Both the position numbers and the translations under genes were made by a program. From Candidatus Saccharimonadota bacterium (GTDB taxonomy: Bacteria > Patescibacteriota > Saccharimonadia > Saccharimonadales > JACDBH01): DNA of 64,000 nt. The notes beneath the pieces were generated by a model. That model was not told the DNA's origin and made no database searches. It was given only the letters and a program-made list of their open reading frames with translations. The stretch lies in the NCBI GenBank assembly GCA_028289135.1, contig JAQGGW010000004.1, positions 758 through 64,757 of the forward strand. The letters are read 5' to 3'. This document shows positions 1-64,000 of this stretch, one piece after another. How positions within the stretch are numbered: the stretch's first letter is position 1; each line of letters starts with the position of its first letter.

Positions 1-37
1 TATTGTACTCTTTGTTCTCAGTTTTGCTATATATCTC

Positions 38-460
38 TTAGGATCTGCCTCCGACAAGTATTGCTATAACTAATAATAAGAAAAGTACCACGGCAATTGT
101 ACTCGCGGTCTCTCCTGCAAGAAAACGATTGCCAATCTTTAAGTACTTGCCGGAGTAGTTAAGTTTTCCGCCTCTTACATTCTGGTAGCCATACTTTTTC
201 ATGTACTGAAGTGTTCTCTGTAGTTCAAGCCTATCAGCATCATCCTTAGTGATAGTCCCAATATCAATAATCTCAACTGCCTTAATAGGCTTGTACTTCT
301 TAGCCCACTGGGAACTATAGAAGCCGTTCATATGTTCTTTGATTCTATCCTGCGGGTCTTTTTTGGAAGTTATGCCGATGTAGTATTTATTTTGCTCTAG
401 TAACAATACGTATAACCAATAGTGTTTGTTTATTTCGCTGGATCCATTCATTGGATCCAT
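38..460 (-). CDS. GIY-YIG nuclease family protein with C-terminal hydrophobic helix (140 aa)
   Basis: This is the C-terminal part of track ORF 38..793. HYWLYVLLLEQNKYYIGITSKKDPQDRIKEH...YGYQNVRGG resembles GIY-YIG motifs, and the tail STIAVVLFLLLVIAILVG is hydrophobic. I moved the start to the Met at 460 because the in-frame upstream extension runs through a tRNA gene and hairpins. Confidence 0.6.
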   Translation of the reverse strand: MDPMNGSSEINKHYWLYVLLLEQNKYYIGITSKKDPQDRIKEHMNGFYSSQWAKKYKPIKAVEIIDIGTITKDDADRLELQRTLQYMKKYGYQNVRGGKLNYSGKYLKIGNRFLAGETASTIAVVLFLLLVIAILVGGRS

Positions 461-471
461 AATAACAGAAT

Positions 472-490
472 CTGGGGGTGAGGGATTCGA
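472..490 (-). repeat. 19-bp direct-repeat copy of the tRNA-Gln 3' end (CTGGGGGTGAGGGATTCGA); the other copy is at 633..651 inside the tRNA gene
   Basis: Exact 19/19 identity read directly. The copy at 472 has no matching T-stem or 5' acceptor partner, so it is not a foldable tRNA. Confidence 0.8.
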
Positions 491-629
491 CCTTGCCGGA
501 AAATCAAAATTAGATTTTCCAAGGCAACCCGTGCGGGCTTTGGGCGGCCAGAGTCCACAGGACTCTGTCGTTCGAATCCTACAGCTGCAGAGCCATGAAA
601 ATAGCCCACCTTTAGGTGAGCTATTTTCA
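491..629. other. Hairpin-rich spacer between the two repeat copies (unassigned, possibly a small RNA or an integration scar)
   Basis: Three strong hairpins. First, CCTT(gcc)GGAAAATC / GATTTTCCAAGG at 491..524. Second, CAGAGTCC aca GGACTCTG at 549..567. Third, a 21-bp stem with one mismatch, AGCCATGAAAATAGCCCACCT / AGGTGAGCTATTTTCATGGCT, at 591..634. Confidence 0.5.
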
Positions 630-704
630 TGGCTGGGGGTGAGGGATTCGAACCCCCGAATGCTAGTACCAAAAACTAGTGTCTTACCACTTGACGAACC
701 CCCA
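630..704 (-). tRNA. tRNA-Gln (anticodon UUG), CCA encoded
   Basis: The reverse complement reads TGGGGGTTCGTCAAGTGGTAAGACACTAGTTTTTGGTACTAGCATTCGGGGGTTCGAATCCCTCACCCCCAGCCA. It has a 7-bp acceptor stem, anticodon stem CTAGT/ACTAG with loop TT-TTG-GT, T-loop TTCGAAT, and discriminator G followed by CCA. Confidence 0.85.
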
Positions 705-837
705 GTATTGTTCAAACAAAAATCATTAGACCATTGGATTATACCTGTTAAACATGAATTTTTAAAGGGGTAAGAGGGTAGTCGGTTAAACATGTCGGCT
801 TAATAGTTTAAGCATTATCAAGTATTATAAGACTTGA

Positions 838-1692
838 ATGTTTAAAAAATACTACCAGTTAACCAAGCCTGGGATAATTTACGGCAATATTTTAACGGCT
901 ACAGCTGGATTTTTACTGGCTTCTCGCCACCATATTGACGTGCTTTTGCTTCTGGAAACACTGGCGGGGACATCGCTCATCATCGGTTCGGGCTGCGTAT
1001 TTAATAACTACATGGACCGCGGCATTGACGCAAAGATGGCTCGCACCAAAAAGCGGGCTTTGGTCCAAGAAACCATTCCGGTCGCAAACGCTCTTTTGTT
1101 CGGCAGCATTATTGGGCTAATTGGTTTCTGTATACTGAGCGTTTTCACCAGCACATTGGTATTTTACATCGGCCTGATTGGGTTCATAGACTACGTAGTC
1201 CTTTATGGCTACTTTAAGCGCCGTTCGGTCCACGGCACGCTTGTAGGCAGCATATCGGGCGCCACACCGATCTTAGCCGGCTACTGCGCCGCAAGAGGGC
1301 ATTTTGACAGCGGGGCAGCGATTGTATTTTTAATCATGGCCGTCTGGCAAATGCCGCATTTTTACGGGATTGCGATGTACCGTTTCAAGGATTACAAAGC
1401 CGCTGGAATCCCGGTTTTGCCAGTTGCCAAAAACATGCGAGCCGCCAAGCTGCAAACCCTTGTCTACATCATAGGTTTTATAGTCGCCTGTGCCTTGCTG
1501 ACGCTTTATAGCTACACCGGCTATATATTCTTGGGCGTCATGGTCATCGTGAGCCTTATGTGGTTTATAAAAGGGATACGGCTATACAACATAAAAGAAG
1601 ACAGTCTCTGGGGCCGCAAAATGTTTTTGTTTTCGCTCATCGTAGTGATGACGCTATCGGCAATGCTTTCTGTTGGCGCCCGCCTGCCTTAA
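838..1692 (+). CDS. cyoE: protoheme IX farnesyltransferase (heme O synthase)
   Basis: The 284-aa polytopic membrane ORF carries YQLTKPGIIYGN and NNYMDRGIDAKMARTKKRAL, the UbiA-type prenyltransferase motif of CyoE/CtaB. Confidence 0.88.
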   Translation: MFKKYYQLTKPGIIYGNILTATAGFLLASRHHIDVLLLLETLAGTSLIIGSGCVFNNYMDRGIDAKMARTKKRALVQETIPVANALLFGSIIGLIGFCILSVFTSTLVFYIGLIGFIDYVVLYGYFKRRSVHGTLVGSISGATPILAGYCAARGHFDSGAAIVFLIMAVWQMPHFYGIAMYRFKDYKAAGIPVLPVAKNMRAAKLQTLVYIIGFIVACALLTLYSYTGYIFLGVMVIVSLMWFIKGIRLYNIKEDSLWGRKMFLFSLIVVMTLSAMLSVGARLP

Positions 1693-1696
1693 GCGC

Positions 1697-1702
1697 TATA
1701 CT
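1697..1702 (+). promoter_or_regulatory. -10 box TATACT, 7 nt upstream of the ATG at 1710 (leaderless-type)
   Basis: GCTATACTtatatatATG read directly. It follows the same pattern as more than 10 other starts in this window. Confidence 0.35.
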
Positions 1703-1709
1703 TATATAT

Positions 1710-1967
1710 ATGACATTAATCATCCACCTCATCTGCGCGCTCGCGAGCATTATCATCACCAGCCTGACCGTTCTTAGGCCATCAAAGCGCAGGCTAAACA
1801 TGTCCTCGGCCTCTGTATCTGCCACACTTGCCACTGGCACTTATTTGGTCGTCTCGACACATTCCAACTTGCTTAGCTCATGTATGTCCGGCCTATTTTA
1901 CCTAGCGTTTACCGGAGCAGGCATTTTTGCTGCCAGCCACCGCCTCGCCCGCGTCACCAACGATTAG
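1710..1967 (+). CDS. small hypothetical membrane protein (85 aa)
   Basis: Internal Met of track ORF 1560..1967. MTLIIHLICALASIIITSLTV... contains 2-3 hydrophobic helices. The start sits 7 nt after a TATACT box, and the part of the ORF upstream of it overlaps cyoE. Confidence 0.45.
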   Translation: MTLIIHLICALASIIITSLTVLRPSKRRLNMSSASVSATLATGTYLVVSTHSNLLSSCMSGLFYLAFTGAGIFAASHRLARVTND

Positions 1968-1974
1968 TTAAGTC

Positions 1975-1998
1975 GTATGCGATATGCGGATACTTTTT
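1975..1998 (+). terminator. putative intrinsic terminator
   Basis: Stem GTATGCG / CGGATAC with one mismatch, followed by TTTTT. Confidence 0.4.
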
Positions 1999-2001
1999 AA
2001 G

Positions 2002-2532
2002 CTATCTGAGTTTATGACGACCCCCGCGCGTTACAATAACTCCACGTTCACCTACAGCTTTTAGGCTTACTTCTGCCAGAGAAAAGTTACGCTTTGTTTT
2101 CCAGAGAGTCAACATTGCGACGCCGGTAGTATCCGCTCCCCAAACGTCAATGTCTGGGTTAGATTTACGAATCACATCTTCCCCAGTTGCAACTGATGCA
2201 AGTGTCCAAATAAGATTAGCCTTTGCCGAAGTCAAAGGAATACCAGGAGGTGCAAGCTTCGGATCTACGTCTTTTCTATATGCATCAAAAACCTTGCATA
2301 AGTAGCCGAGAGGGCGTGATAAGTCTTTGTAATACTCTGTAAAATGCTCTAAATGAGACGGGTTTACTCCAACAGAACTAACACGCTGGTCAAAGTAGCC
2401 CGAAAAGTTATCATGGCTTAAACCAATTTGCGCAATAACTGTACTATGAAGATCAACTAGCATTTGCGATGCCGCATCTCTGTCATATACCGGAAGCTCA
2501 CTCATGACCTTAAATTTATCACATAACTGCAT
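2002..2532 (-). CDS. hypothetical protein (176 aa; alternative start at Met10, 2505)
   Basis: An ORF on the same strand, directly downstream of the FAD oxidase gene. I recognised no motif. AAGG lies 4 nt upstream of Met10. Confidence 0.5.
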   Translation of the reverse strand: MQLCDKFKVMSELPVYDRDAASQMLVDLHSTVIAQIGLSHDNFSGYFDQRVSSVGVNPSHLEHFTEYYKDLSRPLGYLCKVFDAYRKDVDPKLAPPGIPLTSAKANLIWTLASVATGEDVIRKSNPDIDVWGADTTGVAMLTLWKTKRNFSLAEVSLKAVGERGVIVTRGGRHKLR

Positions 2533-2565
2533 TATATGGTGAGCTACTGAAAATATCTTGAACTT

Positions 2566-4221
2566 CTAAAAATGATCTCTAACGTGGGAGAAGCTGTAGT
2601 CCCAAGTAGCGTTGGCCTTTTTGTGCGGGTTAAAGATGTGGTTTGGGTCAAAAATAACTTTGGTTTTTTTAAACAGCTCAACAATTTCTTTGCCGTACAT
2701 TTCTTCTAGCCATGGGCCGCGGACCAAGCCGTCGTTGTGCTCGCCGCTTAAGGAGCCCTTATACTTCAAAACCAGTTCATTAACTTCGCGCATGCTTGGC
2801 TGCAGCTTTTCGCGCTCGTCTTTTTCTTCTAGTTTCATGAGGGGGATAATGTGGAAATTGCCATCGCCCATGTGGCCGGCAATCGTCGCGAGCAATTTAT
2901 ATTTCTTGATAATAACGCGGAGCTCTGGCAAAAACTGAGGCAAATATTCGGGGTTGATCACAAAGTCGTCAATGTATGGCGCGGTATGTTTGTCCTTGAC
3001 CTTGCTCCGGAGCAACTGGAAGCTTGAGCGGCGCATAATCTGGAATTTGCGCTGTTTTTGCTCGGTGTCGTCGTTTTCAAACAAACATTCATGTTTAAAC
3101 TCTTTCATGTCGGCGCGCAAGGCACTGACTTTTTGGCTAACTTCTTCAGGGGTGGCACCGGTAAACTCAGCCAGCAGAACCATCTTGGGAATACCGCGGA
3201 AAAGCAGCAGCGCGTCGGGAATAAGCTGGAAGGCAAGCTTAATGGTCTCTTTCCAGCCGATTAATTTGTGAAAAGAGAAAAACAGCTTAATGCTTAAAAT
3301 CAGCGTGTAGTTATCAAAGCCCTCAAATGTTGCCGGCTTGTGCGTCATGACTTTATTAATTAGGCTTCCAAGGTCATCTGTACTTTTAAGAAAAATAACC
3401 AAGCTGCCTGAGTGCGGGGTCGACGGCACCAAACGGAAGTTAATATCGGTCGTAAACCCAAGCGTGCCCTGGGCGCCGATGATAATCTGAGTCATGTCAA
3501 AAATGCCGGTTTCGCGGTCCCAAACATCCCACAATTTATAGCCGGTGGAGTTTTTACTCACGTGCGGTTTGGCGGCCTTGATTTTGTCATAATTTGCTTC
3601 AATCAGTTTGTAAAGTTCCTTATACAAATTTCCCTCGTAGTCATTTTGGGCGATTTTTGCGTCCAGGCCGGCTTTATTAAGCGGCTTGACGCTATATTCG
3701 TTGCCATCAGCAAACACCACTTTTAGCTCATTTACAAACTTCTCGGTCTTGCCAAATTCCAAAGACTTTTCGCCGCCAGAGTTGTTGTTAACCATACCGC
3801 CAACCGTACAGAGGTCACGTGAAGCCGGGAAGGGAGGCAGCAGAGCGTGCTGCTTCAGTGTTTCGACTTCAAAATCTCGGTAAAACACACCAGGTTGAAC
3901 CTGGGCGGATTGTGATGAAACAGAGGTGATTTTAGTAAAGTGCTTATTAAAGTCGGCAATGATTGAGTCGTTGATGGCACCACCAGACATATCGGTCCCT
4001 GCGCTGCGGGCAGTTACGCTCAAATTTGGGCTGTTGGCGCGCTCTGCATTAATAGTTTTTATAAGTACTTTAACATCGTCAGTGTCAGTAGGGGAGACAA
4101 TCAACTCTGGGCGAAGTTCAAACAACGAAGCGTCGTGGCTATAAAAATCCTTGGCCGTTGCCGAGTCATCTGTTTCACCTTTAAAACCAGCCGCTTTAAG
4201 CGCAGCAGTAAAATTATCCAT
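2566..4221 (-). CDS. FAD-binding oxidoreductase (GlcD / D-lactate dehydrogenase-like)
   Basis: 551 aa. The N-terminal FAD-binding PCMH-type region contains VTARSAGTDMSGGAI. The C-terminal region GSLSGEHNDGLVRGPW is typical of FAD-linked oxidases. Confidence 0.8.
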   Translation of the reverse strand: MDNFTAALKAAGFKGETDDSATAKDFYSHDASLFELRPELIVSPTDTDDVKVLIKTINAERANSPNLSVTARSAGTDMSGGAINDSIIADFNKHFTKITSVSSQSAQVQPGVFYRDFEVETLKQHALLPPFPASRDLCTVGGMVNNNSGGEKSLEFGKTEKFVNELKVVFADGNEYSVKPLNKAGLDAKIAQNDYEGNLYKELYKLIEANYDKIKAAKPHVSKNSTGYKLWDVWDRETGIFDMTQIIIGAQGTLGFTTDINFRLVPSTPHSGSLVIFLKSTDDLGSLINKVMTHKPATFEGFDNYTLILSIKLFFSFHKLIGWKETIKLAFQLIPDALLLFRGIPKMVLLAEFTGATPEEVSQKVSALRADMKEFKHECLFENDDTEQKQRKFQIMRRSSFQLLRSKVKDKHTAPYIDDFVINPEYLPQFLPELRVIIKKYKLLATIAGHMGDGNFHIIPLMKLEEKDEREKLQPSMREVNELVLKYKGSLSGEHNDGLVRGPWLEEMYGKEIVELFKKTKVIFDPNHIFNPHKKANATWDYSFSHVRDHF

Positions 4222-4460
4222 TACCCTTAAGCTTACCTGTAATTAACCCTTTAAGCAAGATTTAAGATTGAGTAAAGCAATACTCAAAACCTCGAGGAAA
4301 TGAATCTTAGGAGAAAGATCTGGCTATGCCAGTCTTTTTCACGAATGGAATGAACTGTAACCCTGCTAGCAAAGACTTCTAATAAAGTTGCGTTTTATCT
4401 TGGGGTCCCCGCCAAACCTGTTTGGTGGGGTAATTCTTATGCTTTTTGGTTAATATTTTG

Positions 4461-4466
4461 TATACT
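4461..4466 (+). promoter_or_regulatory. -10 box TATACT, 8 nt upstream of the ndh ATG
   Basis: TTTTGTATACTtaagattaATG. Confidence 0.4.
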
Positions 4467-4474
4467 TAAGATTA

Positions 4475-5668
4475 ATGAAGCAAAAACATGTACTCATAGT
4501 GGGCGGCGGCTTTGGCGGCGTCAAGGCAGCGCTTGACCTGGCGGCGCACGAAGAACACTTTAAAATTACCCTTTTATCCGACACAGACGCGTTTAGCTAC
4601 CACCCAACGCTCTACCACACGGCCACTGGCGGCAGCCGCGAAGTCTCAGACATTCCGCTGAAAGAAATCCTGGGCAATAAAAACGTCGAGATAATTTTGG
4701 GGCACGCGGACAAGCTAAACCGCGAAAACAAGACCATCCACACCGAAGATGGCCAAAAACTCAGCTATGACATTTTAATTTTGGCGCTTGGTGCCGTTAC
4801 CAACTACTTTGGTATTAAGGGCATGCAGGAATATTCCTACGGTATTAAATCAATCCAGGAAGCCGAAGAACTAAAAGCGCACCTCCACAAACAACTGATC
4901 GAAGACAAAAAGCCTGACCTAAACTACATCATCATCGGCGGCGGACCAACCGGCGTTGAACTTGCTGGCGCGCTGCCAGGTTACGTAAAGAGGATTATGG
5001 CCCAACATGGATTGCCGGACACCAAGCTCCACATTGACCTTGTAGAAGCCGCTCCGCATCTAATGCCTCGAATGCCAAAGTCTGTGTCTAAAGCCTTTGA
5101 GCGCCAACTGCGTTCACTTGGCATCAAGCTCTACCTCGGCACCCCCGTCCAGGCCGAAACCGCCAACACCATCCTCATGAACGGCAAATACGTCCGCAGC
5201 CACACCGTTGTCTGGACGGCCGGCATTGCCAACAACCCATTTTTTGAAGCCAACGGTTTTATTGTCGCCAAAAACCACAAAGTCCAGGTCGACAAACTGA
5301 TGCAGGCTTGGCCGGGCATTTTTGTCATTGGTGACAATGCCGACACGCAGTACAGCGGCATGGCGCAGACAGCACTCTATGACGCCCATTTTGTAGCCGA
5401 AAACCTAATCCGCCACGCCGCAGGCGAGCGCCCATATGCCTACAAGCCTAAAAAACCGATTTATGTAACACCTGCCGGGCCGCACTGGGCATCGGTTGTC
5501 TGGGGACCGGTACACCTTTATGGCTGGTTGGGCTGGGCAATGCGCCAAGCCGCCGACTGGATTGGCTATAAAGACCTTGAGCCATGGTGGCGCGCTACTG
5601 AGCTGCTGCTGGCCGGAGCCGACCACGAAGACAACTGCCCAATCTGTGCCGCAAACGCCGCCAAATAA
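4475..5668 (+). CDS. ndh: type II NADH dehydrogenase (NDH-2), FAD-dependent pyridine nucleotide-disulfide oxidoreductase
   Basis: Two dinucleotide-binding folds, HVLIVGGGFGGV and IIIGGGPTGVELAG, in a 397-aa protein. Confidence 0.82.
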   Translation: MKQKHVLIVGGGFGGVKAALDLAAHEEHFKITLLSDTDAFSYHPTLYHTATGGSREVSDIPLKEILGNKNVEIILGHADKLNRENKTIHTEDGQKLSYDILILALGAVTNYFGIKGMQEYSYGIKSIQEAEELKAHLHKQLIEDKKPDLNYIIIGGGPTGVELAGALPGYVKRIMAQHGLPDTKLHIDLVEAAPHLMPRMPKSVSKAFERQLRSLGIKLYLGTPVQAETANTILMNGKYVRSHTVVWTAGIANNPFFEANGFIVAKNHKVQVDKLMQAWPGIFVIGDNADTQYSGMAQTALYDAHFVAENLIRHAAGERPYAYKPKKPIYVTPAGPHWASVVWGPVHLYGWLGWAMRQAADWIGYKDLEPWWRATELLLAGADHEDNCPICAANAAK

Positions 5669-5681
5669 ACTGGCTTCCATT

Positions 5682-5715
5682 AAAAACCGGCGCTTTTTGT
5701 TAAGCACCGGTTTTT
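5682..5715. terminator. bidirectional intrinsic terminator between convergent genes
   Basis: AAAAACCGGCGC tttttgttaa GCACCGGTTTTT, a stem with one mismatch flanked by an A-run and a T-run. Confidence 0.6.
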
Positions 5716-5731
5716 AATTTACTAAACTAAA

Positions 5732-6244
5732 CTATTCGGTCTTTGCGGCCTTGGGGCCAACAAACTTTTCGCGTACCTGGAAAATCAGATAAAAGCCAAT
5801 TGCCGAGCCAATTAGTGACGACAAGAAACTGCTGACTCCGCGTCCATTAATAAGCAAAGTAATCACGCTATAAACCACGTTGAGAAGTGATCCTAAAAAG
5901 ATCAAATCCCAGCCAGTTTTTTGGCGTTTGGCGAGTTTGGGGTAGGCCATCAGCAATATTACCGCGTCAACAATCAGCAATATGATGCCAAGGGCAATAA
6001 ATAGTTTGTCTGTCCCGCTGATTCCAATGTTGGTATTTACTACTGTTCCATAGATTGTAACAATACTGTTGGCAACATGCACAAGGCGCCATAAGGCCAG
6101 TGCTGCAACCAGCTGAAGAATGCCAAAAACCAATGCCAACCAAGGCCAGATTTTTACTAAAGTTTCTTTTGTTTTATCTGATAATTTTGGCGCGTTTTTA
6201 TACCAGCCGCCAATTACGGTTTCTGCTTTTTTGACTAACTCCAT
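5732..6244 (-). CDS. hypothetical integral membrane protein (170 aa, about 4 TM helices)
   Basis: Hydrophobic segments include WPWLALVFGILQLVAALALW, LFIALGIILLIVDAVILLMAY and others. No motif recognised. Confidence 0.6.
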   Translation of the reverse strand: MELVKKAETVIGGWYKNAPKLSDKTKETLVKIWPWLALVFGILQLVAALALWRLVHVANSIVTIYGTVVNTNIGISGTDKLFIALGIILLIVDAVILLMAYPKLAKRQKTGWDLIFLGSLLNVVYSVITLLINGRGVSSFLSSLIGSAIGFYLIFQVREKFVGPKAAKTE

Positions 6245-6312
6245 CTAGGAACTCCTCGTTAATAATTACTCTCAATATAGCGCTTAATTCTGAGAATAAG
6301 CAAGTTGGTTTT

Positions 6313-7299
6313 TTACAAGATGAACATCGCATCGCCAAAAGAATAGAAGCGGTAGTTTTCTTTAACAGCATGCTCGTAGATCTTATGCAATTCTTCCACC
6401 GAACCTAAAAAGGCGCTCACCAGCATCAGCAGTGTACTTTTTGGCAAATGAAAATTAGTAATCAGCGAGGCGACAGCTTTAAATTCATAGCCGGGCGTAA
6501 TGAATATGGCTGTGGAGCCTTCTTCTTCGGCAAATGGCCGCTGTGCGCTCTCTAGAACCCGTACAGTCGTCGTACCGACCGCAACCGTGTGTATGGCGGC
6601 ATTCAGCTTGGCCGCGACCTCTGATGTAACAGAGTAGTGTTCTTCGTGCATAATGTGGTCTTTGATCTCATCTGTTTTTACAGGGGCGAAGGTGCCCATC
6701 CCAACGTGCAGGGTAACCTCGGCAAAGTCGTGGGTTTTTTTAATATTTGTTAAAAGCTCAGGGGTAAAGTGGAGCCCGGCAGTGGGCGCTGCCTTGCTGC
6801 CAAGCGGATCGGCATAGACGGTTTGGTATTCTTCGGCCAAAGACTCGTCCTGGGCAATGTAGGGTGGTAGAGGTGTTAGGCGGTGCGGGTCAAAACTTTG
6901 GTCGTCTAGCGTGCGGTCAAGACGGATGGTGCGGATGCCGTCTTCGGCAATGGCGTCAACCGTAAACTTAAAACCTTCAATAATCACTTCGCCAAGGCCG
7001 AATTTTCTGCCAGGGCGAACAAGCGCCGTAATGGTGGTTGGGTTAATGGTTTCCAGCACAAATATCTCTACTTTACCAAACTGCATGCGGCATTTTTCGA
7101 CACGGCTGTTATTTACAACCAGTGTTGATTTGGCAGGCAAATATTTTTCTAGATTGTAAAAATAGTCATCGGTAATTGTCTTGGTTTTGCGGTCATATAC
7201 TAGCAGCCGGGCATGGTCGCGCGGGCTAGCCGGCGTCTGGGCAATCAGGCGCTCAGGCAGCTCAAAATCAAAGTCTCTCAAAGTATAATTCTTAGGCAT
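6313..7299 (-). CDS. queA: S-adenosylmethionine:tRNA ribosyltransferase-isomerase
   Basis: MPKNYTLRDFDFELPERLIAQTP...HFTPELL...HVGMGTF is canonical QueA. The start is set at Met58 of track ORF 6313..7470, because the longer form overlaps the divergent helicase gene. Confidence 0.9.
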   Translation of the reverse strand: MPKNYTLRDFDFELPERLIAQTPASPRDHARLLVYDRKTKTITDDYFYNLEKYLPAKSTLVVNNSRVEKCRMQFGKVEIFVLETINPTTITALVRPGRKFGLGEVIIEGFKFTVDAIAEDGIRTIRLDRTLDDQSFDPHRLTPLPPYIAQDESLAEEYQTVYADPLGSKAAPTAGLHFTPELLTNIKKTHDFAEVTLHVGMGTFAPVKTDEIKDHIMHEEHYSVTSEVAAKLNAAIHTVAVGTTTVRVLESAQRPFAEEEGSTAIFITPGYEFKAVASLITNFHLPKSTLLMLVSAFLGSVEELHKIYEHAVKENYRFYSFGDAMFIL

Positions 7300-7306
7300 A
7301 ACAGAG

Positions 7307-7312
7307 TAGAAT
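7307..7312 (+). promoter_or_regulatory. -10 box TAGAAT, 9 nt upstream of the helicase ATG at 7322
   Basis: GTAGAATatacagtacATG. It overlaps the opposite-strand -10 box of queA. Confidence 0.35.
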
Positions 7313-7315
7313 ATA
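7310..7315 (-). promoter_or_regulatory. -10 box TATATT (minus strand), 10 nt upstream of the queA ATG at 7299
   Basis: The reverse complement reads TGTATATTctactctgttATG. Confidence 0.35.
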
Positions 7316-7321
7316 CAGTAC

Positions 7322-10300
7322 ATGGGTGAATTTTCAAAAGAATACGACAAACTAAATGCCGAACAGAAAAAAGCCGTCGATGCCACCGAGGGTGCGGTGC
7401 TGGTTATTGCCGGCCCAGGGACAGGCAAAACCCAGCTGCTTTCGCTGCGCGTAGCAAACATTTTGGACAAGTCGGACTCCCAAGCTCAAAACATTTTGTG
7501 CCTGACTTTTACCAACAAAGCGTCCAACAACATGCAGCTGCGTCTAAGCCGTTTGGTTGGCCCATTGGCGCACAAAGTCATGATCAATACCTTCCACAGC
7601 TTTGCCGCCGAAGTTATGAATATGTATCCTGAATACTTTTGGCAGGGCGCCCGGCTAATTAATGTACCGACAGCCGTGCAGTACGAAATTATTACCGACA
7701 TATTGTCGGCCTTGCCGTTAGACAACCCGCTAGCCTTAAAATTTGCGGGACAATTTACCAGCACCAAAGACGTTTTGGATGGGCTAAAACTGGCCAAGGA
7801 AGCAGGCTTAACACCCGATAAATTGCGGGCGTTAATTACCCATAATATTAGCTATATCGACGAGGTCGAAGACTTGCTGGTAGAAATCTGCAGTGAAAGA
7901 CTGAGCTATAAAAAGCTCGACGAACTTGCCATGCAGATCGAGGAGCTGCCCGAGCAGCATACCGACGAAGTTACCCGCCCGCTTGTGGCACTTTCAACAG
8001 TTATTTTAGAATCTTTTGAAGCCGCGCACACAGCCGACGACGGCACCGACAGAACCAAAAACACCAGCGCCTGGAAAGCACGCTGGATCAAATCGGTAGA
8101 AGGCCAAAAAGGCATGTTTGAAGAGCGCAAACGCAATGCCTGGTGGTTGGCGCTGGCAGACGTATACGAAAGCTACCGGAGCGCATTGCACGAACGCGGA
8201 TACTATGACTTTTCGGACATGATTATTGAAGTGATTTCGCAGCTGGAACAAAACCCAGACATGTTGGCAGACATCCAGGAGCGCTTTCATTACGTTTTGA
8301 TTGACGAATTCCAAGACACCAATGCCGCGCAGCTGCGCCTAGCGCACCTTGTGGCCGACAGCTACGCCAGCGCCGGCAACCCAAACATTATGGCGGTGGG
8401 TGACGACGACCAGTCGATCTACAAATTTAACGGCGCCGAACTTAGCAACATGATGGGCTTTACGCGCAGCTATCCGCAGGCAAAAACTTTTGTTTTAACC
8501 GACAATTACCGCTCCAGCCAAGACGTTTTGGATATTTCGATGCAGGTGATTGCACAGGCCAGCGAACGCGTGACCACAAAGCACGCCGCCATAACCAAGG
8601 AGCTTGTTGCCAAGAACCCTCCGTCCAAAAAAAGCAGCATCCAGCATCTTTCATTCCCAACTAAAGAGCACCAATATTACGAAATTGCCAAGCAAATCAG
8701 CAAGGCGCAAAAAGAGGGAAGTGTGGCAGTGTTGGCCCGCAGCCATGACAGCCTGCGCGCCGTGGCGCACACGCTAAATCTGCAAAACGTACCAGTTCGT
8801 TATGAACAGCAGCAAAGCGTTTTAGAGCAGCCAATTGTGAAGCAAATTAGATTAATCGCCGAAATTATTATCGCCATAGCGGACGGCAACGAAAACCTTG
8901 TTAACACATTTATCCCAGAACTTTTAACTTATGAGGCGTGGAACATTAAGCCCTATACATTGTGGGAGCTGGCCATTGGCAACCGCGGCAAGGCGCACTG
9001 GCTTAAAACCCTGACCGACCACCCTGACGAGCATTTGCAGACAATCGGTAACTGGCTATTGTGGCTAGCTGGCAAGGCCAAAACAGAACCGCTGTGCAGG
9101 GTGCTGGAATTTATAATTGGGCTTAGCGCATCCGAACATTTAACAAGCCCGCTTAGACGATTTTATCTGGAAGCGGACGCTGTTGATACGCCGTATCTTG
9201 CCAGCATTTCAGCCGTGCGAAAGCTTACCGAAATGGCGCAGGAATTTAGCAGCCACGGATCGGCCACAGTGCAGGACTTTATACGCCTGCTGCACGTTAG
9301 CATTAACAATAACCAAACCATTACCGACCAGTCTTTGTTTGTAACCGCTGCCAATGCCGTTGAGCTCCTAACGATCCACAAGGCCAAGGGGCTTGAGTTT
9401 GACGCGGTGTTTATCGTGGATGCCATGGAGTCAAATTGGAAGCCTTCTGCGCGCGGGCGTAAGGCACCTTCCAACTTGCCGCTCAGGCCAAACGGTGATG
9501 ATTATGACGATTACGTGCGGCTGATGTTTGTGGCCATGACACGTGCCAAGCGCGATATTACAATTGCCAGCTACTATACGACCGGCAGCGGGGACGAAGC
9601 GGTGGCGTCATCTATTATCCGTGACATTATTCCAGCAACAATACTGGATTATAACGAAGCCAATGATGCTGCAAAAGTTTTGGAAACAACGTTAACATGG
9701 CCGCGGCTAGAAGGATCAGAAGAAAAAGCATTACTGGGCGAAATATTAGAAAATTATACCCTGAGCCCGTCAGCATTTTTGGACTTTTTGGATGTTGCCA
9801 AAGGCGGCCCGCAGTATTTTTTGGAAAAGTATTTACTTCGTTTGCCAGAAGCGCAGTCTGTGCCGGCGGCGTTTGGTAGCTCTATCCACACTGCACTAGA
9901 ACGTGCTCAGCAAATGGTGCTGGATGACAACTTTGAGCTTGGCGCCGTGTTGTCCGCTTACAAAGCAGCACTGCTTGAACAAGGCATGAGCAACAACGAC
10001 TTTGAACGCTACTTGGACCACGGCAAGAAAATTATTAGCCAGCTATTTGAAAAGTACGACCTTGATCTGCAAAAAACTGGACAGCCAGAAGTTAGCCTGC
10101 GCGCGCGTTTTGACAACGTTACTATCGCCGGCAAATTAGACCGCGCAGACACAAGCGGCACCGAGCTGTTAATTACCGATTACAAGACAGGCAAGCCGTT
10201 AACTTCACTACAGACCAAAAGCCAAGCACTTCAGCAAAAAGCTTGGCGGCACCGAACGCAGCTTGAGCTATATACATTTATGGCAAAAGAATCGGGTCAC

Positions 10301-10534
10301 TATCCGGACTCCAAAACTATTGAAGCGCAAATGACGTATGTTGAAGCCGAGACAAAAAAAGAATTATCATTACGCTATGCAGCAGAGCCGGAAGCATTGC
10401 AACGTTTGCGGCATTTGGTAGTTGCAGTTAATGAAAAAATACAATCGCTCAACTTGCCAGACGTTCGCCATTATGAAGCAAGCTATAGTGGCACGCTGCA
10501 GTTTGAAGAAGACTTACTTAGCGGCGCAATATAA
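7322..10534 (+). CDS. UvrD/PcrA-family SF1 helicase fused to a C-terminal RecB-like PD-(D/E)XK nuclease domain
   Basis: Helicase motifs are Walker A AGPGTGKTQ, DEFQDTN and VGDDDQSIY. The C-terminus carries GKLDR...LITDYKTGK...QLELY, the RecB/AddB-type nuclease motifs. Confidence 0.85.
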   Translation: MGEFSKEYDKLNAEQKKAVDATEGAVLVIAGPGTGKTQLLSLRVANILDKSDSQAQNILCLTFTNKASNNMQLRLSRLVGPLAHKVMINTFHSFAAEVMNMYPEYFWQGARLINVPTAVQYEIITDILSALPLDNPLALKFAGQFTSTKDVLDGLKLAKEAGLTPDKLRALITHNISYIDEVEDLLVEICSERLSYKKLDELAMQIEELPEQHTDEVTRPLVALSTVILESFEAAHTADDGTDRTKNTSAWKARWIKSVEGQKGMFEERKRNAWWLALADVYESYRSALHERGYYDFSDMIIEVISQLEQNPDMLADIQERFHYVLIDEFQDTNAAQLRLAHLVADSYASAGNPNIMAVGDDDQSIYKFNGAELSNMMGFTRSYPQAKTFVLTDNYRSSQDVLDISMQVIAQASERVTTKHAAITKELVAKNPPSKKSSIQHLSFPTKEHQYYEIAKQISKAQKEGSVAVLARSHDSLRAVAHTLNLQNVPVRYEQQQSVLEQPIVKQIRLIAEIIIAIADGNENLVNTFIPELLTYEAWNIKPYTLWELAIGNRGKAHWLKTLTDHPDEHLQTIGNWLLWLAGKAKTEPLCRVLEFIIGLSASEHLTSPLRRFYLEADAVDTPYLASISAVRKLTEMAQEFSSHGSATVQDFIRLLHVSINNNQTITDQSLFVTAANAVELLTIHKAKGLEFDAVFIVDAMESNWKPSARGRKAPSNLPLRPNGDDYDDYVRLMFVAMTRAKRDITIASYYTTGSGDEAVASSIIRDIIPATILDYNEANDAAKVLETTLTWPRLEGSEEKALLGEILENYTLSPSAFLDFLDVAKGGPQYFLEKYLLRLPEAQSVPAAFGSSIHTALERAQQMVLDDNFELGAVLSAYKAALLEQGMSNNDFERYLDHGKKIISQLFEKYDLDLQKTGQPEVSLRARFDNVTIAGKLDRADTSGTELLITDYKTGKPLTSLQTKSQALQQKAWRHRTQLELYTFMAKESGHYPDSKTIEAQMTYVEAETKKELSLRYAAEPEALQRLRHLVVAVNEKIQSLNLPDVRHYEASYSGTLQFEEDLLSGAI

Positions 10535-10565
10535 AAAGAACTTCGCTGTTAGACGAAGTTCTTTT
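10534..10565. terminator. bidirectional intrinsic terminator between the convergent helicase and aquaporin genes
   Basis: AAAAGAACTTCG ctgttaga CGAAGTTCTTTT, a perfect 12-bp stem with flanking A and T runs. Confidence 0.65.
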
Positions 10566-10582
10566 AATGTAACTACTTAGAC

Positions 10583-11353
10583 TTAACGAGTGCGTCGTGC
10601 AGTTGTTGTTTTGCGACGAGCAGTTGTGCGGGGCTTTGCTGCAGGCTTGCGCTTTGCAGCAGTTGCAGCAGTCTTACGACGAGCAGGTGCTACAGATGTA
10701 GTTGTTGCAGCTGATGAACTAGCAGCAACTCTTGTAGATGGTGCAAACAAGAGCGCGTAGAGGTTCATACCAACTACCGCACCAACGATTGGACCAAAGA
10801 TGTCGGCGCGTCCCCATGTCTGGTTAGCGAGCGCGACAGCTGGGTTCAACGCAGCGTTTGATGCAAGTGAAGCGACTACAACACCAACAAATAATGAGGC
10901 GCCGGCAGTTGCTGCCATTTTAGCGCCTTCAAATTTTTGGTAAATCGCTGCTGTGATACCAAATGTAAACACAAGCGTACCAAGCATTTCAGCAACGAAA
11001 ACTTTCCATTCAAAACTCTTGCTAGCAATGCTTGCAAGTTTTTGGCCGGTAAAATATTCGGCCAAGCGCCATGCAGCCAAACCGCCGAGCATTTGAGCTG
11101 CAAGATATGCAAGCGCCTGCAAAGTCTGGATCTTACGCAAAGTCCACATACCGATTGTGACTGCAGGGTTAAAATGCGCGCCTGAAGTTGCGCTAAAAAC
11201 AAGCGTCAACAATAGGTAAGTAATTGCCGCGCTAAAGGCTACGAAATAGCCAATGCCAATTTGTGAACGTGCAACGTTAATGATTGCTGTTGCGAGGATA
11301 CCGGTGCCGAGAAATTCCGCTACTAACATAGCGATTTTAGAACGTACTGTCAT
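10583..11353 (-). CDS. MIP-family channel (aquaporin / glycerol facilitator) with a basic Ala/Thr/Arg/Lys-rich C-terminal tail
   Basis: Two NPA boxes (HFNPAVT, LNPAVA) and six hydrophobic segments. The last 50 aa or so read AATTTSVAPARRKTAATAAKRKPAAKPRTTARRKTTTARRTR. Confidence 0.85.
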   Translation of the reverse strand: MTVRSKIAMLVAEFLGTGILATAIINVARSQIGIGYFVAFSAAITYLLLTLVFSATSGAHFNPAVTIGMWTLRKIQTLQALAYLAAQMLGGLAAWRLAEYFTGQKLASIASKSFEWKVFVAEMLGTLVFTFGITAAIYQKFEGAKMAATAGASLFVGVVVASLASNAALNPAVALANQTWGRADIFGPIVGAVVGMNLYALLFAPSTRVAASSSAATTTSVAPARRKTAATAAKRKPAAKPRTTARRKTTTARRTR

Positions 11354-11460
11354 GTATACAAACCCTCCGTTAGTTTATTACCTACAATCATAATACGTTT
11401 TTATACTTTTGCAAATATTATCTGTAGAACACCTTGTTTTTACTGAACAAGAAACGGTAA

Positions 11461-11567
11461 CGTACACGAGTGCAGTTTGGCCGAAGAACGAGCACCGGAT
11501 TCGGAGTGTATAGGGAAATACATGCAGAAACGGAGCGGAGTTATTCGGTCAAAATGTGCCGTGTACG
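11461..11567 (-). repeat. intergenic structured repeat, type 1, copy A (candidate cis-acting RNA element)
   Basis: The closing helix is CGTACACG / CGTGTACG. It carries the conserved blocks GCACATTTTG, GCTCCG, CGGTGCT and AAACTGCACT shared with the copies at 17437 and 50148, and a central mini-hairpin GTATttccctATAC. It starts 1 nt after the atpC stop codon. Confidence 0.7.
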
Positions 11568-11993
11568 TTAGCGCCGTTTGTTTCTCTTCAAGCCAGCGAC
11601 TTGCAGGCGTACCGCATGTCTATCCATCAAACTTTGTGCGTGTTGTAATGACACTTGGTCTTTAGCCTCAGCCTTCATTTTCTTAGCCAACTCAAATGCC
11701 TTCTGCACTTCTTGTTCATTCAATTCATCTGCATGATCGGCTTCGTCAACCAAGATTTTTAGTTCGTCATTTTCGACCTGTACAGTACCGCCAGATATTG
11801 CAAAAACTTCGCGCTGGTCGTCACGCTCTCCAGCAGTTTTGCGCACCATAATCGCGCCGTGCGTTGCAACGCTAATTAGCGGCATGTGGCCGGGAAGCAC
11901 ACCGATTTCGCCGTCCAAAGTCGGGATCAAAACTTCGTATGCTTCGCCGTCAAATTTAACGCCGTCTAGTGTATATAAAACAAAGTGAATCAT
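11568..11993 (-). CDS. atpC: F1 ATP synthase subunit epsilon
   Basis: 141 aa with VLIPTLDGEIGVLPGHMPLISV, and it sits immediately after atpD. Confidence 0.88.
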   Translation of the reverse strand: MIHFVLYTLDGVKFDGEAYEVLIPTLDGEIGVLPGHMPLISVATHGAIMVRKTAGERDDQREVFAISGGTVQVENDELKILVDEADHADELNEQEVQKAFELAKKMKAEAKDQVSLQHAQSLMDRHAVRLQVAGLKRNKRR

Positions 11994-12002
11994 GAATGAA
12001 TA

Positions 12003-13653
<1,651 letters not shown>

Positions 13654-13657
<4 letters not shown>

Positions 13658-14541
13658 TTCATTGCCTCCGCGCCGCCGGTTACTTCGGCGATTTCTTGGG
13701 TAATGTTGGACTGGCGGGCGCTGTTGAATGCCAGTGTCAGATCGCTAATAATATCATTCGCGTTATCGGTCGCGTTCTTCATGCTGAGCATGCGCATTGA
13801 ATGCTCAGATGCGATACTCTCCAGCATAGCTTGCCAAATTTGTACTTCCAACAAACGCTCCGTAACATTATCTAGAACATCGGTAATTGACGGCTCAAAA
13901 GTTACGCTGCTGAGCGACTCGGTCGCGCCGGGGTCAGATTCGTCCAAACGGGCAGGCAACAATGACATTGCGTTGGCAACCTGCAAGATGTTTGATTGGT
14001 GAACAGTGTAGAGCAGCTGCACATCATCGACTGCGGCCGTGGCGTACTGGTCGATAATGCTGGTCAAGATTGGGCGGAGGTCATTGGCACTTGGGTGGTC
14101 ACCAAAACCAGGAAAGGCCGCAACAAGTTCAATGCTTTCCAAACGGCGGATAAACTGCACGCCGCGCTTACCGATCACAATCGCTTGGGTTTTAATTCCT
14201 TGTTTTTTGTCCTCGATCGCGGCACGCGTCAAAAGCTTGATGATGTTTGAGTTGTAGGCGCCGGCAAGGCCACCATCGCTGGTGATGGCAACATACAAAC
14301 GGGTCTTTACTTCTCGCTGCACAAACAATGGGTGTTCGTTTACATCAGTTACGGTTGTAAGACGGCTAAGCAGCTCATGGGCGGCAATGCGGTAGCTGCG
14401 CCCGCGCTGTGCCACTTCTGTTGCACGGCGCATTTTTGAGGCCGAAACCAACTCCATCGCCTTGGTAATCTGGCGGGTAGAACGCACACTCTTGATGCGC
14501 CGTTGGAGGAGCTGGGTACTAGGCATTAAAAGGCTCCCCAC
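13654..14541 (-). CDS. atpG: F1 ATP synthase subunit gamma (alternative start at Met6, 14526)
   Basis: LLQRRIKSVRSTRQITKAMELVSASKMRRA at the N-terminus and ITQEIAEVTGGAEAM at the C-terminus are canonical gamma-subunit sequences. Confidence 0.92.
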
Positions 14542-14917
14542 TTCCAGCGTCTTCAGGTGGATAAAGACTACCTATTGGTAGGCCACGAAGTACCGCACTT
14601 TCTTCCATAGTCGTAAAAAACTTCAATTCTGCAGCTCTAGCATTTTCGGTTAACTGTTCAATCGGTAATTGTTCAGTAGTGAGCCCTGCATCCATGAGTG
14701 CATGAATCGCATAACTTATTCCAGCATTAAATGCTGATGAAAGTGTTTCAGCAATGCTTAAGCCAGTTATCTCAGTTAAATCCCCGGCACTTATACCAGA
14801 CAGCATTAGCATACGCGCCTGTTCTGCAACATCTTCAACTTCCATTATTTTACCCACTGAACGCTCAACACTTCGCCTTGCCATATCAGAGACTGGAAAG
14901 TTGTTGGAGTCAGTCAC
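14519..14917 (-). CDS. hypothetical 132-aa protein inserted between atpA and atpG
   Basis: Its GTG start overlaps the atpA stop (TAGTG), and its 3' end overlaps the atpG start by 8-23 nt. It is on the same strand and fills the gap. No motif recognised. It is acidic, and GC is about 37-47% in sampled lines. Confidence 0.5.
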   Translation of the reverse strand: MTDSNNFPVSDMARRSVERSVGKIMEVEDVAEQARMLMLSGISAGDLTEITGLSIAETLSSAFNAGISYAIHALMDAGLTTEQLPIEQLTENARAAELKFFTTMEESAVLRGLPIGSLYPPEDAGSGEPFNA

Positions 14918-16479
14918 TATTTAGCTTCCTTCTTAACTTCAGCAATATGCTCGTAAGCCTTGGCAACACTCTTAGCAAGGTTCAAAATCTTTGTCTTGTC
15001 TTCGTCTGCTGGCTCAGCACCAGTGTTGAGGCCTTCGACAATCTTTGGATGGTCGTGCTTTAGGTCGCGGAGCAGTGCGGCTTCGGCGGTCTTGATTTTG
15101 TCCAATGGGACTTTGTCAAAAATACCTTCGGTAGCAGCCAAAAGCATCGTAAACATCTGCCATACACCGTATGGAGAATATTGCGGCTGCTTCAAAAGCT
15201 CTGTCAGGCGCTGGCCGCGCTCAATACTTTGCTTGGTTTCTGGGTCAAGGTCGGTAGAAAACTGGCTGAAGGCTGCAAGTTCGCGGAACTGGGCCAGGTC
15301 AATACGAAGTGATTTAGCAACTGATTTAACAGCCTTAGTCTGGGCAGAACCACCCACGCGTGAAACAGACAAGCCAACAGATACAGCTGGGCGGATACCC
15401 TGGTAGAACAAGTTGGTTTCCATAAAGATCTGACCATCAGTGATGGAAATGACGTTGGTAGGGATGTAGGCACTAATATCACCAGCTTGGGTCTCGATGA
15501 TTGGAAGGGCGGTTAAAGAACCAGCGCCGAGGTCATCAGACAGCTTAGCTGAACGCTCGAGCAAACGGCTGTGCAGGTAAAAAACATCACCAGGGTAGGC
15601 TTCGCGGCCCGGTGGACGGCGGAGCAACAGTGACATCTGGCGATAAGCCGCAGCGTGCTTGCTAAGGTCATCGTAGATGATCAAAGCGTGCTGTTTGTTA
15701 TCACGGAAGTATTCACCCATGGCAGTAGCCGCATAAGGAGCCAAGTACTGCAGTGACGCTGGGTCGGCAGCCGAAGTTGCGACCACAATTGTCTGGTCCA
15801 TAACGCCTTCGCGCTTTAGTCGCTCAACAAGACGGGCAACTTTGCTCATCTTCTGGCCAATGGCAACATAGATGTTCACGACACCGGTGTTTTGCTGGTG
15901 CTGGTTAATCATTGTATCGATCGCGATGGCGGTTTTACCGGTCTGGCGGTCACCAATAATAAGCTCGCGCTGGCCGCGGCCGATTGGCACCATGGCGTCA
16001 ATGGCGGTAATACCGGTCATAAGCGGTTCGTGCACACTCTTGCGTGAAAGAACACCTGGGGCAATCTTTTCAACAGCGCTAGTCATTGTTGTCTTGATGG
16101 CACCTTTGCCGTCGATTGGGTTACCCATTGGGTCAACAACGCGGCCTACAAGTTCTGGGCCAACAGGGACTTCGAGCACTTTACCGGTTAATTTGGCCTT
16201 GGCACCAGCTTTAATAAGCGTATCTTCGCCCAAAAGCACGCCGCCAATTTCGTCTTCGGAGAGGTTGAAGGCAAACGCTGTAACCGAGCTTCCGTCAGTA
16301 GCGTCAATTTCGATCATTTCGTTATAACCACAGGTTGTTAGCCCATAGATCCAAACCACACCGTCACCAACACGGGTGACAATACCAGTTTGTTCAATTT
16401 CTGGGCGCTTCTTAAGCTCGGCAATCGCAGTGCGGATATCTGCCGACAAGTCTGTGATTGATATATCTTTCATTACCAT
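14917..16479 (-). CDS. atpA: F1 ATP synthase subunit alpha
   Basis: Walker [14 protein letters not shown], 520 aa. Confidence 0.95.
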
Positions 16480-16481
16480 AA

Positions 16482-16883
16482 TTATTTATTCCTCGCGGCA
16501 GTTAATCTTTTTAGCGTATTTAGTTTGGCTCGGACTGTAAGGTCCAGCTCTTCGCCGGCCATTTCGAGCCGCACGCCACCGATGACAGTTTCGTCAATCC
16601 GTTGGTTTAAAACATAACCCTTGGCCCCTGGGAACTCACTTTTTAAAGCGTCCGTTACACCGGCTTTTGAAGCTTGTGAAAGCGGAAAAGCGCTGACAAC
16701 TGTTGCTTCAACGTAGCCGTGGTCGGCGCGGTACTTCAAAACGTCGCGCATAAGTGATTCGATGTCGTCTGTGCGGTCTTCTTCGAGCAAATAGCTGGCA
16801 ATTGCTTGCTTGAGTCTTGTCTCGTCGTCAACTTCCAGAGTACGAGCACCGATGATTTCAGCGAGTTCGGGGCGGGAGATCAT
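16482..16883 (-). CDS. atpH: F1 ATP synthase subunit delta (OSCP), short form, 133 aa
   Basis: The C-terminal [31 protein letters not shown] matches the OSCP/delta C-terminal signature, and the gene lies between atpF and atpA. It is about 45 aa shorter than typical delta subunits. Confidence 0.75.
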
Positions 16884-17407
16884 TATTTTTTACGGCCTTT
16901 CAGGGCTTCGGATACAATTTCTGCATCTTTGCCAGGCGTAACTTTTTCGTGCACAACGGCTTCGGTCGCTTCAGAAACAAGGCCTACAAGGTCTTTTTCT
17001 AGGTTGCGGCGGGCACGGTCGGCATCTTCTTCAATGTGCGCGTCAGCTTCTTTGATGATTGCGTCAGACTTGGCTTTGGCTGATTTTTCTGCTTCGCGCA
17101 ATACTTCGCGTGATTCTTTGTGAGCGTTGGCAATAATGCGGTCGGCATCATGGCGGGCTTCGCGGATAACCTTGTCAGATTCTCCTTCGAGCTCGGCCTG
17201 GCGCTTTTCCATTTTTTCGCCCAATAATATACCGTCCTCAATAGTCTGGCGCCGCTTTTCTAACAAGGCAACGATTGGCTTAAAGGCAAACCGCTTTAGC
17301 ACCAAAAAGACAAAGATAAAGGTAATCAGCTGGATCAAAAAAGCGCTGGTTGAAAAACCAAGGATTCCGCCACTGCTTGCTTCCGCTGCAAAATATGTTG
17401 GTAGCAT
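16883..17407 (-). CDS. atpF: Fo ATP synthase subunit b
   Basis: An N-terminal TM helix is followed by a long charged coiled-coil region (KRRQTIEDGILLGEKMEKRQAELE...). The operon position fits. Confidence 0.85.
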   Translation of the reverse strand: MLPTYFAAEASSGGILGFSTSAFLIQLITFIFVFLVLKRFAFKPIVALLEKRRQTIEDGILLGEKMEKRQAELEGESDKVIREARHDADRIIANAHKESREVLREAEKSAKAKSDAIIKEADAHIEEDADRARRNLEKDLVGLVSEATEAVVHEKVTPGKDAEIVSEALKGRKK

Positions 17408-17436
17408 TTATTTATTCTCCAGGTCTAAGGATTTTT

Positions 17437-17540
17437 GTATATGAGTGCAGTTTGGGCGAAAAGCGAGCACCGTAAACGAGGCGTACGGGATGGTACGGTG
17501 AGTGCGGAGCGCAGATTTTCGTTCAAAATGTGCCATATAC
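17437..17540 (-). repeat. intergenic structured repeat, type 1, copy B, inside the atp operon (candidate cis-acting RNA element)
   Basis: The closing helix is GTATATG / CATATAC. The conserved blocks match copies A and C. The core is TCACC-GTACcatcccGTAC-GCCTC. The element occupies 104 nt of the 147-nt atpE-atpF spacer. Confidence 0.75.
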
Positions 17541-17554
17541 ATAAATCCTACTTA

Positions 17555-17794
17555 TTAAATAATGAACAATGAGGCGAACACGAGTAGCGCCATCAACTCG
17601 ATGATAGCGATAATAACCAAAACCTGGCCAAGATACTTAGCTGCTTCTGGGTTGCGGCCAACTGCGTTCATGAACGCGTTACCGATAAGTCCAATACCAA
17701 TAGCTGGTCCGAACATACCAAAGCCCATCATAATACCTTTAGCAAGGACGGTGTAATCCGGTACTCCTGCTGCTGCGACTGCAAATAACGTCAT
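17555..17794 (-). CDS. atpE: Fo ATP synthase subunit c
   Basis: A 79-aa helical hairpin with GIGLIGNAFMNAVGRNPEA and the ion-binding Glu in IIAIIELMALL. Confidence 0.9.
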   Translation of the reverse strand: MTLFAVAAAGVPDYTVLAKGIMMGFGMFGPAIGIGLIGNAFMNAVGRNPEAAKYLGQVLVIIAIIELMALLVFASLFII

Positions 17795-17852
17795 CTGTTT
17801 TGCTCCTTATTTATTGTGATAATTAGTTAATATTGCCTTTATAAACATATTC

Positions 17853-18680
17853 TCAGGCCCCCGCGTTAACTGCCGTTGGCTCTGCGTGGTCTTCTGACTC
17901 ATGCTGCTCGTGGTGTTTGACGGCGACCGCCAGGTACATCACGGACAACATAACAAAGATATAGGCCTGCAGCGCTCCAACGAGCATCTCAAGAATAACG
18001 AATGGAAGTGAAGTAAGCGGCGCGGCAAATTTGCCCAAGTACGCGAACACCGAAATAATAATTTCACCAATGGCAACGTTTAAGAACAACCGAAGCGCAA
18101 GGCTGCCGATACGGGTAAATTCACCGAGGATTTCGAACAAACCTAAGAAAATGGTCATTGGGTTTTTAAGGCTGCCGTTAAAATAATGGCGAAGGTGCGG
18201 CAAAAGCCCGGCTTCGCGGATTGAAAACAGTTGGATAAAGAACATCGAAACGCAGGCCACGGCCAAAGTGCCGTTAAGATCGGCGGTAAACGGACGGAAA
18301 ACCGGCACGCCGTTGTGGGTAATTGCTTCACCAACGCCTGGGATAAGCCCGAGCCAGTTGCTTAAAACGATAAAGAAAAAGATCGAGACAAAATATGGGG
18401 CGTACTTAAGGGCCTTTTCACGGCTGCCCATTGCCGATGCGATCAGGTTGGTAATAAAGTCGGTGCCAAGCTCAAAAAATTGGATTAAGCCCTTGCGTGG
18501 CTTAACGCGCATCATACGAGCAGCTGTGATGCTGATGATAAGAATAAGTATAGAGCAAACCCAGGCGTAGAGAATGGAGTTGGTAATCGTAAAACCGCCA
18601 ACCTTAAAAAGCTCAAGCGGAGTAATGTGGACGGTTGGGCCGCTTTCTGCAAAACGGGATAAAAGACCGCTTAGAATCAT
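17853..18680 (-). CDS. atpB: Fo ATP synthase subunit a
   Basis: A 275-aa polytopic protein with the conserved LALRLFLNV arginine region. Confidence 0.88.
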   Translation of the reverse strand: MILSGLLSRFAESGPTVHITPLELFKVGGFTITNSILYAWVCSILILIISITAARMMRVKPRKGLIQFFELGTDFITNLIASAMGSREKALKYAPYFVSIFFFIVLSNWLGLIPGVGEAITHNGVPVFRPFTADLNGTLAVACVSMFFIQLFSIREAGLLPHLRHYFNGSLKNPMTIFLGLFEILGEFTRIGSLALRLFLNVAIGEIIISVFAYLGKFAAPLTSLPFVILEMLVGALQAYIFVMLSVMYLAVAVKHHEQHESEDHAEPTAVNAGA

Positions 18681-19009
18681 ACTTTAGAACCTTTCTTCTT
18701 TTTAGCTAACGCTTCTTCAGCATCCATTTCAATCTGTTCTTCTGTAACTTCCTGGATAGATTTCCAGACAACTGCCGCGCCGCCAGCAATGGCTAATATA
18801 AAGCCAGCCAAGGTGTAGGACGGTGAAGTTTTAAAGTGCTGGTCAATTTTGATACCAGCTACAAGGGGTATAAGTACAGTAAGAGCCAGGCGCCAACCCA
18901 TGTTGAGCGTGGCCGCAAAGAACTTACTTTTGGCCGCAAACACATCGATATATTCCTGAGCATCTTTCTCAGTGGTCGTCGTCTTGAGTTTGGCGGCGGC
19001 TTTTCCCAT
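18677..19009 (-). CDS. AtpZ/AtpI-like small membrane protein, first gene of the atp operon
   Basis: 110 aa with two TM helices (GWRLALTVLIPLVAGIKID, LAGFILAIAGGAAVV). Its stop overlaps the atpB start. Confidence 0.6.
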   Translation of the reverse strand: MGKAAAKLKTTTTEKDAQEYIDVFAAKSKFFAATLNMGWRLALTVLIPLVAGIKIDQHFKTSPSYTLAGFILAIAGGAAVVWKSIQEVTEEQIEMDAEEALAKKKKGSKV

Positions 19010-19019
19010 TGGTGCTCTC

Positions 19020-19025
19020 AGTATA
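19020..19025 (-). promoter_or_regulatory. atp operon -10 box (TGTTATACT on the minus strand), 10 nt upstream of the ATG at 19009
   Basis: The reverse complement reads TGTTATACTgagagcaccaATG. Confidence 0.45.
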
Positions 19026-19065
19026 ACAGAGACGCGACACCTGGCGCAAGACTAAGTTTTAGTTT

Positions 19066-19746
19066 TTACTGGCCGATGCCAATAGCGCCCTTGAGCTTAA
19101 CGGAAAAGCTGTCTTCTCCAGGGCCGTTTAGGCCGCCGCAGGTTGCTGGATCTTGTTTGGCGTCAACTGCGGCCGCAGTGGAGGCAACGGTCTTAAACTG
19201 TGCGCTTACATCTTCGTCGGTTGGGCCATAGCTAATCAAAAGCCGGTCTTTGTCACTAATAATCTTATTGTCTACGCGCTCAACTGTTTCGCCGTTTAGC
19301 ATATATTTAACGGTTGATGTGTCGGTGTTGGCGTACATCGTCTCGTCGGTATGGATGTAGTCTGGGCCTATGCTCCAGCCGATGTTTTCAAAGAAGTCTT
19401 GGTAGGTTACGCGCTTGTCGTGGACGTGAATAACATCATTTACATTGTCATGCATGTGCGTCCGACCCTTAACATTGTTGTCATAAGCCGAGGTGCAGGC
19501 GGCGACTTCTTCATAAAATCCGGGGCCGTCAAACTCTTCGCGCGCGCCATTAATATAAACAGCGAAGTTGGCATGATAATGCGTCTCGGCAGGGTGCACC
19601 AGCAAAAATCGTAAAGCACCAAACCACAGCACGCCAGCCACAAAACCAATCAGCAAAAGAGACATGCCAGGGACATTACGGCGGAATTTAGTAAGCAGCT
19701 TGCGCGGAAGAGGTACTGATTTTTCTGGAAGTGGTTTTTTAGCCAT
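19066..19746 (-). CDS. membrane-anchored secreted protein with His-rich motifs (226 aa)
   Basis: An N-terminal TM anchor (MSLLLIGFVAGVLWFGAL) is followed by HPAETHYHANF and RTHMHDNVNDVIHVHD. The start is set at Met35 of track ORF 19066..19848. Confidence 0.6.
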   Translation of the reverse strand: MAKKPLPEKSVPLPRKLLTKFRRNVPGMSLLLIGFVAGVLWFGALRFLLVHPAETHYHANFAVYINGAREEFDGPGFYEEVAACTSAYDNNVKGRTHMHDNVNDVIHVHDKRVTYQDFFENIGWSIGPDYIHTDETMYANTDTSTVKYMLNGETVERVDNKIISDKDRLLISYGPTDEDVSAQFKTVASTAAAVDAKQDPATCGGLNGPGEDSFSVKLKGAIGIGQ

Positions 19747-19790
19747 ATGTTTAGTGTAACAAATTATACGTATGTCTGAGTGAAATCGGG

Positions 19791-19796
19791 TATAAT
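19791..19796 (+). promoter_or_regulatory. -10 box TATAAT, 6 nt upstream of the ATG at 19803
   Basis: GGGTATAATatgtgcATG. Confidence 0.45.
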
Positions 19797-19802
19797 ATGT
19801 GC

Positions 19803-20015
19803 ATGTATTTCGCCGACGACTCAATGCAGGGAATGGACATGCACCCAATAGCTACCACAACACATGCCCATACGGTGACTCCAAGCGGCCTTGAGAGCCC
19901 GGCAGTAGCATTTCCGATTGTTACTCTTGCAGCTGTTGCTGTCATGCTTGCAGCCTATTGGCTTTTGAAGCGTTTTACATCTTGGCAGTTCCCGAATAAT
20001 AAGAAAGGTTTATAG
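19803..20015 (+). CDS. small membrane protein with a Met/His-rich N-terminus (70 aa)
   Basis: MYFADDSMQGMDMHPIATTTHAHT is followed by one TM helix. The ORF ends 2 nt before the glutaredoxin-like gene. Confidence 0.45.
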   Translation: MYFADDSMQGMDMHPIATTTHAHTVTPSGLESPAVAFPIVTLAAVAVMLAAYWLLKRFTSWQFPNNKKGL

Positions 20016-20017
20016 CA

Positions 20018-20254
20018 ATGGTTACCGTTTACAGTGCAACATGGTGCGCATTTTGCCACGCCGCAAAGCAGTATTTCGATAAAATTGGGGTCAAATACGA
20101 AGATAAAGACGTCGAAAAAGACCCCAAAAACGCCCAGGAATCAGTCGAAAAGTCTAACCAGATGGGCATCCCGGTTATAGACATCGACGGAACGATTATT
20201 ATTGGTTTTGATAAGCCCAAAATTGACGCCGCGTTGGCTGCTCACGCTCAATAA
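20018..20254 (+). CDS. glutaredoxin-like protein (NrdH/YruB-like)
   Basis: 78 aa with the CxxC active site WCAFC and a GIPVIDIDG thioredoxin-fold signature. Confidence 0.8.
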   Translation: MVTVYSATWCAFCHAAKQYFDKIGVKYEDKDVEKDPKNAQESVEKSNQMGIPVIDIDGTIIIGFDKPKIDAALAAHAQ

Positions 20255-20314
20255 TAACTGCATATAGTGATAAATATCACAGCCTGACCACCACCCATAG
20301 CGTATTTTTAGATT

Positions 20315-20788
20315 ATGGCAACACCAGAAGTCATAGGTACACCACCGCCAGGGTTTTTATTATCAATGAATAATCAAGCACGATATGCTGACGCATTTAC
20401 GACTGTGCGAGCGGTGGGCGAAAGAGCGACAAGATTTTTTAATGAAGCATGGATACTGGGCAACGATGGCCTGCTTAGATACATGAATCATGCCCTAGAA
20501 ACTGTTCCTTTAGTTGGGCCACAAGAAGAGGAAGCATATGCGAAATGGTTTGCCAAAGACATTCCGACAATGGTGCAAGCGGGTTTAGAACGCCCGCTAC
20601 TAAAGCGAACCGACTGGGCTGAGCTAAGCCGCATTGGAGACCCTGCGGCATATATTGTTGGCGTATTTGAAAGAAAACGCCCGGAGGTATTAAATCCTCG
20701 TAATACATCGGCTATGAAAGCCGCGTTTACCGCTTATAGCGTCTTTGCCGGTGGCATTCATAAATACCGGAATTTCGAGGACGTATAG
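20315..20788 (+). CDS. hypothetical protein (157 aa)
   Basis: No motif recognised. TATTTT lies 6 nt upstream of the ATG. Confidence 0.5.
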   Translation: MATPEVIGTPPPGFLLSMNNQARYADAFTTVRAVGERATRFFNEAWILGNDGLLRYMNHALETVPLVGPQEEEAYAKWFAKDIPTMVQAGLERPLLKRTDWAELSRIGDPAAYIVGVFERKRPEVLNPRNTSAMKAAFTAYSVFAGGIHKYRNFEDV

Positions 20789-20816
20789 TTCTTTACTCAG
20801 CAGCCCAAAACACGGT

Positions 20817-21407
20817 ATGCTAAGAGTACTTATGGCGTTTGAGGATTTTAAAACAAAAGAGTCGGTCGTGTTGGTTTATACCGGCGAGGGCAAAGGCAAA
20901 ACATCTGCCAGCGTGGGGCTGATGGCGCGCGCATTAGGACGGGGGTGGAAAGTGGCCTATGTGCAATTTGTAAAAACCTGGGAAACAGGCGAGTCGCAGT
21001 TTATTGCCAAACTGCTAGAATCTAAAGTTTTTGAAGATAAATTGGTTTATTTTAGAGGCGGCAAAGGATTTTATAACGCCGGTGATTTAAGCGCCAAAGA
21101 TGTTAGCGAAAACGAGCATAAAGAAGCCGCCCGTACCACTTATGAATTTGCACTTAAATGCATTAAAGACCCATCGTTTGACCTAATTATCTGCGATGAA
21201 ATCAACAACTCCGTGCATGATGGCCTTTTGCCAAAGGCTAGCCTCAAAAAGCTCCTAACCAGCCGCGGCGCAGGTACTAGCATTTGTGTAACTGGGCGTA
21301 ACTTCCCAGAGGACCTTTTGCCGCTAATGGACATAGCCACCAACATGACCAAAATTAAGCACCACTTTGATGATAAATTTTTGGCTAACAAAGGTATTGA
21401 TTACTAA
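20817..21407 (+). CDS. cob(I)yrinic acid a,c-diamide adenosyltransferase (CobO/BtuR family)
   Basis: VLVYTGEGKGKTSASVGLMARALGRGWKVAYVQFVK plus ICDEIN match the CobA/CobO/BtuR P-loop family. The start is set at an internal Met downstream of the previous gene's stop. Confidence 0.7.
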   Translation: MLRVLMAFEDFKTKESVVLVYTGEGKGKTSASVGLMARALGRGWKVAYVQFVKTWETGESQFIAKLLESKVFEDKLVYFRGGKGFYNAGDLSAKDVSENEHKEAARTTYEFALKCIKDPSFDLIICDEINNSVHDGLLPKASLKKLLTSRGAGTSICVTGRNFPEDLLPLMDIATNMTKIKHHFDDKFLANKGIDY

Positions 21408-22402
21408 TGTTTGCAGCAACTGCAGTTCAAAGCCTCAACATCCACGCAGCATGGTGGCACTGGGCGCTACTCGGCGGCTGGTTTTTATTTTTGATCCTTT
21501 TTGACATTTTGGTTGTGCACCGCAAAGACCATGTGCCGACGCTTAAAACGGCCGTCCAACAGAGTGCAGTGTGGATCGCGCTTGGCGTTGCACTTGGTTT
21601 AGTGGTATTTGCGGCCTATGGACATGAAGCGGGCAGCCAGTATTTTAGCGGCTATTTGATAGAGAAATCATTGTCTGTCGATAACGTGTTTGCGTGGTCA
21701 GTGATATTGGGCTACTTTAAGGTGCCAAAAGAGTATCAGCACCGGGTGTTGTTCTGGGGGATATTTGGCGCGCTAATTATGCGCACTGTGTTTGTTTTTG
21801 CCGGCATTTCATTGATTAACCACTTCGAACCAATCTTGCTCGTTTTTGGAATCCTGCTCTGTTTTAGCGGCTACAAACTTCTTAAAACCCGCGAAGAAGA
21901 TGAATTTGACCCAAGCAAAAGCAAGCTTTTTAAAACAATTAAAAAAGTTATTCCTGTTAGCCATGGCTTGGACGGCCACAAATTGTTCACAGCCGAAAAT
22001 GGAAAACGGGTTGCCACCATGCTGTTTATGGCGTTGCTTGTCATAGAAATCACTGATGTAATCTTTGCCGTGGACAGCGTTCCGGCAATCTTGGCCATTT
22101 CGCGTGATCCTTTCATTGTGTTGGCCAGCAATGCCGCCGCCATCTTGGGTCTCCGCGCACTATATTTTGTGTTTGAGTTTATTAAGGATAAGTTCTGGAT
22201 GCTAAATAAAGCGCTCGGCGTTTTGCTGTTCTTTATTGGTGTAAAAATGTTTATAACGCCTGAGAAAATTTTTGGCCACGCTTGGCTGTATGTTCACATT
22301 TCAACGGGAATCAGCCTGATAATTATTGGCCTTATGCTTGCAGTTGGCATAGTCGGTTCATTACTCTATCCTCAGGCCACAAATCCCACACCAGCTAAGT
22401 AA
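21407..22402 (+). CDS. TerC-family integral membrane protein
   Basis: A 331-aa polytopic protein with EKSLSVDNVFAW and FAVDSVPAILAIS, the TerC signatures. Confidence 0.8.
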   Translation: MFAATAVQSLNIHAAWWHWALLGGWFLFLILFDILVVHRKDHVPTLKTAVQQSAVWIALGVALGLVVFAAYGHEAGSQYFSGYLIEKSLSVDNVFAWSVILGYFKVPKEYQHRVLFWGIFGALIMRTVFVFAGISLINHFEPILLVFGILLCFSGYKLLKTREEDEFDPSKSKLFKTIKKVIPVSHGLDGHKLFTAENGKRVATMLFMALLVIEITDVIFAVDSVPAILAISRDPFIVLASNAAAILGLRALYFVFEFIKDKFWMLNKALGVLLFFIGVKMFITPEKIFGHAWLYVHISTGISLIIIGLMLAVGIVGSLLYPQATNPTPAK

Positions 22403-22432
22403 ATGTGGGCAAAGCCCAGCATTATACTTAGC

Positions 22433-22542
22433 CTCTCGGCTCATTTCGGCTTGAGACTTTGCGGTGCGCAGAAGCAGTACCCACATGTACAACTTCTTTG
22501 CGCTTCGCAGCCTCGCACCGAAATGAGCTCGAGTGTGGAATC
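22433..22542 (+). repeat. intergenic structured repeat, type 2, copy D (candidate cis-acting RNA element)
   Basis: A long helix GGCTCATTTCGG / CCGAAATGAGCT encloses TTGCGgtgCGCAG, the mini-hairpin GTACccacatGTAC and TTTGCGcttCGCAG. The 3' block is AGCTCGAGTGTGGAATC. It is collinear with the copy at 61468. Confidence 0.7.
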
Positions 22543-22560
22543 TGTGGTAAGCTCACCACT

Positions 22561-23151
22561 ATGAAAAGATTACTGACAAGCCGGGACAGGCGTAAATTAC
22601 TGTCATTTGGGATTAGCCTGATTATATTAGGCGGCACGGCTATTGCCCAAAAACAGGGGTGGCTGCACAAAGCGGCAGCCACTGTACAGCAAGTCCAGCC
22701 AGGTACATATAAAGTCGTGGAGTTTGTTGACGGCGACACGATTGCGGTCGACATGAACGGGAAAACCGAAAAACTTCGGTTCATTGGAGTTGATACGCCA
22801 GAAACCCATGACCCCCGTAAAGCCGTGCAGTGTTTTGGCGTTAAAGCCGCGGCATTTACAAAAGGCTTGATCGGCAGCAACAATGTCCGGTTAGAAAGCG
22901 ACCCGCTTGGCACCAACCGCGACCGCTACGACCGCCTGCTGCGCTACATCTACCTCCCAGACGGCACACTGGTAAACGCCGAGATAATCAAACAGGGCTA
23001 CGGCTTTGCTTACACTGGCTTTCCGTTTACCAAATCTGATGAGTTTTTGGCCGACCAAAAAGCCGCCCGCGAAGGCAACAAGGGCCTTTGGAATAGCTGC
23101 ACACCAACAGCCAATCAGTACGGTGGATTTACGAGCAACAATGCCAACTAA
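22561..23151 (+). CDS. secreted thermonuclease (SNase / micrococcal nuclease-like)
   Basis: A TM/signal anchor is followed by VVEFVDGDTIAV...RFIGVDTPET...DRYDRLLRYIY. The start is set at Met35 of the track ORF because the upstream part overlaps repeat D. Confidence 0.85.
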   Translation: MKRLLTSRDRRKLLSFGISLIILGGTAIAQKQGWLHKAAATVQQVQPGTYKVVEFVDGDTIAVDMNGKTEKLRFIGVDTPETHDPRKAVQCFGVKAAAFTKGLIGSNNVRLESDPLGTNRDRYDRLLRYIYLPDGTLVNAEIIKQGYGFAYTGFPFTKSDEFLADQKAAREGNKGLWNSCTPTANQYGGFTSNNAN

Positions 23152-23888
23152 AGCAGGGAGGCGTGGCCGGCAACGTCATGAACGCGGATATATGCCGCAC
23201 CGTGTTCCTTGGCAATTCTACCAGCCGCCAAATTAACCTCGTTATCCAAACGTTTTTCACCTAAGAATCTTTTGCGCGAATAGCCAATCATAACCTTATA
23301 CTCCGGCACTTCTTCGGCAAACTTTAGCAGTTTTTCGTTAAGCGCCATTGTTTTGCCAAAACCAACGCCCGGGTCAAGAATTATCTGCTCACGGCTTAAA
23401 CCCTTGCTCATCAGTAGCTCAGCTTTAGCCAAAAGGTCACGCTTAACCTGTTCAACCGTCGAAACAGGGTCGCTGGCGTGTGCCGCCTGAATATCCGCCC
23501 CAGGCAAATGGCTAATAATCACCGTAGGCTTAAGCTCAGAAACAGCCTCAACCATGCCAGGGTTATTCATCCCAGTAACGTCATTAATAATTACCGGCCC
23601 CAAACTAAGAGCCCGGTGCACGGTTTCTGGGTGATAAGTGTCAACTGAGATTTTGCCCGAATATAGTACTAATAACTCCCTAAGAACTGGCTCCAGCCGC
23701 AGCCATTCTTCGTCCGGTGTTAAAGCCACAGCGTGCGGCCGCGTGGACTCCGCACCCACGTCAACCATTGCGGCGCCGTCTGTAAACAGCTTTTTAGCCT
23801 GGGCAAGTGCTGCGGCCGGGTCAAAAAAGTTACCACCGTCCGTAAAGCTGTCGGGCGTGACGTTTAAAATTCCTACAAGTTTTACCAT
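23148..23888 (-). CDS. folP: dihydropteroate synthase
   Basis: MVKLVGILNVTPDSFTDGG...VDVGAESTRP...DPGVGFGK. The start is set at Met60 of track ORF 23148..24065. Confidence 0.9.
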   Translation of the reverse strand: MVKLVGILNVTPDSFTDGGNFFDPAAALAQAKKLFTDGAAMVDVGAESTRPHAVALTPDEEWLRLEPVLRELLVLYSGKISVDTYHPETVHRALSLGPVIINDVTGMNNPGMVEAVSELKPTVIISHLPGADIQAAHASDPVSTVEQVKRDLLAKAELLMSKGLSREQIILDPGVGFGKTMALNEKLLKFAEEVPEYKVMIGYSRKRFLGEKRLDNEVNLAAGRIAKEHGAAYIRVHDVAGHASLL

Positions 23889-23923
23889 CCAGTCATAGTA
23901 GCAAAAACAGGCTAAAACACCGC

Positions 23924-24733
23924 CTAATTCGAACTTTTGCCGCCAAAAAGCCCGCTGACAAAGTTTAAGAAAAAGACAAAATAGTAGCCACCATAAACCA
24001 CATAAACCCCAACCCAGCCCAGCCAGGCTCGTTTTAGCTTGTGCAGATAAAGCGTCCGCGGCCACATTTTTAGATAAATCATGTGTTTGGCGCGGGTGTC
24101 ACGCTTGGCGCTCAGCAGCCGCGAATCAACGCCGACTTTGAGCCCGGCTTGATAGGTAATCTTGTAGCCGTGTTCGTGCAGGTGGATCGCCAAGTCCATA
24201 TCCTCATGGATAGTTGGCAAGTTATGCACTTCATTCTTAACGTCATCCCACAGCTTTTTATTGAATGCCATGTTTGAGCCCCAGGCGATGTAGTAGCCCA
24301 TAATAAAGCGGTTGGTGCGGAATGCGATCTGTCCCTGGATCCAGCCAAAAAATTTGGGCAGTTTTAGGTCATAAAAATACGAACCGCCGGTTAGCAAATG
24401 GTTAGGATACTTTTCGATATAAGAGCGTACATGCCGTACCCAGTGGCGGGGGATACGGCTGTCGGCATCAATCCGGCCGATGATGTCGCCGCGCGCCGCA
24501 TTAAAGCCAACATTGCGGGCATAGGCGATTCCTTGTTCATGCGCATGGAGCACCGTTACAAATGGAAATGTTTTGGCGATAGCTACGGAGTTGTCGGTTG
24601 AGTTGTTGTCCACGACCAACACTTCAAGCGGAGCCTCATACTGGGCCGCAATTGCATCAAGGCACGCTTTAATGTGGTCTTGCTCGTTATAAACTGGTAT
24701 AACTAATGTAAGCGTAAGCATTTTATCTATCAT
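23924..24733 (-). CDS. family 2 glycosyltransferase
   Basis: LTLVIPVYNEQDHIKACLDAIAAQ...VVDNNSTD...RIDADS are GT-A/GT2 motifs. Confidence 0.82.
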   Translation of the reverse strand: MIDKMLTLTLVIPVYNEQDHIKACLDAIAAQYEAPLEVLVVDNNSTDNSVAIAKTFPFVTVLHAHEQGIAYARNVGFNAARGDIIGRIDADSRIPRHWVRHVRSYIEKYPNHLLTGGSYFYDLKLPKFFGWIQGQIAFRTNRFIMGYYIAWGSNMAFNKKLWDDVKNEVHNLPTIHEDMDLAIHLHEHGYKITYQAGLKVGVDSRLLSAKRDTRAKHMIYLKMWPRTLYLHKLKRAWLGWVGVYVVYGGYYFVFFLNFVSGLFGGKSSN

Positions 24734-24749
24734 AGTTCTTACCTACATT

Positions 24750-25913
24750 ATGGCACAGAAAAAACCCACAACTCATCGCAAAACACCCCCGGTTGGCTTT
24801 TGGCAGCAAGCCTGGGGCCGCTTTACGGACTGGACCGTAAAACACCACTTCTTTAAACGGCTTTTTATCGGCTTTTTTGCTTTGCTTATCCTGGCCGTCA
24901 GCTCGATGTACGGCATTGCCCAGTGGTATATTCATAGCAACTCAAACAAACCGCTTGTTGTGGGCGCAACCTTTGTACCAGATTACGCGCGTTATTTTGG
25001 CCTTGACCCTAAAACTACTTTTAGCGCCATTGTTAACGACTTGGGCGTTAAAAACGTCCGCTTGGTGAGTTATTGGGATAATATAGAGCCTGCACAGGGG
25101 AGTTATAACTTCGACGAACTTGACTGGCAGTTTAAAATGGCCGAGGATGCCGGCATTAAGGTATCTTTGGCGCTGGGGCTAAGGCAGCCGCGCTGGCCAG
25201 AATGCCACGAACCAACTTGGGCCACCAAACTGCTCGACAAATCTTGGGAGCAGCCGCTTTATGACTACATGAGCGCCGTTGTAAACCGCTATAAAAACAG
25301 CCCGGCATTGGACAGCTACCAGTTGGAAAACGAATTTTTCTTAAAAGCTTTTGGCGAATGCCACGACTTTAGCCGCGATCGCTTAGTGCATGAGTTTAAT
25401 ATGGTCAAGGCGCTTGATCCTGTCCACACACTGGTGGTCAGCATGAGCAATAATGCCATCGGCACGCCAATTGGCGACCCAACGCCAGACGAGTGGTCCA
25501 TATCGGTATACAAGCGCGTCTGGGACAAAACAATCACCAAGCGCTACTTCGAATATCCAATCCCGGCCTGGTACTACGCTTTTCGCGCAGGGTTCACCAA
25601 AATCACCCGCGGGCATGATTCATTTATCCACGAACTCCAAACAGAGCCCTGGACGCCGGATAGCTTTACGGGCGGCATTACCGGCACACCGCTGGCCGAA
25701 CAAGACAAATCAATGAATGCCGAAATTTTAACCAACCGCATACAGTACGCCCAAGCAACTGGCATGAAAACCGTCTATCTCTGGGGGGTCGAGTGGTGGT
25801 ACTGGCGCATGACGGTAAAAAACGACCCGAGCATTTGGATAGCCGGCCGCAGTAAAATCCAAGAGATCAATGACCACAACCAAACAATCCTTAGCAAATT
25901 GTCGAAGAAGTAA
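24750..25913 (+). CDS. membrane-anchored TIM-barrel glycoside hydrolase-like protein (GH5/GH42-like)
   Basis: An N-terminal TM anchor is followed by VRLVSYWDNIEPAQGSYNFDELDWQF...QLENEFF, a pattern with a catalytic Glu context. The family assignment is tentative. Confidence 0.55.
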   Translation: MAQKKPTTHRKTPPVGFWQQAWGRFTDWTVKHHFFKRLFIGFFALLILAVSSMYGIAQWYIHSNSNKPLVVGATFVPDYARYFGLDPKTTFSAIVNDLGVKNVRLVSYWDNIEPAQGSYNFDELDWQFKMAEDAGIKVSLALGLRQPRWPECHEPTWATKLLDKSWEQPLYDYMSAVVNRYKNSPALDSYQLENEFFLKAFGECHDFSRDRLVHEFNMVKALDPVHTLVVSMSNNAIGTPIGDPTPDEWSISVYKRVWDKTITKRYFEYPIPAWYYAFRAGFTKITRGHDSFIHELQTEPWTPDSFTGGITGTPLAEQDKSMNAEILTNRIQYAQATGMKTVYLWGVEWWYWRMTVKNDPSIWIAGRSKIQEINDHNQTILSKLSKK

Positions 25914-25975
25914 CTGTTTTAAGCCATAATTTATAGCATAATTATACCATTGTTGTCAATGCTTGTGCTTTAAGA

Positions 25976-25981
25976 TATACT
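25976..25981 (+). promoter_or_regulatory. -10 box TATACT, 6 nt upstream of the smpB ATG
   Basis: AAGATATACTacagagATG. Confidence 0.4.
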
Positions 25982-25987
25982 ACAGAG

Positions 25988-26446
25988 ATGGCAAAGAAGA
26001 AAAAACATACAAGCGGTGTCGTCGCCAACAAACGGGCGTTTTTTGACTATACCATCTCGCAGCCGCTGGTTGCCGGGATTGCTTTGACGGGCCCGGAAGT
26101 TCGCAGTATCCGTTCTTCCCATGCCAGCTTGGTTGGCGCTTTTGTGACCATCAAAGACGGGGAAGCCTATCTGTTAAATGCCCAAGTAATGCCGCTTAAG
26201 ACCAATGCCGCGCACTTGCCAAGCGAAATGCAGATCCGCACACGTAAACTACTGCTTAAAAAACGCCAGCTTGAAGATTTGGCCCAGGCGAAGCAGCAGG
26301 GCTACACTATTATTCCGCTCAAAATCCTTACCAAAGGCAAATTTATAAAAGTCGAGATTGCACTTGCAAAGGGTAAGCGGCAGTACGACAAACGTGAAAG
26401 CATAAAAAAACGCGACACAGCGCGTGATATTGCTCGTAATATTTAG
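25988..26446 (+). CDS. smpB: SsrA-binding protein
   Basis: VANKRAFFDYTI...GIALTGPEVRSIR...LLLKKRQL is canonical SmpB. Confidence 0.9.
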   Translation: MAKKKKHTSGVVANKRAFFDYTISQPLVAGIALTGPEVRSIRSSHASLVGAFVTIKDGEAYLLNAQVMPLKTNAAHLPSEMQIRTRKLLLKKRQLEDLAQAKQQGYTIIPLKILTKGKFIKVEIALAKGKRQYDKRESIKKRDTARDIARNI

Positions 26447-26451
26447 TTAGC

Positions 26452-26682
26452 TTATGAGTATAGGGTAGAGAAGTCTGGTGAATCGACAACTGTGTGAGTT
26501 GGCGCGTTTTGATATGGTATATCTTTTGAGGTCTCTGAAATACCAAAAGCAAGCGAAGCAGCTCCAATCATCACAATAGCCCGGTATATAATTCCGTGGC
26601 TACGTAGGTTGTTATAAGCATCGACAACAGGTGTTTGAGCCGACGAGCTATCTTCTTGCATCCAGTTTTGATTATGGTTCAT
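26452..26682 (-). CDS. small hypothetical membrane protein (76 aa)
   Basis: A single hydrophobic segment, IVMIGAASLAFGI. There is no other support. Confidence 0.35.
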   Translation of the reverse strand: MNHNQNWMQEDSSSAQTPVVDAYNNLRSHGIIYRAIVMIGAASLAFGISETSKDIPYQNAPTHTVVDSPDFSTLYS

Positions 26683-26692
26683 AAAATAGCAG

Positions 26693-27397
26693 TTAACTGA
26701 TCAGCGTTCCGACTCTTTCGCCTTCAACAATCTTCTGCAAATTGCCGGGCATCATCATGTCAAACACAATAACTTTGACGTTATGCTCGGCGGCCAGGCC
26801 TAGTGCCGCCCGGTCCATCACCTTGATATCAACATTTTCAATCGCGGACTGGAGTGACATTTCTTCAAGTTTAACGGCGTCAGGGAACTGGGCGGGATCT
26901 TTGTCATAAACGCCGTCAACTTTGGATGCTTTAATTGTTAGTTCGCAGTCCAGCTCAAGCGCCATCATCACAGCAGCGGTGTCGTGCGTTACATATGGGC
27001 GGCCGCTGCCGCCGGCGATGATTAGCACACGGCCTTTGCGAAGGTGCTTTTCGGCCAAGCGGTAAGAGTAAGACTCAGCAACTTGGGCGGCATAAAGGTT
27101 GCTAACACAGCGCGTCTCAATACCTTCTGATTCAAAAATGTCGGTTAGCGCCATGGCGTTCATGAGCCCAGACAACATTCCCATTTGGTCGGCAGTAACG
27201 CGGCGGATACCGTTTCCAGCCGCTTCGGCGCCGCGTACCATGTTGCCGCCGCCAGCAATAATAATAATTTCACAGCCCTCGGCAGTCGCTTTTTTGATTT
27301 CTTGGGCCAAATAACGAGCAACCTCGGGGTCAATACCAAAACCGTGCTTGCCAGCAAGTTGTTCGCCCGATAGTTTGAGAAGTACTCGTTTATACAT
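26693..27397 (-). CDS. pyrH: UMP kinase
   Basis: MYKRVLLKLSGEQLAG...IIIAGGGNMVRG. The start is set at Met15 of the track ORF. Confidence 0.9.
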   Translation of the reverse strand: MYKRVLLKLSGEQLAGKHGFGIDPEVARYLAQEIKKATAEGCEIIIIAGGGNMVRGAEAAGNGIRRVTADQMGMLSGLMNAMALTDIFESEGIETRCVSNLYAAQVAESYSYRLAEKHLRKGRVLIIAGGSGRPYVTHDTAAVMMALELDCELTIKASKVDGVYDKDPAQFPDAVKLEEMSLQSAIENVDIKVMDRAALGLAAEHNVKVIVFDMMMPGNLQKIVEGERVGTLIS

Positions 27398-27464
27398 AAA
27401 TCTGGGATTAAGCTTAACAGATATATAAACGCTTGTCAAAGTGCTAAATATATTACTTTATGTA

Positions 27465-27650
27465 TTATTTTGTTGCTGGATTTGCTGGCGGTACTTCGAT
27501 ATAAGTCGCAATAACTGCACGGTCTGTGTTACTTTCGGCTACCTCTGCTAAAACTGATCCAATTGCGATTATACCAATTATGGGCACCCAAAACCCGTGA
27601 AAAGGACCATAAGTTCTTTCATTTTCATTATTATTATTATTTATACTCAT
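27465..27650 (-). CDS. small hypothetical membrane protein (61 aa)
   Basis: An Asn-rich N-terminus followed by one TM helix, FWVPIIGIIAIGSVLAEV. Confidence 0.35.
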   Translation of the reverse strand: MSINNNNNENERTYGPFHGFWVPIIGIIAIGSVLAEVAESNTDRAVIATYIEVPPANPATK

Positions 27651-27693
27651 TAATATTATTATAACATTTCTAGTAAGAGAGCACGAATAAAGT

Positions 27694-27699
27694 TATACT
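27694..27699 (+). promoter_or_regulatory. -10 box TATACT, 6 nt upstream of the xth ATG
   Basis: AGTTATACTaacagcATG. Confidence 0.4.
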
Positions 27700-27705
27700 A
27701 ACAGC

Positions 27706-28515
27706 ATGAAAATATACTCGTGGAACGTTAACGGCATCAGGGCAGTGTGGACCAAAGGTTTGTTTCAAAAGTTTATCGAAGAAGAGCAGCCGGATATTGT
27801 TTGTTTGCAAGAAACAAAGTCGTTGCAAGAGCAAGCCGAAGTTGAGCTGCCGGGCTACACCGAATTTTGGAATTCGGCCGAAAAAAAGGGCTACAGCGGG
27901 ACGGCTATTTTTACCAAAACAAAACCTCTTTCGGTTGTAAATGGGCTCCCAATTAAAATCGACAAACAGTTTGGGCTTGAAGAAGACACCTATGGAGACA
28001 AAACCGGCAACCCAAACAAAGAAGGCCGCATTACCACTGCTGAATTTGACGAATTCTATCTCGTCACGGTCTATACGCCCAACAGCAAGGGCGACCTATC
28101 GCGCCTCCAACTCCGACACAAAAGCTGGGATCCAGCCTTTTTGACCTATTGCAAAATCCTGGAGCAGCATAAACCAGTTATTTTCTGCGGCGACCTAAAT
28201 GTTGCCCACACCGAGGATGACCTGGCCAACCCGAAAGCAAACATTGGCAAGCACGGCTTTACGGACGAAGAACGCGAAGGCTTCCAGAAGTTTTTAGATG
28301 CCGGATTTGTGGACACGTTCCGCATGTTTACGGCTGGTAACGGGCATTATAGCTGGTGGACGCATTGGGCAAATGCCCGAGCACGCAATGTAGGGTGGCG
28401 GATTGATTATTTCTTGGTTTCCGAAAGCCTCAAGGACAAGATTGTGAGCGCCGAAATCCATACCAAAGTAATGGGAAGCGACCACTGCCCAGTTAGCATC
28501 GAGCTCAACATCTAG
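27706..28515 (+). CDS. xth: exodeoxyribonuclease III
   Basis: MKIYSWNVNGIRA...CLQETK...GSDHCPV is the canonical EEP-fold AP endonuclease. Confidence 0.9.
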   Translation: MKIYSWNVNGIRAVWTKGLFQKFIEEEQPDIVCLQETKSLQEQAEVELPGYTEFWNSAEKKGYSGTAIFTKTKPLSVVNGLPIKIDKQFGLEEDTYGDKTGNPNKEGRITTAEFDEFYLVTVYTPNSKGDLSRLQLRHKSWDPAFLTYCKILEQHKPVIFCGDLNVAHTEDDLANPKANIGKHGFTDEEREGFQKFLDAGFVDTFRMFTAGNGHYSWWTHWANARARNVGWRIDYFLVSESLKDKIVSAEIHTKVMGSDHCPVSIELNI

Positions 28516-29088
28516 ATGAGCAGCGTTGCCATAATCCCCGGTTTTGCAGAGGGTAAATGGCATTATAAACCCATGCAGGCCGCACTTTTAAAATCCGGCT
28601 ATACGCTTGAAAAAAATATTGAAAAAGCGAATATTGTCATTGCACACTCGGGCGGGGTATTCTTTTTGCCGTTGACTGAAAAGTCTCAAACCATCGTCCT
28701 CATTGGGCCGCCATATTGGCCAGGCAAGCCGATTTTGCTTTGTATGGCCCAGAAAATCCACCTGGATTTTCATGCGCGCCAGCAGGAAAAGAAGCTCGGA
28801 TATTGGTTTATTAAGACTTTTTGGAATGGCATTTATACAGTTATTGACCTACTGCGCGCTTATATGCTCCTAAGTTACGTTCGTAAGCACGATCTAAAAG
28901 ACAGGCTGCCAAACAAAAAGATAATTATTATCCGTAATAAAAATGACGCGTGGTGCTCTCCCGACCTTATGGATATTCCGCACAAAAACCCTATAACTTT
29001 TTTTGAATTGCCCGGTGAACACGACGACTGCTGGATCCACCCAGAGCCTTATATTAAAATTCTCCAAAAATTTTCTAGAATAAACTAA
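28516..29088 (+). CDS. putative alpha/beta-hydrolase-fold protein (190 aa)
   Basis: The nucleophile-elbow-like sequence IAHSGG is present, and the ATG directly abuts the xth stop codon. The function is tentative. Confidence 0.5.
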   Translation: MSSVAIIPGFAEGKWHYKPMQAALLKSGYTLEKNIEKANIVIAHSGGVFFLPLTEKSQTIVLIGPPYWPGKPILLCMAQKIHLDFHARQQEKKLGYWFIKTFWNGIYTVIDLLRAYMLLSYVRKHDLKDRLPNKKIIIIRNKNDAWCSPDLMDIPHKNPITFFELPGEHDDCWIHPEPYIKILQKFSRIN

Positions 29089-29972
29089 AGAACACGGTCG
29101 GCAACACGCAGTGCCAAACCACGAGCAGGGCGGTAAGACAGCAAAGTGGCTCCAATGGCTCCCGCGCCTCTAGCCGCAGCTTTGGCGCGTGCTTTCCACC
29201 TGTCAGGAAACGGCATGTGGAGGATAAATGGCGCAATACCTGCATTTTCTGACACTGGCGCTAATGCCAACTGACTTAAGCCCAGTTTAATTCCCATTGA
29301 TTTCTCGCCATATAAACCTTCCGCCAACGCAACACGGCCGGTCATATTAATCCGGTACTGATCGATTGTCCCGCGGTGATATCTTTCGTATTCGTTAATA
29401 TCGGTAATAGCTCCGCGCAAGTATTTAAGTGCCTTGTTTGAATGCTCTTCATGAGGCTCCTTTGCTTGCTCCATGTTAATGGCCTGGCGAAGAGCGAGAC
29501 TCCCAACATACATCCCGCTGGCAGCACGTTCGCGTATTGCTTCTTGAACTTTGTTTTTTAGAGCAATAGTACTATCTTCATTTTTTGATCTCTCATCTCT
29601 GGGATCTTTAACAATGGTATCGGTAGTCGTATCCGATACAGATGATTTTTCTTGCTCAGTTTTGGCTTTTTTCTTTCGTGCTTCTTGTGCAGATACCAAG
29701 TCAGTTGTGGTGCTTTGAACCAACTCATCGTGAACACCATAAGCTTCATCGGCCCACTGAACTGCCGGTTCCGTTAGCCCAATTCTGTCCAAACTGGCTG
29801 CAACGTCACGGCCTGCACGGCCTTTATTAAAAGGGCTTTCTACCGCACTGTCGTAGGCCGCCAGACGAAAACATAATGCTTCATCGTGCTGGCCTTCCAA
29901 ATGAGCAGTTTGCGCAGACTGCATAAGCTGGTCAAAGCTCATGATTTCAATATTTTCTAAATTTAAATTCAT
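29085..29972 (-). CDS. hypothetical protein (295 aa)
   Basis: A long ORF with no recognised motif. Its stop overlaps the convergent gene by 4 nt. Confidence 0.55.
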   Translation of the reverse strand: MNLNLENIEIMSFDQLMQSAQTAHLEGQHDEALCFRLAAYDSAVESPFNKGRAGRDVAASLDRIGLTEPAVQWADEAYGVHDELVQSTTTDLVSAQEARKKKAKTEQEKSSVSDTTTDTIVKDPRDERSKNEDSTIALKNKVQEAIRERAASGMYVGSLALRQAINMEQAKEPHEEHSNKALKYLRGAITDINEYERYHRGTIDQYRINMTGRVALAEGLYGEKSMGIKLGLSQLALAPVSENAGIAPFILHMPFPDRWKARAKAAARGAGAIGATLLSYRPARGLALRVADRVL

Positions 29973-30017
29973 AGAAAATACTATAACATTATTATAAATA
30001 TTTCCAAATCTTCTCAG

Positions 30018-30512
30018 CTAATTTGACTGTACCGCTGCGCCGCTGTTGTCAATTGGCGCACCTGCACCTGGTCCGCCCTGGAAGCCGCCTTGTGCAGGGT
30101 TCAGCAAAATCCGCGCGGCTTTAGTTGTGTCCGCCGCGCTGGCGGTTACAATCACGGTGTCGCCAACCTTTATGTCGCTTACAGCGGCAGCTGCGCCGCT
30201 ATTCGTAACAACTGTTGAGCTGTCGATGGTCAAAGTCTTGGTCGTATTTGTGCGTGTGTCATTTACGGTAATGCTGGTTGTACTTACTGTAGTTACTGAT
30301 CCGAAAGTACCGTTACGCACGCCGCCGCGACGCCCGTTAAGCGTTACATTGCCGTTTACTGTCGTAATACTTTTAGCTGTTTTACCTTTTTGGTACTGCA
30401 TACCACCCAAAAAGCTCAGACCAATTACTACTGCAGACCCAGCCACGCCTAAGATTATTTTGTAACCAGTGTTGGAATTTTTATTGCGAAGGTCAGGAAG
30501 TTCGTGAGTCAT
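30018..30512 (-). CDS. membrane-anchored Thr/Asn-rich accessory protein of the ABC module (DUF5666-like)
   Basis: A TM anchor is followed by ITVNDTRTNTTKTLTIDSSTVV...IKVGDTVIVTA. Its start abuts the ABC ATPase stop codon. Confidence 0.6.
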   Translation of the reverse strand: MTHELPDLRNKNSNTGYKIILGVAGSAVVIGLSFLGGMQYQKGKTAKSITTVNGNVTLNGRRGGVRNGTFGSVTTVSTTSITVNDTRTNTTKTLTIDSSTVVTNSGAAAAVSDIKVGDTVIVTASAADTTKAARILLNPAQGGFQGGPGAGAPIDNSGAAVQSN

Positions 30513-31193
30513 TTATTTAGCTCCGTTTTTTACTAATTTACCATCACTGAGCCGGAAAGTTACATCTGTTTTGCCGGCAATATCAAGGTCATGCGTTACC
30601 ACCACGATTGTAGTTTTTTCGGTGCGGCTAAGGTTATGCAGCAGGTCAAAAATCAGCTTACCGGTTTGGTTGTCCAGGTTGCCTGTAGGCTCGTCGGCCA
30701 AGATGAGGGAAGGGTGGTTGGCCAGCGCCCGGGCAATGGCTACGCGCTGCTGTTCGCCGCCGCTCAAACGTCCTGGCTTGCGGTTTTGTTTGCCGCCTTC
30801 AAGCCCAACTTGGTTAAGCAGCTCTTTGGCGCGGACAAGACGCTTGGTTTTGCTTACGCCCGCAAACTCCATTGGCAGTACCACGTTTTCTATAGCGCTG
30901 AGGTTTGGTACGAGGTTATAGTTCTGAAAAACAAATCCGATTTTTTCGCATCGGTATTTAATGAGGGTGTGGTCATGTAGTTTTACAATGTCTTTTTCGC
31001 CGACCACAATGCTGCCGCTGGTTGGTTTGTCTAGCGCGCCGAGCAAACTCAGCAAAGTGCTCTTACCGCTGCCGCTTTTGCCAATTATACTGGCAAACTG
31101 ACCGTCGGGGACGCTGAACGAAACCCCGTCGATTGCGTTAACATTGCCGTCACCTGTTTTGAATGATTTGTGCAGGTCTTTAACTTGTAACAT
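30513..31193 (-). CDS. ABC transporter ATP-binding protein (MacB/LolD-type)
   Basis: Walker A GKSGSGKST, signature LSGGEQQR and Walker B LILADEPT. Confidence 0.9.
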   Translation of the reverse strand: MLQVKDLHKSFKTGDGNVNAIDGVSFSVPDGQFASIIGKSGSGKSTLLSLLGALDKPTSGSIVVGEKDIVKLHDHTLIKYRCEKIGFVFQNYNLVPNLSAIENVVLPMEFAGVSKTKRLVRAKELLNQVGLEGGKQNRKPGRLSGGEQQRVAIARALANHPSLILADEPTGNLDNQTGKLIFDLLHNLSRTEKTTIVVVTHDLDIAGKTDVTFRLSDGKLVKNGAK

Positions 31194-31214
31194 ATAGTCT
31201 CCTTTCTTGTAGAT

Positions 31215-32588
31215 TTATTCGGCTCTCATGACGTCGGCTGGTCTTACTTTGCTAATGAGCAGGGCAGGGATGGCGCTGCCAAGAATGGCAATCAGGAAGG
31301 CGATACCAACTCCGTCAAGCAAGGTGCCAGCGCCAACGCTGGTTTTAATATTTTTAATGTTTGTTACGCTATTGCTGCCAAAGCCTCTGATGCCGCGCGT
31401 ACGTACACCCGGGCCAGCTGTTTGGGTAGTTGAGCTTGAGCTGTTGTTTACTAAAACTTTTGTAACCGGATTTGCGGCGGCTATACCAATAACCAGCCCA
31501 ACTAACATGCCAAGAAAAGTAAGCGTAACTGCTTCGGAAATAAACTGCAGCATAGTTTTTAGGTTGCTTGATCCGATGGCTTTCATAACGCCAATTTCGC
31601 GGCGTCGCTCGCGGACAATCATCATCATAGTAAGTAAAATTATTACCGAACCGGCGACCAATGCGCCAATGAGGCTATAGAGAGAAATTGTTTTAACGCT
31701 TTCCAGCGGTTCAACGGCCGTCTTGGCGGTTGTTTGGTCGTTTGTAACATCAGCGGCCGTACCAAGCGCTGTTTTAATGGCTGTGGTCGCCGCGTCAATG
31801 TTGTCGATTGAATTAACGGTTGCAGTGGCGCTCGAAATTTGGCCAGCCTGTGCTGATAGTGTTTGCAGTGTTGCCAGCGGCATTAGCATGCCAGCGTTCG
31901 CGAACGTGTTGCCGGTGTCATATATGCCAACAACTTTTACTGTTGCGCCGTATGCGGTAAATGTCGAACCAACACTAAGTGAGTTTTTGGCCGCAAGAGC
32001 CTTGCCGACGACCGCGACATTTTCGGAGCTACTAGCATTAAATGCCGCGCCGCTTGTAAAGGTGACGCTGTCACCGCCATAAGCTGAAGCTGCTGAAACA
32101 TCGTTTACACCTGACACGATCAACGGCGGAGTAAAGGTGCGCTTTACTGTTGCCGTGCCATCTTGGCTTGCTGCAGCGCCTCCTGGAACGCCATCGGGCG
32201 GAGCCTGGAAACCGACACCAGAGTTACCGGCCTGGCGGTTGCCGAGCGTCCCAGCGTCAATTGCCGATACTAAATTTGTATCACTCGTCGTTAGGCGGTC
32301 CTGCAAAGCTTCGGTAACTTTCGTAACATTTGCAATGCTCGAAACTTTGGCAATTTCTGCCGTGGTCAGCGGCTCACCGCCGCCCTGAAAGCCACGGGCA
32401 CCTGCAGGCGAAATCGAAATGGTATTTCCAATAGTGCTTTTTATAGTTGTTATTTTTTGCTGCACAGCTTGGCGGGCACCCAGCATACTAAGCGCTAGGC
32501 CAACGCTCAGCCCCAGTATGACTACAATCGAAAACGTACGGATGGTATTGCGGAACGCATTCCGGATGCCACGGCTAACTACATTCAT
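31215..32588 (-). CDS. ABC transporter permease, FtsX/MacB-type with a large extracytoplasmic domain
   Basis: The topology is an N-terminal TM helix, a periplasmic domain of about 250 aa, and a C-terminal 3-TM FtsX-like region (RRREIGVMKAIG). Confidence 0.85.
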   Translation of the reverse strand: MNVVSRGIRNAFRNTIRTFSIVVILGLSVGLALSMLGARQAVQQKITTIKSTIGNTISISPAGARGFQGGGEPLTTAEIAKVSSIANVTKVTEALQDRLTTSDTNLVSAIDAGTLGNRQAGNSGVGFQAPPDGVPGGAAASQDGTATVKRTFTPPLIVSGVNDVSAASAYGGDSVTFTSGAAFNASSSENVAVVGKALAAKNSLSVGSTFTAYGATVKVVGIYDTGNTFANAGMLMPLATLQTLSAQAGQISSATATVNSIDNIDAATTAIKTALGTAADVTNDQTTAKTAVEPLESVKTISLYSLIGALVAGSVIILLTMMMIVRERRREIGVMKAIGSSNLKTMLQFISEAVTLTFLGMLVGLVIGIAAANPVTKVLVNNSSSSTTQTAGPGVRTRGIRGFGSNSVTNIKNIKTSVGAGTLLDGVGIAFLIAILGSAIPALLISKVRPADVMRAE

Positions 32589-32711
32589 ATTTTTCCTTTA
32601 AATTATGTATTTGATAATAGTCTCAGTTAACTATTACTTACTTAAAATAAGCTGATAAAACTGCAATAATTAACATCTGTTATTTTGTTGTTTAACAGAG
32701 ACACGGCAGCG

Positions 32712-32744
32712 CTTGACACGGCCTTTAGTACACCCGCTGTCAAG
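32712..32744. promoter_or_regulatory. inverted repeat CTTGACA-N19-TGTCAAG in the HK-ABC intergenic region
   Basis: Perfect 7-bp arms read directly. It lies 124-156 nt upstream of the permease start and may be a regulator site or a -35 element (TTGACA). Confidence 0.35.
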
Positions 32745-32768
32745 AGCCTTGGCTGTATCTGTTAGCAA

Positions 32769-33785
32769 TTATTGCGGCAATGAAACTGTAAAAGTTGTGC
32801 CTTTGCCAATTTTGCTAGTGGCCGAAATAGCACCTTTATGCGCGTCAACAATCGCCCGGGCAACGCTCAAACCAAGGCCGTAGCCGGTAGCAACTTTTGT
32901 TTTGGTGCGCGATTGGTCGGCGCGGTAAAATCGTTCAAAAATGTGCGGCAGGTCGGTTTCTTTAATGCCTATGCCTTTGTCGCTAACAGTGACATCAACG
33001 CGTCCGTCGTCCTGCCCAGCCGTAACACTAATCTGTGTTTTTTCACTGCCGTATTTAATGGCGTTGTCTAGCAAAATTACAAACAGCTCAACCAGCTGGT
33101 CACGGTCACCATGCACGGTCGTCACAGCCGTTTCAGGAAGCTTAATAGTCATGTTATGAAGCTTAAGCGGCACAGCCACACGGGCTGCCGCGTCGCCTAA
33201 AATGTCCGTCACCGCTTCGTCTTTCCAATTTTTGTCATCAGTCTCATGGCTGTTTTTTGCTAGGCGGAGCAGGGCGGCAGTCAGGCTTTCAAGCTTTATA
33301 ATTTCTTCTAAGTTGCTGCTTAAGATTTCGCGCGATTCTGTGCCGGTAAGCTTATTAGAGCGCAAAGCAACTTCAATTTCTGTTTTCATAACTGTCAATG
33401 GTGTGCGCAGCTCATGCGCGGCATCACTCGTAAAACGGCTTTGGGCAGCCATGGCTTCTTCAAGCGGTTCCAAGCTTTTTTCGGCAAGATATAGGCTAAG
33501 CGCGGTGCCTGCGGCAAGCATGGCAATATTTAGCACCACTAAGCGCCAGAAGAGCATTGACCTAAAATGATCCAACCCATCATTGCGGATCCGATCGATG
33601 GTTGAAGGCGGCGCAAAATAGAGGTTACCGCGCAGCTGGTTGGCCTGGCGCCTAAAACCAACACCGACTTCGTGAGTCGACTCATAATAAAAAATGGCGC
33701 TAAAGGCAATTGAAAGCACCATAATAATTCCAAGGTACGTCAGGGCAAGGCGGGTTCGGTGGGACAGTTTTTTGTAGGCATTCAT
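32769..33785 (-). CDS. sensor histidine kinase
   Basis: Two TM helices, H-box FTSDAAHELRTPLT, and an HATPase domain (DNAIKYG, DKGIGI, GYGLGLS). Confidence 0.9.
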   Translation of the reverse strand: MNAYKKLSHRTRLALTYLGIIMVLSIAFSAIFYYESTHEVGVGFRRQANQLRGNLYFAPPSTIDRIRNDGLDHFRSMLFWRLVVLNIAMLAAGTALSLYLAEKSLEPLEEAMAAQSRFTSDAAHELRTPLTVMKTEIEVALRSNKLTGTESREILSSNLEEIIKLESLTAALLRLAKNSHETDDKNWKDEAVTDILGDAAARVAVPLKLHNMTIKLPETAVTTVHGDRDQLVELFVILLDNAIKYGSEKTQISVTAGQDDGRVDVTVSDKGIGIKETDLPHIFERFYRADQSRTKTKVATGYGLGLSVARAIVDAHKGAISATSKIGKGTTFTVSLPQ

Positions 33786-33787
33786 AT

Positions 33788-34459
33788 CTAGGCTACTATT
33801 TTATACCCAAAGCCGCGAACTGTTTGCACCAAAGTACTTTTAAAAGGGCGGTCGATCTTGTTGCGCAAATATCCGACATAAACTTCAACAGTGTTTGGCA
33901 AAATGTCATCGTCATCGCTCCAAACGTGTGTAATCAACTCATCCTTGCTAACAACCCGGCCTTTGTGGCGAAGCAAATATTCCAGCAGGCTAAATTCTTT
34001 TGCGGTTAATCGAACGCTCTTCGCACCGTAAGTAACTACTTTTGTAGCTGGTTCCAGTCTTAGTTTTCCAGCGCTCAGTTTTGTCTGGTCAAGCCCTGCT
34101 GGACGGCGGAGAAGAGCGTGGATGCGGGCAACAAGTTCGTCAAAAGCAAACGGTTTGGCCAGGTAATCATCAGCGCCGCCATTAAGCCCAGCGACTTTTG
34201 CCCCCACAGAATCGCGGGCGGTTAGCATCAAAATCGGCGTTTTAGTACCTTTTTTACGAAGCTCTTCGCAGACCGCTTTGCCATCAATGCTGCCGGGCAG
34301 CATCCAATCCAGAACAATAGCGTCATAGTCGCCGCTCAGACCATAGCTCAGGCCGCTGTCGCCGTCTTCCACGACGTCAACGCTAAAGGCTTCCTGCTCA
34401 AGCCCCCGCTTTATGGCTGCTGCAATTTTCGGTTCGTCTTCGACAACTAATATTCTCAT
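33788..34459 (-). CDS. OmpR/PhoB-family response regulator
   Basis: A receiver domain (MRILVVEDE...DWMLPG) plus a winged-helix output domain (LTAKEFSLLEYLL...TVRGFGY). Confidence 0.92.
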   Translation of the reverse strand: MRILVVEDEPKIAAAIKRGLEQEAFSVDVVEDGDSGLSYGLSGDYDAIVLDWMLPGSIDGKAVCEELRKKGTKTPILMLTARDSVGAKVAGLNGGADDYLAKPFAFDELVARIHALLRRPAGLDQTKLSAGKLRLEPATKVVTYGAKSVRLTAKEFSLLEYLLRHKGRVVSKDELITHVWSDDDDILPNTVEVYVGYLRNKIDRPFKSTLVQTVRGFGYKIVA

Positions 34460-34525
34460 GCGAGCAGTATATCCTCAGAATGCTGAAAACAAACTGAAAA
34501 ATCTTACACGAAAATATAGAAATGT

Positions 34526-34531
34526 TAGTAT
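34526..34531 (+). promoter_or_regulatory. -10 box TAGTAT (TGtTAGTAT), 6 nt upstream of the ATG at 34538
   Basis: AATGTTAGTATatgtctATG. The first ATG (34532) abuts the box, so the second ATG is the more likely start. Confidence 0.4.
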
Positions 34532-34537
34532 ATGTCT

Positions 34538-35329
34538 ATGCAGGATTATTGGATAAAGCAAACTGTGGATAAACCGGCGTTCCCAGACATTTTGTGGTCG
34601 CGGCCGGAGAGCAAGCATGCCGCAGGCAAGCTTTTGATTATTGGAGGCAATGCACATGGGTTTATTGACGTTGGACTAAGTTACCAGCATGCTGTAAATG
34701 CAGGCGCGGGAACAGTACGTGTTTTATTGCCGGACGCTTTGCAAAAAACCGTCGGGCGGACTTTGGAAAACTGTGAATACGCGCCCAGCACTCCAAGCGG
34801 CAGCTTTGCCAAAACCGCATTAACGGAGCTAATGATCCACGCCAGTTGGGCAGACTGCGTACTGCTGGCGGGTGAATTTGGCCGCAACAGCGAAACCGCA
34901 ATTATGCTGGAATCTTTTGTAGAAAAGTACAGCGGGCCATTGGTTGTAACGCGGGACGCGGTAGATTATTTCTTTAGCCATTCGCAGCTTTTAATGGACA
35001 GGCCGCTGACATGCATTGTTGGGTCTTTGGGGCAAATCCAAAAGCTAGCCGCCAATAGTCATTTTCCCCAAGCAATCACAACGAGCCTGGATATTATCCG
35101 CTTGGTCGGAGTACTGCATGACTTAAATAAGCTTCACACTGCGCACATCATTACCCACCAGCTTGGCACCACGATCGTTGCCGCCGAAGATAAAATAAGC
35201 AGCACAAAAACCGGCTCCAACGAAGACATCTGGCGAGTCCCAACCGCTGCCGCGGCTGCCGTCTACTGGATGCAAAGTCTTAGTAAACCGTTCGAATCAT
35301 TGACTACTTCTCTTGCATTAGTTAATTAA
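34538..35329 (+). CDS. YjeF C-terminal-like carbohydrate-kinase-fold protein (NAD(P)HX dehydratase-like, divergent)
   Basis: AAGKLLIIGGNAHGF...AVNAGAGTVRVLLP resembles the YjeF_C N-terminal region. The C-terminal GGxGD motif is not seen. Confidence 0.45.
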   Translation: MQDYWIKQTVDKPAFPDILWSRPESKHAAGKLLIIGGNAHGFIDVGLSYQHAVNAGAGTVRVLLPDALQKTVGRTLENCEYAPSTPSGSFAKTALTELMIHASWADCVLLAGEFGRNSETAIMLESFVEKYSGPLVVTRDAVDYFFSHSQLLMDRPLTCIVGSLGQIQKLAANSHFPQAITTSLDIIRLVGVLHDLNKLHTAHIITHQLGTTIVAAEDKISSTKTGSNEDIWRVPTAAAAAVYWMQSLSKPFESLTTSLALVN

Positions 35330-35347
35330 AAGTGTTATTATATTTAC

Positions 35348-35524
35348 ATGTCATCGCAAGAAAAAATTCGTAACGATAGAGCCGTGAAAATGATAGCTGA
35401 AAGAAACGGTAGTTTTGCTACGCATCACAAAGACTATAGATACGCGCGTGCACGAGGCGCACAAATTGAAGCCTATAAAAAATGGCAAGCTTTAAAACAC
35501 TTGGAGCCAGACTCATATGCTTAG
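35348..35524 (+). CDS. possible 58-aa basic protein (below the track cutoff)
   Basis: ATG...TAG read by hand: MSSQEKIRNDRAVKMIAERNGSFATHHKDYRYARARGAQIEAYKKWQALKHLEPDSYA. It overlaps the next ORF by 43 nt and lies in the low-GC islet. Confidence 0.3.
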   Translation: MSSQEKIRNDRAVKMIAERNGSFATHHKDYRYARARGAQIEAYKKWQALKHLEPDSYA

Positions 35525-36255
35525 AAGCAGCTCTAGAATTAGCAAGCGATGCTTATAGTGATCAGGAGCGTGATCACTTCTCGGAAGATATTTATGAAAC
35601 AGCCGCAAAAATAAAGGAAACCATACCATATGCAGCACCAACCGATCTAAGTCGTTTTCTAGCAATACGTGTTTTGCCTAATATACCTGCGCTTATGAAA
35701 ATAAAAGTATTTCAGGAAAAACCTAACGAAGTGCAATTACAAAAAGCCTTTGACACACATAGGGTTGACCTAAACACAGAAAATAAAGCACTTAGAGAAC
35801 TAATTGGTGATACTCCTACTCCCGAACTAAATGGAGTCCTTGCAGAATCTTTCGTATTATTATCTTTGCAACGATATGCACTTAAAACCCATCCTGATAT
35901 GACTTGGGTTCCATTGCCTTCGGTGGGAAGAGAAGATTCTACTGGATCTGAAGGATCAGTTTTTCAGCCAACATGGGACATATCCGTCTATACTGCACTC
36001 GATGAACAGCCTGAACTTACATATAAAGTTCAGGTAAAAAAGGGCAGGGAAGGTTTATATCCCCGACAATATGCTGATGACATAACCATGGTTTACGCAT
36101 GCGAGGATCTTGCATTTCCATCTGAAAGAAATGTAAACAATAGTAGTTATGTATCAGTACCACGTTTATTAAGAGAAATCGCACCAGATGCGGATAGTCG
36201 TGCGGTAGATCGTTGGGACTCTCGCACCGAAAAGTTATTAGACATATTAAACTAA
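35482..36255 (+). CDS. hypothetical protein with a C-terminal DUF4365-like PD-(D/E)XK nuclease motif set
   Basis: AESFVLLSL...TWDISVYT...TYKVQVKKG fits the E...D...(E/Q)xK restriction-endonuclease-fold pattern. GC is about 38-43% in sampled lines. Confidence 0.5.
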   Translation: MASFKTLGARLICLEAALELASDAYSDQERDHFSEDIYETAAKIKETIPYAAPTDLSRFLAIRVLPNIPALMKIKVFQEKPNEVQLQKAFDTHRVDLNTENKALRELIGDTPTPELNGVLAESFVLLSLQRYALKTHPDMTWVPLPSVGREDSTGSEGSVFQPTWDISVYTALDEQPELTYKVQVKKGREGLYPRQYADDITMVYACEDLAFPSERNVNNSSYVSVPRLLREIAPDADSRAVDRWDSRTEKLLDILN

Positions 36256-36272
36256 TTTTGAAAGTAAAAAAT

Positions 36273-36302
36273 AAACCCACAAACATTTAAGTTTGTGGGT
36301 TT
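36273..36302. terminator. hairpin terminator (bidirectional) between the islet ORF and tRNA-Leu
   Basis: AAACCCACAAAC atttaa GTTTGTGGGTTT, a perfect 12-bp stem preceded by an A-run. Confidence 0.55.
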
Positions 36303-36323
36303 ACATTCAAGATACACTTTGTT

Positions 36324-36409
36324 TGGTGGGCAAGGAGAGACTTGAACTCTCACGAACTTGCGTTCACAGGATTTTGAGTCCAGCGCGTCTACCATTCCGC
36401 CACTCGCCC
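36324..36409 (-). tRNA. tRNA-Leu (anticodon CAA), type II with long variable arm, CCA encoded
   Basis: The reverse complement reads GGGCGAGTGGCGGAATGGTAGACGCGCTGGACTCAAAATCCTGTGAACGCAAGTTCGTGAGAGTTCAAGTCTCTCCTTGCCCACCA. The anticodon loop is CT-CAA-AA and the T-loop is TTCAAGT. Confidence 0.85.
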
Positions 36410-36488
36410 ATTATCACCAGGATGATGATATATGTATCAGAACAGATGAGATTATACTATACTAATGTAAGCATTAACCAGCATAAGC

Positions 36489-37763
36489 ATGAATGACGAC
36501 AATATAAATAACCTACAGCCGAGCATGCCGCCCATCATAAAGGGCAAAGGCTCATTCATGGCGGGCAAGAATAATCCAGCGGCGGATTTAATCCGCCAAA
36601 AACTCCATGCCCTCTATGCCAACGAGCCTGATGTTGTTGAAGAAGCCGTGGAAACAGCTGTTTTGCCATCAAAACATTCCAAACACCAGCAATTTATGCA
36701 CGAATTGTCAGCATCCGGCAAACCGTTGGCAGTCATCCAGACCGAATGGCATAACTACTACACGCATCTGGACGACGAAGGCAAACGCCAGGTTTGGCAG
36801 GAGTTTTATGCCGCCAACGAGCAGCAATCTTCTTATTTTAAAGCCCAAACGCACGCAGCACAGCTGCAGCCAGTTTCGCAGCCAGTACCTGAACAGCCCC
36901 AGGTAATAGCCGCGAACCCGGAGCCGGCCTTTGCAACAATAGAAGCCGCCACCCGCTCAGCTGCCCAAACACGTGCTAGCGCCCTGCGGTCCGTAGCCGA
37001 GCTTAAAAAACAGATTACAAGCAAAGTCCGCGTCCGCGGCAAACTATCTAAAAAACAGCACATGCAGTCGCTCGGCTTTGGCCTCAGTATGGGCGCGGTC
37101 GTAATCATCATCTTGCTGTTTGGCTTTTTTAATGAACGCTTTATCGCGCCATTTATTACCCCCAGCCGCAATGTTAGCGCCACGCCGCTTATTTTGGACC
37201 CCAATAACGCCACCGTGGACGCCAGCCCGCAGGTTATTATCCCCAAAATAAACGTCCAGGCACCAGTTGTTTACGACGTTCCGACAATTAACGAAAACGA
37301 CGTTGAATCCGGTTTGGAACGCGGGATTGTACATTACGTCACCACCAGCAACCCCGGAGAACAGGGAAACTCAGTCTTTTTTGGACACAGCAGTAGCAAC
37401 ATCCTAAACCGCGGCAAATATAAGTTTGCTTTTGTGCTGCTTAGCTGGCTCAACGAAGGCGACACGTTTTATCTGCAAAAGGGCGGTGTACGTTATGTCT
37501 ACAAGGTATTTGAGAAAAAGATTGTACCACCTAGCGATGTCAGCGTTTTAAACCCCGTTGACGGCCACATATCGACCGCCACACTAATTACCTGCGACCC
37601 CCCGGGCACTAATGTTAACCGCCTTATTATTGTCGGCGACCAGATTAGCCCAGACCCAGGCGGCAACGCGGCCAGCACAGCGCTTAAAACCGATGCTAAA
37701 CCCGCCAAACTGGCCGGCAATTCCGAGTCTTTGTGGCACCGGATAGTACACGCAATCTTCTAA
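36489..37763 (+). CDS. sortase-family transpeptidase with a long N-terminal extension
   Basis: A TM segment is followed by the catalytic domain with FFGHSS and TLITCDPPG (the TLxTC motif). Confidence 0.8.
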   Translation: MNDDNINNLQPSMPPIIKGKGSFMAGKNNPAADLIRQKLHALYANEPDVVEEAVETAVLPSKHSKHQQFMHELSASGKPLAVIQTEWHNYYTHLDDEGKRQVWQEFYAANEQQSSYFKAQTHAAQLQPVSQPVPEQPQVIAANPEPAFATIEAATRSAAQTRASALRSVAELKKQITSKVRVRGKLSKKQHMQSLGFGLSMGAVVIIILLFGFFNERFIAPFITPSRNVSATPLILDPNNATVDASPQVIIPKINVQAPVVYDVPTINENDVESGLERGIVHYVTTSNPGEQGNSVFFGHSSSNILNRGKYKFAFVLLSWLNEGDTFYLQKGGVRYVYKVFEKKIVPPSDVSVLNPVDGHISTATLITCDPPGTNVNRLIIVGDQISPDPGGNAASTALKTDAKPAKLAGNSESLWHRIVHAIF

Positions 37764-37764
37764 C

Positions 37765-39240
37765 TTATTTCTTAACTAAGCTTGTCTGGGTCAAAGAAGT
37801 ACGACCAGTAACAGTTTTGGAAGGCGCCAGCGTAAAGACGGTTTTAGAATCAGGGCTAAAGAAAGCGCCGTTTAAAAGGCTAGGCACCAATGTTTGTTCG
37901 TTGGATCCTTCAAAATCAGTAATATAACTCTGGTTATTATTAACAGCCTTAAAGCGGAAGCTATCCATCCAGGCCACCTTTTGGGTTGGATCAGTAAGAG
38001 GCAGCGAAACCTTAAATTGACGGTCACCTTCGATATCATAAACCACAAAATTTGTGCCGGATTGGGCGGCTATGAGATGCGAGTCGGGCGAGAATGATAC
38101 AAACTGAGGGTTAGGTAGCCGTAGCACCGCCGGGATCAACAATGCCTTGTTTTGCTGGCCTTTAAGCGTTGGCAATGGATCGGTATAGACAAACACCGCG
38201 TCATCCAAATTGGTGCCCACGGCGTAATACGGCGTGCCGTCAAACTGGTCGACATCAAACAGATATGTCTGAGCTTCGGTTACTGTCTTTAACAGATAAG
38301 ATGCTCTGTCATTTTCGCGGATCCGGACATCTACTTTGCCCGTGTCGGCGCCGGTTTTTGTGGCATAGAGCAAAATATCGGGCCCATAAGACCGGTAGGC
38401 AATGACGTTGTTAACAATTGCCCCAGAAACCGTCCGGTTTTTAAGATCACCCTGGCGCACTACGCCGCCTGTTGCGTCATAGATATAAATTTGATCTGGT
38501 TTTTTGTCGCGCAGCGTTACCGAACTTGGTGCCACTGTTAGGGTGGTGTTGATACTAAGGCTGCTGGCAATATTGGTTATGTCAACCATTAAGAATTCGC
38601 TTGTGTCGTCGTAGCTCCGCTGCATAAGAAGATGTTTGTTATCGCCGGCCCACTGCAGCGCGGTAAGCGTGGCCGGTTTGGTAGGGTCTGTCAAGATTGA
38701 TGCTGGAATGGTTAATGTTGCTGGAGCTGCCGAAGGTGTATTTAGATCATAGACATCAAAAACATAGGTCTGGCCTGGCTGCTGCACCATAAGCCAGCGT
38801 TTATCAATGCTCTGGGTCGTTAAAAGCGGGGCAGAGGCATAAAGCTGGTTTTCAGAGGTAGCCAGGGTTTTTGGCACCAGTAAAGGATAGACAAGCCGCT
38901 CAATACTGCCGCCCGTAAGTGTAAATGTCCGCTTCCAGTCGCGGTAGCCGTCGGCCGTTAGCTTAATTGAATACTGTTTGCTGCCCGGGAGAACCAACCG
39001 CGTAGACGTCCGGTTGCCTTGGATAGTCCCGTCCAGATAAACATTGGCGCTAACAGGTTGCGAGTCAACAAAAACAGTACCATTTTGGATAATATCACCG
39101 GTTTTACGGTCATATGAAAAGCCCTGGGCGCTCACCAACACCAGCCAAGCAGCCAACGACAGCGCGACCGCCATTAGCAAATAGCCAAGCAGCAGGCGCC
39201 TGCGGTGTGATTTTTTACGTTTTGGGTCGAGGAAATCCAT
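37765..39240 (-). CDS. PEGA-domain protein with a C-terminal beta-propeller-like region
   Basis: A TM anchor is followed by VFVDSQPVSANVYLDGTIQGNRTSTRLVLPGSKQYSIKLTADGYRDW (a PEGA domain) and then repetitive beta-rich sequence. Confidence 0.7.
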   Translation of the reverse strand: MDFLDPKRKKSHRRRLLLGYLLMAVALSLAAWLVLVSAQGFSYDRKTGDIIQNGTVFVDSQPVSANVYLDGTIQGNRTSTRLVLPGSKQYSIKLTADGYRDWKRTFTLTGGSIERLVYPLLVPKTLATSENQLYASAPLLTTQSIDKRWLMVQQPGQTYVFDVYDLNTPSAAPATLTIPASILTDPTKPATLTALQWAGDNKHLLMQRSYDDTSEFLMVDITNIASSLSINTTLTVAPSSVTLRDKKPDQIYIYDATGGVVRQGDLKNRTVSGAIVNNVIAYRSYGPDILLYATKTGADTGKVDVRIRENDRASYLLKTVTEAQTYLFDVDQFDGTPYYAVGTNLDDAVFVYTDPLPTLKGQQNKALLIPAVLRLPNPQFVSFSPDSHLIAAQSGTNFVVYDIEGDRQFKVSLPLTDPTQKVAWMDSFRFKAVNNNQSYITDFEGSNEQTLVPSLLNGAFFSPDSKTVFTLAPSKTVTGRTSLTQTSLVKK

Positions 39241-39444
39241 ATAGTACTTCTATATCCGCTTAATTATTTTTGTCTTTATATTATACGCTTGTACTAAGTT
39301 ATATCAGATTCGGACTTCAGTTGCTACCAGGGCTTTGGACGATAGCCTGCGACTGAGTACAAACGTGACCTGATCTACTTGCATCGCAGGCATAAGCACA
39401 GTAAGATTAATCTAAGTAAGTTAGTATCTGCATAAAGCGTATAA

Positions 39445-40530
39445 ATGGGACAAAAAAGACACACCGTGGGAAAGCAGGAACACCAATCTATCATCGAGTT
39501 CAACGGCCAGCGGTTTAATGCGCGGACCGGCCGGTTAATCGACGGAATAAGCGCGCCCATCAGCCCAACAAAACCAACCATAAGCGATATGGCTCCAGCA
39601 AATCATGCTTCAAGAGCCTTAACCCCCAGTAAACAGGTCCACAAGACCCTACAGCCAAGCAAAACCTTGATGCGCCGGGCCGTACAAAAGCCCTCAACAA
39701 TTACCGACCGTAAAACCGTAGCCATGGATGTTGTTTCGCACACCCCGGGTCAAACCGCGGTCGAAAAGTTCCACAGCGTCAGCGCTGAACGTGACCTGCG
39801 TGCCGGTAAAATACGCCAAAACTCCCTAGTTAACCGCTTTGGCGGCGAACTGCATGCTAGCAAGTCTGTCATTGCACCAGAAAAGCTCAATATGCTGCCC
39901 GAAGAACAAACCGTCCGTGAAGTACTTGCGTCCCCATTGCTTAGCGCCAAATATGACAACCGGTCAGCAACCAGCAAAATGCTCGACAAAAGCCTCCGCA
40001 GCGCGACAAGCCACGAAGAAAAACCCATCAAAAAAGCAAAGCTTCACCACCGCCTAGGCAGCAAAGTCGGCCTTAGCGCCAAAGCCGCCAGCATTGCGGC
40101 CGGCAGCTTGGCCGTACTACTTGTTGGTGGCTTTGTGGCCTATCAAAACATCCCCAATCTTTCCATCCGCTACGCTAGCGCCAAAGCCGGAGTCCATGCC
40201 AGCTTGCCAACATACCAGCCAGCAGGTTTTGCCATTAATAGCCACGTTGGCTACAGCCCCGGCGTAATTAGCGTGGCCTACAAAGCCAACGCTGACAACC
40301 GGGCGTATACAATCACCCAAAAAACCACCAACTGGAACAGCGATGCTCTTAAAGAACACCTTATGGGTACGACCGGGATTATCCCGCAGAGCTACCCGGA
40401 CAACGGCCAGACAATTTATTTGCACGATAACAATCAGGCCGACTGGGTCAACAATGGCGTTTGGTACAGCATTACAGGCAACTCAAACCTCAATACCGAC
40501 CAGCTGATCAAAATTGCTACTTCTCTATAA
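39445..40530 (+). CDS. membrane-anchored hypothetical protein (DUF4367-like C-terminal domain)
   Basis: A basic N-terminal region, one TM helix (AAGSLAVLLVGGFVAY) and an extracytoplasmic beta-rich domain. Confidence 0.55.
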   Translation: MGQKRHTVGKQEHQSIIEFNGQRFNARTGRLIDGISAPISPTKPTISDMAPANHASRALTPSKQVHKTLQPSKTLMRRAVQKPSTITDRKTVAMDVVSHTPGQTAVEKFHSVSAERDLRAGKIRQNSLVNRFGGELHASKSVIAPEKLNMLPEEQTVREVLASPLLSAKYDNRSATSKMLDKSLRSATSHEEKPIKKAKLHHRLGSKVGLSAKAASIAAGSLAVLLVGGFVAYQNIPNLSIRYASAKAGVHASLPTYQPAGFAINSHVGYSPGVISVAYKANADNRAYTITQKTTNWNSDALKEHLMGTTGIIPQSYPDNGQTIYLHDNNQADWVNNGVWYSITGNSNLNTDQLIKIATSL

Positions 40531-40554
40531 ATTTGTGAAATGTGCGTAAAAACC

Positions 40555-42375
40555 TTATTGTAATCTGTTTTTGACGCGTTCGAGGCCCATGACTTTCATT
40601 ATGGTCCAAAGGTCAGGTGTACGGTTTTTGCCGGTGAGTTTTACGCGGATAATGCGGGCAAAGTCAGCCACGTTGCCATTAAACTTTTCGGGTGATTCTT
40701 TAAAAACTCCATTGTCGGTAGAAAAACCTGTTTTTTCAGCCGCGGATTTTAGTTTATCGAACCACGTTTGCTGGTCATCATTTTCATCATAAGTACTCAT
40801 AAACTCCGCACATACTGTCGTAACGACGTCAGAAGGAAAGTCTTTAAGCTCTTCCGACACTCGTGAAATAAATTCTTCAGGGAATAAGCCGTCAAAAAAG
40901 TAGCTATAATTTTCTGGGGCATCCGACCATTTGGCCAAGTCTTTGCGTGGTTTGTCGCCGTCCCGTTCAATACTTAAGATCAGGTTTGTATAACTATCGT
41001 CTGCTTCCATTGCCGCTGCAAAACGTGGTGAATTATTGTTTGCCCAAGCCAAAATCTCTGCATTAAACTTATCTTGCGGCAAGCTGGCAATGTAGTCCTT
41101 GGCATAATCTTCAAGCTTTTTCATGTCCAGTAGCGGCGCGCGGCTGGCGGCCAGTTTTTCAAGCGAAATAGGGAAGTCAGTTACTGGTTTGCCGGGGTTT
41201 GCGCGGTACCAGTCTTCAAAGTTGGAGTTCGCTAATCCAAACAAATACGCCTTAACAGCCTCTATAGGGTAGCCAGCTTCCAGCCAATACTGCACGTTTG
41301 CTTCGTCGTCCTTGCGCTTGCTGAGCTTGCGTTTACCGCCGCCGTTTTTGTCGATGACCGATATTGGGGCAAAGTGGCCATAGGTAAAAGGTTCGATGTT
41401 TAACGCCTGGGCAAGTTCAATGTGCAGGGCAGTGCTTGGCAGCCATTCGTCGCTTCTAAACACTTTGGTAATGCGCATAAGATGGTCGTCCACGACATGC
41501 GCCAGGTGATAAGTTGGCAAGCGGTATTCATCGCTTTTAATTAGCGGCACATCCAGGTCGTTTTCAGGCACTTCCATTTTGCCTTTAAAAACATCGGTGT
41601 ACTGGATACGTTTTAGGTGGTCGCCGTTAGATCTAAAACGAAGCACAAATGGTTTTTCGGCGTCTAATGCTGCAATAATATCGGCTTCGGTTTTATTGCG
41701 CCACAAAGCCCAGTCGCCATAATAGCCCGGACGCTGCTTTTTAGCCTGCTGGTCTGCGGTTGCAGCTTTAAGTTCTTCTGGTGTTGCAAAGCAGGGGTAG
41801 GCGCGGCTATTTTTGAGTAGTTCCAGTGCGTAGCCCATGTACGTTTTACCGCGTTCACTCTGAAAATACGGGCCATAAGCGCCGCCCCCTGCAGCCCAGC
41901 CAGTGCGACTATCTGAGTTTTCTCCAGATGAGATAAAACTAATTTTCTCTGATGGAAGAGTAGTTTGATCTACTTTGACATCAGAAAAATCAGTTTTGGC
42001 CATTCGGGAAGGCTCAGTAGATGTGCTGGTCTGGGGTGTAGGGGGCGTGTCTGGGCCTTCATCATAGCCAAGATCAAATTCGCGGAAAGCATTAATAATG
42101 CCCTCAACCGAGCCTTCGACCTCTCGCTTTTTGTCGGTGTCTTCAATTCGCAGAATAAACACGCCGCCAGTCTGGTGAGCAATTCGTTCGTTTATAAGCC
42201 CGGCATAAATCGTGCCAATATGGACAAATCCGGTTGGGCTCGGCGGCACGCGCATTACCTCGGCACCGCCAGGCAACGAGCGGGCAGGGTAAGCTGCTTC
42301 ACTTTCCTGGCGTTCCGTATAGCCATGAGGCGCCAACAAAGCAGTTAAACGTTCAATAAGTTCAGGGGAATACAT
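40555..42375 (-). CDS. gltX: glutamate--tRNA ligase with an insertion of about 55 aa in the catalytic domain
   Basis: PSPTGFVHIG (HIGH motif), RIEDTD, GPYFQSER and KLSKRK (KMSKS motif). The extra segment is DTPPTPQTSTSTEPS...SDSRTGWAA, between YDEGP and GGGAYGPY. Confidence 0.88.
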   Translation of the reverse strand: MYSPELIERLTALLAPHGYTERQESEAAYPARSLPGGAEVMRVPPSPTGFVHIGTIYAGLINERIAHQTGGVFILRIEDTDKKREVEGSVEGIINAFREFDLGYDEGPDTPPTPQTSTSTEPSRMAKTDFSDVKVDQTTLPSEKISFISSGENSDSRTGWAAGGGAYGPYFQSERGKTYMGYALELLKNSRAYPCFATPEELKAATADQQAKKQRPGYYGDWALWRNKTEADIIAALDAEKPFVLRFRSNGDHLKRIQYTDVFKGKMEVPENDLDVPLIKSDEYRLPTYHLAHVVDDHLMRITKVFRSDEWLPSTALHIELAQALNIEPFTYGHFAPISVIDKNGGGKRKLSKRKDDEANVQYWLEAGYPIEAVKAYLFGLANSNFEDWYRANPGKPVTDFPISLEKLAASRAPLLDMKKLEDYAKDYIASLPQDKFNAEILAWANNNSPRFAAAMEADDSYTNLILSIERDGDKPRKDLAKWSDAPENYSYFFDGLFPEEFISRVSEELKDFPSDVVTTVCAEFMSTYDENDDQQTWFDKLKSAAEKTGFSTDNGVFKESPEKFNGNVADFARIIRVKLTGKNRTPDLWTIMKVMGLERVKNRLQ

Positions 42376-42382
42376 ACCCTTG

Positions 42383-42388
42383 ATTGTA
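42383..42388 (-). promoter_or_regulatory. -10 box (TGGTACAAT on the minus strand), 7 nt upstream of the gltX ATG at 42375
   Basis: The reverse complement reads CTCTGGTACAATcaagggtATG. Confidence 0.45.
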
Positions 42389-42440
42389 CCAGAGGTTATA
42401 CGCAGTTAAGAACTTTCATTTATATCGATAACGCTTATGG

Positions 42441-42446
42441 TACAAT
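42441..42446 (+). promoter_or_regulatory. -10 box (TGGTACAAT), 8 nt upstream of the ATG at 42455
   Basis: ATAACGCTTATGGTACAATttagacaaATG. The first 15 nt are identical to 46089..46103. Confidence 0.45.
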
Positions 42447-42454
42447 TTAGACAA

Positions 42455-43810
42455 ATGGATGATATTATCCGGCCGCGTCGGCCAAAAACACCGGTAAAAA
42501 CGGAGCCTGAGGCTTTTAAGAATATACCTAGTGGTCCAAGCACCCAAAAAGCGGCTAATTTTAACACTGGCGCCTTATCAAAAATTGCCTTAAAATCAGC
42601 TAAATCCGAATCAAAATTTAAAACGCCGGACGAAGTTGCCGACGAAGATATTGCCGCAGCTGCCATCGCTAAGGCTCCAGAAACAATAAACAGCGAAGAA
42701 GCGCCCGCCGAAGAAGTAAAAAAACGTAAATTTAGCTTTAAACCGCACATGCCGCATGGCAAAAAACAGTGGATTATCGCCAGCATCATAGCTGTTTTAG
42801 TACTTGGAGGCGGCAGTGCCAGCGCTTACTTTTTTGTCATTAAAAAGCCTGCCAAAGCTGCACCAGTTGTCGCAAAAGTAGTCAAAAAAGCTGTGCCGCC
42901 AAAAACCACCACCGAAGTTTCTAAGCTTAGCGGCCTGAGCGTGCCAATTGGTACCAACCTCGGCCCAGTAACGGCCGTCCAGATTGAAAACAGCCCCGAC
43001 GCCCGCCCGCAATCCGGCCTTAAAGAAGCCAGTATTGTTTATGAAGCCATCGCCGAAGGCGGAATTACCCGTTTTAACGCTATTTTCCAGGACACCGCGC
43101 CAGATTATATTGGCCCGATCCGCTCACTCCGCCCATACTACATCGACTGGTTCTTGCCGTTTGACGCCTCTATCGCCCACGTCGGCGGCGCGCCGCAAGC
43201 ACTGCAGGACATCAAAACCCTGGGCATTAAAGACCTCGACCAGTTTTATAACGGCGGCAGCTATGACCGCATCACCAGCCGCTATGCTCCGCACAACGTC
43301 TATACCTCCGTCGCGCGCCTAAACGACCTCGAAAAGTCTAAAGGCTTCACGAGTGCTACCTACACTGGTTTTTTACGTAAAAAAGATGCCGTTCCAACAA
43401 AGCCAGTAACACCTCCAACGGCTAAAATTGTCGACTTGAGTATTTCGAGCTACTTCTACAATGTGCATTACGACTACGACGCCGCCAAAAACGCCTACCT
43501 CCGCTCTGAGGGTGGCGCGCCGCACCTTGACCTAAAGTCTAGTACTCAGCTAGAACCAAAAGTGGTGGTAGCGATTGTAATGGGGCGTGGGATAGACGGC
43601 GACGGCGAACACACCGACTACACCACCGTTGGCAGCGGGCATATGTACGTCTTCCAGGACGGCGCAGTTCAAGAAGGCACATGGGCAAAAGACAGCCGCC
43701 AGGCCCAATGGAAATTTACTACTGCGGACGGCAAACCGATTGCGTTTAACGCCGGCCAAACGTGGATCAGCATGGTTGATAGCACCGGTTCTGTAACCTA
43801 TGCGCCTTAA
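42455..43810 (+). CDS. DUF3048-domain secreted protein (YerB-like)
   Basis: A TM anchor is followed by VTAVQIENSPDARPQSGLKEASIVYEAIAEGGITRFNAIF. The track start at 42437 lies inside the -10 box, so the in-frame ATG at 42455 is preferred. Confidence 0.75.
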   Translation: MDDIIRPRRPKTPVKTEPEAFKNIPSGPSTQKAANFNTGALSKIALKSAKSESKFKTPDEVADEDIAAAAIAKAPETINSEEAPAEEVKKRKFSFKPHMPHGKKQWIIASIIAVLVLGGGSASAYFFVIKKPAKAAPVVAKVVKKAVPPKTTTEVSKLSGLSVPIGTNLGPVTAVQIENSPDARPQSGLKEASIVYEAIAEGGITRFNAIFQDTAPDYIGPIRSLRPYYIDWFLPFDASIAHVGGAPQALQDIKTLGIKDLDQFYNGGSYDRITSRYAPHNVYTSVARLNDLEKSKGFTSATYTGFLRKKDAVPTKPVTPPTAKIVDLSISSYFYNVHYDYDAAKNAYLRSEGGAPHLDLKSSTQLEPKVVVAIVMGRGIDGDGEHTDYTTVGSGHMYVFQDGAVQEGTWAKDSRQAQWKFTTADGKPIAFNAGQTWISMVDSTGSVTYAP

Positions 43811-43837
43811 TTATGAGATCTAAAGGGTAGGCAAATA

Positions 43838-45388
43838 ATGGATAATTTTAAGAAATTCAGCAGCGACCTCACGGCATACGGCTTTTTTTGGATATTTATT
43901 AGCAGCCTTTTAGCTGTTGGTGCGTACCTTTTATGCAGCCGTGTCTTTAAGCTTAATGACCTATTTTCACTGCTTGCGACCACCGTTATAGCCTTATTGC
44001 TATCTGTTGGAGTTGCCAAACTTCTTGTCATGGCCGTTAGTGAACCGTTTAAGGCGATCTGGCAGGCGCTTTGGCAGCTGACAGAGAGCGCAGGCAATGT
44101 ACCAACTCCCCAGCCAGACAAGCTAACCCACGGAAGGGAGCTGGCCATGTCGATGATAAAACAGATGTACCAGCTTGGCGGTACGCAGGCTGCTTCAGCC
44201 GTAGTTACGACGGCGGCTTCCCAAGCAGTCCCAGCTCCCGCGGCACAGAATACCCAACTGCTAGAAGTCATGCCGCTGCCGGTTTTTGCACTGGACGAAA
44301 ACGATATGGTCCAAAGCATTAACCAGCTGGCCGCGGACTACGCTGGACGCCCGCGCGAAGAAATTATCGGCAAGTCAATCAACGATGTTTTGCAGCTATC
44401 TTTTCAGACAAATGACACACTTGAAACATGGTTGGCATCCGCAAAGGCTAGTAGCGTTATGGCCAATTCGTCTTGGGATAGAGTCCGGATGCAAGTTGCC
44501 GACAAAGGCTTAAAGCAGTTTGACCTAATCGCGCGCTACGCCAAGGGCAACACGACCGGATATGACACGCTGCTTGGGATTTTTGACCACACCGAACGTT
44601 ATAGCAACGAAGACGGCAAGACAAGCTACGTGGCTTTGGCCGTGCATGAGCTCCGCACGCCGCTAACTGTACTGCGCGGCTACATTGAAGTATTCGAAGA
44701 CGAGCTAGACAGCAAGCTGACACCAGAGCTGCGTGACTTTATGCATAAAATGAGCGCGTCCGCCCAAGCTTTGACGGCTTTTGTCAGTAACATCCTAAAT
44801 GTTGCCCGTGTTGACGAAAACCAGCTTACTCTTAGCCTGCACGAAGCAAACTGGAATGAACTTTTGCCAGAATTTGCCAAAGACCTGGAGCTTCGCGCAA
44901 AAGTCCGCGGCAAAACCCTGGAGCTAGATATCCAGCCAAACCTGCCCGCGGTCGCAGTTGATAAAGTTAGCATCTACGAAGTAATAAGCAACTTGGTAGA
45001 TAACGCTATAAAATACAGCGGCACAAGCGCGAAGATAATACTGCATTCGGCGGTAGGCAAAGACGGCAATGTTGAAACAGTCGTCCAAGACTATGGAGTC
45101 GGCATTCCAGAGGGAGCCATGAGATATTTGTTTACCAAATACTACCGCAGCCATCGCAACAAGGGTAGTATAAGCGGCAGCGGCCTGGGGCTATATCTTG
45201 TCAAAGCCATTGTCACAGCCCATGGCGGCAATGTCTGGGTCAATAGTAAAGAAGACGAGGGCAGCAGCTTTGGCTTTTCGGTAGTACCGTACACAAGCGT
45301 TGCCGCCGAGCTAAAAGACCCTGCAAACGCTAACATCGAACGCCAAGCGCACGGCTGGATAAAAAACCATTCAATGTATCGGAGATAA
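43838..45388 (+). CDS. sensor histidine kinase (TM, PAS-like, HisKA, HATPase)
   Basis: H-box LAVHELRTPLT, N-box DNAIKYSG, and G-boxes DYGVGIP and GSGLGLYL. Confidence 0.9.
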   Translation: MDNFKKFSSDLTAYGFFWIFISSLLAVGAYLLCSRVFKLNDLFSLLATTVIALLLSVGVAKLLVMAVSEPFKAIWQALWQLTESAGNVPTPQPDKLTHGRELAMSMIKQMYQLGGTQAASAVVTTAASQAVPAPAAQNTQLLEVMPLPVFALDENDMVQSINQLAADYAGRPREEIIGKSINDVLQLSFQTNDTLETWLASAKASSVMANSSWDRVRMQVADKGLKQFDLIARYAKGNTTGYDTLLGIFDHTERYSNEDGKTSYVALAVHELRTPLTVLRGYIEVFEDELDSKLTPELRDFMHKMSASAQALTAFVSNILNVARVDENQLTLSLHEANWNELLPEFAKDLELRAKVRGKTLELDIQPNLPAVAVDKVSIYEVISNLVDNAIKYSGTSAKIILHSAVGKDGNVETVVQDYGVGIPEGAMRYLFTKYYRSHRNKGSISGSGLGLYLVKAIVTAHGGNVWVNSKEDEGSSFGFSVVPYTSVAAELKDPANANIERQAHGWIKNHSMYRR

Positions 45389-45391
45389 ACC

Positions 45392-45799
45392 ATGGATAAT
45401 GACCAACACAGTACACCAATCAATCAAAACGGCCTCAAAGTCCTCTGCGTTGAAGACGAATTTTTTATTAGCGAGCTGTACGACCGGGCGCTGCGTAAAG
45501 CTGGTTATGACGTAACTAATGCTCTTAATGGCAACGACGGGCTAGAGCTGGCCAAAACTGACCAGTACGACATTATTTTGCTAGACCTGATGGTGCCTGG
45601 CATGACGGGCATTGAAATCCTCAAAGTTTTAAGCGATGAAACGAAGACACCCAAAATCCATAGCAAGATAATTATTACCACCAACCTTGTCCAGGACGAT
45701 GCCGCCCGCCAAGAGATCGAAAGCCACGCCGACGGCTATATTATTAAAGCCGACATTACACCAAAAGAACTTGTCGCTTTCCTTGAGAAGCTCCGCTAA
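45392..45799 (+). CDS. stand-alone receiver-domain response regulator (CheY-like)
   Basis: 135 aa with VLCVEDE...DIILLDLMVPGMTG...K, and no output domain. Confidence 0.88.
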   Translation: MDNDQHSTPINQNGLKVLCVEDEFFISELYDRALRKAGYDVTNALNGNDGLELAKTDQYDIILLDLMVPGMTGIEILKVLSDETKTPKIHSKIIITTNLVQDDAARQEIESHADGYIIKADITPKELVAFLEKLR

Positions 45800-45874
45800 A
45801 GACGGGCCACTGGCTTAAAACAGGGAAATATGATAAGATTGCCTCTGTTATTTACATAATTTAGTAAAAATTAA

Positions 45875-45949
45875 GGTCCCGTCGTCTATCGGTTAGGACA
45901 CCAGGTTCTCATCCTGGTAAGAGGAGTTCGACTCTCCTCGGGATCACCA
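45875..45949 (+). tRNA. tRNA-Glu (anticodon CUC), CCA encoded
   Basis: GGTCCCGTCGTCTATCGGTTAGGACACCAGGTTCTCATCCTGGTAAGAGGAGTTCGACTCTCCTCGGGATCACCA. The anticodon stem is CCAGG/CCTGG with loop TT-CTC-AT. Confidence 0.85.
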
Positions 45950-46101
45950 CGTCGCAGCTAACTCCAACCCGCCTAATTTCGCGCAAACAAGTGGCGCAAA
46001 ATTGGCGTTGGCCATCGCATTACTACTCCTTTAACCCACAAAGCAGCCTTTGCGGGGGACCCGAAGACTGCACAACGCTGTAATATTCATAACGCTTATG
46101 G

Positions 46102-46107
46102 TAAGAT
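46102..46107 (+). promoter_or_regulatory. -10 box TAAGAT (TGGTAAGAT), 17 nt upstream of the ATG at 46125
   Basis: ATAACGCTTATGGTAAGAT shares a 15-nt block with the promoter at 42428..42446. Confidence 0.4.
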
Positions 46108-46124
46108 TGCTGTAAGTAACTTTA

Positions 46125-48317
46125 ATGAATATCCGTCTCAAAACACTTGGCATCAACACCCTGGCTGTGGCCAGTGTTCTTTTTATTTTGTACCAGGTTT
46201 CGGCACCGCTCATTTTGCATGGTTTTGAAAAAGTAGAGACAAATGACGCCATCCAGAACGTCGGCAGAGCCACCGACGCCATCAACAGCCAGCTTTTTTC
46301 ACTTAGCAGCAAGCTGATCGACTGGGCCAGCTGGGACGATTCGTATAACTTTGCGGCCGACAAAAACAACGAGTTTGTACAAAGTAACTTTGGCGGCAAC
46401 GACACCTACAAAAGCCCCATTTTTGACATGATTTTGTACTTTAATACCAAAGGCAAATTGGTCTATGCAAACGGCAGCAGCAAACCCTCTGCCGAGCTTT
46501 TAGACAAGCTGAGCCCAACAAGCCCGTTGTTAAAGTACGACAATGCAGCAAATATTGATGCCGATGCCGAGGCAGTAAGCGGGATTATCACCACCAAAGA
46601 GGGCATTTTACTCGCCTCCAGCCGGCCAATTTTGCATAACGACGGCTCGGGTCCAACCCACGGGTCAATTATTTTTACTAAATTTTTAACAACCGCATAT
46701 ATTGGCGAGCTGGCCGAAACGGCTCATTTGGATCTTGGTTTTTATCCTGTAAACAGCACAAAACTGCCTCCTGACGCTATAGCTATTGAGTCAAGCCTGA
46801 GCGTCGGCAAAACAATAACAAAAGCCCAAAATAGCACCATCATCAATGGCTACACTTTGCTAGCAGGCCTGGATGGCAAGCCAGCAGTGCTGGTGCGTGT
46901 TAACCTCGACCGCGAAATTTATGATCAGGGACGCGAAAGCCTGCACCTTTTTCTTATCATCCTGCTTGTAGCGGGCGTCTTGTTCCCACTGGTTACCTCT
47001 ATACTGCTCGATGCATTGGTAATTCGTAGAATTGAGCTTCTTACCAAAAACGTTACCAAAATTAATGACCAAAACGGCCTTAAAAACAAGCTAACGTTTA
47101 AGGGGAGTGACGAAGTTGCGCTGCTTGCAACCAGCATTAACCACATGCTCCAGCGTATCGAAGACTCTAACCAGCATGTTCATAGCTTAGTAGGCCAGCT
47201 AAAAATCGAAAAAGAGGGCGTCGAAGACCAGGTCAGGCAACGGACACATCAGTTGGAAGAAGAAAAAACCCGCTTTTTTGCCTCCATCAACAGCCTGCCG
47301 CTGGGCTTTATCCTAACCGACTCGAGCGACCATGTCCTCATGATGAATCCAAGCATTAAAAAGATTTTAAGCTTTAGCTCGGATGATGCAAAAAGTATTG
47401 CAAAAAAGATAGCCGAAAAAGACTCTCTGCTGCTTAAGCTCATGGAACACACCAGCAAAGTTACGGACAGCAAAAAAATATCAACCATCGAGCTATCTAC
47501 CCCAGAAGGCCGGTTCTTGCATGCACTGGCAGCCCCCGTCTTAACGCACGCAGGAACTGTAGACGGAACGGTTATTATTGTTGAGGACGTCACCGAAGCT
47601 AAGATTATGGAACGCTCAAAAGAAGAGTTTTTCTCGATTGCTTCCCACGAACTTAGGACACCGCTTACGGCAATCCGCGGCAATACGTCGCTTATCAAAC
47701 AACTCTACGAAGACCAGCTTAAAGACCCTTCGTTTAACGAAATGGTGGACGATATTCACTCCTCTAGCATGCGCTTGATTTCGATTGTAAATGACTTTTT
47801 GGATGTTAGTAGTTTGGAGCAGGGGAAAATTAAATTTACCGAAAAAGATTTTGATATCAGTACAACCATTGAAGAAGTTATAAAAGAAATGAACGGCATG
47901 GTGACCGAGAAAAAGCTGTACCTTACCTTCGAAAAACCAGCCCAGGCACTTCCGCTGCTTCACGCCGATCCGAACCGTATTAAGCAGGTCATCTACAACC
48001 TCATTGGAAACTCTATTAAGTTTACCGAAACAGGCGGCGTAACGATCAAAACAGAAGTCATGCCAAACAAAATGCTCAAGATTATGCTTATCGACACCGG
48101 CCGCGGTATATCACCAGAAGGGCAGCAGCTGCTGTTTCACAAGTTCCAGCAAACGGGTGAAAGCCTGCAGACGCGTGACACTACCCGCGGGACAGGACTG
48201 GGGCTTTATATATCTAAGCTCATTGTGGAACATTTTGGCGGCCAAATAAAGCTGGACGCAAGCCAAGAGGGCGATGGCCATGGCAGCACGTTTAGCATTA
48301 CGCTACCGCTAGCTTAA
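46125..48317 (+). CDS. sensor histidine kinase with a CHASE4-like extracytoplasmic domain, HAMP, PAS, HisKA and HATPase
   Basis: LIDWASWDDSYNF is CHASE4-like. The H-box is IASHELRTPLT, and the N- and G-boxes are NLIGNSIKFT, DTGRGIS and GTGLGLYI. Confidence 0.88.
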   Translation: MNIRLKTLGINTLAVASVLFILYQVSAPLILHGFEKVETNDAIQNVGRATDAINSQLFSLSSKLIDWASWDDSYNFAADKNNEFVQSNFGGNDTYKSPIFDMILYFNTKGKLVYANGSSKPSAELLDKLSPTSPLLKYDNAANIDADAEAVSGIITTKEGILLASSRPILHNDGSGPTHGSIIFTKFLTTAYIGELAETAHLDLGFYPVNSTKLPPDAIAIESSLSVGKTITKAQNSTIINGYTLLAGLDGKPAVLVRVNLDREIYDQGRESLHLFLIILLVAGVLFPLVTSILLDALVIRRIELLTKNVTKINDQNGLKNKLTFKGSDEVALLATSINHMLQRIEDSNQHVHSLVGQLKIEKEGVEDQVRQRTHQLEEEKTRFFASINSLPLGFILTDSSDHVLMMNPSIKKILSFSSDDAKSIAKKIAEKDSLLLKLMEHTSKVTDSKKISTIELSTPEGRFLHALAAPVLTHAGTVDGTVIIVEDVTEAKIMERSKEEFFSIASHELRTPLTAIRGNTSLIKQLYEDQLKDPSFNEMVDDIHSSSMRLISIVNDFLDVSSLEQGKIKFTEKDFDISTTIEEVIKEMNGMVTEKKLYLTFEKPAQALPLLHADPNRIKQVIYNLIGNSIKFTETGGVTIKTEVMPNKMLKIMLIDTGRGISPEGQQLLFHKFQQTGESLQTRDTTRGTGLGLYISKLIVEHFGGQIKLDASQEGDGHGSTFSITLPLA

Positions 48318-50053
48318 AGTTGCCGGGTTTGCTTTTGCCACAAGGAATAATAACGGCCTTTATTTTTAAGCAGCTGGGCGTGAGTGCCTTCTTCTTCGAT
48401 AGCGCCGTTATGCATGACAATTATTCTATCCAGCCCCGCCACGGTGCTGAGCCTGTGGGCGATAATAACTGCCGTGTGTTTTCCAATAATTTCCGGCAGG
48501 GCCGCTTGGATAATAGATTCGCTTTCACTGTCCAGCGCGCTAGTGGCTTCGTCAAATAGGATCATTGGCGCGTTTTTGAGCACCGCCCGGGCAATAACAA
48601 CGCGTTGTTTTTGGCCACCGCTGAGCTTGACACCGCGTTCACCAACAATTGTGTCGTAACCCTTTGGCAGATCCATAATAAAGCTGTGGGCATAGGCGGC
48701 TTTGGCGGCCTTTTCAATTTCCGCGTGGCTGGCAGCCGAGTTGTGGTAGGCAATGTTTTCTTTTATTGTACGGTGAAATAGCACCGGCTCCTGAGGCACG
48801 TAGGCAATATGGCGGCGCAGGTCGCTTTGCTTAACGTCGCGTATGTCTACGCCATCGATAGCAATCGAACCGGACTCAATATCATCAAAACGCATAAGCA
48901 GGCTAGCGAGCGTGCTTTTGCCGGCGCCGCTAAGGCCAACAACGCCCACATGTTCGCCGGCTGCAATCTCCAGATTCATGTTTTTAAAAATATAGCCTGC
49001 CGAATTATCACCGTACCTAAAACTCATATCTTTTATGCTAACTGCGGCTTGGTTTGGGTTAAAGTCCTGAGCTTCTTCCGAATCAGCGATTGACTCATGG
49101 GTTGGTTCCAGAACCTCCAGCGTCGGCACAAGCTTGCTGACAAGATCGTCGTGCCGCTCGATAAGATCAGGCACATCGCCGAGGTTGCGGTTAATCTGAA
49201 ACAGGTAGGTAATAGTAAGGACAATCAAGCTTACTTTACTGTTGCCTCCATGTCGTGAAGCTTGTAACACAAACCAGAAGCCAAGTCCCATTATGAGCGT
49301 AGTCATAATTATGCGCGGCGAATCAAGCAGGATTGTCACCTTACGGCGTTGCCAAAAAGCATCAGCTTCCTGCTTCTCTAACTTCTCAATACGTGTCAAA
49401 GCGGCTGCTTCTTGCCCAGCAGCTTTGTACGCCACAATGTTAGTAATGTCGTCAGCTACTTCTCCCGCAATTTTTCTGTATAGTTCGTGGGACTTCTCCC
49501 TGTAGTGTTTTGTCTTACTCGAAGCCCATGACATATAAAAAATTTGAAATATAACTAATCCAAACGCCGTTAGTCCGACTTTCCATGACGCAATAGTGAG
49601 TACGAGCGCAGGGATAGTAAGAGATACCGATGCACGCACTATATCAGTACGAAGTAGCCTTAACAGGTCGAGTGAACTATCGACATACTGCTTTAACATA
49701 CTTGTTAAATAGCCAGTATGGCTGTCGCGGTAAAATGACATATCTTTATTTGTAAGTTTTTTGTAATACCTAACCGCATTTGTTTCATAAATGGCATTTT
49801 CACCGCGATGTGAGAGCAGGCCGGTAAGAGTTAGTAACACGTCGGCAAACAGTACCACGCTAACAAATAGTATAATGTCATGTTTAGCTTCCCCGTAGTG
49901 ACCAGCCGCAATATTAGCGGCAAGGTTTGCAAGAATTAAGAGCGAAAATATGCGAGCAATAAGTGTACGGATAATTTCCGCCACAAAAGAAAACCACACC
50001 GTAGGCTTGCGCCCATAAGTGTGCAGCAGGTGTTTATAAGCCTTCCGATTCAT
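48314..50053 (-). CDS. ABC exporter, fused permease/ATPase (MsbA-like)
   Basis: A six-TM N-terminal half, then Walker A GLSGAGKST, signature LSGGQKQR and Walker B ILFDEATS. Confidence 0.9.
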   Translation of the reverse strand: MNRKAYKHLLHTYGRKPTVWFSFVAEIIRTLIARIFSLLILANLAANIAAGHYGEAKHDIILFVSVVLFADVLLTLTGLLSHRGENAIYETNAVRYYKKLTNKDMSFYRDSHTGYLTSMLKQYVDSSLDLLRLLRTDIVRASVSLTIPALVLTIASWKVGLTAFGLVIFQIFYMSWASSKTKHYREKSHELYRKIAGEVADDITNIVAYKAAGQEAAALTRIEKLEKQEADAFWQRRKVTILLDSPRIIMTTLIMGLGFWFVLQASRHGGNSKVSLIVLTITYLFQINRNLGDVPDLIERHDDLVSKLVPTLEVLEPTHESIADSEEAQDFNPNQAAVSIKDMSFRYGDNSAGYIFKNMNLEIAAGEHVGVVGLSGAGKSTLASLLMRFDDIESGSIAIDGVDIRDVKQSDLRRHIAYVPQEPVLFHRTIKENIAYHNSAASHAEIEKAAKAAYAHSFIMDLPKGYDTIVGERGVKLSGGQKQRVVIARAVLKNAPMILFDEATSALDSESESIIQAALPEIIGKHTAVIIAHRLSTVAGLDRIIVMHNGAIEEEGTHAQLLKNKGRYYSLWQKQTRQL

Positions 50054-50147
50054 TACCTATACGATACCATTTCTTTTACTTACTAGAATATACTTTACTA
50101 AAAACCCGCCGATTCTTTATAGCCCGCAGATATCGATGGGTTTCGAA

Positions 50148-50247
50148 CGATAGTGCAGCTTGGGATGAAAGCCAAGCACCGAAGCGGAGGCGTATGGCAT
50201 GATACGGTGAGCATCGGAGCACAGGCTTTCGCCCAAGATGTGCATCG
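50148..50247 (-). repeat. intergenic structured repeat, type 1, copy C (candidate cis-acting RNA element)
   Basis: The closing helix is CGAT / ATCG, extendable imperfectly to 50142..50253. The second helix is CTTGGG..AAAGCC / GGCTTT..CCCAAG. The core is TCACC-GTATcatgccATAC-GCCTC, and the conserved blocks match copies A and B. Confidence 0.72.
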
Positions 50248-50265
50248 TGCGGAAGCCTCTCACAT

Positions 50266-50296
50266 AAAAAAGCCCGCTCTCTCAAGCGGGCTTTTT
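50266..50296 (-). terminator. intrinsic terminator downstream of the Asn-rich protein gene (bidirectional-capable)
   Basis: AAAAAAGCCCGC tctctcaa GCGGGCTTTTT, a perfect 7-bp GC-rich stem flanked by A and T runs. Confidence 0.7.
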
Positions 50297-50309
50297 CAGT
50301 AACCGTCAA

Positions 50310-51302
50310 TTAGTTGTTGATGACAGTAGTGTTGCTGTCGCCATTGTTGTTGCCAGCACCGCCTGATGCGCCTGCACCAGCAGTTGTGTTGCCAGAAACA
50401 TTGCTGTTTCCGCTAGTAGAAGTCTGACGAGTGAATGAGATGTTTCCAACGTTGTTGTTGTTCTGAACGTTAGTGTTGTTGTTTGAAACAATCGTTGCGT
50501 TTACAGGTGAGCTTGGGCCCTGTGTAGAGATGTTGGTAGTCTGACCAGCACCTGCGCCGCTGCCGCCGTGGACGCCTGGATCGCCAGCACCGCCGTTGTT
50601 AATACCAACGCTTGAACCAGTACCGTTGTTGTTACCAGCACCGCCTGAACCTGTGCCGCCAGCTGCTGTAGTGTTGCCAGAAGTGTTTACATTGCCGGTC
50701 TTTGAACCTTGGCCGGTAGTGTTAAGGCCAAGAACGTTGTTGTTGTTTGACTTGTTCTTGTTAGTGTTGTCGGACAATACAAGACCTACGCCTGAGTTTG
50801 GACCTTGTGTGCCGACATTTGTGCTGCCAACCATGTCCATTGGACCACAACCGTTGCCGTTATTAATAGCTACAGAAGTGTTGGTGCTATTGTTGTTGGT
50901 TGCGTTGCCGCTTGATGCGCCGCCCATTTTGCCCCAGCTAGACTGGATGTCGCCCATGTGAGCGCTAAAAGCTGCTGCCCATTCGCTATAAGTATGGCCT
51001 TGTGCTGCCCAAACACTTGGGTCCCAAGCGCCCCACGCGCCACCGCCGATGCCAGCAGTTGTATTACCAGAAACGTTGACGTTTCCAGTAGATGCGCTTT
51101 GATTGGTATTATTTACAGATGTAACATTGTTGTTGTTCTGAACGCTGCAGTTGTTGTTGGTCGACTCACTGATAGAGATTGGTGAGCTTGGACCCTGTGT
51201 TGACGCATTAACTCCTGCAAAGGCCATGCCTGTTGAACCAGTGAATAATGCAGTAATTGCTGCGACTGCGACTGTTGCTCCGCGTGGGAATAACTTCTTC
51301 AT
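50310..51302 (-). CDS. secreted Asn/Gly/Ser/Thr-rich protein with three internal repeats
   Basis: The signal peptide is MKKLFPRGATVAVAAITALFTGSTGMAFA. The repeat TQGP(S/N)S...NNNNV...TGN(V/S)N(V/T)SGNTTA(G/A)G occurs three times. Confidence 0.75.
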   Translation of the reverse strand: MKKLFPRGATVAVAAITALFTGSTGMAFAGVNASTQGPSSPISISESTNNNCSVQNNNNVTSVNNTNQSASTGNVNVSGNTTAGIGGGAWGAWDPSVWAAQGHTYSEWAAAFSAHMGDIQSSWGKMGGASSGNATNNNSTNTSVAINNGNGCGPMDMVGSTNVGTQGPNSGVGLVLSDNTNKNKSNNNNVLGLNTTGQGSKTGNVNTSGNTTAAGGTGSGGAGNNNGTGSSVGINNGGAGDPGVHGGSGAGAGQTTNISTQGPSSPVNATIVSNNNTNVQNNNNVGNISFTRQTSTSGNSNVSGNTTAGAGASGGAGNNNGDSNTTVINN

Positions 51303-51461
51303 ATGAACCCTCCTGTTAATAGATACTTGTTCCCATAGACTAGTTTGTTTACTTAGTGAATTCTGTAAGAAATATTACACAATCAACTAGAGAATTCTCC
51401 AAATCGCTCATGCTTAATTGTAAATCGCATTAAAAACCGCCATAATACAACTTAAGTTCTT

Positions 51462-52766
51462 ATGCTATACATGTTTATAATTGCTGGGGTATTTACTGGG
51501 GTGGCTGTCGCTACTGTATTAATCTTGTCTAAAAAGAAGCATCAAAAAGGCGGTTCAAAGGGAACCGATCACGCGCTGGCGGCCAACTTACAGGACGAAA
51601 AAGTAAAATCCGAGATTATCTTAAATTCGATTGAAGACGGCGTTTTCTTGATCGACGAGCAGCGCGCTATCCAGCTTTTTAATCCGGCAGCAGGCGTAAT
51701 AACCGGTTGGGACCCTAAGCAAACGCTCGGCATCGACTACAAATCAGTCTTAAAATTTATAAATGAAAAGGGCGAACCCTACGCGCCTGAAAAAGACCCG
51801 GTTAACATTGCTCTGACAGAAAAGCGCACCGTAAAAGACAACCAGGCCAGCCTTGCCACCCAGGCCAAAAAAGTATTGTCGCTTGCCATTACGGTTTCGC
51901 CTCTGTTAGATGCCGAGAAAAACGTCCGCGGCGCAGTGGGAATTTTCCGTGATGTTTCCCAGGAGCGCCAAGAGGGTCAAAAACGTGCCGAATTTGTCAG
52001 CACCGCCAGCCACGAAATGCGCACCCCCGTTGCCGCAATTGAAGGCTACTTAGCACTGGCCTTAAACGATAAAGTAAGCACCATCGACAGCAAAGCCCGC
52101 GACTTCTTGGAAAAAGCCCACGAAAGCACCCAGCACCTTGGACAACTGTTCCAGGACCTGCTTACCAGCGCCAAAGCCGAAGATGGCCGTCTTACTAACC
52201 ATCCTGTCGTCGTAGAGCTCAGTAGTATGCTAGAAAGCCTAACAGACGGGCTAAAGTTCGCCGCTCAGAAAAAAGCACTTTCGGTTGAGTTTGTTTTAGG
52301 CGCTCCCAACAGTGTGATCGATGCTAGCGGCGGCAATGTTGTGAAGCCTCTATATTATGTCCAGGTTGACCCCGACCGCATCCGCGAAGTCATTACCAAC
52401 CTTTTTGATAACGCTGTTAAATATACCGACGCTGGCAAAGTAACCATTGGCCTGACTGGTGACACCAACGTTGTCCAGCTTCGCATCAGCGACACTGGAC
52501 ATGGCATTGCGGCCGAAGACACCCAGCACTTATTTGAAAAATTTTACCGCGTTGACAACAGCAACACCCGCACGGTGGGCGGAACGGGATTAGGGCTGTT
52601 TATTTGCCGCAAGATTGTTGAGCTTTATAATGGCCGGATCTGGGTCGACAGCGTTGTCGACAAGGGAAGTACGTTTTATATCAACCTGCCGCGCCTAAGT
52701 TCTGACAGGGCACAGACACTGATGCATGAAGAAAGCTCACAAACTTCAGCATTGGGAAGCAAATGA
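51462..52766 (+). CDS. sensor histidine kinase (TM, PAS, HisKA, HATPase)
   Basis: H-box TASHEMRTPVAAI, N-box DNAVKYT, and G-boxes DTGHGIA and GTGLGLFI. Confidence 0.9.
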   Translation: MLYMFIIAGVFTGVAVATVLILSKKKHQKGGSKGTDHALAANLQDEKVKSEIILNSIEDGVFLIDEQRAIQLFNPAAGVITGWDPKQTLGIDYKSVLKFINEKGEPYAPEKDPVNIALTEKRTVKDNQASLATQAKKVLSLAITVSPLLDAEKNVRGAVGIFRDVSQERQEGQKRAEFVSTASHEMRTPVAAIEGYLALALNDKVSTIDSKARDFLEKAHESTQHLGQLFQDLLTSAKAEDGRLTNHPVVVELSSMLESLTDGLKFAAQKKALSVEFVLGAPNSVIDASGGNVVKPLYYVQVDPDRIREVITNLFDNAVKYTDAGKVTIGLTGDTNVVQLRISDTGHGIAAEDTQHLFEKFYRVDNSNTRTVGGTGLGLFICRKIVELYNGRIWVDSVVDKGSTFYINLPRLSSDRAQTLMHEESSQTSALGSK

Positions 52767-52836
52767 TATGAGACGGAGTTCGTGATACAATGACCATATT
52801 GAAGCATAAACGTATAAGCAGGAGAGGGTAGCCGCA

Positions 52837-53745
52837 ATGTCAAAAATTATGCTCGTCGAGGACGACAACAATTTACGAGAAATTTACGAAGCCCGTTTGC
52901 TGGCTGAAGGCTATGAGATCGTATCCGCGCATGACGGTGAAGAGGCCTTGGCGCTTGCTGTTAAAGAAAAGCCAGACTTGATTATTTCTGATGTTATGAT
53001 GCCAAAAATCAGTGGTTTTGATATGCTCGACATTCTCCGTTCTACCCCCGAGACACGCGACACCAAAGTTATTATGATGACAGCCTTAAGCCAAGCCGAA
53101 GACAAGGCACGGGCAGAAAAGCTTGGCGCAGACCGATACCTCGTTAAATCACAGGTGACACTTGAAGACGTTGTTAAGATTGCCCGCGAAGTAATGGATG
53201 GCTCAGGCGCAGCCGGAGCGGCACCAGCAGCCCCAGCCGTTGACGATACTGCCGCAGCCAGCCCAGCACAAGACCCAGTTGCTGCAGATCCCGTAGCTGC
53301 CCCTGTCGTTGCAGCCCCAGTTGTGGCTCCGCCAAGCGATCCCGTTGCCGCGCCAGCTCCAGACGAACCAATTACCGTCACCTCTACGCTTGGCAGTGTC
53401 ACGAGCGCACAAAGCTCATCAGACGAGCAGTCCCAAGTCACCGACCAAGTAAACAGTTTTGTTAGCCAAAATCCTGGCACCGACATTACGCCTTCTACAA
53501 CTGCGCCAATTGCCACTGCAACCGAACCGAACGCTCCACCGGCTGCAGAAGCAACCCCAGCAGCAGAACCACTCGCTGGCGGAGTGAATGGCAAAAAAGT
53601 TCTCCAGCCACTGAGCGATCCAGCAGCCAAGCCAGATCTAAACGAACTCCTTGCCAAAGAAGAAGCCAAAGCCGCTGGAACCGCAAGCCCCGCAGCTGCA
53701 CCAGCACAGGCACCGGCTGAAGATCCAAACCTAATCTCCCTCTAG
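52837..53745 (+). CDS. response regulator: receiver domain fused to a Pro/Ala-rich low-complexity tail of about 180 aa
   Basis: The first 120 aa or so form a canonical receiver (MLVEDD...DLIISDVMMPKISG...K). The remainder is AAPAAPAVDDTAAASPAQDPVAADPVAAPVVAAPVVAPP... with no recognisable output domain. Confidence 0.85.
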   Translation: MSKIMLVEDDNNLREIYEARLLAEGYEIVSAHDGEEALALAVKEKPDLIISDVMMPKISGFDMLDILRSTPETRDTKVIMMTALSQAEDKARAEKLGADRYLVKSQVTLEDVVKIAREVMDGSGAAGAAPAAPAVDDTAAASPAQDPVAADPVAAPVVAAPVVAPPSDPVAAPAPDEPITVTSTLGSVTSAQSSSDEQSQVTDQVNSFVSQNPGTDITPSTTAPIATATEPNAPPAAEATPAAEPLAGGVNGKKVLQPLSDPAAKPDLNELLAKEEAKAAGTASPAAAPAQAPAEDPNLISL

Positions 53746-53758
53746 GTAAACATTAAAT

Positions 53759-54472
53759 ATGCGTATAAACCGCTACATTGCCCAGGCGACAGGTATTTCA
53801 CGCCGTGCCGCCGACAAGCTCGTCCAGGGCAATAAGGTGTTTATTAATGACATTATGGCCCAGCTAAGTGACCATGCCACCTCCATTGATAAGGTTGTTG
53901 TCGACAAAAAGCGTATTTTTTTGCCCGCCGAAGCTACCACAATTATTCTTAATAAACCAGTGGGCTATGTGTGCTCACGGGACGGGCAGGGCAGCAAAAC
54001 CGTCTATGAACTACTACCAGATGAGTTTAAGGCTCTCAAGCCCGTGGGCAGGCTCGACAAAGACTCCAGCGGCCTATTGGTCATGACCGATGACGGCCAG
54101 CTGGCGCACGAGCTGACGCATCCAAAGTTTGTTAAAGATAAGATATACATTGTGCACCTGGCGCATCCTTTGAAAGGCCTGGACTTTGACGCAATCACCA
54201 AAAAGGGTGTCGACATTGGTGATAAGATTCTCAGCAAATTCCGGCTTGAAGTAAAAGATGAAAGCCACATGGCAGGCAAAAGCCATTCCATCCACGACTC
54301 ATGCTTCGCCGAAAACAACAAAGACTGGATCGTAACCCTTCACGAAGGCCGCAACCGCCAGATCCGCCGCACCTTCAGCGCCCTTGGCTACACCGTAAAA
54401 ACCCTCCACCGCATCACATTTGGCGACTATAAGCTACTAAACATAAGAACTGGACAATACGAAAAGGCTTAG
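53759..54472 (+). CDS. 16S/23S rRNA pseudouridine synthase (RsuA/RluB family) with an S4 domain
   Basis: MRINRYIAQATGISRRAADKLV is an S4 domain, and GRLDKDSSGLLVMTDDG is the catalytic Asp motif. Confidence 0.85.
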   Translation: MRINRYIAQATGISRRAADKLVQGNKVFINDIMAQLSDHATSIDKVVVDKKRIFLPAEATTIILNKPVGYVCSRDGQGSKTVYELLPDEFKALKPVGRLDKDSSGLLVMTDDGQLAHELTHPKFVKDKIYIVHLAHPLKGLDFDAITKKGVDIGDKILSKFRLEVKDESHMAGKSHSIHDSCFAENNKDWIVTLHEGRNRQIRRTFSALGYTVKTLHRITFGDYKLLNIRTGQYEKA

Positions 54473-55071
54473 GCGTTTAAAATTGTATTTGGCGTAGGTA
54501 ACGGTTCGATTGTTGTATCCGGTGCTTGGCCATATGCATTAGGCTCCCATACAAGTGGTGAACCTGGACAATCAAATTTTTCACCGGCTGCAGGCATTTT
54601 ACAGTCTTCCCAGTTAGGTATTACAAGATACGCAGGGGCTGAACGATCTGGTGCTGGCGAATAAAGTCCAGTGTTTGGATCCTTGCTATCTGATACTTCT
54701 CCGCACCATGCTTCTGGGTTTCCGTCACCGTTAATGTCATATGCATATACTGGCTTTTTCGAAAGATCTCCAACTACAATATAGGTAATATGCGAACCGT
54801 TACGACCTAGTATATCCGCTTGAACAAGGCTTCCTTGAGGAAGTTTCTCACCACCTTCCGGACAGTCTTCAACAAGTACAGGCTGGTTTGCATACGAACG
54901 ACTTAAGGCTACATCTAATTCGGTACTCTCAACGCTTCTTCTACTTTCTACTGTTTTGACACCCGACTCTTTGCTAGCATAACTACCACTAATTGCCAGC
55001 GCTGCAATTGCTACAGGACCTGCAACATATTTGAAGACTTCTGACATTAAACTTGCGCGTGATTTATTCAT
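54469..55071 (-). CDS. hypothetical secreted Cys-containing protein (200 aa)
   Basis: An N-terminal anchor or signal (YVAGPVAIAALAISGS). No motif recognised. Confidence 0.5.
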   Translation of the reverse strand: MNKSRASLMSEVFKYVAGPVAIAALAISGSYASKESGVKTVESRRSVESTELDVALSRSYANQPVLVEDCPEGGEKLPQGSLVQADILGRNGSHITYIVVGDLSKKPVYAYDINGDGNPEAWCGEVSDSKDPNTGLYSPAPDRSAPAYLVIPNWEDCKMPAAGEKFDCPGSPLVWEPNAYGQAPDTTIEPLPTPNTILNA

Positions 55072-55120
55072 GATAAAAGTCTAACATAATATTGCTCTTT
55101 CGTCAATATGACTTATCTGT

Positions 55121-55126
55121 TATAAT
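55121..55126 (+). promoter_or_regulatory. -10 box TATAAT (TGTTATAAT), 9 nt upstream of the der ATG
   Basis: CTGTTATAATggacacaacATG. Confidence 0.45.
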
Positions 55127-55135
55127 GGACACAAC

Positions 55136-56551
55136 ATGGCAGTTAAAGTACCTATCGTTGCAATCATCGGTCGCGCGAACGTTGGCAAGTCCAGCTTATT
55201 CAATGCGGCCCTCGGACGGCGCGAGGCGATTGTCGCTGACGAAGCAGGTACAACCCGCGATAGCCTTTATGGCAAAGTTACCTTTTATGACAAGGATTTC
55301 TGGCTGGTCGACACAGCTGGGCTCAAGCAAAAAGCCGCCGATGAATTTGAGTTTACCATCCAGGAACAGATTGCCCAGGCCGCCGACAGCGCCGACCTTA
55401 TTTTGGTCGTTATTGAATCGCACGTTACGCTGACCGAAGAAGACCGCAAAGTCGCCAAAATGGCGCTTAAGACCCGCAAACCAGTCATTTTGGTCGTTAA
55501 CAAGGGTGACAAGCTTGGCCGCCACATCAACGACCAAGATGTTATGACGCCATACCAGCGCCTCGGCATCAAGGACATTTTTATCACATCTGCAACCCAG
55601 TCAGCAGGGATCGAAGAGTTGTTTGAATACGTCAGCGAACAGATACCGCGCGCCACAATCGTCGTGGCCGAAGACCGCATCTCCCTCGCCATCTTAGGCC
55701 GCCCAAACGTTGGCAAATCCCAGCTTTTTAACACCTTGGCCAAAAAACAGCAGGCAATCGTCGCCGACCGAGCCGGCACCACCCGTGACATTAACCGCAC
55801 CGCTGTTAAGTTTATGGGCAAAGAGATTGAGCTCATGGACACCGCTGGCATCCGCCGCAATGGCAAGATTGAAGTGGGCGTTGAGAAGTTTAGTGTTATC
55901 CGCTCCTTAAGCGCCATTGAACAATCCGACATCTGTCTGCTCCTAATCGACGCTAATGACCTAAGTGTCCAGCTTGACCAAAAAATTGCCGGTATGATCA
56001 AAGAAGCGGGCAAGGGGTTAATTATCATCATAAGCAAATGGGACAGCGTCGAAGACAAAGACGCCTGGACCCACGACAAAATGATCCCCAAAGTCCAGGC
56101 CGAGTTTGAATTTGTACCATGGGCGCCAATGATCGTCACCAGCTCGGTAACAGGGCAGAATGTCGCTAAAATCTTCGAAATGGTTGTCGAGATCTCAAAC
56201 ACCCGCCACAAGCGCATCAAAACAACCGAGCTCAACGGCTGGCTGCACAAAACCACCGACCGCCACCCGCCAGCCGGCCTCAAAAACCGCCAGCCAAAAC
56301 TCCGTTATGTCGTCCAAGAAGAGGGCAATGACTCGCCAAACTTCAAGATTTTTGGCTCACAGCTTAAGTTTTTACACTGGTCATACCGCCGCCACATGGA
56401 CCGGACCTTCCGCGAAACCTTTGGTTTTGAAGGCACTCCCGTAAAGTTCTGGTACATAGACCAGCATGAACCGCGAGAGAAAAAAGACGGTATCGACTGG
56501 AAAAAATCCCTCCGCCCCGACCAGCTCCCCGACCGCACCAAAAAAGACTGA
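55136..56551 (+). CDS. der: ribosome-associated GTPase Der (EngA)
   Basis: Two tandem GTPase domains (GRANVGKSSLFN...DTAG; GRPNVGKSQLFN...DTAG) plus a KH-like C-terminus. Confidence 0.92.
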   Translation: MAVKVPIVAIIGRANVGKSSLFNAALGRREAIVADEAGTTRDSLYGKVTFYDKDFWLVDTAGLKQKAADEFEFTIQEQIAQAADSADLILVVIESHVTLTEEDRKVAKMALKTRKPVILVVNKGDKLGRHINDQDVMTPYQRLGIKDIFITSATQSAGIEELFEYVSEQIPRATIVVAEDRISLAILGRPNVGKSQLFNTLAKKQQAIVADRAGTTRDINRTAVKFMGKEIELMDTAGIRRNGKIEVGVEKFSVIRSLSAIEQSDICLLLIDANDLSVQLDQKIAGMIKEAGKGLIIIISKWDSVEDKDAWTHDKMIPKVQAEFEFVPWAPMIVTSSVTGQNVAKIFEMVVEISNTRHKRIKTTELNGWLHKTTDRHPPAGLKNRQPKLRYVVQEEGNDSPNFKIFGSQLKFLHWSYRRHMDRTFRETFGFEGTPVKFWYIDQHEPREKKDGIDWKKSLRPDQLPDRTKKD

Positions 56552-56607
56552 TTAACGCTTTTGTTTAACTCCCGATAATTTGTTATCTTTAAAAAAAGGA
56601 GTTAATA

Positions 56608-57093
56608 ATGAGACAACTTGATGTTCGCGAATCGGACCTACTATTAAAGTTACGGGTTGATATAGATGAGCATGGCTTACCTAACCTAAGGGTAAAAACT
56701 GGTCTTGCAGCATATGCAACTGATAGCGCCCTAGAAGAAGGTATGTTAGGTGTTAACCCACATATAGAAGTAGCTCAACGTGCAGCAGAAAGAACCCTAA
56801 CTAAAGATGTTTTTCATAACGTATTGTTACAAAATTATATAGCTGACCCCTCTGAAGTTCATGATGGACTCACAGCTCTTATAGATGGAACTGCGACCAG
56901 CATGACAGTCGTTGGTAACTATATGGTTCAGGCAGCATTAGCAGAGCTTCACGCAAGAAAACACCCCATACCACAGTTACTAGGGCAATTAAGCCAAGTA
57001 GCCCTTAGCGAAGTGTGGGATCCATCGCTCACTAGCACTGCGATGCGACCATCGCTAGCTCAGCCAGATATGCTTGCACTGTTTCCCAACTAA
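56608..57093 (+). CDS. hypothetical protein (161 aa)
   Basis: A strong Shine-Dalgarno sequence (AAAGGAG) lies 6 nt upstream of the ATG. No motif recognised. The region looks AT-richer than its neighbours. Confidence 0.6.
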   Translation: MRQLDVRESDLLLKLRVDIDEHGLPNLRVKTGLAAYATDSALEEGMLGVNPHIEVAQRAAERTLTKDVFHNVLLQNYIADPSEVHDGLTALIDGTATSMTVVGNYMVQAALAELHARKHPIPQLLGQLSQVALSEVWDPSLTSTAMRPSLAQPDMLALFPN

Positions 57094-57119
57094 ACAAGCT
57101 ACTGATTCCAAGAATAGGA

Positions 57120-57125
57120 TATACT
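57120..57125 (+). promoter_or_regulatory. -10 box TATACT, 7 nt upstream of the pth ATG
   Basis: TAGGATATACTaccccatATG. Confidence 0.4.
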
Positions 57126-57132
57126 ACCCCAT

Positions 57133-57762
57133 ATGGGACTTTTTGAACGCAAACAAACACCTATAACTATGAGCTATTTCAGCATTGGCAATGAAAAAAC
57201 CAAGCTGATTGTGGGCCTTGGCAATGTGGGCAAAAAATACGAGAAAAGCCGTCATAACGCGGGCTTTTTATGCCTTGACCACGCTGTAAAGCTAGCCGAT
57301 GGGGAATGGAAAGAGAAGAAGTCTCTCAAGAGCCTAGTGGCCGAAGTAAGAGTTGGAGAAAAACGCGTAATTTTTATTAAGCCCACAACGCTCATGAACC
57401 TCAGCGGCGACGCCGTCCAGGCTGTAAAACAGTTTTATAAAATAGCCAACAAAGACGTTTTGGTGGTGCATGACGAACTAGCCTTGCCGTATGGCACCTT
57501 ACGCATCCGTAATGGCGGCAGCAGTGCAGGCAACAATGGCATTAAATCCATCTCGACAGTATTGGGCGAAGACTACTCCCGCCTCCGCATCGGCATAGCT
57601 GGCGAAAACGCCAAAAAAGAAGACGCAGCCGCATATGTCCTTAAAAACTTTTCTAAGGCAGAGCAAGGGGAGTTTAAAGCCCTCTTTGCGGAAACAAACG
57701 CACTCATCACCGAGTTTATCTACTCCGACCAACTTGCACCCGACACCCGCCAGTTTATTTAA
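57133..57762 (+). CDS. pth: peptidyl-tRNA hydrolase
   Basis: KLIVGLGNVGKKYEKSRHNAGF...VVHDELALPYG...GGSSAGNNG is canonical Pth. The N-terminus is about 20 aa longer than usual, so an internal start is possible. Confidence 0.88.
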   Translation: MGLFERKQTPITMSYFSIGNEKTKLIVGLGNVGKKYEKSRHNAGFLCLDHAVKLADGEWKEKKSLKSLVAEVRVGEKRVIFIKPTTLMNLSGDAVQAVKQFYKIANKDVLVVHDELALPYGTLRIRNGGSSAGNNGIKSISTVLGEDYSRLRIGIAGENAKKEDAAAYVLKNFSKAEQGEFKALFAETNALITEFIYSDQLAPDTRQFI

Positions 57763-57765
57763 TGT

Positions 57766-57793
57766 TTGACATTTAGAAATTTAGTGCTAAAGT
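57766..57793 (+). promoter_or_regulatory. sigma70-like promoter TTGACA-N16-TAAAGT
   Basis: TTGACAtttagaaatttagtgcTAAAGT read directly. The ATG at 57801 follows the -10 by 7 nt. Confidence 0.45.
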
Positions 57794-57800
57794 ATAAATC

Positions 57801-57890
57801 ATGTTATTTGTAAACATAACCAGCACCGATAAGGCAAAGAAGACCACTCTCACGAGGGGATTCTTTGATTTACACCTAAAGCATAAGTAA
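57801..57890 (+). CDS. 29-codon mini-ORF (MLFVNITSTDKAKKTTLTRGFFDLHLKHK) in a promoter-to-terminator micro-unit; could instead be a small RNA or leader
   Basis: Translated by hand. It has a leaderless-type spacing to the promoter and is followed 25 nt later by an intrinsic terminator. Confidence 0.3.
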   Translation: MLFVNITSTDKAKKTTLTRGFFDLHLKHK

Positions 57891-57915
57891 ACTTTAAACC
57901 AATCAAGACACCAAG

Positions 57916-57941
57916 CCCTTCGTGAAAACGGAGGGTTTTTT
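57916..57941 (+). terminator. intrinsic terminator
   Basis: CCCTTCG tgaaaa CGGAGGG followed by TTTTTT. The stem is 7 bp including one G-U pair. Confidence 0.65.
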
Positions 57942-57990
57942 AATTTAAGTAAATTTTAGCGGCCTTGAGCCAACAAGAAAAGGAAATGAC

Positions 57991-58938
57991 ATGAACACAC
58001 CAGATAATACGGGTAGTATCGGAGGCCTCGGAATCCATGAGAGGTCACACAACCGACTCTACCATAACAACGAAATACCTACTGAAGATATTAGTCAGAT
58101 ACACGAAGGCGTCACTCAGCTACAGGCAATGGCATGGGATATCCCAAACATCAGCCGCATTGTCTTGCGGGGAATTATGGGGCAAAGAGCCTTTGACCAG
58201 CTGGTAAATTCAGGACTGGGGCATGATCTTGAAGTACTGGCATCACTTTCGGGTCATGGTCACCCTGGGCAATACCTCTATAGTGTTGCCAGAAACCAAC
58301 CGCACCGACGAACACATGTTCCGGTTGCGGAGATGATTGCCCAAACTAACCAACCCTTACCCGTGCGTGACCAGCAGCACGACATACCGCCAAGCGAAAC
58401 ACTACCCAACGCGGGAGATGTAGATGGAATACTTACGCTGTGGGGAAGCACTTTCAAATGGACAAAAGAGTCTACGGAAACTTTTATACGAGATCTGCAA
58501 CAAAACGCGATTATGAGCCCAGCTGAACGAACTCTATGGTTTTCAGGCCAACGTTGCACCGATGGCCAGCTTGTCAGCGCGGCGATGGCCGAAAGGCTTG
58601 ATATGCCTACCTTCACTGGCCATATTGCTTTGATTGAATCAACCGAATGGCGCACTCACCCAGATTACTTACGAAGAGGGCTAATGGCACAAACACTTCG
58701 AGATATGAATGGAAATATACAGCAAGATTTAGTAGGTCAATACCCGTTTATCTTTGCTGAATGCAACTTTCAAACTCGTGCTGATATTGCTGGGCGCCTA
58801 GCCGGATTTTTCGTTCCAGATCGTAACATCGGCACCCAAACTATCCGTCAAAACGTGGTCGTAGAAGACGGCACCAACCTACCTTCCAACATCTTACGTG
58901 ACTTTACATTTGTAAATGTGCCAGGAAGGGCAATCTAA
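57991..58938 (+). CDS. hypothetical protein with a C-terminal GNAT-like acetyltransferase region (315 aa)
   Basis: IALIESTEWRTHPDYLRRGLMAQTL resembles GNAT motif A (R-R-G-x-x). The N-terminal 150 aa or so are unassigned. AGGA lies 7 nt upstream of the ATG. Confidence 0.5.
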   Translation: MNTPDNTGSIGGLGIHERSHNRLYHNNEIPTEDISQIHEGVTQLQAMAWDIPNISRIVLRGIMGQRAFDQLVNSGLGHDLEVLASLSGHGHPGQYLYSVARNQPHRRTHVPVAEMIAQTNQPLPVRDQQHDIPPSETLPNAGDVDGILTLWGSTFKWTKESTETFIRDLQQNAIMSPAERTLWFSGQRCTDGQLVSAAMAERLDMPTFTGHIALIESTEWRTHPDYLRRGLMAQTLRDMNGNIQQDLVGQYPFIFAECNFQTRADIAGRLAGFFVPDRNIGTQTIRQNVVVEDGTNLPSNILRDFTFVNVPGRAI

Positions 58939-59898
58939 ATGCGTGCTGTTGAACTGTTCTATGACCCCCGTCACGCCATACATAACCCGGCCTATGAGCT
59001 CTACAATGGCATCCAAACACCATATGCTGAGTGTGCCGATAGACTAGAGGTTATTGCAGAGCATTTGCAGCAATCTGGACGCAAATTAAGGCGCCCACGT
59101 TCTTATGACATAAGTCATGTCCGAGCGCTTCATTCAGCGCCTTACATTAACTTTGTCAGGGAAACATCGGCGCGGCTAAAAAACGGTGAGACACTCATGC
59201 CTAGTAACTTCATCATGGACACATACACGCCAATAACCGGCCGTACATATCAGGCTGCCCGGCAGGCTGTTTCTACCGCGCTTACAGCAGCACACTATGT
59301 TTTGAGTAATCATGACGGCATGGCGTATGCACTATGCCGTCCGCCTGGCCATCATGCCGCGCAAAAACACAGTGGAGGCTACTGTTATTTTAATAACGCG
59401 GCCATCGCAGCAAACTACCTTTCTGGACATGGCAGGATTGCTATCCTGGACATTGACTACCATCACGGCAACGGCACTCAAGAACTATTCTACGACAGGG
59501 ATGATGTGCTATATGTTTCAATCCACGCCGACCCGAGTTTGCAGTTCCCATACATTAGCGGATTTAAAAGTGAAACAGGAGAAGGCCGGGGCAAAGGCTT
59601 TACCAAAAATTACCCACTACCGCTACATACAGGAAACGCCCAGTATTTTCGAACCCTGAGGCGTGCCGTACAAGACGTTCAAAACTTCAACCCTGATTTT
59701 TTGGTAATTTCAGCTGGTTTTGATGCCCATGAAGCCGATCCAATCTGTCGTTTTGACCTAACAACCTCGTGCTATGCAGATATTGGCAGTACCATCAGTG
59801 CTCTTAATCTACCAACAATAATAGTCCAAGAAGGAGGCTACAACCTAAAAACCCTCGGCATACTCGCCGAAACCTTCATTAATTGCCTTGAGAAATAA
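58939..59898 (+). CDS. histone deacetylase-family amidohydrolase (AcuC / acetylpolyamine deacetylase-like)
   Basis: CRPPGHHA, LDIDYHHGNGTQ and EGGY are the Zn-dependent deacetylase motifs. The ATG directly follows the upstream stop (TAAATG). Confidence 0.85.
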   Translation: MRAVELFYDPRHAIHNPAYELYNGIQTPYAECADRLEVIAEHLQQSGRKLRRPRSYDISHVRALHSAPYINFVRETSARLKNGETLMPSNFIMDTYTPITGRTYQAARQAVSTALTAAHYVLSNHDGMAYALCRPPGHHAAQKHSGGYCYFNNAAIAANYLSGHGRIAILDIDYHHGNGTQELFYDRDDVLYVSIHADPSLQFPYISGFKSETGEGRGKGFTKNYPLPLHTGNAQYFRTLRRAVQDVQNFNPDFLVISAGFDAHEADPICRFDLTTSCYADIGSTISALNLPTIIVQEGGYNLKTLGILAETFINCLEK

Positions 59899-59940
59899 AA
59901 AGGTTTAAGAAAGACTGTCTACGAATAAAATTTTCCAACT

Positions 59941-59985
59941 AAAAAGAGTCTGTAGAGGGGGTGGGCACCGCTACAGACTCTTTTT
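59941..59985 (+). terminator. intrinsic terminator (bidirectional-capable)
   Basis: AAAAAGAGTCTGTAG agggggtgggcaccg CTACAGACTCTTTTT, with perfect 15-nt arms that include A and T runs. Confidence 0.7.
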
Positions 59986-59989
59986 AGGC

Positions 59990-60300
59990 TCAAGACAAGC
60001 TTAAGCCAATAAAACACCCTTCAACCCACCTTGAAGGCCTCCCCACACCATCTCTGGGCTTGTGAACGCTCTCGTATTGCGCTCAAAGTCCAGAGAAGGT
60101 GTGGGGCCCACTCGTGGTTGTCCGACATATCCTGGCCATCAAAAAGTGCGAGGGAGGAATGCGGGGTTAAAGGGGTTAGTCCGCTTTAGAACGTTTGCAC
60201 CTCTAAAGGGATGCGTAGCTAGATAAGTGGAGGGTAACAACTTATAAAGCACGTTCTAAAACAGCCTAACGATTTCACTTGGATTGCTCCAAATGAACGT
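59990..60300. ncRNA. unassigned, strongly structured non-coding region (candidate housekeeping or regulatory RNA)
   Basis: There is no ORF of 60 aa or more on either strand across about 500 nt. Hairpin CCTTCAA/TTGAAGG at 60018..60037. A 17-bp helix CCCCACACCATCTCTGG / CCAGAGAAGGTGTGGGG at 60041..60057 with 60090..60106. A long-range bipartite helix GTTAG..TTTAGAACGT / ACGTTCTAAA..CTAAC at 60175..60194 with 60251..60270. Confidence 0.35.
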
Positions 60301-60412
60301 TAAAATAGGGGTATAAGGTACATAAATCCCATAAAGAGACTCACGGATTGCTATTTTAGCAAACTTATGACATTATGTCAATACTTAAATACAAAAGAGG
60401 GTAGTTGTCAAT

Positions 60413-61261
60413 ATGCTAACGCTTACTTTACCAGAGATACCGCATGATCTTCGCCAGTTGGCGCAGCCGGTAGAAAAACTCCATATTATAGGTAATACAC
60501 TGGACGATCTTATGCAGCGTCCGCGCCTTGCAATTGTTGGCAGCCGCAAGATTACACCATATGGCAGGGGAGTCACCGAAAGCCTCACAGCCGAGCTCGT
60601 AAGCAAGGGCGTAGTAATTGTCAGCGGGCTGGCACTTGGGACTGATTCCATCGCCCACCAGGCATGTTTGGACGCTGGCGGCCAGACAATAGCAGTAATA
60701 GCTAGCGGCCCAGACGCTATCTATCCAGCCGGCCACACCAACCTTGCTAGGGAAATTGTGAAAAAAGGCGGCATTGTCGCCACCGAATACGATAAAGGCC
60801 ACAAACCATTTGCATGGGACTTTTTGGCGCGCAACCGTATAATTGCCGCTTTAAGCCAAGGCGTACTTGTTACAGAAGCGGCGGCCAAAAGCGGCTCACT
60901 AAACACCGCCAACCACGCGCTGCAGCTCGGCAAGCCAGTCTTTGCGGTGCCCGGCAACATCACCAACCCCTTAAGCGCAGGCTGCAATAACCTCATTAAA
61001 GCCGGCGCCATTCCTGTTACATGCGTCGAAGATATTCTAAATGCCTTGGAATGGTACGACTTGGCAGCGGCACCAAAAAAAATCTTAGGAGCAACCGATG
61101 AAGAAAACACCATTATTCAGCTTTTGCAGCACGGTGTTAGCGACGGGGCAGAACTACTCCTGAGAAGCGAGCTTGAGACTAGCCCCTTCAACCAAGCCCT
61201 GACCATGCTTGAAATTACTGGCAAAATCCGCCCGCTCGGCGCCAACCACTGGTCATTGTAA
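60413..61261 (+). CDS. dprA: DNA-processing protein DprA (Smf)
   Basis: LAIVGSRKITPYG...VIVSGLALGTDSIAHQ...GSLNTA is the Rossmann-like DprA core. Confidence 0.88.
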   Translation: MLTLTLPEIPHDLRQLAQPVEKLHIIGNTLDDLMQRPRLAIVGSRKITPYGRGVTESLTAELVSKGVVIVSGLALGTDSIAHQACLDAGGQTIAVIASGPDAIYPAGHTNLAREIVKKGGIVATEYDKGHKPFAWDFLARNRIIAALSQGVLVTEAAAKSGSLNTANHALQLGKPVFAVPGNITNPLSAGCNNLIKAGAIPVTCVEDILNALEWYDLAAAPKKILGATDEENTIIQLLQHGVSDGAELLLRSELETSPFNQALTMLEITGKIRPLGANHWSL

Positions 61262-61286
61262 CTACAGTAAGTGATACACTAATCTT

Positions 61287-61463
61287 ATGAAAATGCTTAT
61301 CTTTCTTGGCACCACTGTGGGCGGTGTACTTGGCGGGCTTTTTGGTCAAATACTTGATAAAGGTAATGGTCTAGGTGGCTGGAGCCTGTTATTTGGCGGT
61401 TTAGTAGGACCATTATTAGGTTTGTGGGCCGGCTATAAAATCGGCAAATACATGGCCGAATGA
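61287..61463 (+). CDS. small Gly-rich membrane protein (58 aa, below the track cutoff)
   Basis: Translated by hand: MKMLIFLGTTVGGVLGGLFGQILDKGNGLGGWSLLFGGLVGPLLGLWAGYKIGKYMAE. It has two glycine-zipper-like helices. Confidence 0.45.
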   Translation: MKMLIFLGTTVGGVLGGLFGQILDKGNGLGGWSLLFGGLVGPLLGLWAGYKIGKYMAE

Positions 61464-61467
61464 TCCA

Positions 61468-61588
61468 GGAATCCCACACTTGGCTATTTCCGCCCCGAGT
61501 CCTTGCGGTACGCAGTCACCATAATTAGATATATGCCTCCTTTGCGTTCCGCAGACTCAGAACGAAACTAGCTCGAGCGTGGAATCCC
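61468..61588 (+). repeat. intergenic structured repeat, type 2, copy E (candidate cis-acting RNA element)
   Basis: Collinear with copy D. The elements are GGCTATTTCCG / CGAAACTAGCT, TTGCGgtaCGCAG, TCACC-ataattagatatat-GCCTCC, TTTGCGttcCGCAG and AGCTCGAGCGTGGAATC. GGAATCCC occurs at both ends (61468 and 61581). Confidence 0.7.
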
Positions 61589-61888
61589 TGAAGTTGTGAG
61601 GAAAAATTTCTCAGTTTTGTGTTTGAAACTTGACGGGTACACCTTTGATACAGTAGGGTAAGGAGCTATATGCCAATTCAGGCATGACTTTAACCATAAG
61701 TTTGATAGACTACAGTGTACATGAACGCGTACCAGAATAACTTACTAGGCATAAAATGAATTATTTGCGAGATAAAATTAACAAAGTGCGACAAGAGGTA
61801 GCATTAGCTACATTGCGAAGCAGTTTGTTAATTTTAGCCGAAAATAGTCATTTTAGGGCAGGAAGGATATTCCGGTACGCGTTCTAAT

Positions 61889-64000
61889 ATGACAAAAAAC
61901 CTTGTGATCGTAGAGAGCCCCGCAAAGGCCAAGACAATCGAGAAGTACTTGGGCAAAGACTACACCGTTAAAAGTAGCTTTGGCCACATTCGTGATTTGC
62001 CAAAAAAGGGTCTCAGCATCGACAAGGCCAACAATTTTGAACCAACCTACGAAGTTAGCCCAGAGAAAAAGAAGGTTGTTGCGGAGCTTAAAAAGCTCGC
62101 CAAAGGAGCAGAAGTCTGGCTCGCAACTGATGAAGACCGCGAAGGGGAGGCCATTGCCTGGCACCTTGCTATGGCTCTTGGACTTGATACCAAAAAGACA
62201 AAGCGCATTGTTTTTCACGAAATTACCAAGCCAGCCATCTTGGCCGCAATCGAAAACCCTCGTTTGGTTGATTTGCATCTTGTAGACGCCCAGCAAGCCC
62301 GCCGTGTGCTTGACCGTCTTGTTGGCTACGAACTCTCACCAGTACTCTGGAAAAAGGTCCGCGCTGGATTGTCCGCAGGACGAGTTCAATCTGTTGCCGT
62401 CCGCCTTATTGTGGAGCGCGAACGCGCGATTGCCGCCCACCAGGCCGAAAGCAGCTATAAAATTATCGGCGACTTTTTAAGTAATAAAGAAAGTTTCAGC
62501 GCCGAGCTAAACACCAAGCCAGCTACCATTGAAGAATCCAAAAAGTTCCTAGAAGCCAACATTGGTGCCACCTATACCGTAAAAAGCGTCACCAAAAAGC
62601 CCGGCAGCCGTAACCCAGGCGCGCCGTTTACCACCTCAACACTCCAGCAAGAAGCCGCCCGCCGCCTTGGCTTTACCGTCCGTCAGACCATGTCCGTGGC
62701 CCAGCGCCTGTACGAAAGCGGAAAGATCACTTACATGCGTACCGACAGCACCATCTTGTCTGGCTTGGCAATTAACGCGGCCGAACAATACATCAAGAAA
62801 GAATTTGGCGACAAGTATCACACCTTGCGCCAGTTCAAGACCAAAGATTCCAGCGCCCAAGAAGCCCACGAAGCTATCCGCCCAACCGACTTTACGACCG
62901 AAACCGCCGGCGAAGACTCCCAGCAAGAAAAGCTTTATAAACTCATTTGGCAGCGCGCCCTCTCAAGCCAGATGTCACCAGCCGTTACTGACAAAACAGA
63001 TGTCAATATCACCATTTCCACGCGTCCAGAGGTGTTTGTTGCCAAAGGCGAGATATTAGTCTTTGACGGTTTCCTTCGGGTCTACGGCGGCGGCAAGGAC
63101 GACAGCCTTCTTCCTGACCTTAAAGAGGGTCAAGCCCTCCAGAACGAGCGTATTACAGCCACAGAGACCTTTAGCCGCGCTCCAGCCCGCTACTCGGAAG
63201 CATCACTTGTTAAAGCATTAGAAGAGATGGGAATTGGCCGTCCAAGCACCTACGCGCCGACCATTTCGACCGTCCAGGATAGGGGTTATGTTGAAAAGCA
63301 GGACCTTGAAGGCAATGAACGCGATGTCCGCAGCGCCGTATTAGTAAATGGCACAGTCAAAGAAGACACCGTCAAAGAGCGCTATGGCGCCGACAGAGGC
63401 AAACTGATGCCAACCGCTGTTGCCGAAGTAACTACCGACTTCTTAACCAAATACTTTGGGCCAATTGTAGACTATGACTTTACCGTCAAAGCCGAAAAAG
63501 AGTTCGACGATATTGCAGATGGTAAAACCGCCTGGAACAAGATGATTGCCGAGTTTTATAACAGCGACTTTAAGCCGCTAATTAAGGCATCCGCCGATGT
63601 TACCCGCGAAGAAACCTCACAGTCCCGTACACTCGGCACAGATCCAAAGAGTAAAAAACCAATCATCGTCCGTTTTGGCCGCTACGGCCCTATGCTCCAA
63701 AAGGGTGAGACCTCTGATGAGGAAAAGCCTGCTTTCGCCCCGCTTCCTAAGGAAACAACCATGGATAATGTCACGCTAGAGCAAGCTTTGCCAATGTTTG
63801 ACTTGCCAAAAACCATTGGTGCGCTCGAAGACGGCCGTCCGATTTTGGGCAACATAGGCCGTTTTGGCCCTTATATCCAGGTAGACAAGGTCTATGTGTC
63901 GCTAAAAGAGCATGACCCATTGACCATCACCGAAGAAGAAGCCCGCGAATTATTTGCCGAAAAGCTAGTCCAGATTGCCGAGCGCAACGTTGCCGACTTC
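61889..64000 (+). CDS. topA: DNA topoisomerase I (partial, continues beyond the window)
   Basis: Translated by hand: MTKNLVIVESPAKAKTIEKYLGKDYTVKSSFGHIRDLP...WLATDEDREGEAIAWHL is a Toprim domain. The frame stays open for 704 codons to the window edge, which is why it is absent from the track. Confidence 0.92.
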   Translation, partial: MTKNLVIVESPAKAKTIEKYLGKDYTVKSSFGHIRDLPKKGLSIDKANNFEPTYEVSPEKKKVVAELKKLAKGAEVWLATDEDREGEAIAWHLAMALGLDTKKTKRIVFHEITKPAILAAIENPRLVDLHLVDAQQARRVLDRLVGYELSPVLWKKVRAGLSAGRVQSVAVRLIVERERAIAAHQAESSYKIIGDFLSNKESFSAELNTKPATIEESKKFLEANIGATYTVKSVTKKPGSRNPGAPFTTSTLQQEAARRLGFTVRQTMSVAQRLYESGKITYMRTDSTILSGLAINAAEQYIKKEFGDKYHTLRQFKTKDSSAQEAHEAIRPTDFTTETAGEDSQQEKLYKLIWQRALSSQMSPAVTDKTDVNITISTRPEVFVAKGEILVFDGFLRVYGGGKDDSLLPDLKEGQALQNERITATETFSRAPARYSEASLVKALEEMGIGRPSTYAPTISTVQDRGYVEKQDLEGNERDVRSAVLVNGTVKEDTVKERYGADRGKLMPTAVAEVTTDFLTKYFGPIVDYDFTVKAEKEFDDIADGKTAWNKMIAEFYNSDFKPLIKASADVTREETSQSRTLGTDPKSKKPIIVRFGRYGPMLQKGETSDEEKPAFAPLPKETTMDNVTLEQALPMFDLPKTIGALEDGRPILGNIGRFGPYIQVDKVYVSLKEHDPLTITEEEARELFAEKLVQIAERNVADF

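Follow-up and report, generated by a model that had tools for sequence, protein, structure and literature searches.

The 64,000-nt stretch of Saccharibacteria DNA that was analysed (64 kb; hereafter the window) carries a long hairpin, copy A, between the last gene of the atp operon and a MIP/aquaporin gene, and the locus raises the question of which transcript, if any, this hairpin serves. The genomes of Saccharibacteria, and of the Candidate Phyla Radiation in general, are tiny and leave hardly any DNA to spare, and to our knowledge almost no non-coding elements have been described in them. An earlier note on this DNA had read copy A as belonging to a family of structured repeats and had placed it where the atp operon ends, so that it could stabilise the 3′ end of the atp mRNA or act as a 5′ leader of the MIP gene. 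The structure, the family membership and the position were confirmed, and copy A was found to be probably neither an mRNA stabiliser nor a leader.

Copy A and its hairpin family

In gene sense, copy A starts at the base after the TAA of atpC (ATP synthase epsilon, PF02823; 11568–11993, − strand; stop at 11568–11570) and ends 107–108 nt upstream of the start (11353) of the downstream MIP gene (PF00230; 10583–11353, − strand), with coordinates and sequence as previously described. The 107-nt core delimited by the earlier note (11461–11567, + strand) matches the family model, and the full hairpin spans 11452–11579 on the + strand, the strand under selection to fold, with the apical loop at 11512–11517. 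The 8-bp closing helix ascribed to copy A (CGTACACG/CGTGTACG) was present but not limited to 8 bp; it extends to AACGTACACG/CGTGTACGTT (11459–11468/11560–11569) and, after a 3-nt bulge, to an outer helix AAACGGT/GCCGTTT (11452–11458/11573–11579). Nor is it a peculiarity of copy A, as family members normally have a closing helix of 8–10 bp together with an outer helix. One arm of the outer part is made up of the atpC stop and the three codons before it, and the + strand base of the hairpin is the complement of the atpC stop and last codons.

Conserved blocks were recognised along the + strand. Block A-GUGCA-G (11469–11475) pairs through GUGCA with UGUGC (11555–11559), the end of the conserved block CAAAAUGUGC (11550–11559), via an invariant tandem U·G/G·U (UG in 77 and GU in 77 of 78 copies); these tandem pairs were fixed by the search pattern and were left out of the strand statistics. 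Block GA-GCACCG (11490–11497) pairs with CGGAGC (11531–11536; repeat family D3) around an A·A mismatch. The alignment bore out that the blocks GCACATTTTG, GCTCCG, CGGTGCT and AAACTGCACT are common to copies A, B and C and that the apical flanks of copy A are replaced; its apical flank is a compensated variant (U-A for C-G) present in approximately 5% of the family members. Copy A scored 116.5 bits with covariance model R1 and 94.4 bits with model R2 (E-value approximately 1e-25), and was, as claimed, the most divergent of the three window copies (105.6 and 106.1 bits with R2 for the other two), still well inside the family. Mini-ORFs in the apical region showed no conservation between copies, and the geometry of the kink-turn consensus, judged by reading alone, did not fit the GA/GCA loop.

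Copy B (17428–17549, core 17434–17544, + strand) lies between atpE (c subunit) and atpF (b subunit) in the same orientation as copy A, antisense to the atp operon. Copy C (50138–50258, core 50142–50254, + strand) is divergent from an ABC-transporter gene (48314–50053, − strand) and has a two-way intrinsic terminator (50266–50300) downstream of it on the + strand. Both copies fold better on the + strand than on the − strand, as copy A does.

A search pattern made of the four invariant blocks was scanned against one genome per species (185,579 species). It produced 72 loci, all 72 in Saccharibacteria or Saccharimonadales assemblies, and a back-of-envelope estimate gave approximately 0.4 matches expected by chance. 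The covariance-model search that the earlier note had proposed as a check was built on the three window copies; it gave 77 strong copies, 78 after a copy from a relative was added, with scores of 52–118 bits, and placed copies A, B and C and their relatives in one family. Most copies were retrieved by a pattern that required the four conserved blocks, so the conservation of the blocks is partly an ascertainment effect. In the alignment of the 78 copies, 93.8% of the cells formed standard pairs, and both partners vary in 33 of the 41 pairs; the observed pairing and covariation were reached in none of 500 shuffles, and the pairing fell to 31–46% when the partners were slid. The unit has a core of approximately 110 nt and reaches approximately 125–130 nt with the outer helix (overall range approximately 110–130 nt). 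In most copies the stem extends 5–9 bp past the model; (T)AGGACTT/AAGTCCT(A) is a frequent form of this extension, and the other forms covary. As judged from these aligned sequences, the secondary structure of the family is maintained by compensatory change.

A search of Rfam 15 on both strands, at the gathering score and at E ≤ 10, showed no family over the element (best E = 4–5); in the window only three tRNAs passed, and the matches near copy C corresponded to the adjacent terminator. The phage, plasmid and viral-contig searches gave no match to the element, and nothing relevant was found in the literature on repeats or hairpins of Saccharibacteria and Patescibacteria. Copy A belongs to a real, multi-copy and previously undescribed hairpin family, seen only in Saccharibacteria.

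Other hairpins of the window, termed type-2, have the length and layout of the type-1 elements and blocks of their own (GAGCU..UUUCG, CUGCG.A.CGCAAAG and CUGCG.ACCGCAA), and score 46–57 bits with the type-1 family model. One (61465–61590, − strand; 56.6 bits with R2) adjoins the stop of a small + strand ORF (61288–61464), and a second (22428–22539, − strand; 46.1 bits with R2) lies just 3′ of a TerC gene (21407–22402, + strand). These hairpins, too, fold far more strongly in the antisense direction of the ORF at whose stop they lie (−71.8 vs −46.4 kcal/mol for the element at 61465–61590). A scan of metagenomes with a type-2 pattern, which was too strict, gave two loci only, on contigs L087 and L088, where the hairpin lies between convergent genes. 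Just downstream of the type-2 element at 61465–61590, a long imperfect and AT-rich inverted repeat (61723–61884; 44-nt arms, 75% complementary) encloses a hairpin with 30-nt arms (61773–61836).

The strand kept foldable

In every one of the 77 copies, the window + polarity, which is the sense of the model, gave a more stable fold than its complement (mean −50.8 vs −35.4 kcal/mol). As RNA, the core of copy A gave −49.0 kcal/mol (z = −7.6) on the + strand and −34.8 kcal/mol (z = −5.7) on the − strand, and none of 200 shuffles was as good. The full hairpin gave −60.8 kcal/mol (z = −8.5) on the + strand vs −45.3 kcal/mol on the − strand, with the same asymmetry under DNA parameters (−36.1 vs −26.6). 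Across the consensus pairs, the two pattern-fixed pairs excluded, 245 G·U cells were counted vs 40 A·C cells (p = 4e-37). G·U made up 8–12% of the pairs and was the commonest state at several mid-helix positions, where it alternated with G-C and A-U. The outer helix, which is covered by neither the pattern nor the model, gave a G·U to A·C ratio of 14:3. Unpaired positions were 46% A and 31% G (77% purine), a composition that fits the sense strand of structured RNAs. The same asymmetry was found in the elements reached through AtpC homologues, including those of L081 and L086, which have a different core and no pattern match. It is the window + strand, complementary to the atp and MIP mRNAs, whose folding has been maintained, and selection acts on a single strand of this polarity.

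Other sources of the asymmetry were considered and set aside. Transition preferences at four-fold degenerate sites were only approximately 1.2-fold (C/T 1.24, A/G 1.19), and mutation bias of this size cannot produce the six-fold excess of G·U. Binding of a cruciform or double-stranded palindrome was rejected by reasoning, since it predicts symmetric half-sites and no asymmetry of G·T vs A·C. An orientation set by the replication arm was judged unlikely, as type-1 and type-2 elements face opposite ways in one window of monotonic skew. The genes groES, rpsA and nusA, which carry the element in the reverse relation, also count against it, and the immediate neighbours predict the orientation of the element better than the other genes of the locus do.

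The strand evidence bears directly on the proposal that copy A works as a hairpin in the sense (−) transcript, protecting the 3′ end of the atp mRNA or directing its processing. Intra-operon copies such as copy B must be co-transcribed in sense, as would copy A if atp transcription runs past the atpC stop. The sense RNA folds at the energies given above (−34.8 kcal/mol for the core and −45.3 kcal/mol in full, z = −5.7 to −7.2) and is followed in copy A by a U-rich stretch (UUUCUUGUU), and the position right after stop codons recalls the REP sequences of E. coli. REPs stabilise upstream mRNA, and attenuate translation when near a stop codon. However, the sense strand would carry mid-helix A·C mismatches in 22–68% of the copies, alternating with G-C and A-U, which is the signature of G·U wobble on the other strand. 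In every copy the sense fold is weaker by approximately 15 kcal/mol, and pyrimidines would account for 77% of its unpaired positions. L074, L081 and L086 do not share the U-rich tail, and most relatives with the same gene order lack the element. The terminator scan found no intrinsic (rho-independent) terminator at copy A. A role in the sense transcript is unlikely overall. Of the stabiliser suggested earlier, the folding of the sense RNA stands, but all strand indicators favour the + strand; in this weakened form, a sense hairpin of −35 to −45 kcal/mol would be stable enough for some passive 3′ protection of the atp mRNA.

The tandem U·G/G·U, the frequency of G·U, the purine-rich loops and the copies in 5′ UTRs point, with moderate confidence, to RNA rather than DNA as the folding molecule; since G·T pairs are tolerated in single-stranded DNA too, RNA is probable rather than certain. 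A recombination site working as folded single-stranded DNA, like the bottom strand of an integron attC or a Xer/HUH hairpin site, would share several features by analogy: an imperfect hairpin directly 3′ of ORFs, a folding strand that is antisense to the ORF (the bottom strand in attC), structure conserved above sequence, and conserved bulged bases, which matter in attC. The differences are larger, and we regard this explanation as very improbable. The core sites of attC (R″/R′, RYYYAAC ... GTTRRRY) were absent from the ends of the element, which vary (CGTACACG, TTTGTATATG, TAGGACTT and others), and there are no R/L core sites, cassette arrays or integrase, the hosts being core housekeeping operons (atp, rpsO, rpsR, tuf, pnp). 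In addition, the invariant tandem G·T would destabilise DNA, and the copies upstream of groES, rpsA and nusA argue against a fixed link to the direction of replication or of cassettes.

Gene context and the atp sites in relatives

Immediate neighbours of the copies were opposite to the folding strand in 124 cases and on the same strand in 21 (approximately 85% opposite), compared to 320 opposite and 148 same for the other genes in the same loci (p = 3e-5). Both flanking genes were opposite at 57 of the 66 sites that had both neighbours called, based on crude ORF calls. The order in gene sense is ORF, stop, hairpin, 20–140 nt and next ORF; in most copies 0–6 nt separate the hairpin base from the first stop-codon base, and in spacers such as atpE–atpF 20–47 nt are left before the next gene. 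TAG was over-represented as the abutting stop codon (55% vs 34.5%, p = 0.002). The abutting ORFs are housekeeping genes: atpE (many), atpC, rpsO, rpsR, rpsU, tuf, pnp, pyrG and ftsX. Most copies lie between co-directional genes, antisense to them, with the base near the stop of the upstream gene.

Approximately one in ten copies breaks the antisense rule. The copies of groES, rpsA, nusA, a polymerase IV-like gene and an aminoacyl-tRNA synthetase gene lie in the 5′ UTR in the folding orientation, 17–34 nt before the start, while others (window copy C, L025 and L029) are divergent from their neighbour and ahead of a terminator. These exceptions imply that some sites certainly yield RNA of the folding polarity and that the hairpin there is no block to transcription of the gene behind it. 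The groES leader (L008, approximately 30–120 in model sense) has a promoter (TTGACG-17-TATAGT) and a CIRCE-like operator (TTAGCACTC-N9-CAGTGCTAA), followed by the type-1 element and then by a Shine-Dalgarno sequence. A terminator role of the element was not supported: no canonical terminator was present within 90 nt in 75 of the 78 copies, it was always a separate hairpin in the other 3, and the groES copy sits between promoter plus CIRCE and the gene. Dedicated antisense promoters found no support either, as sigma-70-like promoters upstream on the folding strand showed no enrichment (6 of 67 sites vs 7.4 ± 2.5 in shuffles).

Related AtpC genes were found at 13 loci, which represent 11 distinct sequences as L083–L085 share one, and the spacers were taken from gene calls. 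The order atpC, MIP and a convergent UvrD/PD-(D/E)XK helicase gene was conserved in the relatives. Between copy A and MIP a sigma-70-type promoter was predicted (TTGCAA-16-TATGAT, 11414–11387, − strand), and it is kept in L074, L075, L076, L078, L079, L081 and L086, with or without the element. A conserved promoter in this position rules against the element being the MIP leader that had been proposed, and MIP transcription should, from the sequence, start downstream of the element. A 5′ leader or riboswitch would lie between promoter and start and be conserved with the gene; there are relatives that keep promoter and MIP without the element. At the other end of MIP, a two-way intrinsic terminator (AAAAGAACTTCG-loop-CGAAGTTCTTTT, 10537–10566) that was missed by the simple terminator scan lies inside the 48-nt gap to the convergent helicase-nuclease gene (7322–10534, + strand).

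The element was found after the atpC stop only in L074 (AtpC 98%), L081 (95%) and L086 (89%). No model match was present in the atpC–MIP spacers of L078 (96%), L075 (92%), L082, L083–L085, L076, L080, L077 and L079. Conservation of the spacer, by which the earlier note had suggested judging copy A, thus extends to 3 of the 11 relatives and fails in other close ones. The relatives are not close at neutral sites, with a four-fold identity to L074 of 0.52–0.59. Copy A is orthologous to the elements of L081 and L086, with a common closing-helix start and a TTACCG 3′ flank, while the L074 element is a second, tandem insertion of which L081 keeps only the 3′ remnant. The outer helix co-varies with the C-terminal codons of atpC (AAACGG/CCGTTT in the window vs TCTCG/CGAGA in L086), and in the outer helix of these orthologues G·U is again on the antisense strand. 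The window and at least 11 genomes with AtpF only 33–51% identical have an element in the atpE–atpF spacer, and the four close relatives examined have a bare spacer of 19–25 nt. Absence from the atpC–MIP spacer of most relatives indicates that the element is dispensable there, and its patchy presence at sites argues against an important local role.

Several further apparent insertions were observed in these operons. A small perfect hairpin (CCCCATAAAAC-TAG-TTTTATGGGG; L081 996–1030 in gene sense) is nested in the apical region of the L081 element and looks like an insertion within an insertion. The atpC–MIP spacers of L077 (8427–8681) and L079 (3434–3627) hold other AT-rich sequence with inverted repeats of their own (for example TTTTCAATTACCAATT ... 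AATTGGTAATTGAGA), which may be another repeat family at the same site. Extra small genes are wedged into the atp operon of relatives: in L086 at 868–1281 and 2722–3126 (PF05635, the bAvd-like 23S rRNA intervening-sequence protein) and in L077 at 3371–3661, 4537–6395 and 7795–8004. At comparable positions the window has ORFs of 132 aa (14519–14917, − strand) and 79 aa (13418–13657, − strand) with no Pfam match. In this lineage, the atp operon is apparently a hot spot of small insertions.

Copying, retention and known systems

Two copies in the same MAG (L002 and L005) share 91% identity over a stretch that coincides exactly with the hairpin, their flanks are unrelated, and no direct repeat or target-site duplication was found at their boundaries. 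The hairpin unit can be copied as a whole, and its presence at each site is patchy among relatives. A selfish, non-autonomous mobile element of the MITE or REPIN kind, passing through single-stranded DNA of + polarity (HUH-type) or an RNA intermediate, would need the structure just for copying, and its orientation bias would result from the harm that a strong fold does in operon mRNAs. The near-identical pair with homology confined to the hairpin, the varying presence among related genomes, the two different elements at the atpC site (the L081 flank carries the remnant of a second, tandem copy that matches the L074 element), the atpE–atpF spacer that is filled in distant lineages and empty in the closest relatives of the window, the coexistence of sub-types in one genome and the enrichment of TAG all fit such an element. 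However, there was no recent burst, the median identity being 0.74 within genomes vs 0.71 between genomes, and pairing (94%) and strand asymmetry have survived in copies that are old and diverged, although a relic in decay would be expected to lose both. Changes in the outer helix go along with those in the host coding sequence, the element varies most at its termini, and no target-site duplication was observed. No ORF with the HUH+Y motif of the IS200/RAYT type was found in 705 kb around the copies, a weak test confined to the loci, and the phage, plasmid and viral-contig searches were negative. A purely selfish element accounts for patchiness and copying but leaves the long retention of structure without an explanation; we consider it possible but on the unlikely side. 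The retention suggests that the element is kept in place by selection and is not a decaying transposon relic.

We tentatively prefer to see a structured element that is interspersed and copied now and then, and that works as a single strand of + polarity, most likely RNA. Its conserved internal loops probably form a recognition surface for a protein. At the copy A locus, the element lies between the atp operon and the MIP promoter and is dispensable, and on the atp mRNA it could act only as the weaker complementary hairpin. A + strand transcript, if one exists, would start in or beyond the MIP promoter region, and its hairpin, with the complement of the atpC stop in its base, might serve at the ORF boundary to cap antisense RNA, process it or stop it. 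The weak point of this reading is that no source of a + transcript is visible at antisense sites: promoters are not enriched, spacers go down to 20 nt, and a two-way terminator lies between the convergent helicase gene and MIP. A more specific version, that these are domesticated, self-copying antisense RNAs at ORF ends and that a Saccharibacteria protein reads the tandem G·U and the GA/A·A loops and caps, cleaves or stops antisense transcripts at the stop codon, is doubtful. If it were true, the elements would be orientation-specific "antisense insulators" for the packed operons of reduced genomes, with the module reused in the 5′ UTRs of groES, rpsA and nusA.

At least 78 copies in one phylum, three of them in 64 kb, with strong compensatory evolution and a place at the stop codons of essential operons, would represent either a new structured RNA with an unusual antisense action or a new persistent mobile hairpin, and either outcome informs gene expression and genome dynamics in these epibionts. 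For annotation, such spacers are not to be called terminators or leaders, and the strand test used here (G·U vs A·C, loop composition) is a cheap guard against assigning a repeat to the wrong transcript.

The family ranks with the interspersed hairpin repeats of bacteria and is unusual in the strand on which selection maintains the structure, which is antisense to the abutting genes. Elements of the REP/BIME/REPIN type with RAYT in enterobacteria and pseudomonads are likewise multi-copy, extragenic and hairpin-forming, often lie right after genes and in operons, and show long vertical persistence (PMC3116915, PMC3337134). The whole hairpin is the copied unit in both cases. In the RAYT-REP structure one strand is recognised and the REP hairpin has G·T pairs, as in the present family. 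Unlike REPINs, the family showed no RAYT in the 705 kb of loci and does not consist of two inverted short REPs; its inner blocks rather than its ends are conserved, its orientation is strongly biased relative to neighbouring genes, and its copies within a genome are approximately 74% identical (one pair 0.91) with no tight sequence population.

MITEs of the Correia/NEMIS and ERIC type are also intergenic inverted-repeat elements of 100–150 bp that are co-transcribed with their neighbours as long RNA hairpins, which are processed by RNase III or RNase E. Their terminal inverted repeats are conserved, they duplicate a TA target and their copies are highly similar, and we know of no strand asymmetry described for them. 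The present family differs in having no duplication, variable termini and a strand-asymmetric structure; terminal inverted repeats with a target-site duplication, the marks of a MITE, were not found, TA ends being present in approximately 5 of 64 copies only, and a TA target duplication was therefore rejected as a general feature. The RNase III hairpins of the phage T7 early mRNA are likewise a set of similar hairpins with conserved internal loops between cistrons. Those act in the sense transcript, whereas the sense transcript here is the poorly pairing complement.

Follow-up and report, generated by a model that had tools for sequence, protein, structure and literature searches.

Copy D, a structured repeat between terC and the gene for a secreted nuclease, belongs to a family of previously undescribed, ~125-base hairpin-forming repeats of soil Saccharibacteria. 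We regard D, at a probability of roughly 0.7, as one copy of a dispersed, non-coding, mobile palindromic repeat of MITE- or ERIC-like character that is passive in the terC-nuclease transcript. The copies are polymorphic between relatives and occur in unrelated contexts, and they therefore show the behavior of mobile DNA. Throughout, the window denotes the whole stretch of DNA that was analysed, 64,000 nucleotides in length.

Results

Position and boundaries of copy D

The preliminary description placed D at 22433-22542, which proved too narrow. The folded unit spans 22376-22548, including the last terC codons and a private 39-nt side hairpin, and reaches -86 kcal/mol (z = -10.4); in this fold the terC tail at 22376-22402 pairs with 22421-22432 and with 22533-22548. 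The covariance-model match of D covers 22418-22548 and scores 115.8 bits. A second copy of the private side hairpin was looked for and found nowhere in the sequence searched. The terC tail is probably native coding sequence, because NP.P-type tails are common among TerC homologues, though it also resembles the left arm of copy E. The insert itself is flanked by the terC stop codon on one side and by the short native spacer on the other. In the relative L265 the native spacer, GGGTAGTCCACCT, is similar to GGTAAGCTCACCACT of the window, just 5' of ATG 22561, and from this resemblance the inserted DNA is taken to run from 22403 to ~22545 (Table 1).

The start codon of the nuclease gene is ATG 22561, and D is non-coding. 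An independent gene call gives a protein of 196 aa from this codon, and the orthologues, which lie directly 3' of terC, begin with M(K/S)R.LLT.R..RK; the earlier proposal that the element is non-coding and that the nuclease begins at Met 22561 is borne out on both counts. The longest nuclease reading frame, 230 aa from TTG 22459 (the start quoted in that description), reads through D. D lies 18 nt upstream of ATG 22561, and its insertion puts 158 nt between the terC stop and the nuclease start.

Table 1. Coordinates of copy D, its neighbors and the other family members (window positions unless a contig is named)
Feature	Position	Strand	Remarks
terC gene, upstream neighbor of D	21407..22402	+	
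Last nine terC codons and stop, GCCACAAATCCCACAC..GCTAAGTAA	22376..22402	+	5' strands of outermost helix and side hairpin
Side hairpin private to D, GCTAAGTAAAT..ATTATACTTAGC, inner TGGGC-AAA-GCCCA	22394..22432	+	5' arm holds terC stop codon
DNA inserted at D relative to element-free relatives	22403 to ~22545	+	From empty sites in L129, L132 and L265 and from spacer similarity
Copy D, conserved rod-like hairpin core (type 2)	22435..22533	+	From folds, alignments and pair counts
Rod parts of copy D	helix 22438-22449 / 22518-22529; TTGCG..CGCAG blocks 22459-22471 and 22498-22510		Apical GTAC-loop-GTAC hairpin
Right outer arm of D, GTGTGGAATCTGTGGT	22533..22548	+	Part of insert; homologous to right arm of E; complementary to terC tail 22376-22391
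Staphylococcal-nuclease-family gene, N-terminal membrane anchor	22561..23151	+	Pfam SNase; start ATG 22561
Copy E (type 2)	61466..61592	+	2-3 nt 3' of stop of a 58-aa membrane-protein gene; upstream of topA
Type-1 copy, between atpE and atpF	17425..17554	-	
Type-1 copy, directly 3' of atpC stop	11450..11580	-	Outermost helix formed by native atpC tail and inverted tail copy (11446-11460)
Type-1 copy, between an intrinsic terminator and the next gene's promoter region	50133..50264	-	
UCACC...hairpin...GCCUCC(UUU) loop	E 61516-61541; type 1 17475-17501 and 50183-50209; L122 ~1230-1254		

A dispersed family with two subtypes

D and E (61468-61590) are collinear over ~110 nt, their rods are 68% identical, and the blocks quoted for them in the preliminary description are present, as had been claimed. 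The sequence TTGCGGTRCGCAG matches exactly in D and E only, and AGCTCGAGYGTGGAATC is matched twice in the window against 0.2 expected. The three type-1 copies, all on the minus strand, align with D and E over the whole length, so that the two subtypes form one family. The motif TCACC...GCCTCC of E had been proposed to link the subtypes, and the type-1 copies do carry it.

A covariance model was built from eight copies and run on the window with its filters off. It recovered exactly five copies, at 94-117 bits, with the rest of the window at noise level; the profile and covariance-model E-values of these five range from 1e-20 to 1e-28. Each copy is ~115-130 nt long, and the five lie 5-28 kb apart within 64 kb, among housekeeping genes. 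The window copies are mutually 45-70% identical, and E is 82% identical to the copy of L122, which belongs to another genome. Six further copies are present in other Saccharibacteria contigs (L046, L122, L124, L125, L134/L135 and L137). The copies have no conserved reading frame; in L125 a 71-aa gene is called over one of them.

Known families and other sequence collections were searched as well. Rfam gave no match to the family at gathering or permissive thresholds; in the window only three tRNAs pass, and the best sub-threshold matches on D, E and one type-1 copy are at chance level. Plasmids and phages gave no family match, and the literature yielded nothing relevant to such a repeat family. 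For the AtpE sequence of the window, an exact look-up gave no record. Viral contigs gave zero matches to the type-2 pattern and 120 to a loose type-1 pattern, all of them chance by profile search. In the pattern scan of the genome collection, L046 is the only true relative among the matches listed; the others listed are identical copies of an alphaproteobacterial insertion sequence and cyanobacterial tandem repeats, the pattern being too loose. A stricter pattern scan of metagenomes gave two true members, L122 and L124. The metagenome contigs L120, L121 and L123 contain long tandem arrays of a ~39-nt unit, TTTTGCG(G/T)TGCGCAGTCCAGTCGCAGGCTAACACCAGG, which match the pattern by chance and are unrelated to the element. 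L129 carries a palindrome of ~75 nt at ~15860-15935 (minus strand), GGAGTGCAGAACTG...CAGTTCTGTGCC, which has type-1-like ends and was missed by the covariance model; it occupies the site upstream of pyrH, which in L125 is filled by a full copy that runs the other way.

Filled and empty sites among relatives

D is absent from the terC-nuclease junction in all five of the nearest relatives. The terC stop is separated from the nuclease start by 0 nt in L132 (TerC 80% identical), by 7 nt in L129 (83%) and by 20 nt in L265 (85%). In L125 and L264 (both 87%) an unrelated gene on the opposite strand lies between terC and the nuclease gene, with no element there. This extra gene (10981-11667 in L125, 1058-1534 in L264) encodes 228 aa of unassigned function. 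Its presence in the two closest TerC relatives makes the junction seem a recurrent insertion point.

The other sites behave similarly. E is absent between the 58-aa gene and topA in L137 (DprA 94% identical), L139 and L142; the atpE-atpF copy is absent in L125, L129 and L132, where a spacer of 20-23 nt is found instead; the copy 3' of atpC is absent in L129; and L137 lacks the copy at 50133-50264. The reverse also occurs: at the start codon of der, L137 carries an insert where the window, L139 and L142 have an empty site, and this insert supplies der with a new Shine-Dalgarno sequence and a GTG start. At the empty der sites (window ~55100-55140, L139 ~6940-6975, L142 ~6870-6905) a TATAAT box stands only 7-9 nt 5' of the ATG, which suggests that the der mRNA is leaderless; with the L137 insert, der gains a leader. 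A similar layout, with a weaker, TATAGG-like box, is seen at the ABC-transporter gene (50054-50080) that follows the copy at 50133-50264. The site between the PH-domain gene and ychF is filled in L122 and L124 and empty in the window's own genome (L267), where the genes have a 4-nt stop-codon overlap. L122 and L124 share the insertion position and the outer arms; the flanking protein is 70% identical between them, and the rods have diverged to 67% with compensatory changes. This copy was apparently inherited vertically.

In the preliminary description the element was read as a 5' leader of the nuclease gene. A cis-regulatory leader controlling this gene (a riboswitch, thermosensor or protein-binding leader) would suit the 18-nt distance of D from the true start, its very stable fold and the lack of an obvious Shine-Dalgarno sequence before the nuclease ATG. 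The empty orthologous sites in the five nearest relatives largely refute this reading, other family members adjoin unrelated genes, and no Rfam cis-regulator matches; we consider it very improbable. D stands in the untranslated spacer upstream of the nuclease start only because the insertion occurred there. Nor is the family tied to a particular downstream gene: other copies lie after atpE, after atpC and behind a terminator, between convergent genes, upstream of promoters and in the interior of operons, and the genes that they precede or follow are atpF, an aquaporin gene, topA, a ZIP transporter gene, ychF, pyrH, pheS and der.

The element folds as a single imperfect rod

The minimum-energy fold of D has -51.1 kcal/mol (z = -5.5) and that of E -33.4 kcal/mol (z = -3.1). 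The preliminary description had a 12-bp helix closing a three-hairpin junction. The helix, GGCTCATTTCGG/CCGAAATGAGCT, and a fully paired central arm are both present in D's minimum-energy fold and stand; the junction does not, and covariation favors a rod. Both structures were scored on an alignment of 11 sequences from both subtypes. In the rod model 79.6% of cells are paired, as compared with 59.6% in shuffles, 27 of the 33 pairs have changed on both sides, and the covariation score is 0.532, as against at most 0.154 with the partners slid. In the junction model the side hairpins are 73-80% paired, with no pair changed on both sides in either of the two; its overall score of 0.282 comes from helices that it has in common with the rod, and many compensatory changes fall in a stretch that it leaves unpaired. 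The side hairpins also fail in the type-1 copies, and the junction was rejected. Extension of the alignment with homologues, which had been proposed as a check, gave 11 copies, among which covariation supports the rod pairings and not those of the side hairpins.

The element is a single imperfect rod-like hairpin with conserved terminal and central helices. Its termini pair within the whole-element hairpin, the terminal helix (alignment columns 19-26 / 114-122) being kept with compensatory changes, and the apical 4-bp hairpin is kept as GTAC-loop-GTAC or in an ATAT-type form. The two TTGCG..CGCAG blocks pair with each other in 94.5% of cells, and the pair 50/89 occurs as CG, AU, GC and UA. In the middle of this long-range helix (columns 49 and 90) lies a T/T (U.U) mismatch, at 22465 opposite 22504 in D (both on the plus strand), which is invariant in 11 of 11 copies of both subtypes while the flanking pairs covary. 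Because the mismatch is invariant, some sequence-specific constraint is implied, and the mismatch is a candidate recognition point for a mobilizing factor.

The conserved blocks could alternatively be double-stranded DNA sites for a dimeric regulator (in type 2, TGCG-NNN-CGCA in two blocks 39 bp apart), with the repeat acting as a dispersed operator. In D, E, L122, L124 and L046 both blocks indeed have the same, nearly palindromic sequence. The type-1 blocks, however, are not self-palindromic, yet covariation keeps their mutual pairing, and the sites lie inside operons and after stop codons and not at promoters. We regard an operator function as extremely improbable.

The internal loop UCACC...GCCUCC is common to E, L122 and two type-1 copies, and the same positions are Watson-Crick paired in D and L124. 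With its trailing UUU we take this loop to resemble a split 16S rRNA 3' tail, the other strand reading AAAGGAGG...GGUGA. A further idea is that the UCACC...GCCUCCUUU loop of many copies might mimic the 16S rRNA 3' tail and interact with ribosome-binding sites.

Strand asymmetry and possible roles of a transcript

All ten copies tested fold better, by 6-23 kcal/mol, on the strand opposite to D's plus-aligned strand, although these copies share ancestry and the asymmetry does not amount to ten independent observations. For D the values are -53.6 kcal/mol on the plus-aligned strand and -59.5 kcal/mol on the opposite one, and for E they are -47.2 and -70.6 kcal/mol. The consensus fold agrees, with -12.5 kcal/mol and 22 pairs on the plus-aligned strand versus -30.4 kcal/mol and 32 pairs on the opposite strand, as do the G.U pairs over the union of both pair sets (20 versus 38). 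In all five window copies it is the weaker-folding strand that is co-directional with the flanking genes, and the L137 copy is reversed. Among the five copies judged to lie inside transcription units, four carry the weaker-folding strand in the mRNA, which hints at selection at the RNA level.

The asymmetry would accord with a small structured RNA made from the better-folding strand, which for D would be antisense to terC and the nuclease gene, and which would act as an antisense or trans-acting regulator. A promoter-like site with 10 of 12 matches (22649 to 22621, minus strand) is directed into D, and D's side hairpin contains a terminator-like hairpin (22418-22406, minus strand); together these two consensus matches would frame an antisense RNA of ~200 nt. 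The promoter-like site, however, is not part of the repeat but of the nuclease gene's coding region, E has nothing comparable, and no conserved promoter is present inside the element. The copies are related by descent, which weakens the argument from asymmetry, and a multi-copy, polymorphic distribution is unusual for the gene of a trans-acting RNA. Such an RNA is accordingly quite improbable.

A host function at the RNA level, with mobility secondary, would have the element act as an intercistronic or 3'-end stem-loop against 3' exonucleases, or as an RNase III cleavage site that uncouples cistrons. REP and ERIC elements have been proposed to act in this way, as stem-loops that protect mRNA or are cut by RNase III. 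In favor of such a function, D, E and two type-1 copies start within ~0-3 nt of the stop of a co-directional upstream gene, two of these four lie inside operons, the five window copies have one orientation relative to the flanking genes, and compensatory changes keep the structure, also in the vertically inherited pair of L122 and L124. Intergenic spacers are tiny in this genome, however, so any insert between genes comes to lie close to a stop. Several copies are not part of a transcription unit, being placed upstream of promoters or 3' of a terminator; the L137 copy, in a 5' UTR, is oriented the other way; at every site checked, close relatives lack the element; and the mRNAs carry the weaker-folding strand. 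We judge a primary host function of this kind unlikely.

Several other readings were also rejected. An intrinsic terminator is contradicted by the absence of a T run after D or E and by a scan that finds no terminator at the element ends. An orientation bias linked to replication does not agree with the copies, whose orientation changes with that of the local genes within 64 kb. Mini-ORFs on the opposite strand, with GGAGG near AUG in some copies, conserve neither spacing nor frame. Insertion into the loops of pre-existing terminator hairpins does not fit the empty site between the PH-domain gene and ychF, which is a 4-nt stop overlap, or L129, in which no hairpin follows atpC.

Flanking gene sequence mirrored in the outer arms

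The copy 3' of atpC carries, at its end away from the gene, an inverted duplicate of the native atpC tail, and the two sequences form its outermost helix (11446-11460 with 11568-11582); L129, which lacks the element, has the same atpC tail. D is built alike: its outermost helix consists of the probably native tail of terC, the upstream gene, and an inverted duplicate of this tail at the insert's far end. Intramolecular template switching at quasi-palindromes is a known mutational process, and it would explain both the compensatory changes and the extension of the arms without selection on RNA.

These features allow a more specific form of mobility, in which the family would be a transposase-independent mobile palindrome, or one mobilized by a hairpin-recognizing enzyme. 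The folded single strand would then be the unit of both mobility and maintenance, template switching would keep the arms complementary and extend them into the host flank, and the T/T mismatch would be the enzyme's recognition mark. This proposal would explain the compensatory changes, the arms of D and of the atpC copy that mirror gene tails, and the likeness of E's arms to the terC tail. We nevertheless consider it, in this full form, distinctly unlikely.

Discussion

The favored reading, a mobile palindromic repeat, implies the following history for copy D. In relatives the nuclease gene sits directly next to terC, and the two are probably coupled in translation. In the present lineage a copy was inserted directly behind the terC stop, ahead of the native spacer and the nuclease start. 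Within the terC-nuclease transcript it would now be a passive and very stable stem-loop, and its likeliest consequence would be incidental, in that the nuclease start was moved away from the terC stop. D may in addition affect mRNA processing or stability, a role that has been reported for other intergenic palindromic repeats. The analysis establishes the family membership, the rod structure, the polymorphism between relatives, the nuclease start and the insertion boundaries; the mechanism of mobility, the active form (DNA or RNA), the meaning of the strand asymmetry and any effect on expression are inferred.

No transposase, no longer element with the same ends and no isolated half-elements were found in ~310 kb of Saccharibacteria loci. 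A target-site duplication of 3 nt is possible, as TAG/TAA flanks the insert in L122 and L124 and ATGG/GTGG flanks that in L137; D and the copies 3' of atpC and atpE show no direct duplication. With only 45-70% identity within one genome, recent transposition would be unexpected, except from a large pool of diverged source copies in other parts of the genome. The compensatory changes in the L122/L124 pair suggest that the structure itself is maintained.

Among known elements, the bacterial MITEs (Correia of Neisseria and RUP of Streptococcus pneumoniae) resemble the family in being short (~100-150 nt), non-coding, multi-copy and mostly intergenic, with inverted termini. Presence and absence of MITEs also differ between close relatives, and MITEs are often co-transcribed as stable hairpins. 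The present family correspondingly shows short non-coding units in multiple copies, filled and empty orthologous sites, and terminal inverted repeats. Unlike MITEs, it comes with no cognate transposase or longer parent in the Saccharibacteria sequence searched and with no consistent target-site duplication; the whole element, and not the termini alone, forms one hairpin; the copies are highly diverged within one genome; and the outer arms of some copies mirror the host flank.

The ERIC/IRU elements of enterobacteria (~127 bp) and the Rickettsia palindromic elements (RPE) are imperfect palindromes that are transcribed, either intergenic or running into gene ends. We know of no transposase for either, and as far as we are aware both keep their structure while the sequence drifts. 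RPEs live in small, reduced genomes. The present family has a similar length and is likewise an imperfect palindrome over the whole element; it differs in belonging to another phylum, and the T/T mismatch and the two subtypes are specific to it. Identity with ERIC/IRU or REP was rejected, since E. coli genomes carry both and a sensitive blastn search of E (word size 11) against 5,426 of them gave no match.

REP/BIME elements with RAYT (a Y1 transposase) and the palindromes derived from IS200/IS605 are hairpin repeats that are recognized as a single-stranded fold and not by their duplex sequence, with unpaired or mismatched bases as recognition marks. Strand asymmetry of the fold is expected for REP/BIME and is seen in the present family. 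REPs, however, are 20-40 nt long, have a conserved 5' tetranucleotide and are usually clustered, whereas the copies here occur singly, at 115-130 nt each, and neither a RAYT nor a TnpA gene is present in the Saccharibacteria sequence examined. Integron attC sites share further features with the family: they are imperfect palindromes (57-141 nt) placed after the stop of a co-directional gene, their structure is conserved more than their sequence, and the better-folding strand, which in attC is the recombining strand, is opposite to the coding strand. An attC identity was rejected, as GTTRRRY/RYYYAAC core sites are missing (neither D nor E has GTTRRRY at its 3' end) and neither a cassette array nor an adjacent integrase is present; unlike attC, the copies here sit among housekeeping genes, including the interior of the atp operon.

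Repeats of this kind have consequences for annotation, as they will lead to spurious N-terminal extensions and spurious small genes in assemblies of Saccharibacteria; the 71-aa gene called over the L125 copy is an example. They also show that compact genomes of ~1 Mb, with spacers of 0-20 nt and overlapping stops, tolerate and exchange hairpin inserts of 125 nt, even in the ATP synthase operon. The insertions can serve as a marker for differences at the strain level, and they raise the question of how tightly coupled gene expression survives such inserts. If the mirrored flanks and the invariant mismatch reflect a mechanism of insertion or maintenance, the family could reveal how palindromes spread without a recognizable transposase.

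Other hairpins in the window

Two further structured regions were observed. Between E and the topA start (~61889), positions 61723-61884 form an AT-rich nested palindrome, unrelated to the family, with outer arms of 44 nt and inner arms of 30 nt. It is absent from the same spot in L137 and looks like another inserted hairpin element. Upstream of dprA lies a gene-free stretch of 500-680 nt (window 59898-60413; ~9300-10000 in L137, L139 and L142) that is kept in all these relatives. It matches no Rfam family, and in the window it contains three strong hairpins, at 59939-59987, 60041-60106 and 60175-60270; this stretch may be an undescribed RNA gene or regulatory region.

Follow-up and report, generated by a model that had tools for sequence, protein, structure and literature searches.

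A palindromic repeat of probable mobile origin between a terminator and an ABC exporter gene in Saccharibacteria

The exporter spacer and the repeat family

The window, i.e. the whole 64-kb stretch of DNA analysed here, carries on its minus strand an ABC exporter gene with ABC_membrane and ABC_tran domains (48314-50053) and, upstream of it, a gene for an Asn-rich protein of 330 aa with no Pfam family (50310-51302). The intrinsic terminator of the Asn-rich gene lies at 50266-50296; with an A-run and a T-run on both sides, it could act in either direction. Only 8 nt separate this terminator from copy C of a repeat family, a rod-like hairpin of ~122 nt which a covariance model places at 50137-50258 (97 bits, E-value 6e-23), the selected fold being on the plus strand and the pairing reaching ~50135-50262. 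A spacer of 84 nt then leads to the exporter ATG (50053). The minus-strand order given in the preliminary description of this DNA (Asn-rich ORF, terminator, element, exporter start) is present in the sequence, and the terminator was also detected by a terminator scan. The element itself had been assigned to 50148-50247; a repeat is indeed there, but the covariance model gives it the larger extent.

We considered whether copy C could be an intrinsic terminator in its own right, and rejected this, as the scan reported only the neighbouring hairpin at 50266-50296. The outer stems of the repeat are A+U-rich, with no consistent U tract on either strand. A scan of 49950-50400 revealed no sigma-70-like site on either strand, and no promoter is detectable between the terminator and copy C, where the gap is only 8 nt.

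In the closest relative found (L056), the ABC protein is 74% identical to the exporter and the gene order is the same, the neighbours including a PAS-HisKA kinase and an orthologue of the Asn-rich protein that ends in ...VINN*. The L056 spacer measures 77 nt and consists of a terminator and the ~25 nt that also stand ahead of the ATG in the window; the covariance model detects no element there. More distant exporter orthologues, L057 and L058 among them, lack the element as well, and orthologues that are 62% and 61% identical have unrelated spacers. These comparisons indicate that copy C is an insertion filling the intergenic spacer and not a conserved leader of the exporter gene.

To describe the family, we searched one genome per GTDB species (185,579 species genomes) with a degenerate pattern that represents the conserved centre. 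The scan produced 51 loci, which by record titles belong mostly to Saccharibacteria, Saccharimonadales and other Patescibacteria MAGs. A few loci are in MAGs labelled Alphaproteobacteria, Planctomycetales and Limnocylindrales, and one, in coding sequence of a Pirellulales contig (L039), is likely a chance match. The closed genome of Sporomusa aerivorans has three identical copies. The covariance model, R1, was built from 25 'type-1' copies; it found five copies in the window and additional copies in the fetched loci. Fetched loci and window together hold at least 58 copies, with a length of 117-135 nt.

Copy A (11454-11574, plus strand, 98.3 bits) lies between the start of a MIP channel gene (11353) and the atpC stop codon (11568). 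Its outer stem overlaps the last atpC codons, and it is the same as inverted repeat I8, with arms at 11446-11468 and 11560-11582. Copy B (17429-17548, plus strand, 119.5 bits) is situated in an F-type ATPase operon, between atpE (17555-17794) and atpF (16883-17407), both on the minus strand. With nhmmer, copies A and B are located at 11461-11570 and 17431-17550 (E-values 5e-14 to 1e-34). The two other copies form a second subfamily. Copy D (61468-61588, minus strand, 64.8 bits) begins 4 nt past the stop codon of a 58-aa ORF with a Pfam glycine-zipper match (61287-61463, plus strand). Copy E (22424-22543, minus strand, 46.9 bits) lies 21 nt past the stop codon of a TerC-family gene (21407-22402, plus strand) and ahead of a gene with an SNase domain (both by Pfam). 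Identity is 64-70% within a type and 52-56% between the types; copies D and E share 67% identity with one another and 52-56% with type 1.

A known RNA family was rejected as an identity for the element. In Rfam 15, copies C, B and L024 had no family match, either at the gathering score or at E ≤ 10, and the only Rfam matches were amino-acid-leader look-alikes, all of them on the neighbouring terminator hairpin. A phage or plasmid origin was rejected as well: neither blastn against INPHARED and PLSDB nor a pattern scan of IMG/VR gave a match. Rickettsia records among the 185,579 species genomes showed no match to the strict core pattern. In the literature that we found on structured RNAs, repeats and MITEs of Saccharibacteria and Patescibacteria, the element is undescribed. 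The kind of element is known (palindromic repeats like REP, RPE and MITE); the family itself is undescribed.

Fold, strand and apex

Every copy is a long imperfect hairpin, with outer stems that are copy-specific and often perfectly paired. In the 25 type-1 copies standard pairs fill 91% of the cells, and 30 of the 46 pairs are changed on both sides; none of 500 shuffles reached the observed values, while slid partners were 35-46% paired. The preliminary description had seen a structured repeat with compensatory substitutions and had proposed alignment of more copies as a check; both the claim and the check hold on this larger set. The individual pairings that it quoted were confirmed too, namely CTTGGG/CCCAAG, AAAGCC/GGCTTT and GTAT/ATAC in copy C against TTTG/CAAA, CGAAAA/TTTTCG and GTAC/GTAC in copy B.

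The strand on which these pairings had been read, the minus strand, does contain the compensatory pairs, but it pairs less well than its complement. For copy C the fold has −62.7 kcal/mol (z −6.55) on the plus strand versus −46.9 kcal/mol (z −3.2) on the minus strand, and the R1 score is 97 bits versus 16 bits (97-119 versus 16-29 bits for copies A-C). The reverse complement of the strand first read was the more stable one in 51 out of 51 and then in 58 out of 58 copies; mean stability is ~−63.5 kcal/mol for the selected strand and ~−49 kcal/mol for the complement, a gap of ~14 kcal/mol. For copy D the values on its two strands are −73.6 and −47.6 kcal/mol.

In the paired columns we counted 894 Watson-Crick pairs, 152 G.U, 21 A.C and 83 other mismatches. 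On the selected strand G.U is thus enriched ~7-fold, and A.C is no commoner than any other mismatch. Such enrichment of G.U with rare A.C on one strand is a signature of selection for single-strand pairing. Mutational bias was rejected as the source of the G.U excess: at 4-fold degenerate sites of the sense strand C/(C+G) is 0.635 and A/(A+T) is 0.458, skews that are <1.8-fold, of mixed sign and unable to yield a 5-7-fold excess, with A.C at mismatch level. We conclude that for copy C the fold is selected on the plus strand of the window, antisense to the neighbouring genes; the reverse pattern on the gene-sense strand is without a natural explanation. An asymmetry in RNase III action was also considered and set aside, as the median length of the longest unbroken helix is 12 bp on one strand and 9 bp on the other, a difference too small to decide the matter. 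No upstream motif at a fixed distance on the selected strand was conserved in 50+ copies. An independent sRNA gene with its own promoter was rejected, since neither such a motif nor, in 49950-50400, a sigma-70-like site was found.

Conservation peaks at the hairpin centre, the near-invariant apex, and not at the ends. The apical domain of copy C, delimited by pattern match and alignments, spans 50175-50220 on the plus strand and has the form AGCACCG-AAGC-GGAG-GCGUAU-loop-AUACGG-UGAG-CAUCGGAGC. The apex comprises a helix with an A.A mismatch, a tandem G.A/A.G beside the terminal hairpin and, below it, a GA/GCA internal loop, which in copy C is AA/ACA; an AA bulge is often present on the selected strand. 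This architecture is kept in diverged copies, in which the sequences of the surrounding helices covary. Two adjacent wobble pairs, U.G and G.U, are conserved in 24 and 22 of the 25 copies, and the loop-closing pair alternates between U.G, U-A and C-G. The apex is near-identical from Saccharimonadia to the rRNA spacers of Sporomusa, and this near-identity across phyla suggests a cellular partner. A kink-turn was considered, given the tandem G.A, and discarded on inspection, since the 2-nt AA bulge is two base pairs away from it and is missing in some classes. Cores of hammerhead, hairpin or other ribozymes were not found by inspection, nor were they among the Rfam matches.

Insertion sites, orientation and retention

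Further cases of variable occupancy were observed in a protein-coding gene and in tRNA clusters. In L032 an element of 123 nt is situated in frame inside the gene of a GT4 glycosyltransferase, with the selected strand as the sense strand; in L009 and L054 it is in frame inside a GT4 gene too. Among the best 120 GT4 homologues most are 363-373 aa long and a minority 413-454 aa. In an alignment of 12 of these sequences, seven have an insert of 41-56 aa with the conserved peptide EHRKG.V...T.SAER, positioned between AEAKGI(K/R) and LH(V/I)NYCHAPTHYYW; the five homologues with no insert are 71-78% identical to the insert-bearing L032 protein. At the DNA level filled and empty GT4 alleles differ by an insertion of ~129 nt with no obvious target-site duplication (TSD), and the hairpin ends of 59 copies are not flanked by direct repeats. 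Between L006 and L011, the orthologous tRNA-Thr/Tyr/Thr clusters differ in both copy number and orientation of the elements. Judged by this presence/absence polymorphism, the site of copy C included, the family has the behaviour of a palindromic repeat that is mobile or was so in the past. Near-identical (recent) copies were not seen in the family, and present-day mobility is hypothetical.

Copies occur after stop codons, between tRNAs, in rRNA spacers, in a 5′ UTR and inside an ORF, so that a purely operon-internal role, already doubted in the preliminary description, is excluded. Each copy in the window adjoins the end of a gene, and in all five the selected strand runs antisense to that gene: atpC for A, atpE for B, the Asn-rich gene for C, the glycine-zipper ORF (plus strand) for D and the TerC-family gene (plus strand) for E. 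Across the family, 29 copies begin from −7 to +6 nt relative to the stop codon of an opposite-strand ORF. Beside protein genes we counted, by our own classification of neighbours, ~32 antisense versus 4 sense copies (binomial 2e-6); in tRNA and rRNA operons the ratio is 6:5 (Fisher p 0.02 against protein genes). The gene pairs around the copies are co-directional in 31 cases versus convergent in 8, with no enrichment of convergent pairs. Genes upstream of copies include those for AtpE (in eight genomes), S21, S15, L25, IF-1, AtpH, pilin-like and secreted proteins, tRNAs and 23S rRNA.

A replication-linked orientation was rejected. Both orientations are found within one 64-kb window, each following the direction of the local genes; as this holds on both chromosome strands, orientation does not follow replication direction. 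The element of Sporomusa is situated between 5S and 23S, its selected strand being the rRNA sense strand; the L019 element lies between the L10 leader and rplJ, and in L006 four copies alternate with three tRNAs. In these three and in L035 the selected strand is transcribed, as part of rRNA, tRNA or rplJ leader transcripts. In copy C and L018 a terminator comes after the hairpin on the selected strand. In L051 the order is gene, element, shared terminator, and the terminator would block antisense transcription into the elements.

The site between atpE and atpF is occupied in eight genomes, those of the window and of L007, L012, L023, L026, L042, L046 and L050, whose AtpE proteins are, as judged by eye, ~60% identical. 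In these orthologous copies 24 of 46 pairs are changed on both sides, with 293 Watson-Crick pairs, 46 G.U and 4 A.C; the hairpin lies ~22 nt from the atpF start. Since 120 non-coding nt have been kept, with their pairing, in compact genomes of ~1 Mb, selection is likely to act at this site. The retention looks like purifying selection for a host function rather than selfish persistence, and some old copies, such as those at atpE-atpF, were probably co-opted or domesticated.

Interpretation and comparison with known repeats

The reading that we favour, and regard as rather probable, is that copy C is a palindromic repeat of mobile origin which was inserted between the terminator and the exporter gene and has no gene-specific regulatory role. 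The element would spread as a strand-specific single-stranded hairpin, RNA or ssDNA, recognised at its conserved apex by a putative trans-acting protein; selection of the fold on one strand, together with the conserved apex, is what points to a single-stranded intermediate and a trans-acting factor. Insertions would survive where a compact genome tolerates ~120 nt: past stop codons, between tRNAs, in rRNA spacers and in surface loops of proteins. Next to translated genes, the orientation that may mostly persist is the one in which the mRNA receives the weaker complement (lower in stability by ~14 kcal/mol). Such a survival filter is the simplest way to understand why copies beside translated genes, unlike those in operons of stable RNAs, show an orientation bias.

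Several alternatives were graded separately, and they overlap with this reading and with one another. The preliminary description had placed the element in a 5′ leader or promoter context; on this reading it would be a cis-acting element that regulates the ABC exporter on the minus strand. Its conserved structure and its location, 84 nt before the ATG and behind the terminator of the upstream gene, would suit such a role; the closest syntenic orthologue, however, does without it, the others (62% and 61% identical) have unrelated spacers, and the strand under selection for folding is the opposite one. On the minus strand the element follows directly behind the terminator with no promoter detectable in the 8-nt gap, so that transcription there would need read-through. 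The same element also occurs beside unrelated genes, tRNAs and rRNAs; the family has no consistent association with a downstream gene, and most copies adjoin the end of the upstream one. We regard the leader as very improbable: for the exporter gene, copy C would amount to no more than a structured, generic spacer that follows a terminator, and not to a dedicated regulator. A hairpin of the sense mRNA, similar to REP, could block 3′ exonucleases or set processing sites and in this way stabilise the upstream cistron, thereby allowing differential expression within an operon, e.g. a high level of the AtpE c-subunit relative to AtpF. The malE-malF REP is a precedent for a sense-strand mRNA hairpin of this type. 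At operon-internal sites the sense transcript certainly contains the hairpin, which on this strand still has ~−49 kcal/mol; 29 copies begin 0-6 nt past the stop codon, and the upstream genes are often highly expressed (AtpE in eight cases, S21, S15, L25, IF-1, pilin-like proteins, tRNAs, 23S). REP and ERIC provide further precedent (PMC10969869). Still, A.C is 7 times commoner than G.U on the sense strand, where G.U is at the level of random mismatches, the reverse of what selection for sense pairing would leave. A simple exonuclease block would leave the conserved apex unexplained, copy C, being behind a terminator, would rarely be part of the upstream mRNA, and both orientations occur in tRNA and rRNA operons. 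We consider this function unlikely.

The pairing statistics favour the antisense strand, and this agrees with another possibility, to which we give some but clearly lesser weight than to an inserted mobile repeat: the selected strand could be expressed as a structured ncRNA whose rod confers stability and whose apex binds a conserved protein. Such an RNA would act in cis at the 3′ end of the neighbouring gene, as a module for antisense action, insulation or processing; it might, for example, give RNase III a point of entry or block antisense transcripts in a polar manner. At copy C a plus-strand transcript would end at the bidirectional terminator (50266-50296). The conserved G.U pairs, the covarying loop-closing pair, the tandem G.A, A.A mismatch and GA/GCA loop kept while flanking helices covary, and the atpE-atpF site retained across deep divergence all fit an RNA; so do the terminator after the hairpin in copy C and L018 and the transcribed selected strand in Sporomusa, L035, L006 and L019. 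Against it stand the missing conserved promoter upstream on the selected strand, the ~22 nt that separate the atpE-atpF hairpin from the atpF start, the 29 copies that adjoin a stop codon and leave no room for a 3′ end signal, the L051 arrangement that blocks antisense entry, and the excess of co-directional (31) over convergent (8) pairs; site polymorphism and in-frame ORF insertion fit a mobile repeat better. One could also think of an ssDNA hairpin, a substrate of a HUH/RAYT or IS200/IS605-type transposase or an attC-like site of a tyrosine recombinase, which the enzyme would insert and excise precisely; G.T would then replace G.U, and RNA would be unnecessary. The strand-specific structure, the apparently precise empty alleles with no target-site duplication and the parallel with integron attC (antisense folded strand, start at a stop codon) agree with this, and no promoter is required. 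Nevertheless, orientation tracks local genes and not the direction of replication that ssDNA transposition into the lagging-strand template would be expected to follow, the RYYYAAC/GTTRRRY cores and a conserved 5′ GTAG are absent by inspection, and GA-rich internal loops are typical RNA motifs; an ssDNA substrate appears quite unlikely to us. It is conceivable, though doubtful, that the repeat represents an undescribed class of structured nucleic-acid element with the GA-rich apex as a putative docking site for a conserved cellular protein. If so, highly expressed genes would systematically have functional antisense RNAs where they end at the 3′ side, with a conserved one lying inside the atp operon; or else a new strand-specific mobilisation mechanism would operate, in which the target flank serves as template for the copy-specific outer stem.

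The genomes of Saccharibacteria and other Patescibacteria are ~1 Mb in size and ~94% coding, and they have no small RNAs that have been validated (bioRxiv 10.1101/2022.03.25.485537). In such a genome a repeat of 120 nt roughly every 13 kb makes up a sizeable, unannotated share of the non-coding DNA. Recognition of the repeat can avert mis-annotation of leaders and riboswitches and of spurious ORF extensions, as at the atpC C-terminus and in the GT4 insert, and the repeat could serve as a marker for strain typing. The family would be a second, independent case, after Rickettsia, of palindromic repeats invading proteins in reduced genomes. Two of its features, fold selection on the antisense strand and conservation of the apex across phyla, are unexplained by the known REP, MITE and RPE repeats, and either might open the way to a new system of RNA and protein or of DNA and protein.

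Among the properties of Rickettsia palindromic elements, taken from a review (PMC10969869), several are similar to those seen here. Like RPE-1 to RPE-10, the family consists of palindromic repeats of ~100-150 bp that are dispersed in a reduced genome, are divided into several subfamilies and have no known transposase; they lie in intergenic regions as well as in frame within protein genes, where they add a conserved peptide and leave the ORF intact (here the GT4 peptide EHRKG.V...T.SAER). The hosts differ, however, belonging here to the phylum Patescibacteria, and the comparison is one of behaviour, the strict core pattern having matched no Rickettsia record. Here most copies lie in intergenic DNA, antisense to the gene beside them, and only their apex is conserved, not the whole element. 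To our knowledge, strand-specific selection for pairing is undescribed for RPEs.

REP, BIME and REPIN sequences (RAYT, Y1 HUH) share with the family their location as extragenic palindromes at gene 3′ ends and between cistrons and, in REPINs, a mobile unit that is a hairpin of ~100 nt; REP and REPIN hairpins are recognised in a strand-specific single-stranded form, and REPs can stabilise upstream mRNA. In contrast to a doublet of two short (~35-nt) REPs, the Saccharibacteria repeat is one continuous rod with a conserved apex, which occurs inside an ORF as well, and no conserved 5′ GTAG-type tetranucleotide is found at its ends in the alignments. MITEs such as Correia/NEMIS, ERIC and RUP are also 100-150 bp long, numerous and co-transcribed with their neighbours; their RNA hairpins can be substrates of RNase III or RNase E, and their effects on mRNA depend on orientation (PMC10969869). 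They differ in having conserved terminal inverted repeats and TSDs, whereas here the outer stems differ from copy to copy, TSDs were not observed and it is the centre that is conserved.

Rod shape, conserved internal loops and strong covariation are shared with RNAs of Rfam 15 (6S, SRP, Y RNA, self-cleaving ribozymes, OMEGA/HEARO); unlike these, the element is multi-copy and positionally polymorphic. In integron attC sites it is the bottom strand that folds; this strand is antisense to the cassette ORF, at whose stop codon it begins. The family resembles them in this arrangement relative to the preceding ORF, as well as in imperfect palindromy (57-141 nt in attC) and in structure conserved beyond sequence; its neighbours, however, are core genes in conserved operons (atp, tRNA, rRNA) and not cassettes, conservation is at the centre rather than at the ends, and attC core sites RYYYAAC/GTTRRRY were not seen on inspection of the alignments. 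From REP, RPE and MITE the family departs in the lack of TSDs, the conserved centre and the fold selected antisense to genes; in behaviour, by analogy, it appears closest to Rickettsia palindromic elements and to repeats of the REP/REPIN type.

Repeat copies that take in coding sequence

A copy of the repeat was found in frame in GT4 glycosyltransferase genes at three loci from other genomes: L032 (2509-2631), L009 (5151-5267) and L054 (619-741). The insert derived from the repeat adds 41-56 residues to the protein, among them a conserved peptide, EHRKG.V...T.SAER, and close GT4 homologues occur without it. With its 3' arm, the outer stem overlaps coding sequence resembling that of the host; between L032 and L054 this arm and its complement differ together.

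In the window, the outer stem of copy A (11560-11582) extends over the stop codon of atpC and the ~4 codons before it. Because this stem covers the 3' end of the gene, the C-terminus of AtpC (...KRNKRR) may be encoded by the repeat, by read-in of the ORF, rather than be ancestral. The atp operon also contains two extra ORFs, both on the minus strand: one of 79 aa between atpG and atpD (13418-13657) and one of 132 aa between atpA and atpG (14519-14917).

Second subfamily and other hairpins in the window

The two window copies of the second subfamily, both on the minus strand, are situated after a TerC-family gene (22424-22543) and after a 58-aa glycine-zipper ORF (61468-61588); their outer consensus is GAUUCCACNCUCGAGCU..UUUCG. 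The copy at 61468-61588 has a very large strand gap in fold energy, -73.6 versus -47.6 kcal/mol.

We also observed two long hairpins outside the repeat family. The one at 61745-61862, A+T-rich and 160 nt from copy D, folds on the plus strand with -39.1 kcal/mol (z -7.1); another, at 41905-42025 within the long ORF 40555-42375 (minus strand), reaches -49.5 kcal/mol (z -7.3), also on the plus strand. Both are scored weakly, at 21 bits, by R1, the covariance model of the type-1 copies.

Between copy C and the start of the ABC exporter gene, a weak second hairpin (50100-50143, minus strand; -15.4 kcal/mol, z -1.9) is followed by UUUUU. The stretch of ~70 nt with this hairpin is, like copy C, missing from the syntenic relative L056.

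Copies in tRNA and rRNA operons, at a terminator and in an mRNA leader

In the tRNA-Tyr/Thr/Thr clusters of L006 (4387-5193) and L011 (2201-2757) nearly every spacer carries a repeat copy, with 6-10 nt between hairpin ends and tRNA ends; numbers and orientations of the copies are unequal between the two clusters. Sporomusa aerivorans carries a variant of the repeat, CAGAUGCUAGGC...AACGACGCAGAUGG, in three identical copies (L003, L020 and L049, about 3535-3656). They separate the 5S rRNA gene from the 23S rRNA gene, whose 5' end is 13 nt away, and the selected strand, on which the fold is maintained, is in the rRNA sense. The order of this operon, 16S-tRNA-tRNA-5S-23S, is itself unusual.

At L051 (6822-7122) a single bidirectional terminator lies between two inverted repeat copies, with convergent genes outside. 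At L019 (6238-6534) a copy, among the few in an mRNA whose selected strand is the sense strand, separates rplJ from the ribosomal protein L10 leader (Rfam RF00557).

Follow-up and report, generated by a model that had tools for sequence, protein, structure and literature searches.

A probable stand-alone, highly structured non-coding RNA gene conserved upstream of dprA in Saccharimonadia

Results

The window analysed here is a stretch of 64,000 nt from a Candidatus Saccharimonadota bacterium (assembly GCA_028289135.1, contig JAQGGW010000004.1), and all positions refer to it. Close to its end the open reading frame of a deacetylase finishes at 59898 and dprA starts at 60413, leaving a gap of 514 bp in which the longest ORF is 54 aa, as the earlier note had said in reporting no ORF of 60 aa or more. 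Folding of the segment 59990-60410 gave z-scores of -4.6 for the plus strand and -7.6 for the minus strand, and none of 100 shuffles was as stable. The limits first set for a structured RNA in this gap (59990-60300) proved too narrow: the conserved element runs from about 59937 to about 60347, and promoter elements reach as far as 60381. The whole predicted transcript, conserved in nhmmer and blastn comparisons, covers about 410 nt of the minus strand (59937-60347), from a predicted start at 60346-60348 to the U-run past a terminal hairpin, and its predicted length among relatives ranged from 317 to 567 nt, with a median of 404.

The strand is indicated by the wobble pairs and by the transcription signals. 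In the minus-strand reading, G·U exceeded A·C combinations by 195 to 23 (56 pairs in 59 sequences), and all non-Watson-Crick positions of the terminal stem, P12, become A:C if read on the plus strand. Upstream of the element on the minus strand lies a -35 box TTGACA (60376-60381), found in a consensus scan with 11 of 12 matches and exact in 70 of 72 relatives, followed by a spacer that measures 17 nt in 69 of the 72 and by an extended -10 element TGcTAAAAT (60353-60361), which takes the form TAnAAT in relatives and keeps the TG extension in 71 of 72. At the other end, a U-rich tail was present behind P12 in 63 of 72 relatives. Because of this wobble asymmetry and these promoter and terminator signals, the RNA is placed on the minus strand, divergent from dprA, contrary to the plus-strand reading implied before. 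A sigma-70 promoter close to consensus, with a TG-extended -10, is predicted to start transcription, and an intrinsic terminator formed by a covarying stem with an invariant 15-nt loop to stop it.

From 5' to 3' on the minus strand, the RNA begins with the hairpin P1 (60321-60345), which in the window has 10 bp, four of them G·U. When each sequence was folded singly, the hairpin was found in 71 of 71 relatives, with a mean z of -3.2 and with the minus strand more stable than the plus strand in 59 of them; its distal sequences differ between relatives, and RNAalifold on a MAFFT alignment predicted no structure for P1 because the variable stems misalign. P1 is followed by J1/2 (60298-60321), a near-invariant single strand in the conservation profile and alignment, G(C/U)ACCUUAUAyCCCC(C)AUUyUAAC. 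Within it, GYACC may be the partner of GGUGC in the terminal loop; standard pairs occupy 100 % of cells there, which leaves covariation uninformative. An optional hairpin, P2 (60274-60297), is missing or of another length in many relatives. The long helix P3/P4 joins the 5' strand GUUAG-gc-UGUUUUAGAACGU (60251-60270) to the 3' strand ACGUUCUAAAGCGGACUAAC (60175-60194); of its 19 pairs six are changed on both sides, 96.7 % of cells are paired, and RNAalifold recovered it independently. Between the two strands lie P6 (60223-60245), a hairpin with the invariant 11-nt loop UGUUACCCUCC (60229-60239) and a stem base that covaries through AU, UA, GC and CG, and, in the central junction, the P5/P7 hairpin region (60195-60222), which differs in length and sequence among relatives.

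The 3' half is organised by the long-range helix P8, in which CCCUUUAAC (60166-60174) pairs with GUUGAAGGG (60017-60025). A compensatory change from C:G to G:C was seen in two relatives (L019 and L034) and matching changes (A:U, G:C) in three more (L016, L029, L045), and in nearly all relatives shown P8 closes the minimum-energy fold of the single sequence. It encloses a lineage-variable domain of several hairpins (60031-60165), mostly gaps in the consensus of 73 relatives, where the architecture in the window's subclade differs from that of the majority. Next to P8 is the segment GGUGGG (60025-60030), unchanged in 56-59 of 59 sequences, which might form a kissing helix with CCACC of the terminal loop (98 % paired, never varying). 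The optional hairpin P11 (59987-60007) is absent in about a quarter of the relatives and variable in the others. The RNA ends in P12 (59941-59985), at once terminal hairpin and predicted intrinsic terminator, with the stem 59971-59985 / 59941-59955 and the loop CGGUGCCCACCCCCU (59956-59970). Double changes were found in 11 of 12 pairs of this stem, and 67 of 73 relatives have an exact copy of the 17-mer made of the loop and its closing G:C pair, the others showing one mismatch. P12 had previously been taken for the terminator of the deacetylase gene (59941-59985); with its invariant loop, it is the RNA's own terminal hairpin. The 5' and 3' ends thus form separate hairpins, P1 and P12, and are not paired together.

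The helices described in the earlier note are all present in the window: a 7-bp hairpin at 60018-60037, a 17-bp helix (60043-60059 / 60090-60106) and a bipartite helix, GTTAG..TTTAGAACG / CGTTCTAAA..CTAAC, around ATAAGT/ACTTAT. The 7-bp hairpin is confined to the window's subclade, where it competes with the conserved P8, and the 17-bp helix is part of the lineage-variable arm inside P8.

Comparison of the syntenic regions upstream of dprA, which had been proposed as a check, revealed five covarying helices (P1, P3/P4, P6, P8 and P12). Over the proposed structure 96 % of cells pair, and 20 pairs show double changes. The covariation score was 0.233 as against 0.097 for shuffles, and none of 500 shuffles reached it. 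Controls with slid partners left 35-54 % of cells paired; the block alignment used for counting pairs was hand-anchored on the same sequences, which favours the proposed structure in this control. On this comparative evidence, the covarying helices form a predicted scaffold for invariant, mostly C-rich unpaired segments, UAUCCCCCAUUCUAAC, UGUUACCCUCC, CUAACCCC and CGGUGCCCACCCCCU.

Relatives were sampled as the 80 best dprA loci. The RNA was conserved at 77 of them (nhmmer, blastn), the remaining three having no upstream DNA, and about 450 nt upstream of dprA aligned at the DNA level at all 77 loci with enough flank. The identity of DprA among the same relatives is just 47-76 %; the loops of the RNA are invariant while the neighbouring proteins have drifted to about 50 % identity. 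In the relatives the RNA lies between pth and dprA, divergent from dprA. In addition, at metagenome loci that were found by the loop motif alone and that carry the other conserved blocks, dprA and/or pth adjoin the RNA wherever the flank suffices. This synteny may be mere conserved gene order. The distance from pth to the 3' end of the RNA varies from 4 to 1820 bp, with unrelated ORFs inside, and one locus (L069) carries a 63-nt direct repeat of the gene's 3' part, ending in the loop, on both sides of a 640-bp insertion. Pairing of the RNA with the Shine-Dalgarno sequence of dprA was considered and rejected, since only the window has the GAGGG ribosome-binding site and there is almost no leader in most relatives.

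A short conserved protein-coding gene, which would have told against an RNA, was looked for in 73 loci. ORFs over the conserved blocks ranged from 6 to 160 aa, the same frame covered any conserved block in at most 68 % of loci, and no frame was conserved in position, frame and length, which makes a small protein gene at these loci very improbable.

The terminal loop was also found in phages. The loop 15-mer CGGUGCCCACCCCCU had 87 viral matches, 47 of them within inverted repeats of 7-18 bp and 40 with 0-5 bp, whereas a control 15-mer from the P6 loop had 57 viral matches, none in a hairpin. In viral contigs the same loop is carried by 44 distinct stand-alone stems, which show all four Watson-Crick pairs at each position and G·U over A·C by 31 to 3. 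Furthermore, among three phage relatives picked by capsid similarity alone, two had the loop core at the same genome position. Some viral hairpins separate structural genes, some follow the endolysin gene, and others belong to sRNA-like units, several of which join a 5' part containing CCUCC to the hairpin; where a hairpin has a neighbouring gene, it encodes a portal, scaffold or capsid protein or an endolysin, and no integrase was seen beside the hairpins at the viral loci examined. A KH-domain protein was dismissed as a linked partner, with a KhpA-like gene at only two of these loci. Neither GGTGGG nor GGGTGG occurred in the roughly 100 nt before or 70 nt after the phage hairpins; since these keep the loop without cis partners, its invariance does not need the pseudoknots. 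One viral contig (L153) and a copy of the RNA gene are physically linked, and L153 is the only hairpin-bearing contig with an established host link. The terminal hairpin may behave as a self-contained recognition module: the same loop stands on unrelated phage stems, in small sRNA-like units and in intergenic hairpins, and this suggests that a cellular factor reads the loop and that phages mimic or exploit it.

The RNA matches no described RNA family. The Rfam search recommended before (Rfam 15, gathering score) returned no match in the RNA for the window and 20 relatives, its only hits being three tRNAs elsewhere in the window. At E <= 10, applied to the window region and two relatives (L013 and L079), the matches of about 14 bits or more were microRNA-type hairpin noise and one sub-threshold match to suhB/mmgR, which scored 21 bits against a gathering score of 41 and reflects a generic hairpin plus terminator. 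In the same E <= 10 search, the models of OLE, raiA, ROOL, GOLLD and HEARO gave no match, and a literature search that included motif strings found no description of this RNA. Resemblances to group I introns and CRISPR tracrRNA (CAGACUAA, GUUUUAGAGC) were set aside as coincidence, as variable positions show, and 6S and SRP RNA do not fit, the derived architecture being multi-domain with separate terminal hairpins.

Discussion

The unassigned structured RNA of the earlier note is borne out by its presence in 77 of 77 testable relatives, by compensatory base changes and by the lack of a conserved ORF. With a predicted promoter and terminator of its own, the element is very probably a stand-alone minus-strand gene whose product is a non-coding RNA, highly structured and about 410 nt long, conserved across Saccharimonadia (Saccharibacteria/TM7), a taxonomic spread judged within the 80 best dprA loci.

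Its mode of action is a more tentative matter. From the composition of the loops and the phage copies we infer, as a possibility short of an even chance, that the RNA acts in trans as an abundant housekeeping-type RNA or ribonucleoprotein scaffold that displays C-rich recognition loops. These loops would be the recognition surfaces for a conserved partner, which could be a protein reading them or a G-rich RNA such as Shine-Dalgarno-like GGAGG/GAGGGU sites. C-rich, anti-Shine-Dalgarno sRNAs are the best analogy for its possible mode of action. RsaE/RoxS of Firmicutes and the alpha-r14/NfeR1-type 'cuckoo' sRNAs likewise have their own promoter, a Rho-independent terminator and unpaired CCCC/CCUCC loops, but the present RNA is 4-8 times longer, is invariant far beyond the C-runs and has no homology to them.

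Somewhat less likely is that the RNA works as such an sRNA, with several seeds: by pairing with the Shine-Dalgarno regions of many mRNAs, the C-rich loops (ACCCUCC, ACCCCCUC, CCCCC) would repress translation, in the manner of RsaE/RoxS or the alpha-proteobacterial anti-Shine-Dalgarno sRNAs. The predicted promoter and intrinsic terminator fit this, as do the C-rich unpaired segments, at least four of which are invariant, and the phage units that place CCUCC before the hairpin. Moreover, the sequences in front of ATG starts in the window are enriched 7-44 fold in GGAG, AGGAG and GAGGGT, and the P6 loop contains the complement of GAGGGU. However, no more than about one in four crude gene starts of the window carries GGAG or GAGG, the adjacent dprA has no conserved Shine-Dalgarno sequence, each C-run lies within an invariant stretch of 15-27 nt, and a seed-type sRNA would need a far smaller scaffold.

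Two further readings, both unlikely, start from the terminal loop rather than from the C-rich segments at large. In one, the core of the RNA would dock hairpins with the CGGUGCCCACCCCCU loop by two kissing helices, GGUGG:CCACC and GYACC:GGUGC, P12 being docked in cis and phage RNAs in trans; the docked phage RNAs would be processed or stabilised, or would block the host RNA. The two partner segments, both invariant, complement neighbouring halves of the loop with 98-100 % of cells paired, the sole variable position changes only from C:G to U·G (33 against 26 sequences), and the phage hairpins are free of GGUGGG-like partners nearby. The same pairings, though, consist of invariant bases only and give no covariation, one relative (L073) has GUUGGG rather than GGUGGG, and the phage loops are equally invariant without cis partners, so that a protein reader fits equally well. 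The other, to which we give the same low weight, takes the RNA as the core of a Saccharibacteria-specific hairpin-reading machine, whose GGUGG and GYACC segments would receive the loop of P12 in cis and that of any other RNA with this hairpin in trans, with phages tagging late-operon transcripts, sRNAs and tRNA-linked spacers to recruit or jam the host ribonucleoprotein. If true, this would be a new kind of recognition between RNAs, and phages and ultra-small episymbiotic bacteria would be in conflict along a new axis.

A diverged RNase P RNA, the lead suggested by some strings in the earlier note, is very improbable. CPR bacteria are known for RNase P RNAs that escape standard models, and a length of about 400 nt, apparent pseudoknots and presence in every relative examined would suit such an RNA. 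In a Nanosynbacter genome PGAP annotated just two ncRNAs (PMC8830319). Diverged RNase P RNAs have been reported in CPR genomes (PMC8172020); the forms described there, however, were still detected with RF00010. Neither RF00010 nor RF00011 matched the present RNA, whether at gathering score (window and 20 relatives) or, among matches of about 14 bits or more, at E <= 10 (window region, L013 and L079). The universal core of RNase P RNA consists of CR-I, GNAANNUCNGNG (in bacteria GGAAAGUCC), and CR-V, ACNNRANNNGNYUA, which together form P4. With these motif definitions, CR-I followed by CR-V occurred in 0 of 73 sequences on either strand, and the separate hairpins at the two ends leave no RNase P-type P1. 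The look-alike strings, such as CAAAGTCC, are real letters of the plus strand, but the wobble asymmetry places the RNA on the minus strand, and they are not conserved, AAAGTCC being found in 4 of 73 relatives and on the plus strand only.

The remaining explanations have even less in their favour. Diverged tmRNA, 6S or SRP RNA, or a hidden small protein gene, would agree with a housekeeping-like, strongly promoted and stand-alone gene but is scarcely credible, since ARAGORN found no tmRNA in the window and 60 relatives, no tmRNA, 6S or SRP model matched at E <= 10 (window region, L013, L079), there is no tRNA-like end pairing, rod-with-bubble shape or GNRA-capped SRP helix, and no reading frame is conserved. 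A plus-strand 5' leader of dprA, riboswitch or attenuator, is suggested by the position directly upstream of dprA at every locus, yet can hardly be upheld when G·U against A·C counts and fold energies both speak for the minus strand, promoter and terminator are conserved in the orientation away from dprA, no riboswitch model matches and the first plus-strand element would be a terminator-like hairpin. Conservation at the DNA level only, as an attachment or integration hotspot or a protein-binding palindrome, would account for the direct repeat around the 640-bp insertion and for the variable gap with unrelated ORFs towards pth, but is next to impossible to reconcile with five helices over 400 nt, as DNA sites need no compensatory stem changes with strand-specific G·U tolerance, and the phage hairpins do not lie beside integrases.

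Among known systems, OLE, the raiA motif, ROOL and GOLLD resemble the RNA in spanning several hundred nucleotides with covarying helices and invariant junction or loop nucleotides, and in being stand-alone, single-lineage genes, presumably abundant, whose function is not deducible from sequence. Their architecture is different, and unlike them the present RNA is confined to Saccharimonadia as sampled and has a terminal hairpin loop in common with phages; these classes are not known to share a module with phages. RNase P RNA (type A and the diverged CPR forms of PMC8172020) is alike in length, apparent pseudoknots and occurrence in every genome of the lineage examined, and differs in its CR-I/CR-V core (P4), its P1 end pairing and its models, none of which the present RNA shares, the look-alikes being on the wrong strand. 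As at phage-associated tmRNA and tRNA loci, the 3' end of a conserved RNA gene here borders a variable islet and an att-like repeat, but there is neither a tRNA-like domain nor a tag ORF. Phage mimicry of RNA such as pseudo-ToxI provides another parallel, in that phages carry copies of part of a host RNA; the copies described here comprise the loop only, on unrelated stems, and are not duplicated gene ends or antitoxin repeats.

The genomes of Saccharibacteria measure about 1 Mb and contain hardly any non-coding DNA. In this context, an RNA of 400 nt in every sampled lineage suggests a core function that current annotation has missed. According to a preprint on the TM7x transcriptome, small RNAs have yet to be validated (bioRxiv 10.1101/2022.03.25.485537). 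The alignment can seed a covariance model with which this ncRNA gene would be annotated in genomes and MAGs of Saccharibacteria. Two relatives can be grown and transformed (PMC10633639), which makes deletion, pull-down and probing feasible now. Lastly, the hairpin loop common to dozens of phages offers a direct handle on the partner of the RNA and a way to see how phages and hosts interact in the candidate phyla radiation.

Results

A conserved element in the gap upstream of dprA

The 514 bp from the end of the deacetylase-family ORF (59898) to the start of dprA (60413) contain no ORF longer than 54 aa, in agreement with the ORF-free gap described in the earlier note. The folding energy of 59990-60410 lies well outside that of dinucleotide shuffles (z = -7.6 on the minus strand and -4.6 on the plus strand), and all the helices which that note listed were found in the window. 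According to its DprA homologues the source organism is a member of the Saccharibacteria (TM7), and the best DprA matches provided 80 dprA loci from species-representative genomes, all of them from Saccharibacteria or from contigs apparently mis-binned under other names. About 450 nt 5' of dprA could be aligned as nucleotides in 77 of these loci, the other three having too little upstream DNA, with a DprA identity across those relatives of only 47-76 %. Conservation is blocky, with six segments of 15-27 nt that are at least 90 % conserved and spacers between them that vary in length and sequence. The interval originally flagged, 59990-60300, lies within this conserved stretch but was drawn too narrowly, since the stretch runs from 59937 to 60389. 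A protein gene at this locus was ruled out because no single-frame ORF spans any conserved block in more than 68 % of loci (73 loci), ORFs over the blocks are from 6 to 160 aa long and spacer lengths change freely. Four loci (L038, L044, L062 and L063) are filed as Verrucomicrobiia, Pristimantibacillus, Limnocylindrales and Dormiibacterota MAGs and have a dprA of Saccharibacteria type; the element is also found in the first three, L063 having no upstream sequence, and they are likely binning contamination.

Strand and transcription signals

The hairpin at 59941-59985, previously taken for the terminator of the HDAC gene, turned out to be part of the conserved element, namely its terminal hairpin P12 (helices are numbered 5' to 3' on the minus strand). 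The sequence of its stem differs in almost every relative with complementarity kept, its loop is constant, and all its imperfect stem positions read as A:C on the plus strand, equivalent to G·U in minus-strand RNA. Counted over the 56 proposed pairs of 59 sequences, G·U exceeds A·C by 195 to 23 on the minus strand, and the 5' hairpin, P1, is the stabler on that strand in 59/71 sequences. This wobble asymmetry, together with the stability of P1, argues that the functional molecule is a minus-strand RNA, divergent from dprA.

A consensus scan gave a minus-strand promoter match at 60381-60353 (TTGACA, 17 nt and TAAAAT, with a TG extension) and a terminator-like hairpin, also on the minus strand. 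Among 72 relatives, the predicted signals on this strand comprise an exact TTGACA -35 box (70), a spacer of 17 nt (69), a TG-extended -10 box, TAnAAT (71), and a U-rich tail 3' of the terminal stem (63), which is itself predicted to have 9-19 uninterrupted bp in relatives. The predicted transcript is ~410 nt long in the window (~60347 to 59937) and 317-567 nt in relatives (median 404). We consider it highly probable that the element is an RNA gene on the minus strand, conserved and structured, for which a promoter and a terminator of its own are predicted. This promoter includes the palindrome TTGACATAATGTCA and overlaps the region upstream of dprA (60353-60412). The apparent start of dprA lies ~12 nt earlier in most relatives (ATGAAAGTCAA...), which leaves hardly any leader and no conserved SD, so that transcription of dprA may begin inside the promoter of the RNA or run against it.

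Architecture and covariation

At the 5' end of the RNA, P1 forms a hairpin in 71/71 sequences (mean z -3.2) and is followed by a near-invariant single strand, J1/2 (G(C/U)ACCUUAUAyCCCC(C)AUUyUAAC), and by an optional hairpin, P2. The 19-bp helix P3/P4 is built around a junction with a variable hairpin and P6, whose loop, UGUUACCCUCC, is invariant. P8 (CCCUUUAAC / GUUGAAGGG) encloses a lineage-variable multi-hairpin domain, of which the 17-bp helix noticed earlier is one arm; the 7-bp hairpin reported with it (CCUUCAA/UUGAAGG, 60018-60037) is present in the window but only in its subclade (~13 of 73 aligned sequences), and competes with P8 by occupying the same bases as the P8 3' strand. An invariant GGUGGG segment precedes the optional hairpin P11, and P12 carries the invariant loop CGGUGCCCACCCCCU (59956-59970).

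Pairs were counted in a gap-free alignment of the concatenated conserved blocks of 59 sequences, in which standard pairs occupy 96 % of cells and double-sided changes occur at 20 pairs. The covariation score was 0.233 vs 0.097 in shuffles and was reached by none of 500 shuffles. Pairing fell to 35-54 % when the 3' partners were shifted by 1-3 columns, a control that is flattered by the structure having been derived from, and anchored on, the very sequences counted. Double changes affect 11 of the 12 pairs of P12 and 6 of the 19 of P3/P4, the latter helix being recovered independently by RNAalifold, while P8 shows one C:G to G:C swap, with matching changes in five further relatives, and closes the single-sequence minimum-energy fold in nearly all relatives shown. 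The GUUAG at 60266-60270 could pair with either of two segments, CUAAC of P3 (60175-60179) or the conserved (U/C)UAAC ending J1/2 (60298-60303), the latter pairing lengthening the base of P2; as the changes seen in both are limited to those compatible with wobble pairs, the two may be alternatives or form a switch.

Comparison with known RNA families

Searched with Rfam 15, the region matches no known family: at gathering score only three tRNAs were detected, elsewhere in the window, and at E <= 10 the region gave only microRNA-type hairpin noise. The 6S, SRP, riboswitch, OLE, raiA, ROOL, GOLLD and HEARO models had no match, and ARAGORN called tmRNA neither in the window nor in any of 60 relatives. 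The suggested resemblance to RNase P RNA deserved care because diverged RNase P RNAs can occur in CPR bacteria (PMC8172020) and PGAP reports just two ncRNAs in a Nanosynbacter genome (PMC8830319). Neither the window nor two relatives gave a match to an RNase P model at E <= 10, and the look-alike strings lie on the plus strand, opposite the RNA, and are rarely kept (AAAGTCC in only 4/73 relatives). By the motif definitions of RNase P RNA, CR-I followed by CR-V occurs in 0/73 sequences on either strand, and the two ends of the RNA do not pair together; RNase P RNA is thus very unlikely. No published description of the RNA was found in the literature, motif strings included; according to a preprint on the TM7x transcriptome, no small RNA has been validated (bioRxiv 10.1101/2022.03.25.485537).

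Genomic neighbourhood

In a typical relative the RNA lies between pth (peptidyl-tRNA hydrolase, convergent) and dprA (divergent). Metagenome loci found by the loop motif only, and having the other conserved blocks, have dprA and/or pth adjoining the RNA wherever the flank suffices, so this association does not come only from the dprA-based collection. Between pth and the 3' end of the RNA there is a variable islet of 4-1820 bp with unrelated ORFs (61 relatives' loci); that of the window (57763-59940) is occupied by a GNAT-like gene (57991-58938) and by the deacetylase gene (58939-59898), both found at this position in 0/80 relatives. At one dprA locus, L069, an insertion of 640 bp that includes a 152-aa ORF has on either side a 63-nt direct repeat of the 3' part of the RNA (2507-2590 and 1860-1945, minus strand). 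The repeated part comprises the P8 3' strand, P11, the P12 5' arm and the loop, stopping exactly at CCCACCCCC, and the 3' arm of the distal copy is non-complementary, a pattern that resembles a recombination or integration event inside the loop. Given the variable islet and this flanking repeat, the 3' end of the RNA looks like an insertion hotspot. Two ORFs without Pfam match, at 61853-62296 (-) and 62667-63059 (+), are syntenic with dprA in 73/80 and 34/80 loci.

Copies of the terminal hairpin in phages

The 15-mer GGTGCCCACCCCCTC had 87 matches in IMG/VR viral contigs, in an exact-match search that undercounts loop variants. Forty of them have 0-5 complementary flanking bases, as chance predicts, and 47 are the loops of perfect hairpins with stems of 7-18 bp (among viral loci L081-L165, e.g. 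L087:2870-2884 +, L089, L156, L164), with 44 distinct, unrelated stems in which each position shows all four Watson-Crick pairs. On the C-rich strand these stems have 31 G·U vs 3 A·C, GC precedes the searched motif in 47/47, and the loop, CGGUGCCCACCCCCU, is closed by G:C. A control 15-mer from the P6 loop gave 57 viral matches, none in hairpins. Among three phages picked by capsid similarity alone and not by motif, two have the loop core with small changes at the same position and the third an ordinary hairpin there. The loci of this loop also include L343:693-768 and L344:2052-2132.

The hairpin stands directly past the stop of an 81-aa ORF, with the portal gene on one side and the scaffold and major-head genes on the other, in eight viral loci, and past the endolysin gene at a convergent junction in six. 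In about ten loci the hairpin belongs to a compact unit, where a -10-like element and a short 5' part precede it and a T-run follows, and these units look like small RNA genes. In L113 and L114 (reverse-complement positions ~4160-4330 and 4840-5010) it has on one side the 3' half of a tRNA (T arm plus CUCCCCGA) and on the other a tRNA 5' half (GGGGAGUAGCUCAG...), the acceptor strands of the two being complementary; ARAGORN called no tRNA at these halves, which could be a permuted or intron-containing phage tRNA. Except in L153, neither the P8/GGUGGG block (<=300 nt upstream) nor GGTGGG or GGGTGG (~100 nt upstream, 70 nt downstream) occurs near viral loops. L153 (IMGVR_UViG_3300049064_000004), a contig classed as viral, ends in a full copy of the RNA gene (7941-8380, +), with no dprA upstream, and has ~1 kb away a separate hairpin (6855-6885, -) of the same loop and a different stem; its neighbours encode RecT, an exonuclease-FtsK fusion, two DNA methylases and a KhpA-like KH protein.

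Discussion

The RNA would act in trans, with its invariant C-rich loops as recognition surfaces, although such a general recognition-scaffold mechanism is a tentative proposal, and each specific version of it is still less probable. The loops might be read by a protein. They might instead be read by G-rich RNA, such as Shine-Dalgarno-like sites, as GGAG and GAGGGT are enriched upstream of window start codons. Across the window GAGGGT, the complement of ACCCUC in the invariant P6 loop, is ~44-fold enriched at -18 to -4 of ATG starts (4/68), and AGGAG is enriched too; TATACT-like -10 boxes are frequent just upstream of starts, which suggests many short or absent leaders. Lastly, the reader might be the RNA's own GGUGG and GYACC segments, for which two possible pseudoknots can be drawn, the P12 loop pairing through its CCACC with GGUGG and through its GGUGC with GYACC of J1/2; both remain proposals because only invariant bases are involved. 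As for the terminal hairpin, the copies carried by phages suggest a transferable module that some factor of the cell would recognize.
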